The position numbers and the translations under genes were made by a program. From Candidatus Jorgensenbacteria bacterium (GTDB lineage: Bacteria > Patescibacteriota > Minisyncoccia > UBA6257 > GWB1-50-10), in contig DRGK01000008.1 of assembly GCA_011050075.1 (NCBI GenBank), positions 1 through 50,243 on the forward strand: a DNA stretch of 50,243 nt. The letters are read 5' to 3'. Under the pieces are notes generated by a model that was given only the letters and a program-made list of their open reading frames with translations, had not been told where the DNA came from and searched no databases. The stretch's first letter is position 1. Every line of letters starts with the position of its first letter. Shown piece after piece: positions 1 through 50,243 of this stretch.

Positions 1-2
1 GG

Positions 3-272
3 TTTTTAATAAATCGCTTGGTCTTGACTGGAGGTGGAGCAAAGCTTGCAGGGATTGATGAGTTGGCACGTCAAGAACTGAAACTGGCAGTTCAGCTTGG
101 ATTTCCCGCCGTTGACGATTTTGATGTTTCCAATCCCACACACCAAGAACTGCTTGATGATCCTGGGTTTGCGACAGCGATAGGGTTGCTGCGATGGGGA
201 GACAAAGAACGTGGTCGTCGCTTGCCCAGCGTGTCAAGACTCAAGCGATTTATTAAAAACCTTATGCCGTGA
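3..272 (+). CDS. ftsA: Cell division protein FtsA, C-terminal part (5' truncated by the window)
   Basis: VLTGGGAKLAGI actin-like motif and FATAIGLL; ends in an amphipathic tail (RLKRFIKNLMP); lies directly upstream of ftsZ; the frame is open from base 3. Confidence 0.9.
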   Translation, partial: FLINRLVLTGGGAKLAGIDELARQELKLAVQLGFPAVDDFDVSNPTHQELLDDPGFATAIGLLRWGDKERGRRLPSVSRLKRFIKNLMP

Positions 273-277
273 AAAAT

Positions 278-1654
278 ATGATCACCAAGAAAAAAACAGT
301 AGCTAAAACAAAGAAGACAAAACGTATTGCGCAGATGCGTTCTGTTCGTGTGAGGAAACAGAAACCGCGTGTTGCCAGTAAGCGTCCAAAATCTCGTATG
401 ACGTCACAACGAAAAGTGCTTAAGAAAAAGATAGCTGCTCGTGCACCACGGCGACAGGCGCGTCCCGTATCGCGTAGAAAACAAACCAGAATAAATCGTA
501 CACAGAGTAGTATGCAAGGTATTACGCAGGTTAAAGTTATTGGTATCGGCGGCGCCGGGGGTAATATCATTAGTCGTATGCGTGAAAAGAATCGTATGCG
601 TGGTGTGGAATACATTGCGGTGAACACCGATGCGCAAGATCTTGATCAGGTATCTGTGCATCGCAAAATATACATTGGTAGAGCACTTACGAAAGGTCTC
701 GGTGCGGGCATGAATCCTGACATTGGTAGACAAGCAGCTGAAGAAAACCGTTCGGAGATAGGTGAAATGCTTGATGGGGCTGATATTGTGTTCGTGGTTG
801 GTGGTTTTGGTGGTGGCACCGCGAGCGGTGCTGCACCCATCGTTGCGGAGATTGCGAAACAGAAGGGTATTCTCACTATTGGTATCGTGACAAAGCCGTT
901 TGAGTTTGAAGGGTCGCGTCGTATGAACATTGCGCAGGAAGCACTTGACCGCATGCGCGAACACGTTGACGCACTTGTGGTTATTCCTAACGACCGTATT
1001 TTTGCGCTCATCAATAAAGATACGCCGATCATCCGCGCGTTCATGTATATAGATGATATATTGAACCATGGCGTACAGGCGATCGGAGATCTTATTAATA
1101 TACCGGGCATTATCAATATTGACTTTGCCGATATCAAAACGATTTTGCAGGATGCAGGACCGAGCTTGATTGGTGTAGGAATTGCATCCGGTCAGGACCG
1201 TGCCGCGAAAGCTGTCGATGAAGCGATCCATTCACCACTCCTTGAAACATCTATAGAGGGAGCAAAGGGAATATTGTTCAGCGTTGCTGGTGGTCGGGAT
1301 ATGAAGATGGTCGAGATCAACGATATTGCCAAGGTGATTGCTGCAAACCTTGATTCAAATGCAAAAGTAATTTTTGGTGCGTACTATGATCGCAACCTAA
1401 AGGATAAGCAGCTAAAGGTAACTGTTATTGCAACAGGTTTTAGCAATCTGTTTAGCAGTGATCGACTCGGCACACAACACTTGTTCACTAAACGGCGTGC
1501 GAATGTTCCCTTTCCGGTGAGTAAGACTATCCACGTAGAGAAACAGGAAAAGAGTAGTTCCACAAACGAAGAAGATGCTTCCGTTGTTGAATCTCAAGAG
1601 CCAAAAACAGATCCGTGGGACATTCCGGCTTTTTTAAGGAAGAAGAAAAAATAG
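278..1654 (+). CDS. ftsZ: Cell division GTPase FtsZ with a 78-aa K/R-rich N-terminal extension (alternative start ATG 512)
   Basis: VKVIGIGGAGGN, NTDAQDL, GAGMNPDIG, GGGTASG, NIDFAD T7 loop, C-terminal DIPAFLRKK. Confidence 0.97.
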   Translation: MITKKKTVAKTKKTKRIAQMRSVRVRKQKPRVASKRPKSRMTSQRKVLKKKIAARAPRRQARPVSRRKQTRINRTQSSMQGITQVKVIGIGGAGGNIISRMREKNRMRGVEYIAVNTDAQDLDQVSVHRKIYIGRALTKGLGAGMNPDIGRQAAEENRSEIGEMLDGADIVFVVGGFGGGTASGAAPIVAEIAKQKGILTIGIVTKPFEFEGSRRMNIAQEALDRMREHVDALVVIPNDRIFALINKDTPIIRAFMYIDDILNHGVQAIGDLINIPGIINIDFADIKTILQDAGPSLIGVGIASGQDRAAKAVDEAIHSPLLETSIEGAKGILFSVAGGRDMKMVEINDIAKVIAANLDSNAKVIFGAYYDRNLKDKQLKVTVIATGFSNLFSSDRLGTQHLFTKRRANVPFPVSKTIHVEKQEKSSSTNEEDASVVESQEPKTDPWDIPAFLRKKKK

Positions 1655-1687
1655 GTAGGTATCGTTGATAAAGTAAAAGTAGATATG

Positions 1688-1722
1688 TCCCTCACTGTTC
1701 TTTTAGAAAGGTGAGGGATTTT
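1688..1722 (+). terminator. Intrinsic terminator after ftsZ
   Basis: TCCCTCAC/GTGAGGGA stem followed by TTTT. Confidence 0.6.
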
Positions 1723-1747
1723 AGTTGTAGATAGTATAGTCGTCAAC

Positions 1748-1773
1748 TGTGGATAACTACCAGGCAGTATAAT
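1748..1773 (+). promoter_or_regulatory. DnaA-box-like 9-mer and -10 box upstream of nrdJ
   Basis: TGTGGATAA at 1748-1756 (reverse complement of TTATCCACA); TATAAT at 1768-1773. Confidence 0.5.
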
Positions 1774-1906
1774 GCCGTGTTTGAGTGGTTGTAGTAAAAT
1801 CTTTGCCATTGTTGGTCAACTGGCGAAGTAGGTGCAGTTCGTTACAATGGAAATGGTCGTTTCTTAATTAACCTCATTAAAAAACACGTTACTTATTTCC
1901 TCTATT

Positions 1907-4390
1907 ATGATGCACGCACCAAAAGCTCAACACACACACGTTTCACTGCCGACCGACGAACAGATTAACGAATCATTTTCTGAGAACGCGCTCAAGATGA
2001 TGCGCAAGCGGTATCTGCGTAAGAATGAAGCAGGTGACTATGAGACGCCATCGCAGATGATGCACCGGGTTACGCGCGCGCTCGCTGAGGTTGAGCGCGA
2101 TTATGGTGGGGACGATGCATTTATTAACAAAACTAAACAAAAGTTCTTTGAAGTAATGGCGCGGAAAGAGTTTACGCCAGCAGGGCGTACCATCACCAAT
2201 GCTGGTTCTGGTACCGCGCTCGTTGCGAACTGTATTGTGTTACCCATTCACGATACAATGGAGAGTATTTTTCAGACACTCAAAGATGCTGCGCTGCTTC
2301 AGCAGTCTGGAGCAGGTTTAGGATTTTCGCTTGATGAGCTCCGACCGGCGATGTCACCGACCATTCGTTCAAAAGGTGTCTCTTCCGGTCCTGTTTCGTT
2401 TTTGAAAATATACAATGAGGCATTTGGAACAATTAAGCAGCAGGGTCGGCATGGTGCGAATATGGCGATGATGAGCGTGGACCATCCGGACATTCTTGAT
2501 TTTGTGCGTGCTAAAGAAGAAGAAGGGGAAATTAGGAACTTCAATATTTCGGTAAAGGCAACCGATGAGTTCATGGAGCAGCTCGTGCATGATTCCGACG
2601 CACAGTGGTACTGTACGTGGAATGGTGAAAAAATGAAACCGCATCGTGTGCTGCGCCACCCGAACGGATCGGTGTATAGTGTTGAGGAGATTGATATTAC
2701 AGTAGGTGAGTTGTTTGACGAACTCGTGCATTATGCGTGGACGAACGGTGAGCCGGGTATTGTGTTTATTGATGAAGTGAACCGCACTAATCCGCTACCT
2801 GGATTGGGCGATATAGCGTCATCTAATCCATGTGCAGAGCAATTTCTGCACCCGTATGATAACTGTAATCTTGGCTCTATTAATCTTGCCAAGTTCGTTC
2901 GTGACGGTAAGGTTGATGAGGTTAGGTTGCGAGAAGTCACTAAAACATCTGTCCGCATACTTGATAATGTAATTGACCGTTTTGAATTTCAGGTAGATGC
3001 GGTGACCGAAACTGCGTTTAAGAATCGCCGCATCGGGCTTGGTATTATGGGGTTCGCCGATATGTTGTACCAGCTGGGCATACGGTATGATTCTAATGAA
3101 GGTGTTGCCGTTGCGGAGCGGGTTATGAAAATTATCCAGAGAGCAGCTGTAGAGATGTCGCGTGAGTTGGCACAGAAAAAGGAACCGTTTCCGAATTATC
3201 CCAAGAGTATTTTTAAAGACGGTAGCCGACGGAATGCTGCACTTACGACCATTGCTCCAACCGGTTCTATATCCATGATGCTTGATGCGTCGTCAGGCAT
3301 AGAGCCGAACTTCGCGCTTTCGTATGTGATGCAGGACAAGGATGGGGAGCAGTACCAGTATCTGAACACATATTTCCGCGAGGTGCTTGACGAGCTTGGG
3401 TATGATGAACAGAAAATCACTAAGATTCGAGAAGAGGTTGTGGCAATAGGAAGCATTAAGCGCATTATTGACCTTCCTGAACATATCCGTGATACGTTTG
3501 TGGTTGCTATGGACATCTCTGGAGAGGACCATATTAGGATGCAAGCAGCGTTTCAGAAACACGTCGACAATTCCATTTCAAAGACGATCAATCTGCCGAA
3601 TGATGCAACACGCGATGATGTTAAAGAGAGTTTAGTGCTCGCGTGGAAGCTTAAATGTAAAAGTTGCGCGGTGTACCGTGATGGCAGCCGCAATATACAG
3701 ATTTTAAATATTGGCAAGGGAGATGATATTGTTAAACCGACGGATGCTGTAGGAAAGAAGCGTTTCATTGCAAAAACAGCAGTTGCATCATCTGAGATAA
3801 GTAAGCTTGAACCGCGCGTACGACCCGAGGTAATGAGTGGAAAGACATATAAAATAAAGACCGGCTATGGTAATTTATATATCACCGTTAATAATGATGA
3901 GAAAGGTGATCCGTTTGAAGTATTCGCGACCATTGGTAAGACAGGAGGTTTTTTTCAGGAACAGAGTGAAGCGATCTGCCGAATGATATCGTTAGCGCTT
4001 CGTGCGGGTATCGATACGAAGAATGTGGTGAAGAACATAAAGGGTATTCGTGGGCCGATGCCGGTATTTACGAACCGCGGCACTATACTCTCATTACCTG
4101 ACGCCATTGCTCGTATACTTGAAGAACATGTGAATTTTGGTGATGGTAAAGAGTCTGAGGTTATAGATGAACAGAAGCAGCTTGAGGGTGGTACGGTACA
4201 GGTTACGGAAAAGATTAGTGTTGAGGAAACGATCAGCGTGTCTACCGGAGGCGAGTATGGACCGATTACTGATGGAAGGCAGATAGCTGACTATGGTATG
4301 ATGCCTGGCTGTCCGGACTGTGGTTCTCCGTTACGTATCAGCGAAGGTTGTATGAGTTGTACGAACTGTGGATTTAGCAAGTGCGGATGA
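1907..4390 (+). CDS. nrdJ: Class II (adenosylcobalamin-dependent) ribonucleotide reductase with C-terminal TSCPD-like domain and Zn ribbon; no ATP-cone, no intein seen
   Basis: PAGRT, NCIV, NPCAEQ (NxCxE), CNLGSINL, TIAPTGSIS, DNSISKTIN, YRDGSR, terminal CPDC...CMSCTNCGFSKC. Confidence 0.95.
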   Translation: MMHAPKAQHTHVSLPTDEQINESFSENALKMMRKRYLRKNEAGDYETPSQMMHRVTRALAEVERDYGGDDAFINKTKQKFFEVMARKEFTPAGRTITNAGSGTALVANCIVLPIHDTMESIFQTLKDAALLQQSGAGLGFSLDELRPAMSPTIRSKGVSSGPVSFLKIYNEAFGTIKQQGRHGANMAMMSVDHPDILDFVRAKEEEGEIRNFNISVKATDEFMEQLVHDSDAQWYCTWNGEKMKPHRVLRHPNGSVYSVEEIDITVGELFDELVHYAWTNGEPGIVFIDEVNRTNPLPGLGDIASSNPCAEQFLHPYDNCNLGSINLAKFVRDGKVDEVRLREVTKTSVRILDNVIDRFEFQVDAVTETAFKNRRIGLGIMGFADMLYQLGIRYDSNEGVAVAERVMKIIQRAAVEMSRELAQKKEPFPNYPKSIFKDGSRRNAALTTIAPTGSISMMLDASSGIEPNFALSYVMQDKDGEQYQYLNTYFREVLDELGYDEQKITKIREEVVAIGSIKRIIDLPEHIRDTFVVAMDISGEDHIRMQAAFQKHVDNSISKTINLPNDATRDDVKESLVLAWKLKCKSCAVYRDGSRNIQILNIGKGDDIVKPTDAVGKKRFIAKTAVASSEISKLEPRVRPEVMSGKTYKIKTGYGNLYITVNNDEKGDPFEVFATIGKTGGFFQEQSEAICRMISLALRAGIDTKNVVKNIKGIRGPMPVFTNRGTILSLPDAIARILEEHVNFGDGKESEVIDEQKQLEGGTVQVTEKISVEETISVSTGGEYGPITDGRQIADYGMMPGCPDCGSPLRISEGCMSCTNCGFSKCG

Positions 4391-4425
4391 TTGATATTAG
4401 ATACCAAGAATTAGGAATACTTAAT

Positions 4426-4454
4426 AGCTCCGACATATCATCGGAGCTGTTTTG
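4426..4454 (+). terminator. Intrinsic terminator after nrdJ
   Basis: AGCTCCGA-catatca-TCGGAGCT then GTTTTG. Confidence 0.7.
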
Positions 4455-4465
4455 ATATTTTGCAT

Positions 4466-4495
4466 TTGACAGAAACACCGTGCATTTGGTATGTT
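4466..4495 (+). promoter_or_regulatory. Sigma70-type promoter
   Basis: TTGACA-18 bp-TATGTT with extended -10 TG. Confidence 0.6.
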
Positions 4496-4543
4496 GGAGT
4501 ATTGTAGTTACCGTACGTTAATAATTGAATAGAGGGGTAGAAA

Positions 4544-4714
4544 ATGGAAAATAGTCCCGATAATCAGCGGCTCTCTAACTACCACATTGAAATAAAGGCT
4601 ATTGAGAAGAAGCTGAGGAAACCTGAAGTACCAGATGGTAAGAAAGAAAGATTGCAATATCGGTTGCAACTTCTTGAGGATGTCCTTGTACCAAAGGAAC
4701 ATGCAGTATCCTGA
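4544..4714 (+). CDS. Small hypothetical protein, 56 aa (MENSPDNQRLSNYHIEIKAIEKKLRKPEVPDGKKERLQYRLQLLEDVLVPKEHAVS); absent from the ORF track
   Basis: Own promoter, GAGGGG Shine-Dalgarno just upstream, downstream terminator, helical-hairpin-like charge pattern. Confidence 0.6.
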   Translation: MENSPDNQRLSNYHIEIKAIEKKLRKPEVPDGKKERLQYRLQLLEDVLVPKEHAVS

Positions 4715-4735
4715 TTGTATGTGAAGGACATATAT

Positions 4736-4766
4736 AGAGTGGCTTATAACTAAAAGCCACTCTTTT
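4736..4766. terminator. Bidirectional terminator between the small ORF and tRNA-Lys
   Basis: AGAGTGGCTT-8 nt-AAGCCACTCT with T/A-rich flanks. Confidence 0.65.
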
Positions 4767-4773
4767 ATATTTG

Positions 4774-4846
4774 TCCCCCGGGAAGGACTCGAACCTTCAA
4801 CCTTGGGCTTAAAAGGCCCCTGCTCTGCCAGTTGAGCTACCGGGGG
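4774..4846 (-). tRNA. tRNA-Lys(UUU), CCA not encoded
   Basis: Cloverleaf: acceptor CCCCCGG/CCGGGGG, D-arm GCTC/GAGC, anticodon loop CTTTTAA, T-arm GAAGG-TTCGAGT-CCTTC. Confidence 0.95.
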
Positions 4847-4967
4847 GTTGCGCAGTTTATTGTACCGTAGGGGTGTCATGTGTGCAATGTTGTTAGAAAA
4901 TTTGCTATGATAGTGTACAGGTGTTTGAATAGTACAGGTCGATTAAAACATAAATTATATACATACC

Positions 4968-5117
4968 ATGGAAGAAGGTTTCCAGAAAAAAATGTATCAA
5001 GGAGACTGGACGTGCTCAGGATGTGAGGGCAAGATAACCGAACTCCCCTTTGAGCCAGACCAGAATCGTATGGATCAATTGCGATGTCGTGATTGCTATC
5101 GCAAGAATCGTCGATAG
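4968..5117 (+). CDS. Small zinc-ribbon protein, 49 aa, CxxC-x20-CxxC (related to the CxxC-x17-CxxC family); absent from the ORF track
   Basis: Hand translation MEEGFQKKMYQGDWTCSGCEGKITELPFEPDQNRMDQLRCRDCYRKNRR; terminator immediately downstream. Confidence 0.85.
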   Translation: MEEGFQKKMYQGDWTCSGCEGKITELPFEPDQNRMDQLRCRDCYRKNRR

Positions 5118-5128
5118 AACAACGTGAG

Positions 5129-5156
5129 AAAACACCCCGCATGGCGGGGTGTTTTT
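5129..5156. terminator. Bidirectional terminator
   Basis: AAAACACCCCGC-ATG-GCGGGGTGTTTT. Confidence 0.8.
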
Positions 5157-5214
5157 GTTTGCATGGTTCCAGTCAGATAACCTACTGGTTAGTTGTCATG
5201 CCCTTAGGTTGATT

Positions 5215-5451
5215 TTATGCTACAGCTGCAGGGACTTTTTTTGCGTCTTCAACCGGCCAAGATCCTCCTGGTCCCTTGTGATGGACCGGACACCCAAGTG
5301 CCTTGATACTGGGGTATGTAGGGCATACACAATCAAAAACCATCTTAAGGTGTCCGATAGACAGCACCACGCTGGTTACTACACCGTACCTCTCATCTCG
5401 CTTTACGAAACGGAAGCCGAGCGGCCGCAGCCTTTCTTCAACGTACGTCAT
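5215..5451 (-). CDS. Small hypothetical protein, 78 aa (start MTYVEE)
   Basis: AAGGAGG SD shortly before ATG 5451; upstream TTGACA-17-TAATCT promoter; converges on a terminator. Confidence 0.65.
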   Translation of the reverse strand: MTYVEERLRPLGFRFVKRDERYGVVTSVVLSIGHLKMVFDCVCPTYPSIKALGCPVHHKGPGGSWPVEDAKKVPAAVA

Positions 5452-5619
5452 AGCGTACCTCCTTTGATTTAGATGATCTGTGTAGGAGATTAAAGCATTG
5501 CACTCCACGTGTCAAAGTTTTTTAGACATATACACGTGTTCTCCTAAAGCTGATTGATTTTTTCTGCGGCAAATAAAACTAAGCGGCGATGGATGAATTT
5601 GGATATTTTTCGGATTTCT

Positions 5620-7509
5620 CTATTTTGTTGTTAGAAAAGAATACCAAGGGAAACGTTCATCCAAAAGATCGCTTGTTTCGGCAGATGCGGTTAATGTTTT
5701 AGTAATTTTTATTGGAATGAATCCGAATAGTTTTCTTGGCTCGGTTTCTCTTATTTTATATACGGCAATACCGTTTTCTTCTTCGAGAACTACCCCCTTC
5801 TCAAGTGTGATATTGGCATATGTGGGACGTCCGGAACGCTTACTGATACTTTCTATAACATCGCTTGCCGCAAGTTTTACCTCGGAGTTGCCTACTCGCA
5901 GCATATTGTCTTTGATAGAAATCTCTGCGGCTTCAACCTCTACGGTTTCTTTCCCGTCCGGGTCCCAGCCGCGAACAATAACTCCTCTCGCGGTCGGTTC
6001 AACGCTTGCAGGCCTATCGCCAACCGTAAGGAATATCTTTTTGTCCATTGTCTTTACCACGACATCATCGGCTCTTATTTCTCCCCGGCTTACTTTTATC
6101 TCCGTTACAATACTGGCAAGTTCGGAGACCTCCATTTCTTTTCTGCCTTTGATGAGTTTTACGATAAGTTCATTTATTTCTTCTTTCAGTGACCTGAGAT
6201 TCTGTATTTGTTCATTGGTGTCTTCCGTTGCAGTTATGTTTTCAATCCTGGCTTTGTAGTAGTCGTTTATTTCCTGTCCGGACTCAACAACTACCGGCTT
6301 TACAGGTTCGGCAATGGATTTTAAGTCCATACTTAATATCTCCGTTGAAAAAGTACCCAGAGCTCTTTTTTCGACAAAGTAACGCTGACCCTCACACTGT
6401 GCCCTTACTTTTTCAAGACCGTTGGGGAGGCTGGATAATATTCTTTCAATCTCCTCTCTTGAAAAACCAGTTTGTTCTTTGAGGTCGGCATTACTTAAAT
6501 TACTCAGTTTCTCGTAATAGGCGATTTTGTTTTCCCACTGGGTAACTTCTCGGCACCTGTCTATAGCTACCGGTCTTAAGGAGCTGGTAGTTCCAGTAGG
6601 CGGTTGCATTGGCTCTATCTTAGTAGTATTGGCGGTGCAACTCTTTCGATATCTTTCAACCTCCAGTTTTAAAGCAGTGATTTTCTTTATTATTTCTTCC
6701 GCCAAAACCCTATCATTCTCTGACTCTGCTTTTCGCAAATCAAGAAGAAACCGATTGTAGTCTTTGGTAAGTTTGTCGGGAATGTAGCATATAGCGATTG
6801 GTTTTGTTTCTATTAAAGGCTTTGTTGGAGTTTCCGTTGGTGCTAGCTCGTTTTGGCTCTCGCCCTGACTTGGTGGGGTAGGTGCAACTCCGCAGCGGTT
6901 AGCGCAGATCGATCGCGCATAATTATTCCACACATAAGATGACTTACATGAACTTTCTCCGCCCCGTTTCTCCTCATAGCCGTCATAGCATTGGAAATAA
7001 AGATTTTTGAACGCACCAACTCCGCATTCGTTTGAAACACCAAAAGTGTTCACTCCACATTTTTTAACGATGATTTCAGAAACGACGCTCGGAACTAATC
7101 CGGGGACAGTGGATGGCGGCTGGACAATATACGGCTGCTTAATTTCGGTTTGCGTTGGAACTGGGTAAATGGTTGTCGGAGAAGGTGCAATTGAGGAATC
7201 GGCATCAATTCCAATTCCAAGCTTATCGAATTCTACAAGAATCGCTTGCGCACTATTTTCATTGATTCTAATTTCAATCAGGATTGCTTTAAGGTCAGCT
7301 TTACTGATACCAACAGACAGGGCATCGGTTACCCTGTTTATCTCTGCGCCGCCGATACCGTAACGCAGAAGTAAATCTCCAACTTGTTGATTTACTATTG
7401 CTGTTGAGGTATTTGACCTTGAACTGTTATAATCTTCGGCAGAAAACACCGCTGTAGCAGTGAGTGTCATTATCACTATGACCAATGCTGTGATTATTTT
7501 TACACGCAT
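5620..7509 (-). CDS. Large secreted/surface hypothetical protein, 629 aa, with Pro/Thr-rich linkers and a Cys-rich module
   Basis: Signal peptide MRVKIITALVIVIMTLTATAVFSA; PT-rich linkers; 6-Cys block; C-terminal RKLFGFIP...PWYSFL. Confidence 0.8.
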   Translation of the reverse strand: MRVKIITALVIVIMTLTATAVFSAEDYNSSRSNTSTAIVNQQVGDLLLRYGIGGAEINRVTDALSVGISKADLKAILIEIRINENSAQAILVEFDKLGIGIDADSSIAPSPTTIYPVPTQTEIKQPYIVQPPSTVPGLVPSVVSEIIVKKCGVNTFGVSNECGVGAFKNLYFQCYDGYEEKRGGESSCKSSYVWNNYARSICANRCGVAPTPPSQGESQNELAPTETPTKPLIETKPIAICYIPDKLTKDYNRFLLDLRKAESENDRVLAEEIIKKITALKLEVERYRKSCTANTTKIEPMQPPTGTTSSLRPVAIDRCREVTQWENKIAYYEKLSNLSNADLKEQTGFSREEIERILSSLPNGLEKVRAQCEGQRYFVEKRALGTFSTEILSMDLKSIAEPVKPVVVESGQEINDYYKARIENITATEDTNEQIQNLRSLKEEINELIVKLIKGRKEMEVSELASIVTEIKVSRGEIRADDVVVKTMDKKIFLTVGDRPASVEPTARGVIVRGWDPDGKETVEVEAAEISIKDNMLRVGNSEVKLAASDVIESISKRSGRPTYANITLEKGVVLEEENGIAVYKIRETEPRKLFGFIPIKITKTLTASAETSDLLDERFPWYSFLTTK

Positions 7510-7547
7510 AAATTTACAAGGATGTTATATTATCGCACTGTTGCTTG

Positions 7548-7673
7548 CTATCCTTTTTTACCAACCCGCCTTGATCGCGAGGCGAGCATCTCACGTTTTA
7601 TCGCTAACCTCTTTTGAGTCTTTTTTGAATGAGTCTTCTTTTTCTTTCCTACGCCCGTACTTCTTTTTGCCAT
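7548..7673 (-). CDS. Small very basic protein, 41 aa (MAKRSTGVGKKKKTHSKKTQKRLAIKREMLASRSRRVGKKG); absent from the ORF track
   Basis: Hand translation; TTTACT-17-TATAGT promoter with the -10 box 7 nt before the ATG (leaderless). Confidence 0.7.
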   Translation of the reverse strand: MAKRSTGVGKKKKTHSKKTQKRLAIKREMLASRSRRVGKKG

Positions 7674-7749
7674 AAACATAACTATACCCGCAAAAGAGGG
7701 GAAAGTAAAAACGAAAGTTTTTGTTTTCCCCGAATGCCATGGAAGTATG

Positions 7750-8991
7750 TTAATCGATAAACGTTAAGGCCTTTCCCTTCTGAGTTCCACGGCCGGTTCT
7801 TCCAATTCGATGGATGTAATCATCATACGTTTCTGGAATTTCGTAGTTAATAACGTGCGTAATATTACTAATATGCAGCCCACGCGCAGCAACATCAGTT
7901 GCTACCAATATCTGTACGCGATTCTGCTTAAAGCTTAGTAAAGCTCGTTTCCGCTGTGCTTGTGTTTTATTGCCATGAATAGACTCTACCTTTATTCCAC
8001 GTCGCATCAATATGCGTGACAAGTTTTCTACTCCATGCTTTGTTCGTCCAAACACCAGAACCTTTTTGAATTCATCATTTTTCAGTAAGTCGTGCAATAC
8101 ATCCACCTTGTTTAAATTACGAACCCGTATAACGTCTTGTTCAATATTTTTTGGAGTTTCCACTGTTTTTACAGAAATCGTACTCGGATCTTTTAAGAAG
8201 TCAGCGATGAGTCTCTCTATAGTTGTTGACATAGTCGCGGAAAAACAGAGCGTTTGCCGCTTTTCTGATATACGAGACATTAAGAATCTAATATCGTGTA
8301 TAAATCCCATATCAAGCATTCTATCTGCTTCATCGAGCACTACCGTATGTACTTCATTCAGCATAAGATTTCCTCGTTTTACTAAATCAATAAGACGTCC
8401 TGGAGTACCGATAATAAAATTACTTTTCCGCTGCAATTTTCGAATTTGTATCCCTATGTGTTCTCCCCCTACACACGCTACGGAATATATACGCATCTGT
8501 TTTGTAAGTCCCCGAAGCTCTTGTTCTATTTGTTGTGCAAGTTCACGAGTAGGAGTTGTAATAAGAATTTGTTCATGTGAATTTTGCAGCACGTTCTCAA
8601 TAAGTGGAATAAGAAACGCTGCTGTTTTCCCGGTTCCTGTATTTGCAAGTCCAACCACATCTTTTTTCTGAAGAATAGGAACAATGATCTTATCTTGAAT
8701 AGGAGTTGGTTGTGCGTATCTAAGTTGTTCAATAGAACGCAGCAATACAGGATTTATCTCAAAGTCTGCGAATGAATGTTCTGGTACAAAAATTTTTTCT
8801 GGGACGGACGAGGAAGCTGTTTTGTTAATAAAAGAAGAGATGTCGAGCTTTTGACTTTTTGACCTGCCCCTTCTCGCTGAAAATTGTGAAGATCCACCAC
8901 GAAAACCACCACTTCTCTTTGAGTGACTAAATCTTGCATTTCGTGTATATTTTCCACGTGTTCGCCGTGAGGATGTTTTTTGATTGTACAT
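7750..8991 (-). CDS. DEAD-box RNA helicase
   Basis: Q-motif PTPIQ, ANTGTGKT, PTRELA, GTPGRL, LDEADRMLD, FSAT, ATDVAARGL, YIHRIGRTGR. Confidence 0.97.
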   Translation of the reverse strand: MYNQKTSSRRTRGKYTRNARFSHSKRSGGFRGGSSQFSARRGRSKSQKLDISSFINKTASSSVPEKIFVPEHSFADFEINPVLLRSIEQLRYAQPTPIQDKIIVPILQKKDVVGLANTGTGKTAAFLIPLIENVLQNSHEQILITTPTRELAQQIEQELRGLTKQMRIYSVACVGGEHIGIQIRKLQRKSNFIIGTPGRLIDLVKRGNLMLNEVHTVVLDEADRMLDMGFIHDIRFLMSRISEKRQTLCFSATMSTTIERLIADFLKDPSTISVKTVETPKNIEQDVIRVRNLNKVDVLHDLLKNDEFKKVLVFGRTKHGVENLSRILMRRGIKVESIHGNKTQAQRKRALLSFKQNRVQILVATDVAARGLHISNITHVINYEIPETYDDYIHRIGRTGRGTQKGKALTFID

Positions 8992-8999
8992 GTTATTTA

Positions 9000-10787
9000 T
9001 TATTCTCGTTTTGTTCTCTTGCGACCTGATTCTGTAAGATATTTCTTTCGCAACCGTACACTTTTAGGTGTTATTTCCAGGTATTCATCTTTATCCATTA
9101 TCTCCAGACCTGTTTCAATAGTTATAATTTGAGGAGGTGTGAGATTAATAGCGTCGTCGGCAGCAGCGGCCCGCATATTAGTAAGGTGCTTTCCTTTAAT
9201 TGGGTTTACCGTCATTTGTTCTCCTTTTGCCGTATTTCCAATTACCATCCCCTCGTATACTTCGGTATTTTCTTTGATGTACAAGACACCTCTGGTTTGT
9301 AAATTGTCGAGCGCATAGGCCAATGCTTTGCCGGTTGCCCCAGAAATCATTGACCCCACCTTTCTATGTGTAATTCCTCCTGTGTATGGGCGGTATCCAA
9401 TGATTCTACTTGCTAAAATTCCATTTCCTTTCGTATCTATAATAAACTGGTTTCGGTATCCAAATAGACCACGGCTCGGACCTTCAAATTGCATAAAAGA
9501 ACGGCTCTCTTGTAGCTCCATGTGTGTCAGTCGCGCTCCACGAGAACTTAACTTTTCAATAACCGTTCCCCGAAACTCCTCAGGTACATCTACTATGATT
9601 TCTTCAAAGGGTTCATGCTTTTTGCCATCAATTTCTTTTATAATGACCTGAGGTTGAGAAACTTGGAGTTCATACCCTTCTCTGCGCATGTTTTCAATAA
9701 AAATAGCTATGTGCAGCTCTCCTCTTCCATACACGATAAATCGCTCGGCCGACTGTGTGTCAAAGTCTATTTTTAATCCTACATTCACCTCAAGCTCTTT
9801 TTCTAAGCGTTCTCGAAGTTGTCGACTGGTGACAAACTTTCCTTCGCGTCCGGCGAACGGAGAGTCGTTTACCAAAAATGTAAGCTCAATAGTTGGTTCG
9901 TCTATGGCAATACTTTCGAGTAGTGCTTCGTCTGCAGATTTTGCCAGTGTATCTCCAATATATACGTCAGGAAGCCCGGCAATCATAGCAATGTCGCCAG
10001 CCTCAATAGTGTGTGCGTCTTTTCTGGCAACTCCCTCAAATGTAAATAGTTTTGTTACTCTATGCTTTGTAGTTTTTCCAGAATGCTTTTTTACATATAC
10101 TGTATCTCCGACAGTAACACTGCCGCTATGTATACGAACGATTGCAAGCCGCCCTAAAAAATTGTCGTATGCTAAATTAAATGGCTGAGCACGAAATGGC
10201 TTGTCAAAATCCTTTGAAGCTACGGGCACATATTCCAATATCATATCCAGTACGGGAGTAATATCTTTTGCTTCGTCGGTGAGATTGCGTTTTGCAACAC
10301 CATCTCTTGCAACAGTGTATAGTACCGGAAAATCGAGTTGCTCGTCGGTCGCTCCAAGTTCTGTAAACAACTCAAATACCTGGTCATGTACACGATCCGG
10401 GTCTGCTGCCGGCCTATCAATCTTATTGATTACCAATATGGGCCGCAGTCCAAGATCCAGAGACTTTTTCAGTACAAAACGAGTTTGCGGCATAGGGCCT
10501 TCTTGTGCATCTACCACTAACAGGACCGAGTCAATAGAACGCAACACTCTTTCCACCTCAGAACCAAAATCTGCGTGCCCCGGCGTATCTACAATGTTGA
10601 TTTTAGTGTCTTTGTATAACACAGAGGCATTCTTTGAATAAATCGTAATTCCACGCTCTTTTTCGAGCGCATCTGAGTCCATGCTCACTTCACTATCTGC
10701 TGCACCGGTTTGCCGCAAGATAGCGTCTGTAAGCGCTGTTTTCCCATGGTCAACATGGGCGATAATAGCAATATTTCGAATTTCCAT
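9000..10787 (-). CDS. typA: Translational GTPase TypA/BipA
   Basis: IAHVDHGKT, ERGITI, DTPGHADFGSEVER, GRGELH, NMRAAA, EITPKSVRLRK. Confidence 0.97.
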   Translation of the reverse strand: MEIRNIAIIAHVDHGKTALTDAILRQTGAADSEVSMDSDALEKERGITIYSKNASVLYKDTKINIVDTPGHADFGSEVERVLRSIDSVLLVVDAQEGPMPQTRFVLKKSLDLGLRPILVINKIDRPAADPDRVHDQVFELFTELGATDEQLDFPVLYTVARDGVAKRNLTDEAKDITPVLDMILEYVPVASKDFDKPFRAQPFNLAYDNFLGRLAIVRIHSGSVTVGDTVYVKKHSGKTTKHRVTKLFTFEGVARKDAHTIEAGDIAMIAGLPDVYIGDTLAKSADEALLESIAIDEPTIELTFLVNDSPFAGREGKFVTSRQLRERLEKELEVNVGLKIDFDTQSAERFIVYGRGELHIAIFIENMRREGYELQVSQPQVIIKEIDGKKHEPFEEIIVDVPEEFRGTVIEKLSSRGARLTHMELQESRSFMQFEGPSRGLFGYRNQFIIDTKGNGILASRIIGYRPYTGGITHRKVGSMISGATGKALAYALDNLQTRGVLYIKENTEVYEGMVIGNTAKGEQMTVNPIKGKHLTNMRAAAADDAINLTPPQIITIETGLEIMDKDEYLEITPKSVRLRKKYLTESGRKRTKRE

Positions 10788-10803
10788 TTTAGATTATGTA
10801 TCC

Positions 10804-10963
10804 AATAAAAAAATCCCCTCAATACTATAAGGAGATTACAGTCACTTCGCGAATAAGCGAAGCCATAAGCAGTTCTTGCAGTTTTGTCTCCTTGCCAAGC
10901 CGTATCGACGGCCTTTTTAATCGAACGTTCCTAAAAGTAACATATTTCTAATAATGTTGTCAA
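10804..10963 (-). promoter_or_regulatory. typA promoter and structured attenuator-like 5' leader ending in an intrinsic terminator
   Basis: TTGACA(10963-10958)-18-TACTTT with TG; hairpins AGGCCGT/ACGGCTT and CTTCGC/GCGAAG; terminator AATCTCCT/AGGGGATT + T-run about 15 nt before the ATG. Confidence 0.7.
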
Positions 10964-10985
10964 TAGATCCCTTTAGAGTTACAAC

Positions 10986-11093
10986 TTACTTAAACCACCC
11001 TTCTTTTCCCTGAAGAGCGAACACGCCATGACCGATGAATTCACCGGCAACGGCGATTCGCAGAATCCACTCAATTTTCTTTGTGTTTTCCAT
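10986..11093 (-). pseudogene. Truncated membrane-protein remnant, 35 aa (MENTKKIEWILRIAVAGEFIGHGVFALQGKEGWFK), resembling the start of DoxX-like proteins
   Basis: One hydrophobic helix with an LR...F..HG pattern, then an abrupt TAA; -10-like TATTAT 8 nt before the ATG. Confidence 0.55.
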
Positions 11094-11304
11094 ATAACTC
11101 TATAATACACCCTTTACTTAACTATCCACTATTTATTAAGGTAGTGTGGGAACGTATAATTTTAATCAATAATACTTTAAAAAGCGACGTTCTCAAACTT
11201 CTTAATCGTGGACGAAGTTAGTATCTATTTTTTCTATTTAGTTGTATATAATAAAGAGTATGGAATTAAAGATGGCGATATCAAACTAATATAAAAATTT
11301 ATAT

Positions 11305-12876
11305 ATGGAAAAATCATTGAGTAGGAGGAAAAAGAGTAAAAGAAAAAAAATTATTATTGTCGCTGTCGCAATTATTGTTTTAGTAATTGCTATAAGGATG
11401 TCGTTTAAAGATGATAAGCAAATTACTTATAGTACAATTGTTGCCGAACGAGCAGACCTCATTCAGGAAATTAGTGCGACAGGAAGAGTAGAGGCCATAG
11501 AGAGCATCGATCTGGCTTTTGAAAATTCAGGTCGTGTCGCAAAAGCATACGTGACAATTGGAGATAAAGTTTATTCTGGACAGGTTTTGGTTGTTCTTGA
11601 AAATTTAGAAGAAACAGCACAAATAGCACAAGCTGAAGCCACACTCGCAAAAAACAAAGCCAAACTCGCCGAGCTTAAGAGAGGGGTTCGGTTGGAAGAA
11701 ATACAAGTACAGGAGGTGAAAGTTACAAATGCGGAAACTGCCTTAGAAGACGCTGAAAGAAAACTAATAGATGAATTACGTGATGCTTATACAAAAGCTG
11801 ACGACGCTGTAAGAAATAAAACGGATCAATTTTTTGATAATCCACAGAGTCCAAATTCCAAGCTCAATTTTGTAACATCTTATCAGCTGAAAAACAGTAT
11901 TGAATCGGGACGGCTTCTAGTAGAGAGTATATTGCAAGAATGGATTGTATCTCTTGATATTTTAACTATAGGAAGCAGCCTTGATGTATATGCTGATGAA
12001 GCAAATCAGAACCTTGCGCAGATAAAATCTTTCTTAGACAATGTTGGGTTGGCGGTAAATGGTCTTATTTCAAGCAGCGATATAACACAAACGACGATTG
12101 ATGCATGGAAGCTGGATGTGTTCACCGGAAGAACAAATGTGAATAAGGCAATTGCAAACATTACGGCCGCTGAGGAGAAAGTAGAAGATGCAAAATCCGA
12201 CCTCGCCTTGGCTGAACAGGAGCTTACTCTAAAAAAATCGGGAACAATAGAAGAACAGATTATCGCACAGGAAGCGCAAGTAAAAGAGTCTGAAGCAAAC
12301 ATCCAATACTACCAGGCGCAACTTAAAAAATCTATAATTCGCTCGCCAATTAACGGTATTGTTACCGTACAAGACGCAAAAGTTGGAGCTATAGTTCCCG
12401 CAAATACTACAGTTGTATCTGTGATATCGGACGGCGAGTATCAGATTGAGGCACTTGTGGTAGAGGCGGATATCGCAAATCTGGAGGTTGGTGACGTTGC
12501 AACATTTTCACTTGATGCGTATGGTGATGGTGAAACGTTTAGGGCAATAGTTGTAAAAATTGATCCAGCCGCTGAGTTGCTTGAAGGTGTTGCGAATTAC
12601 AGAACCACACTGCAATTGGAGGAAGAGGATAGCAGGATACGACCCGGCATGACAGCAGATCTTGATATTGTTACAGCCGAGCGGGAAAATATTATTGTTA
12701 TTCCTCAACGAGTAGTGATATTCAAAAACAGCTTAAAGCTAGTGCGTGTATTGAGGGAGGGAGGCCTAGTCGAGGAGATAGAAGTAGAGACCGGAATTAT
12801 CGGGAATCGCGGACTTATTGAAATTGTCAGTGGAATAGAAGAAGGTGATGTTGTTATTACGGCAATTAAAGACTAA
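11305..12876 (+). CDS. MacA/HlyD-type membrane fusion (adaptor) subunit
   Basis: N-terminal TM anchor, ATGRV..., GDKV..GQVL, long coiled coil, IRSPINGIV, IRPGMTA, GIEEGDVV. Confidence 0.92.
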   Translation: MEKSLSRRKKSKRKKIIIVAVAIIVLVIAIRMSFKDDKQITYSTIVAERADLIQEISATGRVEAIESIDLAFENSGRVAKAYVTIGDKVYSGQVLVVLENLEETAQIAQAEATLAKNKAKLAELKRGVRLEEIQVQEVKVTNAETALEDAERKLIDELRDAYTKADDAVRNKTDQFFDNPQSPNSKLNFVTSYQLKNSIESGRLLVESILQEWIVSLDILTIGSSLDVYADEANQNLAQIKSFLDNVGLAVNGLISSSDITQTTIDAWKLDVFTGRTNVNKAIANITAAEEKVEDAKSDLALAEQELTLKKSGTIEEQIIAQEAQVKESEANIQYYQAQLKKSIIRSPINGIVTVQDAKVGAIVPANTTVVSVISDGEYQIEALVVEADIANLEVGDVATFSLDAYGDGETFRAIVVKIDPAAELLEGVANYRTTLQLEEEDSRIRPGMTADLDIVTAERENIIVIPQRVVIFKNSLKLVRVLREGGLVEEIEVETGIIGNRGLIEIVSGIEEGDVVITAIKD

Positions 12877-12900
12877 TAAAATATAAATAAGATTGGTCGT

Positions 12901-13614
12901 ATGAATATTATTGAGATAAAGAATCTCAGTAGAACGTATGGCGATGAGGTAAAGACATACGCTCTAATAAATGCGTCGTTTTCTATCCAGAAAGGAGAAT
13001 TCGTCGCGATTATGGGACCATCTGGTTCCGGTAAGTCAACACTGATGCATGTACTTGGTCTTTTGGACAGAGCAACGAGCGGCACCTATTTATTTGAGAA
13101 TAGAGATGTTTCTACGTTAAATGATAACGAGCTGGCAGTTTTACGAAATGAAGAAATAGGGTTTGTTTTTCAGGCGTTTAACCTTCTTCCAAGGACTACC
13201 GTTTTTAAAAATGTTGCTTTGCCGCTCATATATGCAAGAGATAAATCGGAAGGCAATAAAAGAGTGAGAGATATTCTGGAGAAAGTTAACCTATCTCATC
13301 GCTTGGGGTATTTAACAAATCAAATATCTGGTGGCGAAAAACAACGTGTTGCTATCGCTCGAGCACTCATTAATAATCCATCGGTTGTTTTTGCAGACGA
13401 GCCGACGGGGAATCTTGACTCAAAATCCGGAGTGCAGGTTATAGAAATTTTACAGAAGCTGAATGATGAGGGACACACCATCATTCTGGTCACTCATGAG
13501 ACAGAAACTGCAGAATGCGCTGATAGGGTTATTAATATTGTAGATGGGAAAATAGTTAGCGATAAACGTGTAAAGAGTAAAAAAAGAGTAAGTGCTAATG
13601 ACCTTATAAAATAG
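12901..13614 (+). CDS. ABC transporter ATP-binding protein (LolD/MacB-like)
   Basis: GPSGSGKST, ISGGEKQRVAIARAL, ADEPTGNLD, VTHE. Confidence 0.97.
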   Translation: MNIIEIKNLSRTYGDEVKTYALINASFSIQKGEFVAIMGPSGSGKSTLMHVLGLLDRATSGTYLFENRDVSTLNDNELAVLRNEEIGFVFQAFNLLPRTTVFKNVALPLIYARDKSEGNKRVRDILEKVNLSHRLGYLTNQISGGEKQRVAIARALINNPSVVFADEPTGNLDSKSGVQVIEILQKLNDEGHTIILVTHETETAECADRVINIVDGKIVSDKRVKSKKRVSANDLIK

Positions 13615-13618
13615 TTCT

Positions 13619-14869
13619 ATGCTCCAGCAAATCACTCAAGCGGCCATTTCATCAATCAGTTCTCTTTGGGAAAATAAGGTGCGGAGCATTATAACTATGA
13701 TCGGCATTGTTATCGGAGTTAGTTCGGTGTTGATAATTATGTCCATAGGTGTAGGAGCACAGAGTCTTATACTTTCTCAGATTGAGAGCTTGGGAAGTAA
13801 TTTAATTAGTGTATCGCCTGGTCACGCAGAAGAAGGTGATATGCTTGCCGGTTTTTTTAATTTTGCCGTTACAACGCTTAAATATAATGATGTGACGTAT
13901 CTACGTAGCAATAGATATGCACCGAATCTTGTAGATGTTGCGGGTTACAATCGAGGATTTGGTGTGGTTAAATGGCGCTCTGAAAGTTATGACACGTCGC
14001 TCAATGGGACAACAGCGAGCTACCTTACCGTCGAGGGGAGTGAAATTGAAGTCGGCCGTTTTTTTACGGAAGAAGAAGAAATAAATCTTTCTCGGGTGGC
14101 TGTATTAGGAAGCGCTGTGAAGCAGGAGCTTTTTGGAGAGAGTGATACGGTTGGTCAGCGCATAAAAATTGGAGGGGCAAGTTACGAAGTTATCGGTGTT
14201 ATAAAAGAGCGTGGCACGGTAGGTTTAGAAGATTACGACGATCAAGTATTGCTTCCAATACGGACGACACAACGGATGATGGGCATTAATCATATAGGTC
14301 TTATTCGTGCACGGGTAGATTCAGATGAGAACATAGACAAATCAATTGAAGACATTAAAGTGCTCTTGCGGGAGCAGCATGGAATACGAGACCAAAGCGG
14401 CAAGAGCGATGATTTCTCTGTAGGCAGTTCAGTACAAACGCTCAGTTTAGTAACGACTATTACTGATGGGTTGAGATTTTTTTTAACAGCAATGGCTGCA
14501 CTTTCTTTACTTGTTGGAGGGATAGGCATCATGAATATTATGCTAATTTCAGTTACTGAGCGAACAAGAGAAATTGGTTTGCGTAAAGCAGTAGGCGCAA
14601 ATAATTTTGATATTTTAGGGCAATTTTTATTAGAGGCCGTGTTTGTGACTGGATTGGGGAGTATTATTGGTATCGTTATTGGTATTATAGTTTCATTTTT
14701 GATTGCGATTGGCGTGCGATTTGCCGGATTTGATTGGGCGTTTGTCATTTCGCCGTCGTCCATAGTTCTTGCGCTCGTAGTTTCAGCAGGAATCGGGCTT
14801 TTCTTTGGGTATTACCCTGCATTAAAGGCAAGCAAACTCGATCCTATAGAAGCGTTGCGTTACGAATAA
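13619..14869 (+). CDS. ABC transporter permease (MacB/FtsX-like) 1
   Basis: RSIITMIGIVIGV, GGIGIMNIMLISVTERTREIGLRKAVGA, ASKLDPIEALRYE. Confidence 0.95.
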   Translation: MLQQITQAAISSISSLWENKVRSIITMIGIVIGVSSVLIIMSIGVGAQSLILSQIESLGSNLISVSPGHAEEGDMLAGFFNFAVTTLKYNDVTYLRSNRYAPNLVDVAGYNRGFGVVKWRSESYDTSLNGTTASYLTVEGSEIEVGRFFTEEEEINLSRVAVLGSAVKQELFGESDTVGQRIKIGGASYEVIGVIKERGTVGLEDYDDQVLLPIRTTQRMMGINHIGLIRARVDSDENIDKSIEDIKVLLREQHGIRDQSGKSDDFSVGSSVQTLSLVTTITDGLRFFLTAMAALSLLVGGIGIMNIMLISVTERTREIGLRKAVGANNFDILGQFLLEAVFVTGLGSIIGIVIGIIVSFLIAIGVRFAGFDWAFVISPSSIVLALVVSAGIGLFFGYYPALKASKLDPIEALRYE

Positions 14870-14875
14870 AGTCGT

Positions 14876-16168
14876 ATGAATAACATTATTTCATCTTTAG
14901 AACTAGCTCTAAACGCATTCAAGAGTAATAAAACGCGTACCGCGCTCGCAATTCTTGGTGTGACGATTGGCATCTCCAGTATCATCATTGTATTTTCTGC
15001 AGGGGAAGGAATTAAAAGTTTACTCGCCGATCAAGTTGAGTCTTTTGGGGCTGATGTGGTTCAAGCCGAGATTAAAATACCTTCTAGCAAGAAGGGATAT
15101 GCAGGTGAGAGACAAAGTGCTATGAGCCTACTTCAAGGAGCGCAAGTTACTACGATGAAGTCTGATGACCTGAAAGATATCTTGGAATTACCAAATGTAG
15201 CAGATGCCTATGGTTTGTTTATGACGCAAGAACAGATTACCTATCGTGGTGAAATAGAAAATACAATCGTGTGGGCCACAAGCGCCTCGTTTATAGATAT
15301 AGATCAGGCAGGCGTTGACGAAGGACGATTTTTCTCCGATGCAGAGAATCGATCATTGGCGCAAGTTATCGTGCTCGGTTCTGGGATAAAGGAGAAATTG
15401 TTTGGAGACAGTGATCCTATTGACAGGACTATTAGAGTTAGAAATGTCCGATTTCGTGTAATAGGAGTGATGGAGGAACGGGGAAGTATCATGACATTTA
15501 ATTTTGATGACATGATTTATGTTCCGGTAAGGACGTTGCAAAAGAGGGTTGTGGGAGTGGATTATTTTGTAAACATTTTAGCAAAACTTCACAACATGGA
15601 TTTTGTTGATGAAACGATGGAAGAAATGCGTGGGATAATGAGAGAAAACCACAACATCAATCCCCCAGATGAAATACGGGAAAGTATTTTCGATACAGGT
15701 AAAGATGATTTTCGAATTGTCTCTATGGTAGAGGCGCTTGAGGCATTTGATCAGATGTACTCTACGATTACACTGGTACTGCTCGCAATTGTTGCTATAT
15801 CACTTATTGTTGGAGGCGTGGGAGTAATGAATGTTATGTACGTTATCGTAAATGAACGTACCCCGGAAATAGGACTTCGAAAAGCGGTAGGAGCGAAAAA
15901 CAACGACATCATGCTTCAGTTCTTGGTAGAATCTGTTCTCATAACGTTAATTGGAGGCGTGGTCGGTACTGTAATAGGCATACTTATTTCTTGGGGTGTG
16001 ACAGTTGGCGCAACATCCGCGGGATTTTCATGGAATTTTGCCATACCAATTGAGGCATTTGTAACAGCTCTACTTTTTTCCGTAGTGTTTGGGATTGCTT
16101 TCGGACTTTACCCAGCGCGTAAAGCGGCACTAATGGACCCAATTGAGGCATTACAGCATAACAAGTAA
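14876..16168 (+). CDS. ABC transporter permease (MacB/FtsX-like) 2
   Basis: RTALAILGVTIGI, GGVGVMNVMY...ERTPEIGLRKAVGA, AALMDPIEAL. Confidence 0.95.
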   Translation: MNNIISSLELALNAFKSNKTRTALAILGVTIGISSIIIVFSAGEGIKSLLADQVESFGADVVQAEIKIPSSKKGYAGERQSAMSLLQGAQVTTMKSDDLKDILELPNVADAYGLFMTQEQITYRGEIENTIVWATSASFIDIDQAGVDEGRFFSDAENRSLAQVIVLGSGIKEKLFGDSDPIDRTIRVRNVRFRVIGVMEERGSIMTFNFDDMIYVPVRTLQKRVVGVDYFVNILAKLHNMDFVDETMEEMRGIMRENHNINPPDEIRESIFDTGKDDFRIVSMVEALEAFDQMYSTITLVLLAIVAISLIVGGVGVMNVMYVIVNERTPEIGLRKAVGAKNNDIMLQFLVESVLITLIGGVVGTVIGILISWGVTVGATSAGFSWNFAIPIEAFVTALLFSVVFGIAFGLYPARKAALMDPIEALQHNK

Positions 16169-16169
16169 A

Positions 16170-16520
16170 ATGATACTTTATAACAACGCACGGAAAACCA
16201 CATTATCGCGTGATATAAAAAAAGTATTTGGTTTTTTTGATTCAGTATTAGGACTTCTGAATTCATCAAACCCGCGCTCCATACTATTGGAAACTCGGTT
16301 CGGAATACACACCTTTTTTATGAAAGAGGCTATTGATGTGATAGTAATGGATAAACATTTTGTAGTTCAGCGGCTCTGCCCCTCATTAAAACCATTCCGA
16401 ATACATCTTTGGAATCCTGTATATCCGTACGTAATTGAGTTGCCAGGCGGAACTATTAATAAATCTAAAACACTAAAAGGTGATGTCCTTGAACTTCTTG
16501 ACCGTATTGGAGATGAGTGA
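16170..16520 (+). CDS. DUF192-like protein
   Basis: GIHTFFMKEAIDVI and VIELPGG pattern; ATG one base after the permease stop. Confidence 0.65.
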   Translation: MILYNNARKTTLSRDIKKVFGFFDSVLGLLNSSNPRSILLETRFGIHTFFMKEAIDVIVMDKHFVVQRLCPSLKPFRIHLWNPVYPYVIELPGGTINKSKTLKGDVLELLDRIGDE

Positions 16521-16577
16521 TATAATCAGAGCAGTTCATAAACTACGTAACAATATGTGAGTGAAAGGGTATCTATC

Positions 16578-16781
16578 ATGATTTATGGGAATGCAAAACG
16601 TGTTGGGACATTTGTCGCAATCGCTTTTCTCCTTATTGGTTGGTATGTGATGGGTACGGTAGAATTTACTGTACCTATCAATGATATTGGGTTTGCAGTG
16701 TTAGGAATTGTGGTTATCCCGTTCTTTGCATTTACAATAGGTTCCATAACTATAAGAATAGTTTCTTATATAAGTGCTTAG
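16578..16781 (+). CDS. Small 2-TM membrane protein
   Basis: Two hydrophobic segments; upstream TGATATAAT; start could be GTG 16557. Confidence 0.6.
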   Translation: MIYGNAKRVGTFVAIAFLLIGWYVMGTVEFTVPINDIGFAVLGIVVIPFFAFTIGSITIRIVSYISA

Positions 16782-16796
16782 TGGTTTGCACTCAGT

Positions 16797-16826
16797 AAAA
16801 CACCATTGCATATGCAATGGTGTTTT
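16797..16826. terminator. Perfect 30-bp palindrome, bidirectional terminator
   Basis: AAAACACCATTGCATATGCAATGGTGTTTT between convergent genes. Confidence 0.75.
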
Positions 16827-17824
16827 TATTTTGTAGAACGCCTAGCAAAAGAACGCTCGAGCAATTGACTTACCATAACCGCTCCGCTGAGAATGCCAAC
16901 ATAGATAAGAAGGAGAGGTAGAAAATCTATAGGTATAAACCGCAACATCCCTAAAAGAAATGCGGAATACCAAGAAACGAGAGATATAGCGCCAAGAGCA
17001 AAAGCAAGTTTGCGAATATGGTGCAGTTCTCCGGTCTGGTGGTGGTGTTTTTGCCCAAAGGAAATCTTTACCAACTTGGGCGCGATCAAGAGATTTAAAA
17101 AGGCGCCATTCAGAATAAGCACGAACACAACAACCATTTTAACCAGGAATTTTGATGATTGATTCAACTCTTGAACTTCAGGAAGATATAGGCCAATACC
17201 GCTCAAAACTAAAATTGCCAAAGCGAACCAAATTATCTGCGAGAGCGTATGCAAAATACTTGCTTCCCACTCTGAGATGCGGAGGTCTTTTAAAAATTTA
17301 AAGAAGAAAATATCGGCAATGGTTGCGCCACCAAGACCAAGAGCTACTCCGAAAATATGCAGGATAACAATGAAATTGTGATGCTCAGCTAAAAGAGAAA
17401 TGAAGCCAAGTTCTGAAATCGAAAGAGCAGTGGCAAAGATAATAACGCAGAATCCCGCTGACATGAGGCACCATGTGCACCATTGTTTGAGTGTAAAGGC
17501 CTGAATGAAAGTTAAGTAGAGCGAGAAAAGGAGGGCGGCGGTAGTTGCGGAAAGCACTCCAAAAACCACAAGCGGTGTTGCGAGTGTTGGGAATATTAAA
17601 AATAGAGCATACCCTACTGCGATAAGTCCATAATAGAGAAGGCCGAGAAGTTCAAGCGGGACGCCGAAGAATTTTGAGTATGGACTGTAAATTACCGTGT
17701 CACAGTCGGATTTAAGCGGACAGACCATTTTTTCATGTGAGCGCTTTTTGTGGCGAATATAAAAGGACAGAAGAAATCCTCCAAAAGCAGTAAAAATCAA
17801 AAGGAGGTAGGGAAATATATTCAT
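16826..17824 (-). CDS. Vitamin K epoxide reductase (VKOR) family protein with an extra C-terminal multi-TM domain
   Basis: CPLKSDCDTVIYSPYS..FGVP loop cysteine pair plus Ser, and the WCTWC CxxC active site. Confidence 0.9.
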   Translation of the reverse strand: MNIFPYLLLIFTAFGGFLLSFYIRHKKRSHEKMVCPLKSDCDTVIYSPYSKFFGVPLELLGLLYYGLIAVGYALFLIFPTLATPLVVFGVLSATTAALLFSLYLTFIQAFTLKQWCTWCLMSAGFCVIIFATALSISELGFISLLAEHHNFIVILHIFGVALGLGGATIADIFFFKFLKDLRISEWEASILHTLSQIIWFALAILVLSGIGLYLPEVQELNQSSKFLVKMVVVFVLILNGAFLNLLIAPKLVKISFGQKHHHQTGELHHIRKLAFALGAISLVSWYSAFLLGMLRFIPIDFLPLLLIYVGILSGAVMVSQLLERSFARRSTK

Positions 17825-17989
17825 GTCCTAAGTATACACATCTGATAACTATACCAGAAAGTTATGGTTTTTATGCTTGAGTAAGAAATCCTGCTGGTAC
17901 AGTTCGCAACTCTATTGAAAATAACAAATTAATTAGATGAATTTAAGAAAAAAACCCTGGAGTTAAAATTTTATTTATTAATCCAGGGT

Positions 17990-18499
17990 TTAATCGTCAC
18001 TGATAATCACTTCAGTACCCAATTGAATTAAAGGGAAAAGTTGAAGCATATCAGGTATAGAGAGGCCAATACAACCATTTGAAACTGCAAGACCGATAGT
18101 TTCTGAACAAGTTATTGAATGAATACTGTATCGTTTTTCACCTCCTTTATATTCAAGTCCGAGTGCCCTCATTTTACTGTAGTCAATTCTTTTTAATCCA
18201 TCAGCACAATCAGCCCATGGAAGGAATTCCCCCTTTTTAGGTCCAGTAAGATATCTGAACACAGGACGTTCACGTTTAATCCAGATTACAGCTTTACCTA
18301 ATGGGGCAGGAGTTTCTATCTTTCCTACCCGAATAGGAAAACTAAGTATTAAACTGTCATTTTCAAAAGATCTCAAAATCCTGCTGTTTAAATGTATTCT
18401 TATTAGCTGGTTAGATACTGATTCAGCTTCTTCAGCAGACAGAAAATTAAGATGGGTAAGATGAATTAACAGCATTGCGAAAAGTACAGTTCTTAGCAT
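17990..18499 (-). CDS. L,D-transpeptidase (YkuD) family protein, secreted
   Basis: Signal peptide; FPIRVGK..TPAPLG; YSIHS...IGLAVSNGCIGL (H-x14-S-x-G-C); AGGAGG SD. Confidence 0.85.
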   Translation of the reverse strand: MLRTVLFAMLLIHLTHLNFLSAEEAESVSNQLIRIHLNSRILRSFENDSLILSFPIRVGKIETPAPLGKAVIWIKRERPVFRYLTGPKKGEFLPWADCADGLKRIDYSKMRALGLEYKGGEKRYSIHSITCSETIGLAVSNGCIGLSIPDMLQLFPLIQLGTEVIISDD

Positions 18500-18606
18500 T
18501 GGTTCCTCCTCCTGAATATTTCTTGATTATTTTGTCAATGTACAGGTCAAAACTATTTATAATTTATAATATATATTCGTTACTGTCAAACAATATTTGA
18601 ATTTTC

Positions 18607-18672
18607 TTGACCCCTCACCTTTCTAGAGACAGAAGGGTGAGGGGTTGACATAATAAGAATTTATGTTAGAAT
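18607..18672 (+). promoter_or_regulatory. 42-bp GC-rich inverted repeat fused to a TTGACA-16-TAGAAT promoter
   Basis: ACCCCTCACC.TTCT/AGAA.GGTGAGGGGT; the right arm runs into the -35 box. Confidence 0.6.
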
Positions 18673-18710
18673 GTAGGTGTTCATTAAAATTTTAAAAGGG
18701 GGATTTAGAA

Positions 18711-19061
18711 ATGACACGAAACCAAAGATTGGAAGATCTCTGGGAGCGATTCTTGAAAAAAGGATTAGGAGGACTAACCGACTATGAACTGCTTTATATG
18801 ATGGATGAGGTAGAGCATAGAGAAAGTGCTTTCCAGGAACTCTTAAAACGGGTAACCAACAGCTATAACCTCCGTTATATCATAAGGTTTTTTGAGTCCC
18901 ATAAAGAGAGAGCCTGGCAGGAGCTGGTAAGACTGGGCCCAACTAGCTATGACCTGGGATATATCATCAGTTTTACCGAGTCCTTAAAAAGTAAAGCTTC
19001 TCGGTTGTTAAAACAAATAGAGATTCTTAAAGAAGGGAGGAGAGCAAAAGCAATTTCTTAA
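18711..19061 (+). CDS. Hypothetical helical-repeat protein (about three 27-28 aa repeats)
   Basis: Repeats Y-x-L-x-Y-[IM]-[IM]...A-[FW]-QEL; SD-like AGGGGG; own promoter and terminator. Confidence 0.75.
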   Translation: MTRNQRLEDLWERFLKKGLGGLTDYELLYMMDEVEHRESAFQELLKRVTNSYNLRYIIRFFESHKERAWQELVRLGPTSYDLGYIISFTESLKSKASRLLKQIEILKEGRRAKAIS

Positions 19062-19069
19062 ACTCTCTA

Positions 19070-19101
19070 AAAAAGCACACTGTTTATTAGTGTGCTTTTT
19101 T
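19070..19101 (+). terminator. Intrinsic terminator
   Basis: AAAAAGCACACT-7 nt-AGTGTGCTTTTT. Confidence 0.75.
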
Positions 19102-19217
19102 CTTTTTCTTAACCTCGTCACTCATCGCGATGATTGACGAGGTTGACACAATAGTAAAGAAATGCTTATCTAAGATTAAGTAATTTTTAGATCTTTAACA
19201 ATAGAAGGGAGGGAGTT

Positions 19218-19635
19218 GTGAGGAATAGTTTAGTGGTATTGATACTGGTATTTGGATGGTCTATTTTAACTGTTTCTCCAGTATCTGCTGAATGGAAGGC
19301 ATACAACCTGGATACAAGTCCGGTAGATGAATATAAATGGGATAGGACAGAGAAAATCCTGTTCGGAACCTTTGTTACAGTTTTAGTTATTGACCTGATA
19401 CAAACTCAGTATATCTTCAAACATGATGAGTATAGAGAGCTCAATCCTATCATCAATGCCATTGGGCCTTGAGTGGACACCTCTGTATTATGCAACGCGT
19501 GTGGCTGCTATCTGGTGGGTCGCGGATGTCTACCCGTCAGGGAGACAGCGTAAAACTATATTGTGTCTGGTAGACGCTATAAATATCGTTTTAGTTGGCC
19601 ACAATTATTACATAGGCATAAAACTCAGTTTCTAA
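19218..19635 (+). pseudogene. Secreted/membrane hypothetical gene split by a one-base frameshift near 19467
   Basis: ORF1 ends ELNPIINAIGP-TGA; removing one C gives ...NAIGLEWTPLYY...GHNYYIGIKLSF, one continuous plausible protein; GGGAGG SD before GTG 19218. Confidence 0.6.
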
Positions 19636-19770
19636 TCAAAAAGACCAATCACTTGTTTCAGGTTGATCTTTTTCTTTTTAGCTTTACGGAGTTGACAAAT
19701 TTTAGAGATAGGTTATTCTGGTAACGGTTCTTTTCAGTTAACCCTCAACCCCCAATAAAAGGAGAAAACA

Positions 19771-20478
19771 ATGTTGAGGAAATCCGCAGTAATACTGGTT
19801 AGTATACTGTTCACCGCCCTGTTCTCCACCATGTTCTTCACCGGTTGTGAAGGCAATCTGCTGACTGAGCCAGCAATGTCAGAATCAGCAGTACTTGAAT
19901 CACCGATGTCGGAAGACCCTGGCATCTTCAGCCTGGCCAAAGGCAAGCCGGTCCCCGATACCTGTCTCACCATACAAAGTGGTGAGTTACTGTCATCAAC
20001 AGACGAGGTATTGACCACAGGTAATGACCGGTTCGGCTACAACTACCAGGCTCACATGTTCAATGGTCGCTACTGTGACAATGATCGCGTAATCGGCGGC
20101 GACTATTGTGATGTCAACCTGATTATGAAGTGGAACGATGCCTGGATGAGCAACCAAGACTGTGATGGGGATAACCTATTAGATAGACATTATGGCTATC
20201 CCTCTTACATCGGCTCCGGCGCCTGGCTAACAAATCATCAAAGTGGCGTAAATCCCGACGGTTCGCACTGGACATACTTCGTCAAGATTGTGGCCGCCCC
20301 GGCAGATGCAAATAAGGACAATGGTAACTGGTACACAGCTGATGGTACAGAGATCGGCCCGGTAATCTGGGGTCAATTTGCCGTAATCCAGCGAGTCTCC
20401 AATGATCCATTGTTTGGAGAGCATGGTATCCTATATAAATCACCGGCCTCCCCAGGATTCGGCTTCTATAAGCCGTAA
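19771..20478 (+). CDS. Putative lipoprotein/secreted hypothetical protein
   Basis: Signal peptide ending FTGC (lipobox-like); AAGGAG SD; W/G/Y/D-rich mature domain; own TTGACA promoter. Confidence 0.8.
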   Translation: MLRKSAVILVSILFTALFSTMFFTGCEGNLLTEPAMSESAVLESPMSEDPGIFSLAKGKPVPDTCLTIQSGELLSSTDEVLTTGNDRFGYNYQAHMFNGRYCDNDRVIGGDYCDVNLIMKWNDAWMSNQDCDGDNLLDRHYGYPSYIGSGAWLTNHQSGVNPDGSHWTYFVKIVAAPADANKDNGNWYTADGTEIGPVIWGQFAVIQRVSNDPLFGEHGILYKSPASPGFGFYKP

Positions 20479-20528
20479 TTTCATTGCCAGTATCCTGGCT
20501 GCGAAAACGACGTTTCAACGTCTTAACC

Positions 20529-20560
20529 AAAGCGGTTCGAATAACATCGAACCGCTTTTT
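20529..20560 (+). terminator. Intrinsic terminator
   Basis: AAAGCGGTTCGA-ATAACA-TCGAACCGCTTTTT. Confidence 0.75.
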
Positions 20561-20705
20561 AATTATGGTGAGATAAATCCTTATGCATGGAGAAAGTTTC
20601 TAAAAAAGAACATATTAGCTGTTATATGAGAGTGTATACATCGGGGTACGAACGTGTTGAAAATTCGCTTTGATAGTACTAAGATGCATAGAGTTATTGT
20701 AGAGA

Positions 20706-20777
20706 TCCGGGGTGGCGCAATGGTAGCGCGGGTGCCTGTTAAGCACTAGGTTGTGGGTTCGAATCCCACCCCCGGAG
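20706..20777 (+). tRNA. tRNA-Asn(GUU), CCA not encoded
   Basis: Acceptor TCCGGGG/CCCCGGA, anticodon loop CTGTTAA, T-arm GTGGG-TTCGAAT-CCCAC; upstream TTGAAA-17-TAAGAT. Confidence 0.96.
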
Positions 20778-20786
20778 CTGAAGAGT

Positions 20787-20821
20787 AAAATGAAGGCGCC
20801 CTTTGTGGGTGTCTTCATTTT
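20787..20821. terminator. Terminator hairpin after tRNA-Asn
   Basis: AAAATGAAGGCGCCC-TTTGT-GGGTGTCTTCATTTT. Confidence 0.7.
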
Positions 20822-20852
20822 ATCTGAAGCGAACGGGGATGAATGTAGTGAT

Positions 20853-20863
20853 ACCCCCGGAGC
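20853..20863 (+). repeat. Direct repeat of the tRNA-Asn 3' end (att-like)
   Basis: ACCCCCGGAGC occurs at both 20768-20778 and 20853-20863. Confidence 0.55.
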
Positions 20864-20885
20864 CGAGATAAAAATCTTGTGTGAG

Positions 20886-21827
20886 CTATCCCCACGAAAA
20901 ATCACGGCCAAAGTGACCCCATTGCGATGTTTTTGACCACCTTACTTCTTTTAATTTGAGGAATTCATAAATACCGCTTGGTGATAAGTCATATTCAGAA
21001 ATCTTTGTTTCTTTTCCATCAACTTCCGCAACTGCCATAATCGGCTCTTTTTTTCCTATTGCATAGGCAAGCTTCACACGAACAAATTCTGCGCTTTCTT
21101 TTTTCAAAAGATCTACTGCGACTCTTCGTGCCATATATGCGCCGCTTCTATCCACTTTTGTATAATCTTTTCCAGAGAACGATCCTCCGCCAACGCCAAT
21201 TTCCGGTCCATAGTTGTCAATAATGATTTTTCTTCCAGATAGTCCTGAATCTGCGTCAAAGCCCCCAAGCATCCATTCGCCTGCAGGATTAATAAGATAT
21301 TCATCCGCTGTTATGTTTTCACGCACAAGTTTTTCTAGTTCTTGTGTTTTTGAATTCTGGAAACTTGCAACTACTGTTTTTATGTTTCCGTCTTCAATCG
21401 TAACTTGCGTTTTCCCATCATACGGATATTTCTCGTATATGTTCTTGCATAAGTTTCTTGCAAGCTCGTATTCAAGCGGCATAAAATTCTTTGTCTCACG
21501 AGTTGCATAACCAATCATAATTCCCTGATCTCCCGCACCTCCCGTATCAACGCCCTGAGCAATAAACTGACTCTGTTTTGAAATATAAACACTTACTACA
21601 TACTCCTCACCAACAATATTTTTTACAATCTGAGGCATATCAATATTCGCCTTGCTCGTAATTTCTCCTGATAGGGATATGTTTTTATGCCCACCCATCA
21701 CCTCAATCGCAACCCTGCTCTCTGGATCACCTATAAGAAAAGCATCAAGAATTGAGTCAGCAATAAAGTCACATATTTTGTCTGGATGCTTGGGTGAAAC
21801 AAACTCACATGTTTTTGTGGTGTTCAT
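20886..21827 (-). CDS. metK: S-adenosylmethionine synthetase, compact form (313 aa)
   Basis: EFVSPKHPDKICD, GAGDQG, DSGLSGRKII, GGGSFSGKDYTKVDRSGAY, WGHFGR. Confidence 0.97.
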   Translation of the reverse strand: MNTTKTCEFVSPKHPDKICDFIADSILDAFLIGDPESRVAIEVMGGHKNISLSGEITSKANIDMPQIVKNIVGEEYVVSVYISKQSQFIAQGVDTGGAGDQGIMIGYATRETKNFMPLEYELARNLCKNIYEKYPYDGKTQVTIEDGNIKTVVASFQNSKTQELEKLVRENITADEYLINPAGEWMLGGFDADSGLSGRKIIIDNYGPEIGVGGGSFSGKDYTKVDRSGAYMARRVAVDLLKKESAEFVRVKLAYAIGKKEPIMAVAEVDGKETKISEYDLSPSGIYEFLKLKEVRWSKTSQWGHFGRDFSWG

Positions 21828-21835
21828 GTTTTTTT

Positions 21836-21866
21836 GAATAAAAATCTCTTTCCTTGCGGAAAGAGC
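21836..21866 (-). terminator. Expression-platform terminator of the SAM-I riboswitch
   Basis: CTCTTTCC-GCAA-GGAAAGAG then ATTTTTATT on the minus strand. Confidence 0.8.
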
Positions 21867-21875
21867 ATTAGATTT

Positions 21876-21972
21876 TTATCTCTCCCTTTATGGGGCTGAA
21901 GTTGGCACTTTGTCCTTTCGGATAAGTTGCTGGTGGGTCCATGGGTCAGTTCCCTCGCCACACTCTTGATAA
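21876..21972 (-). ncRNA. SAM-I (S-box) riboswitch upstream of metK
   Basis: TTATCAAGAG...GCGAGGGA.CTGACCC...CAGCAAC...GTGCCAA...AGAGATAA; P1 TTATC/GATAA. Confidence 0.92.
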
Positions 21973-21994
21973 TTCGCTATTCAACTGTATTTAT

Positions 21995-22022
21995 ATTATA
22001 TCAAAACCTATTCTTTATTCAA
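21995..22022 (-). promoter_or_regulatory. Promoter of the metK leader
   Basis: TTGAAT-16-TATAAT with extended TG. Confidence 0.65.
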
Positions 22023-22093
22023 TGTTCTATAATATTGCGATTTTCCTATGCAAATATTAGTACTTTCTCTAATTCTCTTCGTATATTCACCCA

Positions 22094-22201
22094 ATCCAGA
22101 GTTCTTTTATCCCTCAAGTCGGGACCTCCGGCTTGTCCAGTTGGAGGAGCCATAACAGGTTCCGTATCTTAAAACCGTCTCGATAAGGGGCGGTTTTTTT
22201 T
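22094..22201 (+). ncRNA. Unclassified structured RNA candidate followed by a terminator
   Basis: Nested stems CGGGACCT/AGGTTCCG, GGCT/AGCC and TCC/GGA; then AACCGTCTC/GGGCGGTT + T-run. Confidence 0.4.
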
Positions 22202-22215
22202 GATATACTTTACGC

Positions 22216-22866
22216 ATGGCAGTTTTCCCGAAATACTTTGATGGTGCTGATAAAATTCAGCTCATTATTTCATACCTTATACGGTTGGCATTGGTGGTTG
22301 CAATAGGGGAAGCGGTATTTGTCCAGGAATGGGTTGCGCTGTTTGTGAGTTTTCTTATATTACTACTCACTTTTATTCCCGCTTTTATGTACAGAAACTT
22401 CAAGATTCACCTACCCATTGAACTTGAGCTTACTACTGTCGTTTTCGTTTACGCAGCTATATTTCTTGGCATGGTGCGTGATTACTATGTCCAGGTTTGG
22501 TGGTGGGATATTTTAGTGCATGCGATGCTTGGGATTGTCATGGGATTTGCGGGATTTCTCATTCTTTTCATGCTGTATCATAGGAATAAAGTGAAGGCGA
22601 GTCCTTTTATGATTGCTATATTTTCATTTTGTTTTGCGGTTGCGATTGGTGCTCTGTGGGAGATTGTTGAGTTTTTTATGGACGAGGCGTTCGGACTGAA
22701 CATGCAGAAGTCAGGGTTGGTAGATACAATGTGGGATATCATTGTGGATGTGGGAGGTGCATTCCTTGCTTCCGCCATAGGATATTTTTATATCAAGGGT
22801 GGTAGCCCCAGACTGGTTAATCGCATCGTACAGAAGTTTTTGCTCCAGAACCCCCGATTTAAGTGA
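22216..22866 (+). CDS. Integral membrane protein (DUF2238-like, WWWD..H and WEI.EF..D motifs)
   Basis: Multiple TM helices; WWWDILVH, GALWEIVEFFMD, GLVDTMWD; TGATATACT 6 nt before the ATG. Confidence 0.85.
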   Translation: MAVFPKYFDGADKIQLIISYLIRLALVVAIGEAVFVQEWVALFVSFLILLLTFIPAFMYRNFKIHLPIELELTTVVFVYAAIFLGMVRDYYVQVWWWDILVHAMLGIVMGFAGFLILFMLYHRNKVKASPFMIAIFSFCFAVAIGALWEIVEFFMDEAFGLNMQKSGLVDTMWDIIVDVGGAFLASAIGYFYIKGGSPRLVNRIVQKFLLQNPRFK

Positions 22867-22964
22867 ATAAAATTTCAGTTATGTAGATTGACGTGGATGT
22901 GGTGACGTGTTGTACTGAATGATAGTAGTTTTATTTGAATAAATCATAGGACAAGGAGCATGCT

Positions 22965-23354
22965 ATGGAATCGATAGATACATTTGCAGAGCATCTGGGT
23001 ATCTGTGAACACTGCGGTGAAATTCTCGTTCTGGATCGTATGACATCGTTAGATATTGAAGACTACGATCCGTACTGGTTGCCCTGTTGGCATTGTAATC
23101 ACCTTACCTCTATGGCGAGCTGGGGTATGTTGGTAGATCCTAACGATCATAGTGACTGTCCTGCTTTTGTGCGTAGAAGATGGGTGGGACCGCATGGTGA
23201 ATTTGTTAGGGAAAAACCGACGCAGTGTTTTATACTGCCGTTGCGGTATCTGTCCGATACAGAACTCCATGTTTCGGTTGGCACTCCTCATCTGAAGGAT
23301 GTACCAACAATCGTGGTAGACACGCACCTGTTTGGTACGATGTGTATCAATTAG
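22965..23354 (+). CDS. Hypothetical protein with CxxC...CxxC (possible Zn binding)
   Basis: CEHC and CWHC; AGGAG SD; upstream TTGACG promoter-like sequence. Confidence 0.7.
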   Translation: MESIDTFAEHLGICEHCGEILVLDRMTSLDIEDYDPYWLPCWHCNHLTSMASWGMLVDPNDHSDCPAFVRRRWVGPHGEFVREKPTQCFILPLRYLSDTELHVSVGTPHLKDVPTIVVDTHLFGTMCIN

Positions 23355-23457
23355 CATCAATCACCCCATCAACATTAACCGCTGAGTTATCTCAATTCAG
23401 CGGTTTTTATTACACTCGGGTTGTACTGCTTTGCGAGCGTGGTATGATAGCCGAGTT

Positions 23458-24327
23458 ATGGATACGCGACTCAGAAAGAAAATACTCGCGTTTCAGCGAG
23501 CAGAAATAACCGAGCACTATATTTACAACCGCCTCGCGCGCGGCATGAAAGATACCCATAACCGTGAGGTGCTCGAGCGCATTGCGGCCGATGAAAAGAA
23601 ACACCACGATTTTTGGAAACAGCGAACCGGTGAGACCGTATCACCGAGGCAGTTCGTGGTACTGTGGTACGTCATTATAGCGAAGGTCTTTGGCCTCACG
23701 TTTGGCGTGAGACTCATGGAGAGGGGAGAGGGATACGCGCAAAAAAATTACCGTGCCGTCGCCCATGTCGTTTCTGAGGTGGAATCGATCATTAAAGATG
23801 AAGAAGAGCATGAACGTGAACTCATTGCGCTACTTCACGAAGAGCGTCTCACGTATATTGGCTCGGTCGTGCTTGGGCTCAACGACGCGCTGGTTGAGCT
23901 AACCGGCGTGCTTGCCGGATTAACATTTGCGTTGCGGCAAACGGAATTAATAGCACTCGTTGGATTGGTAACCGGCATCGCCGCGTCTCTTTCTATGGCA
24001 GCGTCGGAGTACCTATCTTCGAAGGAAGGTGATATATCGAAAACAAATCCACTAAAGGCTGCAACCTACACCGGTATTGCGTATGTGATAACGGTCTTTT
24101 TGCTTGTGATGCCATACCTTTTGCTTGAGAATGTGTATGTGGCACTCGGAATAACACTGATCACTGCAGTCGTAATTATATTTGGTTTTACGTTCTATAT
24201 TTCGGTTGCGAAAGACGTTCCATTCTGGAAACGCTTCTTGGAAATGGCAGTGATTAGCTTGGGCGTTGCCGCGCTCTCATTTATAATAGGACTTGTGATA
24301 CGCAATGTTCTCGGGATAGAGATTTAG
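23458..24327 (+). CDS. VIT1/CCC1 family Fe/Mn exporter with N-terminal ferritin/rubrerythrin-like domain
   Basis: E..E...Y, DEKKH, E..HE carboxylate motifs; VLGLNDALVE, ASLSMAASEYLS. Confidence 0.92.
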   Translation: MDTRLRKKILAFQRAEITEHYIYNRLARGMKDTHNREVLERIAADEKKHHDFWKQRTGETVSPRQFVVLWYVIIAKVFGLTFGVRLMERGEGYAQKNYRAVAHVVSEVESIIKDEEEHERELIALLHEERLTYIGSVVLGLNDALVELTGVLAGLTFALRQTELIALVGLVTGIAASLSMAASEYLSSKEGDISKTNPLKAATYTGIAYVITVFLLVMPYLLLENVYVALGITLITAVVIIFGFTFYISVAKDVPFWKRFLEMAVISLGVAALSFIIGLVIRNVLGIEI

Positions 24328-24346
24328 GGAAGAAAATTACAGACCT

Positions 24347-25168
24347 ATGACAAATGACAATTATCAAAATGCTGAAGAAGAAATCCAAGAGATAGAGAAT
24401 CGTCTCAGAACTCTTAAACAGCAATCACGAAGGGGGCGTGGGGACCGATACATTCTCCCGACATCCATTCTTATAGCAGTGCTTCTCATTTCTGGCGCAT
24501 TTATTTATTCACAAGGAAAATCTGTAAGTCCGCAACAGGCTTCTTTGGGGAACGCGGTTCCGCAACAGGCATCATCTCCGGGTTTTGGCAGTAGGTCGTT
24601 AGACAATTTAAGACCGGTGAGTTCAGAAGATCACATCAATGGTGATCCTAATGCGCCGGTAAAAATTATTGAGTATTCTGATTTCGAGTGTCCATTTTGC
24701 AAACGCTTCCATCCAACCATGCAGCAGGCCATGGATGAATATGGCAAAAGCGGGCAGGTTGCATGGGTATACCGCCACTTTCCCCTTGATCAGCTTCACC
24801 CTGTCAAGGCACGTCTTGAAGCTGTTGCATCAGAGTGTGTAAATGAGATTGGTGGAAACAACGCTTTTTGGCAGTTTGCTAATCGGTTTTTTGAACTCAC
24901 GCCATCAAATAATCAGACAGATGTTGATACTATTTTACCCCAGATAGCCCAAGAAATCGGTATTGACCGAGACAGATTTCAGTCATGTCTTGAAAGCGGT
25001 AAGTATGATGACCACATTCAAGATGATATTGATAACGCTATTGCCACGGGCGGCCGTGGTACGCCATGGAGTATTATTGTCACCGAAAATGGTCAAACAT
25101 TTCCTATAAATGGTGCACAACCTTATCAATTAGTGAAGCAGCTTATTGATTTAGCACTACGTGAGTAA
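24347..25168 (+). CDS. Membrane-anchored DsbA-like thioredoxin-fold protein
   Basis: EYSDFECPFCKRFH, YRHFPL, GTP cis-Pro loop, GAQPY. Confidence 0.93.
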   Translation: MTNDNYQNAEEEIQEIENRLRTLKQQSRRGRGDRYILPTSILIAVLLISGAFIYSQGKSVSPQQASLGNAVPQQASSPGFGSRSLDNLRPVSSEDHINGDPNAPVKIIEYSDFECPFCKRFHPTMQQAMDEYGKSGQVAWVYRHFPLDQLHPVKARLEAVASECVNEIGGNNAFWQFANRFFELTPSNNQTDVDTILPQIAQEIGIDRDRFQSCLESGKYDDHIQDDIDNAIATGGRGTPWSIIVTENGQTFPINGAQPYQLVKQLIDLALRE

Positions 25169-25722
25169 TGATGATCCTCTCAGCACTCAAAAACGTATTC
25201 AATAATGCTCGCTACAGTCTTATTGCTGTCCTAGTTTCTACGGCAATTTTTGCATTTGCCGTTTGGCTTCCTAATTGGCGGCTCATAGCAACTATTATTA
25301 CGTCAGAGACTGCAATGTTTACCGAAAAAATAAGTATTCTACTTAGTTTTTTTGGCTCAATTAGTACTAACTTCACCATTGTATCAGCATCTTATACTAT
25401 TCTCATTGCCATATTATTCGGCATTAACATCGCAATGATTATATATTTGTTCTCACGAAAAGCAGCCGCCGTAAAGCAAAATGGCTTAGTAATAAGTATC
25501 GGAGGTGTTATCAGCGGTATGCTTGGCGTTGGTTGCGCTACGTGTGGCTCGGTTATTCTTACCTCCATCCTTCCACTTATCGGGGTCGGTGGGGTGCTTG
25601 CAATTTTCCCTTTTGGTGGACAGGAGTTTGGCGTGTTTGGTGTCGGTATGCTCGGCTTTTCTATTTTTTTAATTGCGAAAAAGATTCAAGACCCACTTGT
25701 GTGTTATGTTAATAAAGAATAA
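25168..25722 (+). CDS. Membrane protein with GxGCxxC motif
   Basis: Four or more TM segments; GVGCATCGS; coupled to the dsbA-like gene. Confidence 0.8.
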   Translation: MMILSALKNVFNNARYSLIAVLVSTAIFAFAVWLPNWRLIATIITSETAMFTEKISILLSFFGSISTNFTIVSASYTILIAILFGINIAMIIYLFSRKAAAVKQNGLVISIGGVISGMLGVGCATCGSVILTSILPLIGVGGVLAIFPFGGQEFGVFGVGMLGFSIFLIAKKIQDPLVCYVNKE

Positions 25723-25739
25723 AATAGTACAATAACACC

Positions 25740-26192
25740 ATGCGATTAAGAATTCTCCCAATTCTCCTTATTTTTAGTCTTTTAACCGTTGGTGTTTTAG
25801 GTTTTTTTGGACTTAATCACGGCGGACAGCATAGCTGCCCTATTTCTTTACTGTCAGGGGATAATTGTCCGCCTATTGGAGGTACCTTTGCTCTTGTGTT
25901 TCATCATATGTCAGGATTACAAAGTTTTACACAATCTATAGTAAATCTCGACACTTCTTTATTAATACTTTACGCCATTCTTATTTTTGCATTTTTATCC
26001 TTTTCAAGGTTCTTGCAAAAGGCAACCTTGCTGCAGCCCTCTTCTTTTCAAAGATATAATAGAACAACAGAATCTCGTTTCTTACCCAAAAGACAGTTAA
26101 TGCGCTGGCTTGCACTTCACCATAAGCGAGATCCGCATGCACTTCAGTGGGTGCATGATGCTTGCCCTGAGCTTAGTCGAAGGGTATCCTGA
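25740..26192 (+). CDS. Membrane-targeted Cys/His protein, possible regulatory upstream ORF
   Basis: Signal/TM segment, HSCP...NCP...HH, second TM, C-terminal RWLALHH; TACAAT 6 nt before the ATG. Confidence 0.7.
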   Translation: MRLRILPILLIFSLLTVGVLGFFGLNHGGQHSCPISLLSGDNCPPIGGTFALVFHHMSGLQSFTQSIVNLDTSLLILYAILIFAFLSFSRFLQKATLLQPSSFQRYNRTTESRFLPKRQLMRWLALHHKRDPHALQWVHDACPELSRRVS

Positions 26193-26204
26193 TTTGCTCA
26201 GGGC
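26164..26204. repeat. Inverted repeat enclosing the stop codon; contains a REP-like CCCTGAGCTTAGTCGAAGGG sequence
   Basis: GCCCTGAGC (26164-26172) / GCTCAGGGC (26196-26204). Confidence 0.55.
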
Positions 26205-26235
26205 TACTTACTCGTTTAAGGTCTTAATTGTCATG

Positions 26236-26265
26236 CACCCGTTCAAATTCTTGGACGGGTGTTTT
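26236..26265 (+). terminator. Terminator just upstream of the DUF1573-like gene
   Basis: CACCCGTTCAA-ATTC-TTGGACGGGTG then TTTT. Confidence 0.7.
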
Positions 26266-26279
26266 GATTTATAAAAATT

Positions 26280-26792
26280 ATGAGAAAGAAAACAAAAAAC
26301 TTAATACCTTGGAGCGTTGGTCTGATATTCCTTGTTGGTATTGTTACGTTGATTGTGGTCAGTGGAAATAGTGACAATCAGAATCCAGCAGCGTATTCAG
26401 CTAGCGTTCTTATGGCCATCAAGAATGATTTTGACTTCAATATAATCTCAATGGAAGATGGCAATGTATCTTACAGATTTGAAGTAAAAAACGAAGGAGA
26501 AGAATCGGTGATAATTGAAAAGGTCTACACCTCCTGCATGTGCACGACTGCGTACATAACTAACAGCTCTGGTAAAAAATACGGCGGGTTTGGTATGCCC
26601 GGTCATGGTCTCTCACCAAAAACAAGTATAGAGATCGGACCTGGTGAGTCAGCTACCATTGAAGCTGTTTTCGACCCCAATGCTCACGGACCCTCTGGAG
26701 TCGGGTTAATCCAGCGCTCAATTTATCTTGAAACTAACTCAGCTAAGTCGCCAAGACTGGAATTCTCATTCCAGGCAACGGTGGTTCGATAG
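26280..26792 (+). CDS. DUF1573-like Ig-fold protein, membrane anchored
   Basis: YTSCMCTTA, IGPGESATIEAVFDP.AHGP.G.G...RSI. Confidence 0.8.
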   Translation: MRKKTKNLIPWSVGLIFLVGIVTLIVVSGNSDNQNPAAYSASVLMAIKNDFDFNIISMEDGNVSYRFEVKNEGEESVIIEKVYTSCMCTTAYITNSSGKKYGGFGMPGHGLSPKTSIEIGPGESATIEAVFDPNAHGPSGVGLIQRSIYLETNSAKSPRLEFSFQATVVR

Positions 26793-26842
26793 TTCGATGA
26801 GCTCACTACAAGTAAACTCATTATAAATGACCAGATAAGCAC

Positions 26843-27700
26843 ATGGATATAATCTTTTCCGCATCTATTATTGCAGCGTTCTTAGCCGGTATGGTTGCGC
26901 TTTTTGCTCCGTGCTGTATCACTGTGCTTCTTCCCGCGTATCTTGCCTCTGCATTCAGAGAGAAAAAGAATGTCTTGAAGATGACCTTTATTTTCTTTGC
27001 CGGGATTTCAGCGATTCTTGTGCCGATTGGGCTGGGTGCAGCCGGTCTTGCTCAAGTATTCAGGGATTTCCATAAAGAACTCTACATTTTTGGTGGATTG
27101 TTTATGCTTCTACTTGCCGTAATGTCGGTTTTGGGGAAAGGAATATCCATGCCGTTGCCGAAGCGCATTCAAGCAAAAATGGACCCGTCCAATACGAAAT
27201 CTGTTTTTATGCTCGGTGTATTGTCTGGAGCTGCCACCTCATGCTGTGCGCCAGTACTTGCAGGAGCAATGACGCTTGCGGTTATCTCAGGCACATTTTG
27301 GAAGGCGCTTGTAGTTGTGTTTGCGTACGTGTTCGGTATGACATTTCCATTGTTTGTCACGGCGTACTTCTATGACAAATATAAGATAGAGCAATCCAAG
27401 ATAATCAAAGGAAAGCTTTTGAAAATGAGAATTGGTGCAAAAACCTTATATGTGCACTCCACTAATTTGATATCGAGTGCCATATTCCTCATAATCGGAG
27501 CAACTATGCTTGTGTTGGGTCTTTCGGGTAATGCCTTTTGGTCACCGCATACGCAGGCGGAAGTGGGGCGCACACTCAACGCTTGGACACAGAACATCCT
27601 TAATTCATTATCGATTATTCCAGACGGTGTTTGGGGCGCGATCATCATCGGAGTTTTCTTTCTCTTTCTCTACAAAATAAAGAGAAACTCTAATAAATAA
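26843..27700 (+). CDS. CcdA/DsbD-TM-like membrane protein with two CC pairs
   Basis: AFLAGMVALFAPCC and GAATSCCAPVL. Confidence 0.85.
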   Translation: MDIIFSASIIAAFLAGMVALFAPCCITVLLPAYLASAFREKKNVLKMTFIFFAGISAILVPIGLGAAGLAQVFRDFHKELYIFGGLFMLLLAVMSVLGKGISMPLPKRIQAKMDPSNTKSVFMLGVLSGAATSCCAPVLAGAMTLAVISGTFWKALVVVFAYVFGMTFPLFVTAYFYDKYKIEQSKIIKGKLLKMRIGAKTLYVHSTNLISSAIFLIIGATMLVLGLSGNAFWSPHTQAEVGRTLNAWTQNILNSLSIIPDGVWGAIIIGVFFLFLYKIKRNSNK

Positions 27701-27711
27701 ATTAATAAAAC

Positions 27712-28671
27712 ATGGAATTACTTAATCAAAACGACGACAAAAAACGTACCTCGGCGGATTCTCAGAAAAAAGAAGTGAACTATTGGAAATGGATTGCAAT
27801 AGGGTTTGTAGGAATCCTTGTGTTTACGCAATTATTTGACATAAACATAAACTCCCGCTTCGGTTCTGGTAGGGGCTTGCAAGCGAATATAGTGCAAAAT
27901 CAAGACAGTGTTGACTTAGAAAAAGCAGTATTGCCGTCTGGCGGGGTAACCTTACCGGTCAGGTGGGGTGATTTAGGTAAACAGATGATTGAAGCCGGTG
28001 TGATTGATCAGGAAAAATTTGAATCCCTCTATGCGCGGAGAGGTGGGCTTGATGAAGATGCAGAAAAACTGCTCTATGGTACAAACAATGGGAAGTTAAG
28101 AATAGATGAACAAAATTCCGGATTCTTGCTCAATCTTTTGTGGGCCTTTGGTTTAGCAAATCAAAACGGGATTTTAGAGGAAGGGCCGATACAGGACTTA
28201 AAATACGGAGGAGACGTAAGCCGCTTTGCTTCTACCGGCGGATGGAGCTTGGCAAAAGGCGATGTAATGAATCACTACAGCAAGCACCCATTTATTGTCT
28301 TGACCACCGAACAGCAGAATCTTGTTGAGAGGGTATCACAAAATATTTATCGCCCGTGCTGCGGAAATTCGACATACTTCCCGGACTGCAATCATGGCAT
28401 GGCAATGCTCGGTCTTCTTGAGTTGCTCGCTTCACAAGGCATCGGTGAGAAAGAAATGTATGAAGTGGCACTTCAGGTAAACTCCTACTGGTTCCCGGAC
28501 ACCTATCTTACCATTGCCAAGTACTTTGAGAAGCGAGGTGTTGAGTGGGGTGACGTAAACCCAAAAGAGATTCTTGGGTCGGCATACTCCAGCGCGCAGG
28601 GTTATCGCCAGATTCTTGCAGAAGTTGTACCACCGCAATCTCGAAATAGCGGGGGCGGTTGCGGTATATAA
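27712..28671 (+). CDS. Membrane-anchored hypothetical protein with RPCC...DCNHG motif and C-terminal GGGCGI
   Basis: Single TM segment; YRPCCGNSTYFPDCNHGMA. Confidence 0.85.
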   Translation: MELLNQNDDKKRTSADSQKKEVNYWKWIAIGFVGILVFTQLFDININSRFGSGRGLQANIVQNQDSVDLEKAVLPSGGVTLPVRWGDLGKQMIEAGVIDQEKFESLYARRGGLDEDAEKLLYGTNNGKLRIDEQNSGFLLNLLWAFGLANQNGILEEGPIQDLKYGGDVSRFASTGGWSLAKGDVMNHYSKHPFIVLTTEQQNLVERVSQNIYRPCCGNSTYFPDCNHGMAMLGLLELLASQGIGEKEMYEVALQVNSYWFPDTYLTIAKYFEKRGVEWGDVNPKEILGSAYSSAQGYRQILAEVVPPQSRNSGGGCGI

Positions 28672-29123
28672 AGGATAAATACATAGACAAAGCCACAATA
28701 ACAAAACCAATATTGTACGGGGCTGTTGGGACGACCGCACTACTCGGCGTGTATTTCAGTATTATTACTCTTGTCTCTGACTGGACTTTCGCCTTGGATC
28801 AGTTCTCTCAATTTTGGTATTTCATTGTGAGTTTGGCGGTTGGTTTCGGCATACAAGTTGGCCTCTATACATATCTGAAAAACGTCGTCCATAGAATAAA
28901 CTCTTCGGGCAAGGTGCTGGCAGTATCAGGCGCGACTTCAACCGGTGCCATGATATCATGCTGCGCGCACTACCTTATAAATATTCTGCCGGTCCTCGGT
29001 ATTACTGGTTTTGTGAGCATCATAAGCCAGTATCAGGTTGAGTTCTTTTGGATTGGGCTTGCATTCAATATCGTAGGGATCATCTACATAGCAAGAAAAG
29101 TAATTATCTTTCATCAAACATGA
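28659..29123 (+). CDS. Membrane protein with SCCAH motif
   Basis: Four TM segments; MISCCAHYL; overlaps its neighbours, consistent with coupling. Confidence 0.8.
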   Translation: MRYIKDKYIDKATITKPILYGAVGTTALLGVYFSIITLVSDWTFALDQFSQFWYFIVSLAVGFGIQVGLYTYLKNVVHRINSSGKVLAVSGATSTGAMISCCAHYLINILPVLGITGFVSIISQYQVEFFWIGLAFNIVGIIYIARKVIIFHQT

Positions 29124-29551
29124 AAAAAACACATCTTATTATTATTGGCATAGTTGGAATTGTTGCGGCGGCTCTTCTAATAAACGCAGTATATGTGGAC
29201 AATACAATCCCAACTTCATCTGCTGCTCTCTTCAGCACCAAAACAAACAGCGAGGGTAATGTTTCAGTAATGGCAACGCCAATCGATCAATCAGATTGGA
29301 GCTTTGAGATAACGCTTAATACCCACTCTGTAGATATCAATGAAGACTTAGCTCAAGTTTCAACTCTTACAGACGAAAATGGCAACGAATATAAACCAAT
29401 TGAATGGCGAGGCGATCCGCCCGGTGGCCATCATCGCAAAGGAGTGCTTAGTTTTGGCGAAATCACGCCACGACCACAATCAATTACCCTATTTATTAGT
29501 CAAATTGGCGGTATAGACGAACGTAAATTCGAGTGGATAACTCAACCTTGA
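29120..29551 (+). CDS. Secreted/anchored hypothetical protein with NTHS and GGHH motifs
   Basis: N-terminal TM; His motifs suggest metal binding. Confidence 0.8.
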   Translation: MKKTHLIIIGIVGIVAAALLINAVYVDNTIPTSSAALFSTKTNSEGNVSVMATPIDQSDWSFEITLNTHSVDINEDLAQVSTLTDENGNEYKPIEWRGDPPGGHHRKGVLSFGEITPRPQSITLFISQIGGIDERKFEWITQP

Positions 29552-29577
29552 CCTAAAATACCCCATAGGGGTATAAT
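29548..29577 (+). promoter_or_regulatory. csoR promoter with CsoR-type operator
   Basis: TTGACC-18-TATAAT enclosing the palindrome ATACCCC-ATA-GGGGTAT (29558-29574). Confidence 0.85.
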
Positions 29578-29585
29578 GACGACAT

Positions 29586-29855
29586 ATGAAGCCGGAAATC
29601 AAGAAACAAGTCGTCCGAAGACTCAAAATTGCAGAAGGTCAAATTCGCGGTCTTCAGAGAATGGTCGATAAAGAAGAGTATTGCATTGATATTATTACGC
29701 AATCCCTTGCAATTAAACAAGCATTGTCTAGTGTGGAAGATTTGCTTTTAGAGAATCATCTCTCCTCCCATGTTATTAATCAAATTAAATCAGGAAAAGA
29801 AGGAAAAGCAATTAAAGAAATTATGACCGTGTATAAAATCTCAAAGAAAAAGTAA
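29586..29855 (+). CDS. csoR: CsoR/RcnR family metal-sensing repressor (C33-H58-H62)
   Basis: RRLKIAEGQIRGLQRM, YCIDIITQ, LENHLSSHV. Confidence 0.93.
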   Translation: MKPEIKKQVVRRLKIAEGQIRGLQRMVDKEEYCIDIITQSLAIKQALSSVEDLLLENHLSSHVINQIKSGKEGKAIKEIMTVYKISKKK

Positions 29856-29919
29856 TCCGAGGAGCGAGAGCATTGTTCATATTAGATACTTAGTGCATGG
29901 TTATTGATAATATTTAATA

Positions 29920-31089
29920 ATGACACAGCAGCCCCTAGATCAATTAACCACTGTTCAGAAAAAAACAAGAACCTATCTTGTTGTCGCTTTTTTCATACTA
30001 ACAGCTGTGTTTCTGGTTGGTATTTTTTGGCTGGCTTCAACTCCCGGACAAACCGTAGGCTTAACACTCGCTTTTGCTGCCGGGCTTTCCATGATTGTCT
30101 TACCCTGCACTTTCCCTTTGGTTTTTGTGATTGTTCCTCTTGCCATGGGCAAAAGTCCCAAAAAGGGGTTGCTGATGGCTGTCCTTTTTGGTTTGGGTCT
30201 TATTATTACTTTAAGCATTTATGGAGTTGTAGTTGCTTGGGCCGGTCAGATTTTTGGTTTAGCCAGCGTTAGTAAATGGATGTTTTTGGTGGCAGGTGTT
30301 GCCGCTTTACTTTTTGGGCTTTCTGAATTGGGGCTTATTCACCTAAAACTTCCCTACTACAAAGGAGCAACCCCGCAATTCGTTCAAAAGCAAGGAGATT
30401 ATTTAAAGGCATTTTTTATGGGGTTGTTTTTGGGCAATGCCGGCATTGCGTGTCCCAATCCTGCCACCTATGTAATTTTGACCTATATTGCCTCAAGTGG
30501 AAGTATCGCTTATGGCGCCGCCCTGCAAGCGGTCAACGGACTCGGAAGATTTTTACCGCTTCTTGCTGTTACAATCCTCGCCATCGCAGGAGTCAATGCC
30601 TCAATGTGGTTTATGCGGAAGAAAGAAGCAATACAAAAAGCTACTGCGTGGATGCTTATCGTGGTCGGCGCCTTTGTCGTGGTCTGGGGAATTTACGGGC
30701 ACTTTTGGTTTTTGAATACGCCGCTGCACAGTGGATGGACAAGATGGTTTGGAACTACAATTAGTTCTAGTGTGGCTGAATACGAATGTTGTATTAATCC
30801 TCCTTGCGGTCAATGTCTTGATGGCTGGATTTGGGGCCCCGGAGTGTGCGAGTGTCGTATTCATCTAGAACAAGGTCACCTCGATCAAGTTTGCCCGGAG
30901 TGCAGGGTCGGACTTGCAGAGGGTAAGGGCGTGTTTGATATAGCCAAGAGAACAGAAAAGCCGGCCCTTGCTTTGCTTGGGGGCTTAATCTTGGGGCCCG
31001 CCGTCTGGTACATTGCCAAAAGAAGGTTTTCAAAAAAAGAAGATGATGAGGACGGCTCAAAAGAAACAACCGAAATAAAACATGAGTAA
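29920..31089 (+). CDS. CcdA-like membrane protein fused to a C-terminal 8-Cys domain
   Basis: LPCTFP and GIACPNP redox Cys pair; YECCINPPCGQC...CEC...CPEC. Confidence 0.85.
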   Translation: MTQQPLDQLTTVQKKTRTYLVVAFFILTAVFLVGIFWLASTPGQTVGLTLAFAAGLSMIVLPCTFPLVFVIVPLAMGKSPKKGLLMAVLFGLGLIITLSIYGVVVAWAGQIFGLASVSKWMFLVAGVAALLFGLSELGLIHLKLPYYKGATPQFVQKQGDYLKAFFMGLFLGNAGIACPNPATYVILTYIASSGSIAYGAALQAVNGLGRFLPLLAVTILAIAGVNASMWFMRKKEAIQKATAWMLIVVGAFVVVWGIYGHFWFLNTPLHSGWTRWFGTTISSSVAEYECCINPPCGQCLDGWIWGPGVCECRIHLEQGHLDQVCPECRVGLAEGKGVFDIAKRTEKPALALLGGLILGPAVWYIAKRRFSKKEDDEDGSKETTEIKHE

Positions 31090-31255
31090 TAAAGCCACCA
31101 GTATATATTTTGTAATCTTTGCTGTTTTGTATTTTGGCTACACCGTTTTTATTGCAGCTCATGGAATTCATTGGACAAATTCTATAATTACAATCGCGGT
31201 AATCGCCTTAGCAATTTATTACTATTTTAAAGGTCGAAAATTGAGTAAAAAATAA
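31082..31255 (+). CDS. Small 2-TM protein, 57 aa (MSNKATSIYFVIFAVLYFGYTVFIAAHGIHWTNSIITIAVIALAIYYYFKGRKLSKK); absent from the ORF track
   Basis: Fills the gap exactly (overlaps the upstream stop, ends 2 nt before the next ATG); two TM segments, HxxH loop, basic tail. Confidence 0.75.
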   Translation: MSNKATSIYFVIFAVLYFGYTVFIAAHGIHWTNSIITIAVIALAIYYYFKGRKLSKK

Positions 31256-31257
31256 AC

Positions 31258-31719
31258 ATGAAGATAGCAAAGAGTAGCCTCATTTTAGGATTGGCTTTAG
31301 TGTTGATTGCAGGAATGGCCTTTGGGTATTTCATAAAGCCGTCAGCACCGTCAGAAGATCATCTGGCAATGATAAAAAATAAAAGCATTGCCGAACAAAG
31401 AGAAGCTTGGATTGGTATTGCCGATAGTATTAGAGGTGAATTGGCAATGGAAGGAAAGTATGATTGTTGTTTAGACAAGCCGTGTTGGTACTGTATTCAG
31501 AAAACTCCCGGACATGGCGAAGGAGCGGAATGCACATGCAGACAGGACATTTTAAACGGCGAGCATCCATGCGGCGAATGTATTGGTGAAATCTTGGAAG
31601 GGCACGGGCTTGCTGAATTGAAGCCATTTTATGCCAAAGCAATCGCTCACAAAGTGGGATTACAGCACGAGGAACACTTACAGGATATGATTAATGATAT
31701 GTATCCGGAAATTCAATAG
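31258..31719 (+). CDS. Membrane-anchored stand-alone 8-Cys domain protein
   Basis: N-terminal TM; YDCCLDKPCWYC...CTC...CGEC. Confidence 0.85.
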   Translation: MKIAKSSLILGLALVLIAGMAFGYFIKPSAPSEDHLAMIKNKSIAEQREAWIGIADSIRGELAMEGKYDCCLDKPCWYCIQKTPGHGEGAECTCRQDILNGEHPCGECIGEILEGHGLAELKPFYAKAIAHKVGLQHEEHLQDMINDMYPEIQ

Positions 31720-31724
31720 ATTTT

Positions 31725-31931
31725 ATGAATTGGTTTAATATTGGTCTGACATTAGATACATTAGGCAAGGTGTTGCTTGGCATTACCGTGCTGATGGTTC
31801 ATTGGCATGTTTTGAAAGAGCACAAAATAGACGCTGATGTATTACGCACAATGAAACGAGAGCAGGCCTTAGGCGCATCAGCAATTTTGTTGATTATTAT
31901 TGGTTATGTCTTACAGCTATTATTTCATTAA
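31725..31931 (+). CDS. Small 2-TM membrane protein
   Basis: Two hydrophobic helices with a HWH..EH loop. Confidence 0.75.
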   Translation: MNWFNIGLTLDTLGKVLLGITVLMVHWHVLKEHKIDADVLRTMKREQALGASAILLIIIGYVLQLLFH

Positions 31932-31970
31932 AGGTCGGGTAGAATAAATGAAAAGGTTAGTCTTTACTCT

Positions 31971-32165
31971 ATGGTTTTAGGATTATTCAAAAAACATTGT
32001 CCCGTTTGCGGCCAAGATGTGGAAAAGGGAAAAGCGGTGAAAAGATTCGGTGAGTATCTTTGTTCTGAAGAGCACGCTGAGGAATACCACAAGAAGTTAA
32101 CTAAAGAAGAATCGAAAGACGCAGGTCGTGGCGGTCGTGGCGGTCGTGGCGGTTGTTGTGGTTGA
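31971..32165 (+). CDS. Small TRASH/YHS-like metal-binding protein ending GGCCG
   Basis: CPVCG...YLCSEEH. Confidence 0.8.
   Translation: MVLGLFKKHCPVCGQDVEKGKAVKRFGEYLCSEEHAEEYHKKLTKEESKDAGRGGRGGRGGCCG
32124..32150 (+). repeat. Tandem repeat (GGTCGTGGC)x3 encoding (GRG)3
   Basis: Three exact 9-bp copies. Confidence 0.85.
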
Positions 32166-32364
32166 TAAGCTTACCCATGAAGAAAAATATTAAGATAGAG
32201 GAGTAAAAACAAAGTTCACTTCTTTACCGGGTTATTGGTGAAGACGACATTTCTCGTTTTGGATACATAGCTTTCGATGCAGGAATCCAAAAATTGTTGC
32301 GGTGAGTGGAAGTTTGACCAAATAAAATATTATAAAGGTCGGAATAAATAAGAAGTAATCAATT

Positions 32365-32658
32365 ATGAATAACGAACATTATTGCCAAATTAGTAAAAAC
32401 GGATTTGCGCTTGCGGTCAGCGGAGTGATGGGGGCACTCTATGTTATATGTGCGGCATTTGTTGCTCTTTGGCCGGACTTCTCTCTTCAACTTTTCGGCT
32501 GGCTTGTTCACTTAGTGAATGTTGAGAAGTTTGCCGGCGATGTCGCGGTAACTTTTAGCGGATTTACTTTGGGACTGGTTCAGGCAGTTGTCTACACCTA
32601 TATTGGCGCTTGGCTTGTTGCATGGCTTCACAATAAATTCTGCGGGTCGAATAAATAA
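32365..32658 (+). CDS. DUF5676-like 2-TM protein
   Basis: YVICAAFVALWP...WLVH...AWLHN. Confidence 0.75.
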   Translation: MNNEHYCQISKNGFALAVSGVMGALYVICAAFVALWPDFSLQLFGWLVHLVNVEKFAGDVAVTFSGFTLGLVQAVVYTYIGAWLVAWLHNKFCGSNK

Positions 32659-32717
32659 TAATTACAACTATCGACGCAAAAGTCGGACACGAGTCAAAGT
32701 TAATATCCATACGAATT

Positions 32718-32975
32718 ATGAATAAAATTCAATTCTTAACAATGCCTAATTGTCACAACTGTGAAGCTGTCAAAAAGATCTTTGATGAAATAATGCCAGA
32801 TTTTTCTGACAAAGTGGAGGTTGAAGAAATTGACATGACAACACCAGAAGGACAAGAGCTGGTACAGAAATACAGCATTATGTCCTCTCCTGGAATAGTT
32901 ATTAGCGGAGAACTTTTTTCAACTGGCGGAGTGGATAGAGAGAAATTAGTAGAAAAGGTTAAGTCACTAAAGTAA
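32718..32975 (+). CDS. Small thioredoxin/glutaredoxin-like protein
   Basis: PNCHNC, YSIMSSPGIVI. Confidence 0.9.
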   Translation: MNKIQFLTMPNCHNCEAVKKIFDEIMPDFSDKVEVEEIDMTTPEGQELVQKYSIMSSPGIVISGELFSTGGVDREKLVEKVKSLK

Positions 32976-32989
32976 AAAACTAAAGTTGT

Positions 32990-33691
32990 ATGCACTATGC
33001 TTGGTTTTTCTGGAGCCTGACGCTTTTGGTTGTTTGGGGAGTTGTATACCTATTACTAAGGGATAAAACCAGCAGGAAAGAAATGCTTGTAGTGAGTTTA
33101 TGGACGTCTCTTTTAGGTCTAGCTGAACCAATATTTGTTCCGGAGTACTGGAACCCACCGTCACTATTTAACTTAGCTCAAAAGACCGGATTTGATATTG
33201 AAAGTCTCCTTTTTGCATTCGGCATTGGCGGACTGGCAGTTGTTATATACGAAAGAATTTTTCGCATTAAGCACGAACAAATGAGCGCGGAGGAAAAGCA
33301 TAAACCGCGGCACAAATATCACATGTTCGCACTTCTTTCTGCGCCAGTTATATTCGTTTTACTGTTATTGTTTACCAATCTCAACCCTATTTATTCAACA
33401 TTTATTGCATTGATTGGCGGAGGACTTGCTACTTGGTATTGCCGACCTGATCTTAAAAAGAAAATGTTTACAAGCGCGTTTATATTCTTAGGACTCTACT
33501 TTGTTTATTTCCTAACACTTACTCTCACATACCCCGGTTATGTTGGGCTGGTTTGGAATATCTCAGCAATATCAGGAACTTTGATATTAGGTATTCCCTT
33601 AGAAGAACTGATGTTTGCTTTTGGATTAGGGTTCCTCTGGTCGAGTGTCTATGAACATATAACATGGCGTAAGGTAAAAAACATTAGATAG
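32990..33691 (+). CDS. Lycopene-cyclase-domain-like membrane protein (two repeats)
   Basis: Repeated motifs ...FDIESLLFAF and ...GIPLEELMFAF (the PxEE pattern); multi-TM. Confidence 0.7.
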   Translation: MHYAWFFWSLTLLVVWGVVYLLLRDKTSRKEMLVVSLWTSLLGLAEPIFVPEYWNPPSLFNLAQKTGFDIESLLFAFGIGGLAVVIYERIFRIKHEQMSAEEKHKPRHKYHMFALLSAPVIFVLLLLFTNLNPIYSTFIALIGGGLATWYCRPDLKKKMFTSAFIFLGLYFVYFLTLTLTYPGYVGLVWNISAISGTLILGIPLEELMFAFGLGFLWSSVYEHITWRKVKNIR

Positions 33692-33696
33692 CGCTG

Positions 33697-33725
33697 TTGA
33701 CTCTAATACCCCCTATGGGTATACT
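33697..33725 (+). promoter_or_regulatory. cfa-copA promoter with a second CsoR-type operator
   Basis: TTGACT-17-TATACT enclosing ATACCC-CCTAT-GGGTAT (33706-33722). Confidence 0.85.
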
Positions 33726-33742
33726 CATTATATTATATTATT

Positions 33743-34867
33743 GTGCAGGAAATCATTACTCGTATGAGAAAAGAAAAACAAATTATTGAATCTCTGCTCT
33801 ATGATGCTGGTATCACTATAAACGGCAGTGAACCACATGACCCACAGGTGCATAATGAGAATTTTTATGGTCGCGTGTTGCGTCAAGGGTCATTGGGACT
33901 TGGAGAATCATATATGGACGGATGGTGGGACTGTGAACAGCTTGATCAGTTATTCCACAAACTTATTTTGGCCGAGCTTGATCGAAAAGTAAGAGGCGAT
34001 TTGAATATGATGCTAAAGGTTGCCTGGAGTGCTGTTATTGGCATTGGCAGCAAATTAAAAGCGTTTGAGATTGGCCGGCATCATTATGACATTGGCAATG
34101 ATCTTTATCGCGCTATGCTTGATAAGCGATTGACCTATACATGCGGGTATTGGAAGAATGCGAAAAACCTCAACGAAGCACAGGAAGCGAAACTTGATCT
34201 TGTATGTGAAAAAATCGGCCTTAGGCACGGGCAGAAAATACTTGACATTGGTTCTGGCTGGGGAAGTTTTATTGGATTTGCTGCGGAGAAATACAAGGTG
34301 AGCGCTGTTGGAGTTACCATTTCAAAAGAACAGAAAGAACTTGCCGACAAATTATACAGGAATCTTCCCGTGGAAACCCGGCTGCAAGACTATCGTGATA
34401 TAAACGAAAAGTTTGACCATGTTGTATCCTTAGGAATGTTTGAACATGTTGGTTATAAGCACTACCGGGATTTTATGAAAATTGTGCACGGTGCTCTAAA
34501 GGATGATGGGCTTTTCTTACTGCACACTATTGGCGGCAATCGCTCTGTGCGGGGAACGAATCCATGGATTGGTAAATATATTTTCCCCAATTCAATGCTT
34601 CCCTCGGTGCGGCAGATCAGTAAGGCGATAGAGGGACTCTTCGTTATGGAAGACTGGCATAATTTCGGAGCTTATTATGACAAAACATTGCTTGCATGGC
34701 ATAATAATTTTGAAAACAATTGGGACAAAATAAAATCAAATTATGACGATAAATTTTATAGAATGTGGACGTACTATTTATTGTCTTGCGCTGGATCGTT
34801 CAGAGCAAGGAAGAACCAATTATGGCAGATTGTGCTTTCAAAAAAAGGGTGTCCGGAGCGGGTATAA
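33743..34867 (+). CDS. cfa: Cyclopropane-fatty-acyl-phospholipid synthase (start may be ATG 33764)
   Basis: LGLGESYMDGWWDC, HYDIGNDL, YTCGYW, LDIGSGWG, VSLGMFEHVG, YIFPN, RMWTYYL..CAG.FRAR. Confidence 0.96.
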   Translation: MQEIITRMRKEKQIIESLLYDAGITINGSEPHDPQVHNENFYGRVLRQGSLGLGESYMDGWWDCEQLDQLFHKLILAELDRKVRGDLNMMLKVAWSAVIGIGSKLKAFEIGRHHYDIGNDLYRAMLDKRLTYTCGYWKNAKNLNEAQEAKLDLVCEKIGLRHGQKILDIGSGWGSFIGFAAEKYKVSAVGVTISKEQKELADKLYRNLPVETRLQDYRDINEKFDHVVSLGMFEHVGYKHYRDFMKIVHGALKDDGLFLLHTIGGNRSVRGTNPWIGKYIFPNSMLPSVRQISKAIEGLFVMEDWHNFGAYYDKTLLAWHNNFENNWDKIKSNYDDKFYRMWTYYLLSCAGSFRARKNQLWQIVLSKKGCPERV

Positions 34868-34886
34868 ATCAATTCGTTAAATAAAT

Positions 34887-37433
34887 ATGAAAAAGCAAAC
34901 ATACAAAATTCAAGGTATGCATTGCGCTGGCTGCGTGAGAACGCTTGAGCGAGTTCTTATGAAAACTGCCGGAGTGCGTTCGGCGTCGGTTAATTTTGCC
35001 TCGGAGTCAGCGCTGATTGAATTTGATGAACAGGTTATCTCTGACTCAGACCTTGCTCAAACTATCGAGTCAGTAGGTTACAAACTCGAGATTGCAACTC
35101 AAGAAAAAAAGGAAGAAGAAAAAATTGATAAAAATTCTGAAACAGTCTCAATAAAAGTAATAGGTATGGATTCCCCACACTGTGCAATGACTGTTAAAAA
35201 AGCCATTAAGAAGTTGTCTGGTATTAAGAATATTGATGTTGATTTTTCCAATAAACGGGCGAAGGTTGTATTCAACCCCAAGGCACTTTCCGTCGATGAA
35301 ATTTTTAAAGTAATTACCGACGCCGGTTACAAACCGATTGAAGAAGAGGGGCGGGCGGAAGAGATTTTAGATAAAGAAAAGATTGAGCGGGAAAAGCAAG
35401 TAAGGATTCTCAAAACCAAACTTATTATTGGCGGCATTCTTTCTATCTTCATATTCTTGGGCAGTTTCCCGGAATGGTTTTCTTTTGTACCGCAGATATT
35501 GAGCAATAACTGGATACTCTTAATACTCACAACACCGGTGCAATTCTGGGTCGGCTGGCAATTTTACGCCGGGCTTAAGTTTCTAGTAAAATACCGAACT
35601 GCTGATATGAATACATTGATCGCTATCGGCACGCTGGCCGCATATTTTTACAGCGTTGCGGTTACCGTCTTTCCCGATTTCTTTATCGAGGGAGGAGTAG
35701 TACCGGCCATATACTTTGATACTTCAGCAATTATTATTGTCTTGATACTCTTGGGGAAATATTTTGAGGTGCTGATGAAGGGGCGGGCGTCGGAAGCAAT
35801 TAAAAAACTGATTGGTTTACAGCCAAAGACCGCAAAAGTTTTGAATGATGGGAAAGAAATTGAGATGCCAATTTCAGAAGTAGAAGTTGGACATTTAATA
35901 GTTGTTCGGCCCGGAGAAAAAATCCCTGTTGACGGAAAAATTACCGAAGGCGACTCAGAAATTGATGAGTCGATGGTAACGGGAGAATCAATGCCGGTTC
36001 ATAAAACAGTCGGTAGCGCGGTCATCGGAAGTACCATAAATAAATTTGGCACCTTTACATTTCAAGCGACAAAAATTGGTAAAGACACTGTTCTTTCTCA
36101 AATTATTAGGATGGTAGAAGAAGCGCAGGGATCAAAAGCGCCCATCCAACGCCTTGCTGATCTTGTTTCTTCATATTTTGTTCCCGTTGTGATGGTGATC
36201 GCTGTTCTGACTTTTATTACTTGGTTCTTCTTCGGGCCTACGCCTGCTTTTAATTTTGCTCTTATTAATTTTGTGGCAGTTCTTATTATCGCCTGTCCAT
36301 GCGCACTTGGACTTGCAACACCAATGGCGATTATGGTCTCCTCTGGCAGTGCGGCAGCAAAAGGAATATTAATCAAAGATGCAGCTTCGCTTGAAATTGC
36401 AAACAAAATAAACACGGTAATTTTAGATAAAACAGGCACGCTTACTCAGGGAAAACCGCAGTTAACTGATATCATTGCGTTTGATAATGAAAACCGAGCA
36501 CGGGTTCTCAATCTTGCCGCATCTCTGGAGCAAAGATCGGAACATCCTTTGGCGCAAGCAATTCTGCAGCATGCCGCGAGTCTTGACCAGAAGTCTTCTC
36601 ACCCGCTTGATAAGGCAATTATGGACGAGGCAAGAAAAGAAAAAATAGAGTTGTATAAACTGGAGGACTTCAAAGCAATTTCTGGAAAGGGTCTGCGCGG
36701 ATTTTTGCAAATTCAGTCGCAAAGAGTTGAGGTTTACTTAGGAAACAGAGCTCTCATGGCTGATATTGGACTTGATGTCTCTTCGCATGAAGACAAGATC
36801 AAGAAACTTGAAAGCGATGGTAAAACTGTAATGATTCTAGCCGTTGATAAGCAAATCAAGGGCGCTCTTGCCGTTGCCGATGTACTGAAGAAAGAATCAA
36901 TTGAAGCAATAAAAGCCTTGAAAGAAAGTGGTTTGGAGGTCTGGATGCTTACAGGGGATAACGATCGCACTGCTCGCGCTATTGCTCGTCAAGTAGGCAT
37001 AGAAAATGTAATGAGCGAGATTCTGCCTGACAAGAAATCTGAAAAGGTGCGGGAACTTCAGGATCAAGGAAAAATTGTTGCAATGGTCGGAGACGGCATC
37101 AATGATGCACCCGCTCTTACTCAATCTAATATCGGCATTGCTATGGGCGAGGGTACGGATATTGCAATGGAGTCTGCTAATATCACTCTAATGAGAGGAA
37201 ACTTAATGCTCATTCCGGAAACGATAAAGCTCTCAAAGCGAACAATGAGAATAATAAAACAAAATCTCTTTTGGGCATTCTTTTATAATTCCGCATTTAT
37301 CCCAGTTGCGGCCGGGGTTTTGTATCCTTTTTTTGGAATTTTGCTTAATCCTATTTTCGCCGCTGTTGCAATGGCATTTTCGAGCATTAGCGTTGTCTTG
37401 AATTCATTGCGATTAAAAAGGGTTGAAATATGA
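34887..37433 (+). CDS. copA: Cu(I)-exporting P1B-1 ATPase
   Basis: GMHCAGC and GMDSPHC HMA domains, [31 protein letters not shown] and MAFSS signatures. Confidence 0.96.
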
Positions 37434-37438
37434 TATAA

Positions 37439-37651
37439 ATGGAACAGTTTCTTACACAAAACTGGCTTGTACTCACACTCATTGCCGTATGGACATTACC
37501 GTGGAAGGGTGTCGCGCTTTGGAAAGCGGCTCGTTTGCGCCATAGGGCATGGTTTATTGCGTTATTGGTAATAAATACGCTTGGACTCCTCGAAATTCTC
37601 TACATTTTTGTGCTTAGTAAACGTACAAGCGCAGATAAGAAAGCAGCATAA
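37439..37651 (+). CDS. DUF5652-like small membrane protein
   Basis: WTLPWKGVALWKAAR...WFIALLVINTLGLLEILYIF. Confidence 0.8.
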   Translation: MEQFLTQNWLVLTLIAVWTLPWKGVALWKAARLRHRAWFIALLVINTLGLLEILYIFVLSKRTSADKKAA

Positions 37652-37687
37652 AGGTCGGGAACTTGGAAAATATAAGATACATGTAGT

Positions 37688-37939
37688 ATGAACAGAAAAT
37701 TAAACGCCGCTGCCCTTGGTTGGACTGCGGCAGTACTGGCTGCTCTTAGTATGCTTATTCTGGGGATTTTAGGGAACTTCGGTTTGTATACGGGAGCTGT
37801 CGAGATGATGCAGAAGTGGCATCTATTTTTTGATCTCTCCATTGGCGGTATTGTGGCCGGCATTGTAGAAGCAGCGGTATTTAGCTTTATCGCTGGTTAC
37901 CTCTTTGGCTGGTTGTATAATATGTTTACGGGGGAGTAG
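37688..37939 (+). CDS. Small 2-TM membrane protein (DUF5676-like)
   Basis: ...MMQKWH...FGWLYN; same architecture as 32365-32658. Confidence 0.7.
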   Translation: MNRKLNAAALGWTAAVLAALSMLILGILGNFGLYTGAVEMMQKWHLFFDLSIGGIVAGIVEAAVFSFIAGYLFGWLYNMFTGE

Positions 37940-38024
37940 GAGATTATTCTTTATATACGCTGTGTTACACTGAGCAGTTTTTCTGTTGTTGAATAAGTAT
38001 AGGTATGAGATGTATGCTTATACT

Positions 38025-38918
38025 ATGATAAGCAGAACAATATTTATCGTTATTCTTCTCGTCGCCGTGTTCTTTGGCTTGTCGTGGGCGGTGAGTTCGA
38101 TACAAAACATCATTGGTCCAGTACCGAGTGAGAGTACTGCTACATCCACCGATAGCAATGGTGTTGAAAGGGAATCTTCTGAGCCGGAACCGGAACCTGC
38201 TCAGCAACAGGAACCGCCAGCCGTTGAATCGCCACCGCAGGAAGTAATCGAACCGCCGACGCCTCCTGAAGCACGTGAGGGAGCGGTGTATGTTTCGAGA
38301 GTGAGTCGTCCTTCATATTCACGTCCCGGGTATGTACAACTTCGCACGAAGCTCAGCGAGGACGAGCGTGTTATCATCACCGGATGGCGTATTGAGAGCA
38401 ATACCGGTTCGATGATCATTCCGCAGGCAGTGCCCCGCTACACATTCTTTGGTCAGAACGTTAATGAAGATATCGTGCTTGAGCGCGGGGATTACGCATA
38501 TATATATTTTGAGAAAAGCCCCATTAGCAAGAGTTTTCGTCTGAATCAGTGTACCGGGTATCTCAATGCGAGAGCGGACTTTTCACTTGTACTGCCGAAC
38601 AACTGTCCGCAACTGTCACGGGATTCATATCAGCACTTGTCCGGTGACTGCCAGAACTACATTCGGCGACTGAGACGATGCGAGCTTCCCGACCCAAATA
38701 TTACTAATGCGTTTCTGGGTGAGGATGGAAATGAGTGTCGTGCTTTTATAAACAAGAACATTACTATTGCTGTGTGCTACCAGCGTGTGAATGAGTCTGA
38801 TTTCTTTAGCAACGAATGGCGTGTGTGGGTAAATCGTGGAACTATCTTTGACTCCAGTCATGACTGGGCACGCCTGTATAATACTGATGGCATGCTGATC
38901 GACGAATACACGTACTAA
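38025..38918 (+). CDS. Secreted/anchored hypothetical protein with Pro/Glu linker and lamin-tail-like beta domain
   Basis: N-terminal TM; ITGWRIES, NQCTGYL, several Cys; TTGAAT-18-TATGCT 6 nt before ATG 38025 (track start 37986). Confidence 0.75.
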   Translation: MISRTIFIVILLVAVFFGLSWAVSSIQNIIGPVPSESTATSTDSNGVERESSEPEPEPAQQQEPPAVESPPQEVIEPPTPPEAREGAVYVSRVSRPSYSRPGYVQLRTKLSEDERVIITGWRIESNTGSMIIPQAVPRYTFFGQNVNEDIVLERGDYAYIYFEKSPISKSFRLNQCTGYLNARADFSLVLPNNCPQLSRDSYQHLSGDCQNYIRRLRRCELPDPNITNAFLGEDGNECRAFINKNITIAVCYQRVNESDFFSNEWRVWVNRGTIFDSSHDWARLYNTDGMLIDEYTY

Positions 38919-39586
38919 TGACGCGACGTAAGTTTTTAGAACGGAAGCGTCGAGTGAGAATACTCAACGCGAAGCTCAAGCAACTGTTCCCGGAAAAGCA
39001 GATAACCGGACTGCGGCATCGTTCTCATTGGCAATTGGTGGTGGCGGTGATACTTTCAGCACAGACGACTGATAAGAAGGTAGATGAGGTCACCGCACGA
39101 TTATTTAAGAAATACCGCACGCTTAATGATTATCTCCACGCACCTCTGAAAGAGTTTACGTACTCTGTTAAGGAAATAGGTTTGTACCGGAACAAGGCAA
39201 AGAACATTCTTGCGGCTGCGTACATTGTAAAAGAACGATACGGCGGACGCATTCCAAAAACGATGATGGAACTCATGCAGTTGCCTGGTGTGGGAAGAAA
39301 AACGGCAAATGTAGTACTCGGCAACGCGTATGGCGTGATTGAAGGTATTGCGGTTGATACGCACGTGAAGCGATTCGCGCAAAAATTCAACCTAACCGAC
39401 TATGCCGATCCGAAGAAGATAGAGCGTGATTTCATGAAACTGCTTCCCGCGCACGAGTGGTTTGGATTTTCCAATAGATTAATACGGTATGGGAGAGACA
39501 TATGTCCGGCACGCGTGCATGACTGTGTTGATCACCCACTTACTAAGTTATACCCGCTAGCCGCGAAACGCTGGCCCCGTACTTGA
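38918..39586 (+). CDS. nth: Endonuclease III (HhH-GPD glycosylase) with a degenerate Fe-S motif
   Basis: VILSAQTTD..V, LPGVGRKTANVV, AVDTHV. Confidence 0.95.
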   Translation: MTRRKFLERKRRVRILNAKLKQLFPEKQITGLRHRSHWQLVVAVILSAQTTDKKVDEVTARLFKKYRTLNDYLHAPLKEFTYSVKEIGLYRNKAKNILAAAYIVKERYGGRIPKTMMELMQLPGVGRKTANVVLGNAYGVIEGIAVDTHVKRFAQKFNLTDYADPKKIERDFMKLLPAHEWFGFSNRLIRYGRDICPARVHDCVDHPLTKLYPLAAKRWPRT

Positions 39587-39637
39587 TATGGTATTATATA
39601 TGAGAAAGGTCGGAAGGTAAAAGGAGTTCATAAAATT

Positions 39638-39919
39638 ATGGCACAGTATGTTATAAAGCGTGATGGTTCCAAGGAAGAGTTTGATGCGGGGAAAATGCGT
39701 AATGCTATTGAAACATCGGCTCGTGAAGCCGGGCTGGAAGAAAGCCGCATCCTGGAGCTCGTTGAGCAAGTAGGCAGTGCAGCACTGCAGCTTGCAGAAT
39801 CTAAGGAAGAGATTGCTACATCTGAACTGCTAGAGAAAATACTGGGTGATCTTGATACTATCGAGCCATCTGTTGCTCAGGCATGGCGGCAGTACGATGA
39901 AGCGCGCGGTCGCGCATAG
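39638..39919 (+). CDS. Stand-alone ATP-cone domain protein
   Basis: VIKRDGSKEEFD..K..NAI; ...IATSEL...I...L; AAGGAG SD. Confidence 0.85.
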   Translation: MAQYVIKRDGSKEEFDAGKMRNAIETSAREAGLEESRILELVEQVGSAALQLAESKEEIATSELLEKILGDLDTIEPSVAQAWRQYDEARGRA

Positions 39920-39937
39920 AATGTACTGCATCCGAAT

Positions 39938-40279
39938 ATGAAGCCGTACACAGAAGAGCGGCCGTGGGGAAAATTTGAGCAGTTCACCGAGAATGAGCGA
40001 TCAACCGTTAAGGTTATTGCTATTCGTCGCGGAGGGGAACTGAGCCTCCAGTATCATAGGAAGCGACGAGAGTTTTGGAAAATTCTCCGGGGGAGACCGC
40101 GGGTCACTATTGGCAACAAAACCGTTATTGCAAAAGTCGGGGACGAGTTTATAATCCCTCGTCGCGTGAAACATCGCATTTCTGCACCTACATCAAAGGT
40201 AGAAGTGCTTGAGGTTGCGTTTGGATTTTTTGATGAAATGGATATTGTCCGACTTAAAGATCGGTATGACAGGCGTTAA
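39938..40279 (+). CDS. Cupin protein (mannose-6-phosphate isomerase type II C-terminal-like)
   Basis: EERPWG.F, LSLQYH..R.EFW, KHRI, LEVAFG..DE.DIVRL.D.Y.R. Confidence 0.88.
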   Translation: MKPYTEERPWGKFEQFTENERSTVKVIAIRRGGELSLQYHRKRREFWKILRGRPRVTIGNKTVIAKVGDEFIIPRRVKHRISAPTSKVEVLEVAFGFFDEMDIVRLKDRYDRR

Positions 40280-40296
40280 TGTAAGTTTAAATTATT

Positions 40297-41076
40297 ATGA
40301 CAACACGTATTAAAAATACACTGGGCATCGCTGCCGTTCTCGCGCTCCTATCGTTCGCATATGCGGTTGTACAGTACGCCGGCGCGTACTCAAGCTCTAT
40401 CGAACCATCGTCATATCGTAGTTTCACCGTGTCCGCAGAAGGAAAGGTGACTGCGATTCCCGACATTGCGGAGTTTCGTGCAAGCGTTATTACGGAAGGT
40501 GGTACCGACCTTGGTGCACTTCGTGATGAAAATACCGAGAAAGTTAATGGCATGATTGCGTTCCTCAAAGAGCAGGAAGTTGAACGTGAGGATATACAAA
40601 CAGCGACGTATAATATCGAACCGCGTTACCAATACTACCGATGCGATGTTCGCGTCGGTGAAGTGGAGCCGTGTCCGCCACCCGAGATAGTGGGGTACAG
40701 TATTCGTCAGACCATAACCGTGAAGATCCGTGATTTTGGTGTTATTGGAACGGTACTCTCCGGTGTCGTTGAGTATGGCGCTAACAGCGTTTCGCAGTTC
40801 CGGTTTACTATTGATGACCGGACACTGCTTGAAGCTGAAGCCCGTGCCAGTGCGATTGCAAAGGCACGGGAAAAAGCACGCACCATTGCACGCGGGGGAG
40901 GGTTTTCCGTAGGGAAGATACTTTCTATTACTGAGGGGTATACTCCCGTGTATACGCGTTATCTTGCGGTAGATGAAGGGTACGAAAGGGGTGGTGGAGA
41001 CGCTATTGTTCAGAGTATTGAACCTGGTTCGCAGGAGATAACGGTGCAGATGACGGTACGGTACGAGATTCGTTAA
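40297..41076 (+). CDS. SIMPL (DUF541) domain protein
   Basis: FTVSAEGKVTAIPDIA, DIQT..Y.I.P.Y, IEPGSQEITVQMTV.YEI. Confidence 0.9.
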   Translation: MTTRIKNTLGIAAVLALLSFAYAVVQYAGAYSSSIEPSSYRSFTVSAEGKVTAIPDIAEFRASVITEGGTDLGALRDENTEKVNGMIAFLKEQEVEREDIQTATYNIEPRYQYYRCDVRVGEVEPCPPPEIVGYSIRQTITVKIRDFGVIGTVLSGVVEYGANSVSQFRFTIDDRTLLEAEARASAIAKAREKARTIARGGGFSVGKILSITEGYTPVYTRYLAVDEGYERGGGDAIVQSIEPGSQEITVQMTVRYEIR

Positions 41077-41079
41077 GAT

Positions 41080-42363
41080 ATGCGGATACAGAATCGTGAT
41101 GCATTAGCACACACACCACTCCGTGTGCAGGCGCTTGCTGTCATAGAGGCGGGGTTTGCAGTAATTGATACCGATGCCGTCGTTCGCCGAAACGTTGCCA
41201 TACACAATGACTCACTCTCTGTTGGAGACAAGTCATTCCCGTTGAAAGATATTCGGCGACTCATTGTGGTCGGTGTGGGGAAGTGTGCATCTGAAGCAGC
41301 ATACACACTTGAACAACTTCTCGGTGATCGCATTGACGAAGGTATCGTACTTGATGTGCAGTGCCGTCCCCGATTACAACACATTACTTTTTATAAAGGT
41401 ACACACCCGTTCCCCTCTCGTGCAAACAGCGATGCGACTGAACGGATCATTGCACTCTTGAAAGATGCGGGGGAGGGCGACGTCGTTATTTTTATTATTT
41501 CCGGAGGTGGCTCTACGCTGCTGCACACAGAAGAAGATATATCTACTGAAGATGAACGGTGTGTACTGAAGCACCTCTTTGCTTCAGGGGCGACCATTCA
41601 GGAGATTAATACGATTCGAAAACATCTCTCGCACGCCCGGGCCGGGTTTCTCGCTCGGTACGCGTATCCGGCACGGAGTGCAGCGCTTATCTTTTCTGAT
41701 GTTCCGACCAACGATCCACAGTTCATTGCTTCAGGACCTACGGTACGTGACATAACAACGGTTGCGGATGCTCAGGCGGTGCTTGAGCGGTACGATGTGT
41801 ATCGTGTCTGTCCGCTCAAAACTGCCTTGATCGATACTCCGCAGGAGGATAGGTATTTTGCACATGCATATAGTAAGATTGTGGTCTCAAATAAACATGC
41901 ACTTGACGCGATGGTGTTATGGGCGCAATCAATGGGTTTTACCCCACGCATCTGTACGACGAGCTTGGCAGGTGAGGCGCGTGAGATGGGAAAACGCATC
42001 ATTGATGAGCTTCATACTGCACTTCCACATACTGCTCTATTGTATGGAGGTGAGACGACAGTGAAGCTAACCGGAGATGGAACAGGAGGTAGGAATCAGG
42101 AACTCGTACTCGCATGTGTTCCGTATGTAGAAGAAGGAGAACTCATCGTTTCCGTGGCGAGCGACGGAAACGATAACACTGATGTCGCCGGTGCACTCTG
42201 TGATACAATAACAAAAGAGCGCGCCCGTGTGCTCAGTTTAGACGCCGCGGTGTATTTGCAAAAAAACGACTCATATCACTTTTTTGAACAAGTAGGAGAC
42301 CATATTGTGACGGGTCATACAGGCTCAAATGTGTCTGATATAGTACTTGCCATAAAGTTATAA
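41080..42363 (+). CDS. Glycerate 2-kinase (MOFRL/DUF4147 family)
   Basis: VGVGKCA, GTHPFP, ISGGGSTL, IRKHLS, SDVP, IASGPT, GGETTV, GGRNQE, DGND, TGSNVSD. Confidence 0.93.
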   Translation: MRIQNRDALAHTPLRVQALAVIEAGFAVIDTDAVVRRNVAIHNDSLSVGDKSFPLKDIRRLIVVGVGKCASEAAYTLEQLLGDRIDEGIVLDVQCRPRLQHITFYKGTHPFPSRANSDATERIIALLKDAGEGDVVIFIISGGGSTLLHTEEDISTEDERCVLKHLFASGATIQEINTIRKHLSHARAGFLARYAYPARSAALIFSDVPTNDPQFIASGPTVRDITTVADAQAVLERYDVYRVCPLKTALIDTPQEDRYFAHAYSKIVVSNKHALDAMVLWAQSMGFTPRICTTSLAGEAREMGKRIIDELHTALPHTALLYGGETTVKLTGDGTGGRNQELVLACVPYVEEGELIVSVASDGNDNTDVAGALCDTITKERARVLSLDAAVYLQKNDSYHFFEQVGDHIVTGHTGSNVSDIVLAIKL

Positions 42364-42364
42364 C

Positions 42365-44797
42365 ATGAAAAAACGCACAGAAGCACTTATTCTTCCAATG
42401 AAGGGAGTGGGTATACAGGACGTAGCGCTCGTAGGTGGAAAGAATGCATCACTCGGTGAAATGCTCACGCGTTTATCCCCGAAGGGTGTGCGCATTCCCG
42501 ACGGTTTTATAGTAACCGCATACGCGTATCGTCAGTTTATTTCCAAAACGAAACTTGATGAAATCATTAAGCGACGCTTGGAAGGACTTAACGTTCATAA
42601 CGTGCGTGAGTTGGCGAAATGCGGCAAGGCAATACGGGAAGCAATCCGCCGCTACCCATTTCCAGCTGAGATTAAACGTGAGATTATTGCCGGCTACCGA
42701 AGCTTAGAAAAACAGTACGGACGCAATGTAGATGTTGCCGTACGTTCAAGTGCAACTGCGGAAGATCTTCCTGACGCATCATTTGCAGGCGAGCACGATA
42801 CGTATCTCAATGTTCGTGGTGCCGAACATGTAATGCGGGCGGTGCGTAATGCGATGGCGTCACTGTTCACTAACCGTGCTATCTCGTACCGGGAAGATAA
42901 GGGATTTAAACACCTTGATGTGGCGTTGTCGGTCGGTGTGCAGAAAATGGTGCGTGCTGACAAAGGTGTTGCAGGCGTGCTTTTTACACTTGATACCGAA
43001 TCGGGATTTCGCGATGTAGTGCTCATTAATGGAACGTGGGGATTGGGAGAACTACTAGTCCAAGGGGAGGTGACACCGGATGAGTTCTGGGTATTCAAAA
43101 AACCGCTGGATACTAAGAAATATAAACCGATCATCGGTAAAAAACTTGGTGTAAAAGACAGGAAGATAGTGTATGCATCTTCTGGAAAGAAGGGGATTAA
43201 ACTTATTACAACATCGCGCAGGGAACAGGATTCGTTCGTACTCTCTGATAATGAGATTCTTACCCTCGCTCGGTGGGGAACATTGATTGAGCAACACTAC
43301 TCAAAGCAGCGCGGACGATGGATGCCAATGGATATTGAGTGGGCGAAAGATGGTATAACGGGAAAGCTGTATATTGTGCAGGCGCGTCCGGAGACAGTAC
43401 ACGCACTGCGCGATTTTTCTGTGATAGAAGAATACCGACGCACCGGGGGTGGAACGGTATTGACTCGAGGAGCATCGGTTGGAAGTAAAATTGCGCATGG
43501 AAAAGCACGCGTAATCTTTGATATTTCGGATATCACTAAGTTTCGTAAAGGAGAGGTGCTCGTAACCGATATGACCGACCCGGACTGGGAGCCTATTATG
43601 AAAATTGCTTCTGCTATTGTCACGGATAAGGGAGGTCGTACTTCGCATGCCGCAATCGTTTCACGAGAACTTGGCATTCCCTGTGTTGTAGGTACGGGCG
43701 ATGCTACTACTTCAATTCGCACCGGTCAGGTCGTAACTGTTGATACGACTGGTGATGACGGAATAGTGTTGTCCGGGAAGCACGCCTTTAAGATTATAAA
43801 GCATAATATTAAAAACCTAACTCAGCCGAAGACGAAAATGATGGTGAATATTGCAACACCGGAGACTGCGTTTGAAAAGTCATTCCTTCCGCACCGTGGA
43901 GTTGGCTTGGCGCGCGAGGAGTTTATTATTGCATCTAGTATTGGTATTCATCCCATGGCGCTCTTTGAGTTTAATGCATTACCTACCGCGCTTCGTCGCA
44001 CCATCGGGGAACGTACGCGAGGATGGAAAGATAAGCGGCAGTTTTATGTTGATAATCTTGCGTTCGGTATTGCGCGCATTAGCGTGGCGTTCTATCCGTA
44101 TCCCGTTATTGTGCGCTTTTCTGACTTCAAGACGAACGAGTACCGAACATTGCTTGGTGGTGAACGGTATGAACCTGAGGAAGAAAATCCTATGCTTGGA
44201 TGGCGTGGTGCGTCACGATACTATCATCCTCAATTTAAAGATGCGTTTGTGTTGGAGTGCCGAGCGCTCGCAAAGGTGCGGTACGAGATGGGTTTGACCA
44301 ATATGGTGCCGATGGTGCCGTTCTGCCGAACGGTTGAGGAGGGCAAGCGTGTCGTACAACTCATGGCAAAGCATGGACTCAGTCGGAGAAAAGACAGAAA
44401 ACTCAAAATATATGTAATGTGTGAGATACCATCGAATGTGATACAGGCAGATGCATTTCTTGATGTGTTTGATGGTATGTCCATTGGTTCTAACGATTTG
44501 ACGCAGCTTGTACTGGGTATCGACCGTGACTCTGAACTGATACGTGATGTGGGCAATGAGAACAATGAAGCGGTCAAAGAAATGGTGCGGCGCGTTATCC
44601 GTACCTGTCGGAAGCGCAGCAAGTATGTGGGCATCTGTGGGCAGGCGCCGTCTGACTACCCTGAGTTTGTAAAATTCCTCGTCTCTGAGCGTATTGAGAG
44701 CATCTCATTGAGTCCTGATGCATTTGTTGCTACGGTACGTGCCGTATACCACTTAGAACAGTCGCGACGGTCATCACGTACACGTAAACCTCGCTAA
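42365..44797 (+). CDS. ppsA: Phosphoenolpyruvate synthase (pyruvate, water dikinase)
   Basis: VGGKNASLGEM, VRSSATAEDLPDASFAG, GGRTSHAAIVSRELG, EENPMLGWRGASRY, SIGSNDLTQ, GICGQAP. Confidence 0.97.
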   Translation: MKKRTEALILPMKGVGIQDVALVGGKNASLGEMLTRLSPKGVRIPDGFIVTAYAYRQFISKTKLDEIIKRRLEGLNVHNVRELAKCGKAIREAIRRYPFPAEIKREIIAGYRSLEKQYGRNVDVAVRSSATAEDLPDASFAGEHDTYLNVRGAEHVMRAVRNAMASLFTNRAISYREDKGFKHLDVALSVGVQKMVRADKGVAGVLFTLDTESGFRDVVLINGTWGLGELLVQGEVTPDEFWVFKKPLDTKKYKPIIGKKLGVKDRKIVYASSGKKGIKLITTSRREQDSFVLSDNEILTLARWGTLIEQHYSKQRGRWMPMDIEWAKDGITGKLYIVQARPETVHALRDFSVIEEYRRTGGGTVLTRGASVGSKIAHGKARVIFDISDITKFRKGEVLVTDMTDPDWEPIMKIASAIVTDKGGRTSHAAIVSRELGIPCVVGTGDATTSIRTGQVVTVDTTGDDGIVLSGKHAFKIIKHNIKNLTQPKTKMMVNIATPETAFEKSFLPHRGVGLAREEFIIASSIGIHPMALFEFNALPTALRRTIGERTRGWKDKRQFYVDNLAFGIARISVAFYPYPVIVRFSDFKTNEYRTLLGGERYEPEEENPMLGWRGASRYYHPQFKDAFVLECRALAKVRYEMGLTNMVPMVPFCRTVEEGKRVVQLMAKHGLSRRKDRKLKIYVMCEIPSNVIQADAFLDVFDGMSIGSNDLTQLVLGIDRDSELIRDVGNENNEAVKEMVRRVIRTCRKRSKYVGICGQAPSDYPEFVKFLVSERIESISLSPDAFVATVRAVYHLEQSRRSSRTRKPR

Positions 44798-44799
44798 CC

Positions 44800-50243: not shown

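What the first reader, a model, noticed from the sequence alone, without database searches (positions are those of the whole stretch)
30781..31608. Undescribed-looking 8-cysteine domain in two neighbouring genes, once fused to CcdA and once free
Seen: both proteins share Y-[ED]-C-C-x3-P-C-x2-C-x(10-12)-C-x-C-R-x(9-11)-C-x-E-C-x5-E-G-x-G (30781-30930 and 31459-31608). All 8 Cys and the EGxG tail align despite otherwise low identity. Topology inference (positive-inside KRRFSKK tail; N-terminal anchor) puts both outside the membrane. Established: CcdA delivers electrons to extracytoplasmic thiol proteins, normally thioredoxin-fold ones. Inference: a new CcdA client fold, such as a metallothionein-like Cu(I) sponge or a redox relay, in the transcription unit starting at the CsoR-operated promoter. 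A hidden 57-aa TM gene sits between the two and may complete the complex.
Basis: partly seen in the sequence, partly recalled or inferred. Interest (0 to 1): 0.8.

Follow-up and report, generated by a model that had tools for sequence, protein, structure and literature searches.

The report
Unnamed eight-cysteine copper-cluster surface domain
Two neighbouring genes of an ultra-small (Patescibacteria) bacterium share a real, strictly conserved eight-cysteine outer-face domain that matches no described family, sits in a copper-sensor-controlled operon with its own electron supply, and in most related genomes is the constant neighbour of the copper protein CopG, so it is probably an unstudied part of copper handling at the cell surface.

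Summary
Residues 288-337 of the CcdA fusion (30781-30930) and 68-117 of the 153-aa protein (31459-31608) align with all 8 Cys: BLASTP E 4e-5, profile-profile 94%, E 1.4e-7. Of 418 domain instances collected, 396 keep all 8 Cys.

No Pfam, NCBIfam or PDB sequence match was found. The one confident model gave no Foldseek match in PDB, and no paper turned up.

A profile finds 179 clusters (50% identity representatives). Fusion partners are CcdA, DUF411/CopG, HMBD heavy-metal domains and Met/His-rich tails.

In 80 species-representative loci (labelled almost entirely CPR bacteria and DPANN archaea), the free form lies directly downstream of a DUF411/CopG gene in 73. In the window's lineage the CcdA-8Cys fusion takes that place. 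It always comes with a small cytoplasmic thioredoxin, and once with a TrxB-like reductase. One archaeal ORF joins fusion and free protein.

Two CsoR-type palindromes sit inside the best promoter-like sites, before csoR-ccdA8C and before cfa-copA.

Best reading (inferred, untested): a copper-induced, CcdA-fed surface thiol module whose 8-Cys domain binds Cu(I) and/or relays electrons. The 57-aa gene is real but clade-restricted.

The parts
29548..29577 (+). Promoter-like site TTGACC-18-TATAAT. Its spacer holds the CsoR-type palindrome TACCCCATAGGGGTA (29559-29573).
   Evidence: This is the best promoter-like match in 26-38 kb, 11 of 12. The palindrome is an exact match. Two matches at up to 1 mismatch were found in the window against 0.01 expected, and 0 of 100 shuffles reached two.
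29586..29855 (+). csoR-family metal-sensing repressor (89 aa). Its ligand positions read Cys33/His58/His62 (x-C-H-H).
   Evidence: PF02583, 86 bits, E 2.3e-24. Best NCBIfam match is RicR at 61 bits, below its cut-off. Ligand residues were read from the translation.
29920..31089 (+). CcdA/DsbD_TM thiol-disulfide transporter with extra N- and C-terminal TM helices and the 8-Cys domain in the outside loop between TM6 and TM7.
   Evidence: PF02683, 46.9 bits against a cut-off of 27.1. Cys63 (LPC) and Cys178 (ACPNP) are invariant in 26 homologues. 40 fusion clusters were found. Topology.
30781..30930 (+). 8-Cys domain, fused copy (residues 288-337).
31082..31255 (+). 57-aa two-TM protein. It overlaps the ccdA-8C stop by 8 nt and ends 2 nt before the next start. 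The predicted outside loop is HGIHWTNS.
   Evidence: 14 homologues at 69-100% identity with an invariant IA[AG]HGIHWTNSIIT. It occupies the same position in L096. It is absent in L094, L095 and L012.
31258..31719 (+). Membrane-anchored free 8-Cys protein (153 aa): N-terminal anchor, long helix, Cys core, two C-terminal helices.
   Evidence: 442 homologues. AF2 model pLDDT 87.9. No PDB fold match, best E 2.2.
31459..31608 (+). 8-Cys domain, free copy (residues 68-117).
31725..31931 (+). 68-aa two-TM protein of unknown family, 6 nt after the free 8-Cys gene.
   Evidence: ORF and hydropathy. No Pfam or NCBIfam hit. No homologue in the 80 loci.
31971..32165 (+). 64-aa protein with CPVC-x17-C-x3-H and a tail GRGGRGGRGGCCG. 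It is a possible treble-clef or TRASH-like metal binder, not confirmed.
   Evidence: Only a weak PF09889 hit, E 0.0022, below cut-off. No alignment to the YHS protein that holds this position in L005.
32718..32975 (+). 85-aa cytoplasmic thioredoxin/glutaredoxin-like protein (CHNC), the likely electron donor to CcdA.
   Evidence: PF13192, E 4.2e-10. A homologue is present in all 8 loci that hold a CcdA-8Cys fusion.
33697..33725 (+). Second promoter-like site TTGACT-17-TATACT with the palindrome TACCCCCTATGGGTA (33707-33721), ahead of cfa and copA.
34887..37433 (+). CopA-type P1B ATPase with HMA domains. It carries the CPC, YN and MxxSS motifs of Cu(I)/Ag(I) pumps.
   Evidence: PF00122, PF00702 and PF00403. 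Motifs were read from the translation.
26843..27700 (+). Second, unfused CcdA (285 aa) with vicinal Cys pairs (APCC, SCCAP), belonging to the upstream half of the same island.
   Evidence: PF02683, 36.6 bits. The same gene order recurs in L096 and L094.

Best explanation
The two genes encode a previously unnamed extracytoplasmic eight-cysteine domain that belongs to copper defence at the cell surface.

Proposed operation in this bacterium:
1. Copper releases a CsoR-type repressor from two operators, turning on csoR-ccdA8C-tm57-free8C-...-trx and cfa-copA.
2. A small cytoplasmic thioredoxin passes electrons to the two membrane cysteines of the CcdA part.
3. CcdA reduces the 8-Cys domain that it carries in its outside loop.
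4. That domain exchanges electrons, and possibly Cu(I), with its free, membrane-anchored paralogue.

Kept reduced, the CC / CxxC / CxC / CxxC thiolates bind Cu(I), including the Cu(I) pumped out by CopA. This would buffer it or hand it on. In most other lineages the role of the upstream partner is taken by CopG.

Shown: the homology, the strict Cys conservation, the lack of any known family, the fusions, the synteny, and the operator-like sites.

Inferred: the outside location, the direction of electron flow, copper induction, and Cu(I) binding.
For: Homology and conservation.

No known family or fold.

Redox link:
- Fusion to a CcdA with both catalytic Cys invariant.
- 40 fusion clusters.
- Thioredoxin_3 is present in all 8 fusion loci (window, L005/L014, L011, L012, L013, L094, L095, L096).
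- A 314-aa Pyr_redox_2 (TrxB-like) gene lies between tm55 and the free 8-Cys gene in L096.
- A 525-aa ORF in L013 joins CcdA-8Cys to the free protein with a consistent topology.

Copper link:
- CsoR plus two operator-like palindromes inside promoter spacers.
- CopA in the window.
- DUF411/CopG lies directly upstream on the same strand in 73 of 80 loci. A P1B ATPase lies within 8 kb in 34 (DUF411 confirmed by Pfam for L022, and for L001).
- A DUF411-8Cys fusion, P0173.
- HMBD fusions in 8 of 50 distant members, one of them inside a Cus-type RND operon.
- Met-rich (CPMMGG) and His-rich (GHKHNH) tails.
- Paralogous CcdAs carry His/acidic loops where the 8-Cys domain sits.

The one tolerated Cys loss leaves 7 Cys. 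This fits ligand or redox Cys better than four structural disulfides.

Precedents: CueP is kept reduced by DsbC, or by a DsbA-like protein fed by CcdA (PMC4546943). CopG holds a Cys-bridged Cu4 cluster (PMC7558416). CPR and DPANN largely lack respiratory chains, so cytochrome c maturation is not the likely task of this CcdA (PMC7507113).
Against: - There is no biochemical datum for any member.
- The coordinates of the model could not be inspected, so Cys-Cys geometry (disulfide versus cluster) is unknown.
- The domain-only model was poor, pLDDT 62.
- No His or Met is invariant across both subfamilies.
- Conserved Glu/Asp residues are unusual for a pure Cu(I) site.
- DsbA-like genes accompany the pair in 29 of 80 loci. 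They could mean the Cys are oxidised to disulfides.
- The CsoR here has C-H-H rather than C-H-C ligand positions, so the inducing metal is not certain.
- Most loci with the free protein show no CcdA within 8 kb (17 of 80 unfused plus 7 fused). A reductant supply is therefore not universal.
Confidence: 0.55

Rival explanations
1. Pure thiol relay or repair system with no metal bound by the domain. The fused 8-Cys domain would play the part of DsbD-gamma/alpha or ScsC. The free copy would be a surface disulfide reductase or isomerase that repairs copper-catalysed mis-oxidation of surface proteins.
For: - The CcdA fusion, the constant thioredoxin and the TrxB-like reductase.
- Two CxxC motifs sit at predicted helix N-termini.
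- The copper-tolerance role of DsbD/DsbC and of CcdA-fed thioredoxin-fold proteins is established (PMC4546943).
Against: - A reductase needs one CxxC, not eight invariant Cys.
- No thioredoxin fold is detected.
- The fusions to HMBD, to DUF411/CopG and to Met/His-rich tails point to metal handling itself.
- Most family members have no CcdA nearby.
Confidence: 0.2
2. Electron partner of CopG rather than a copper store. The 8-Cys protein would shuttle electrons to or from the CopG Cu4 centre for Cu(I)/Cu(II) interconversion. In the window's lineage the CcdA-8Cys fusion would replace CopG as the link to a redox source.
For: - CopG-8Cys adjacency in 73 of 80 loci and a CopG-8Cys fusion.
- The upstream position is taken either by CopG or by CcdA-8Cys.
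- CopG has been proposed to be a copper oxidoreductase (PMC7558416).
Against: - No CopG is encoded in the 50-kb window.
- Nothing shows that a cysteine-only domain would carry electrons without a metal or cofactor.
- This reading overlaps largely with the best explanation and cannot be separated from it by sequence.
Confidence: 0.15
3. Structural module. The Cys form four disulfides or two Zn(Cys)4 sites that merely stabilise a small surface domain used for protein-protein contact or sensing.
For: - Strict conservation of an even number of Cys.
- DsbA-like genes lie in 29 of 80 loci.
- Weak, non-significant profile matches to RING-type zinc fingers, E about 1-4.
Against: - Fusing a fully oxidised structural domain to a reductant exporter makes little sense.
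- A 7-Cys variant clade exists.
- The genomic company is consistently copper-related.
- No zinc-finger or knottin family or fold is matched.
Confidence: 0.1

Closest known systems
CopG / CutG (DUF411, PF04214; P. aeruginosa CopG, PDB 6WIS)
   Same: An extracytoplasmic, cysteine-motif (CxCC, vicinal Cys) protein of copper-resistance clusters. It is genetically inseparable from the free 8-Cys family (73 of 80 loci) and is once fused to it.
   Different: No sequence similarity. CopG has a thioredoxin fold, while the 8-Cys protein is predicted to be a small helical Cys core flanked by long helices. The window encodes no DUF411. The two are partners, not relatives.
DsbD / ScsB-ScsC and CcdA-fed thioredoxin-fold proteins (ResA, Etrx, CdDsbA-CueP)
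   Same: A DsbD_TM/CcdA membrane electron conduit feeds an extracytoplasmic cysteine domain. As in DsbD, the acceptor is fused to the conduit. There is a link to copper tolerance.
   Different: The acceptor is neither a thioredoxin fold nor the Ig-like DsbD-alpha. It has 8 invariant Cys. It is inserted between TM6 and an added TM7 rather than appended at a terminus. A free paralogue of the same domain follows in the operon.
CopZ / CopA N-terminal HMA domains (chaperone plus homologous domain on the membrane protein)
   Same: The logic of one domain existing both free and fused to the membrane machine, which allows cargo exchange between like folds.
   Different: Different fold, different side of the membrane, Cys count 8 versus 2, and the membrane partner is CcdA rather than the pump.
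Cu(I)-thiolate cluster proteins (metallothioneins, Csp, Cox17, CopY/Ace1 CxC-CxxC motifs)
   Same: A dense mixture of CC, CxC and CxxC motifs in about 50 residues with few other conserved ligands.
   Different: No homology. Those proteins are cytoplasmic or of the mitochondrial intermembrane space, whereas this domain is surface-exposed and coupled to a reductant exporter. Binding is untested.

Membership tests
CcdA / DsbD_TM (PF02683), for the membrane part of 29920-31089 | Profile match above the curated threshold | tested here: met
   46.9 bits against a cut-off of 27.1, residues 48-234.
CcdA / DsbD_TM | Two redox cysteines next to prolines in the first and fourth core helices | tested here: met
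   LPC63TFP and AC178PNP, both invariant in 26 homologues.
CcdA / DsbD_TM | Transfers electrons from cytoplasmic thioredoxin to an outside acceptor | not testable with these tools
   Only synteny supports it: Thioredoxin_3 in 8 of 8 fusion loci and a TrxB-like gene in L096.
Thioredoxin-fold CcdA clients (ResA/CcmG/Etrx/DsbD-gamma) | Thioredoxin-like domain with a single CxxC | tested here: not met
   No thioredoxin-family Pfam or NCBIfam hit on the 8-Cys regions. The model is helical with no PDB match.
CopG / DUF411 (PF04214) | Profile match; CxCC motif in a thioredoxin domain | tested here: not met
   No Pfam hit. An HMM built from 79 DUF411 neighbours finds nothing in the six-frame window, best E 0.53.
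PCYCGC lipoproteins (PF13798) | Profile match | tested here: not met
   PF13798 matches only an extra C-terminal domain (residues 135-217) of P0117, not the 8-Cys core. The window proteins give no hit.
Zinc-ribbon / treble-clef / RING-type Cys domains | Sequence or fold match to a solved zinc-binding domain | tested here: not met
   The profile against PDB gave a best E of 0.98, with RING fingers at E 1-4. Foldseek gave a best E of 2.2.
Metallothionein-like Cu(I)-thiolate binders | Cu(I) bound by clustered thiolates | not testable with these tools
   Only the motif composition and the copper-linked context are available.
CsoR (copper-sensing branch of PF02583), for 29586-29855 | Family profile; x-C-H-C Cu(I) ligand set; GC-rich palindromic operator | tested here: inconclusive
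   The profile is met at 86 bits and the operator-like palindromes are met. The ligand set reads C33-H58-H62. From memory, a C-H-H set is known in Thermus thermophilus CsoR; this was not verified here.

The most novel reading that the evidence does not exclude
The eight-cysteine domain is a new class of extracytoplasmic copper-thiolate/redox centre. Together with CopG, or with a CcdA conduit fed by thioredoxin, it would form a haem- and quinone-independent system. [quoted passage not shown] The module appears to be shared between the two domains of life by transfer.
Probability: 0.3. Interest if true: 0.85.

Novelty: new variant of a known kind. Interest (0 to 1): 0.66.

Why it matters
CopG is widespread in copper-resistance clusters, yet its working partners are not known. 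Here a strictly conserved and wholly uncharacterised domain turns out to be its near-constant neighbour in two large groups of ultra-small, uncultured organisms. In one lineage that domain is wired directly to a CcdA electron conduit.

If the domain binds Cu(I) or relays electrons, three things follow:
- It defines a new acceptor type for CcdA/DsbD-class transporters.
- It gives a task to CcdA in organisms that lack cytochromes c.
- It supplies a small, expressible protein (about 120-residue ectodomain) with which the chemistry of CopG-type systems can be tested directly.

It also deserves a family model in the public domain libraries. At least 179 clusters (50% identity representatives) are currently annotated only as hypothetical.

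Tried and rejected
- **PCYCGC lead (from memory).** I suspected the motif might be the PCYCGC family. PF13798 matches only an add-on C-terminal domain in two homologues. Rejected.
- **Domain-only structure.** The model built from alignment A2 had pLDDT 62, too poor for a fold search, so none was run on it.
- **Genome scan with A2.** It was repeated with A1.
- **DUF411-CcdA fusions.** The 409-417-aa proteins in L013 and L030 matched my own iterated HMMs. Pfam did not confirm DUF411 in them, and DsbD_TM was sub-threshold. I treat them as tentative and do not use them as evidence.
- **The 57-aa protein versus the L005 64-aa protein.** The small TM protein in the same position in the Aenigmarchaeota locus shows no meaningful similarity.
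- **The 64-aa CPVC protein versus the L005 YHS protein.** No alignment was found, so I do not call it YHS.
- **Literature.** Seven searches found no description (PCYCGC; CcdA/copper/cysteine-rich/Patescibacteria; DUF411/CopG/DsbD; eight conserved cysteines; CopG cluster; DUF411 with DPANN/CPR; CcdA/copper resistance/extracytoplasmic).
- **Antisense ORFs.** Those under the genes (30601-30864, 30794-31171, 31430-31642) were disregarded. The + strand products have hundreds of homologues.
Full report
**1. Observation**

ORF 29920-31089 (389 aa) and ORF 31258-31719 (153 aa) both contain Y-x-CC-x3-PC-x2-C ... C-x-C-R ... C-x-E-C-x6-G-x-G at exactly the stated coordinates.

- Pairwise BLASTP gives E 4e-5.
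- Profile-profile comparison of 56 free proteins with 26 fusions gives 94% probability and E 1.4e-7, with all eight Cys in register.
- In a mixed 45-sequence domain alignment, the eight Cys and one tail Gly are invariant.
- Of 418 domain instances, 396 have all eight Cys. The only full-length exceptions are one clade with CC changed to CA and one damaged sequence.

The membrane part is a bona fide CcdA: PF02683 at 46.9 bits, with Cys63 and Cys178 invariant. The alternation of K/R-rich and K/R-poor loops gives eight TM helices with both ends inside. The domain lies in the outside loop between TM6 and an added TM7. The free protein has one N-terminal anchor. The topology is inference from the positive-inside rule.

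**2. Is it a known family?**

No.

- Pfam and NCBIfam give no hit on the domain in the window proteins, in 50 diverse relatives, or in 20 further distant members.
- PDB sequence and profile searches give nothing below E about 1.
- The full-length AF2 model is confident, pLDDT 87.9. It shows a long helix, a Cys core with three short helices each starting at a Cys pair, and two C-terminal helices.
- That model has no Foldseek match in PDB, best E 2.2.
- Seven literature searches found no description.

**3. Extent of the family**

- The free protein has 442 homologues. The few that carry source names are labelled Patescibacteria and DPANN, and all are called hypothetical.
- The CcdA fusion has 40 clusters.
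- A domain profile finds 179 representative clusters at 50% identity.

Architectures seen:
- tandem domains with CPMMGG Met-rich linkers;
- a DUF411-8Cys fusion (P0173);
- HMBD-8Cys proteins with His-rich tails, 8 of 50 scanned;
- two N-terminal copies on 516-731-aa secreted proteins;
- a 10-Cys small-protein subfamily that resembles the fused type.

One HMBD-8Cys gene lies in a Cus-type RND operon beside CDF, MerT-HMA and CopZ-like genes.

**4. Gene neighbourhood**

I scanned 80 species-representative loci holding the free protein. The record labels are almost all CPR bacteria and DPANN archaea; a few automated labels say otherwise. I called ORFs and searched them with iterated HMMs seeded from the window and from L001/L005.

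| Feature near the free 8-Cys gene | Loci (of 80) |
|---|---|
| DUF411/CopG (CGCC motif) directly upstream, same strand | 73 |
| P1B ATPase within 8 kb | 34 |
| DsbA-like gene | 29 |
| Relative of the window's 319-aa CC...DCNH protein | 29 |
| CsoR | 11 |
| ArsR | 10 |
| Unfused CcdA | 17 |

Pfam confirms DUF411 for L001 and L022.

The loci without CopG upstream (L011, L012, L014=L005) have the CcdA-8Cys fusion there instead, as does the window. The window holds no DUF411 in any frame.

All eight loci with the fusion also hold a 74-94-aa Thioredoxin_3 gene.

- L096 repeats the window's order: DUF1573 / CcdA / 331 aa / 151 aa / 160 aa / CsoR / CcdA-8Cys / 55-aa TM / free 8-Cys / Trx. It inserts a 314-aa Pyr_redox_2 (TrxB-like) gene before the free 8-Cys gene.
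- In L013, one 525-aa ORF joins CcdA-8Cys, a K-rich linker, the anchor and the free ectodomain.
- Paralogous CcdAs in L011, L068 and L090 carry His/acidic loops (EHEHAVGD, EEEHGHED) in place of the 8-Cys domain.

**5. Regulation**

TACCCCATAGGGGTA (29559-29573) lies in the spacer of TTGACC-18-TATAAT, the best promoter-like site in the 12 kb scanned. TACCCCCTATGGGTA (33707-33721) lies in TTGACT-17-TATACT, ahead of cfa-copA. Two matches at up to one mismatch compare with 0.01 expected.

The repressor is PF02583 at 86 bits. Its ligand positions read C-H-H, so the inducing metal is inferred rather than shown.

The genes are tightly packed, which is consistent with one transcript:
- an 8-nt overlap between ccdA-8C and the 57-aa gene;
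- a 2-nt gap before the free 8-Cys gene;
- a 5-nt gap after it.

**6. The 57-aa gene**

It is real. It has 14 homologues at 69-100% identity with an invariant IA[AG]HGIHWTNSIIT, and the two His fall in the predicted outside loop. It is restricted to a narrow clade and is missing in L094, L095 and L012. It shows no meaningful similarity to the small TM protein in the same place in L005. It may be an accessory subunit, not an obligatory one.

**7. Mechanism**

Shown:
- a new, strictly conserved Cys domain;
- pairwise fusions CcdA-8Cys, CopG-8Cys and (CcdA-8Cys)-(free 8-Cys);
- constant company of a cytoplasmic thioredoxin with the fusion;
- copper-type regulators, pumps and metal-binding add-ons throughout the family.

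Inferred: thioredoxin passes electrons to CcdA, then to the fused domain, then to the free domain. The reduced thiolates bind Cu(I), or service CopG where it is present.

Established parallels:
- DsbD/DsbC keep CueP reduced, and a CcdA-like protein is proposed to feed the DsbA-like protein that reduces CueP in a monoderm (PMC4546943).
- CopG has a Cys-bridged Cu4 cluster and is proposed to act as a copper oxidoreductase (PMC7558416).
- CPR and DPANN largely lack electron-transport chains, so the classic cytochrome-c task of CcdA is unlikely here (PMC7507113).

Against: there is no biochemistry, the Cys geometry is unknown, DsbA-like neighbours might oxidise the Cys, and no His or Met is shared by both subfamilies.

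**8. Verdict**

This is a new protein domain serving a known kind of system: copper defence with a CcdA-fed surface thiol pathway. I rate it a new variant of a known kind, with interest about 0.66.

Earlier notes of this scan on other genomes describe the same CopG-8Cys pairing. I reached it from my own locus analysis and do not count those notes as independent evidence.

Noticed in passing
27712-28671: A 319-aa exported protein with YRPCCGNSTYFPDCNHG and a tail ...NSGGGCGI has no Pfam or NCBIfam hit. Relatives occur within 8 kb of the free 8-Cys gene in 29 of 80 loci, so this is another uncharacterised core member of the island.
   Followed up: partly
26843-27700: The first, unfused CcdA has vicinal Cys pairs (APCC and SCCAP) where CcdA normally has single Cys. 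It is followed by the 319-aa protein, then 154-aa (SCCAHY) and 143-aa (PGGHH) proteins. The order is the same in L096.
   Followed up: partly
33697-33725: The second CsoR-type operator sits in a promoter-like site ahead of a cyclopropane-fatty-acid synthase gene (33743-34867) that precedes copA. Membrane-lipid modification therefore appears co-regulated with copper export.
   Followed up: no
29586-29855: The CsoR-family repressor has Cys33/His58/His62 at the ligand positions (x-C-H-H) rather than the usual x-C-H-C.
   Followed up: no
31971-32165: A 64-aa protein has CPVC-x17-C-x3-H and a repetitive tail GRGGRGGRGGCCG. Its only hit is a weak treble-clef match. It occupies the slot held by a YHS protein in the Aenigmarchaeota locus but does not align with it.
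   Followed up: partly
L094 9180-9752; P0012, P0033, P0054: Many close homologues of the free protein have a 25-45-residue cytoplasmic N-terminal extension that begins MDCC or MNCC. This extension is absent from the window's copy.
   Followed up: no
L013 6876-8453: A 525-aa ORF in an uncultured archaeon joins CcdA-8Cys to the free 8-Cys protein in one chain. I could not tell whether it is a true fusion or an assembly or frameshift artefact.
   Followed up: partly
L011 6463-7533; L068 2303-3298; L090 8550-9623: CcdA paralogues with the same extra C-terminal TM carry His/Glu-rich loops instead of the 8-Cys domain. This suggests the outside loop is a swappable metal-contact module.
   Followed up: partly
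P0226, P0242, P0248, P0270: Secreted 516-731-aa proteins have two N-terminal 8-Cys domains and a large C-terminal region (GPRG..KIFSTNWFMP ... PALGPPAFPHR) with no Pfam hit. The C-terminal region may be an outer-membrane domain.
   Followed up: no
23431-24327 and 24347-25168: A rubrerythrin-VIT1 iron transporter fusion and a DsbA-like thioredoxin open the same co-directional island. DsbA-like genes accompany the CopG-8Cys pair in 29 of 80 loci.
   Followed up: partly
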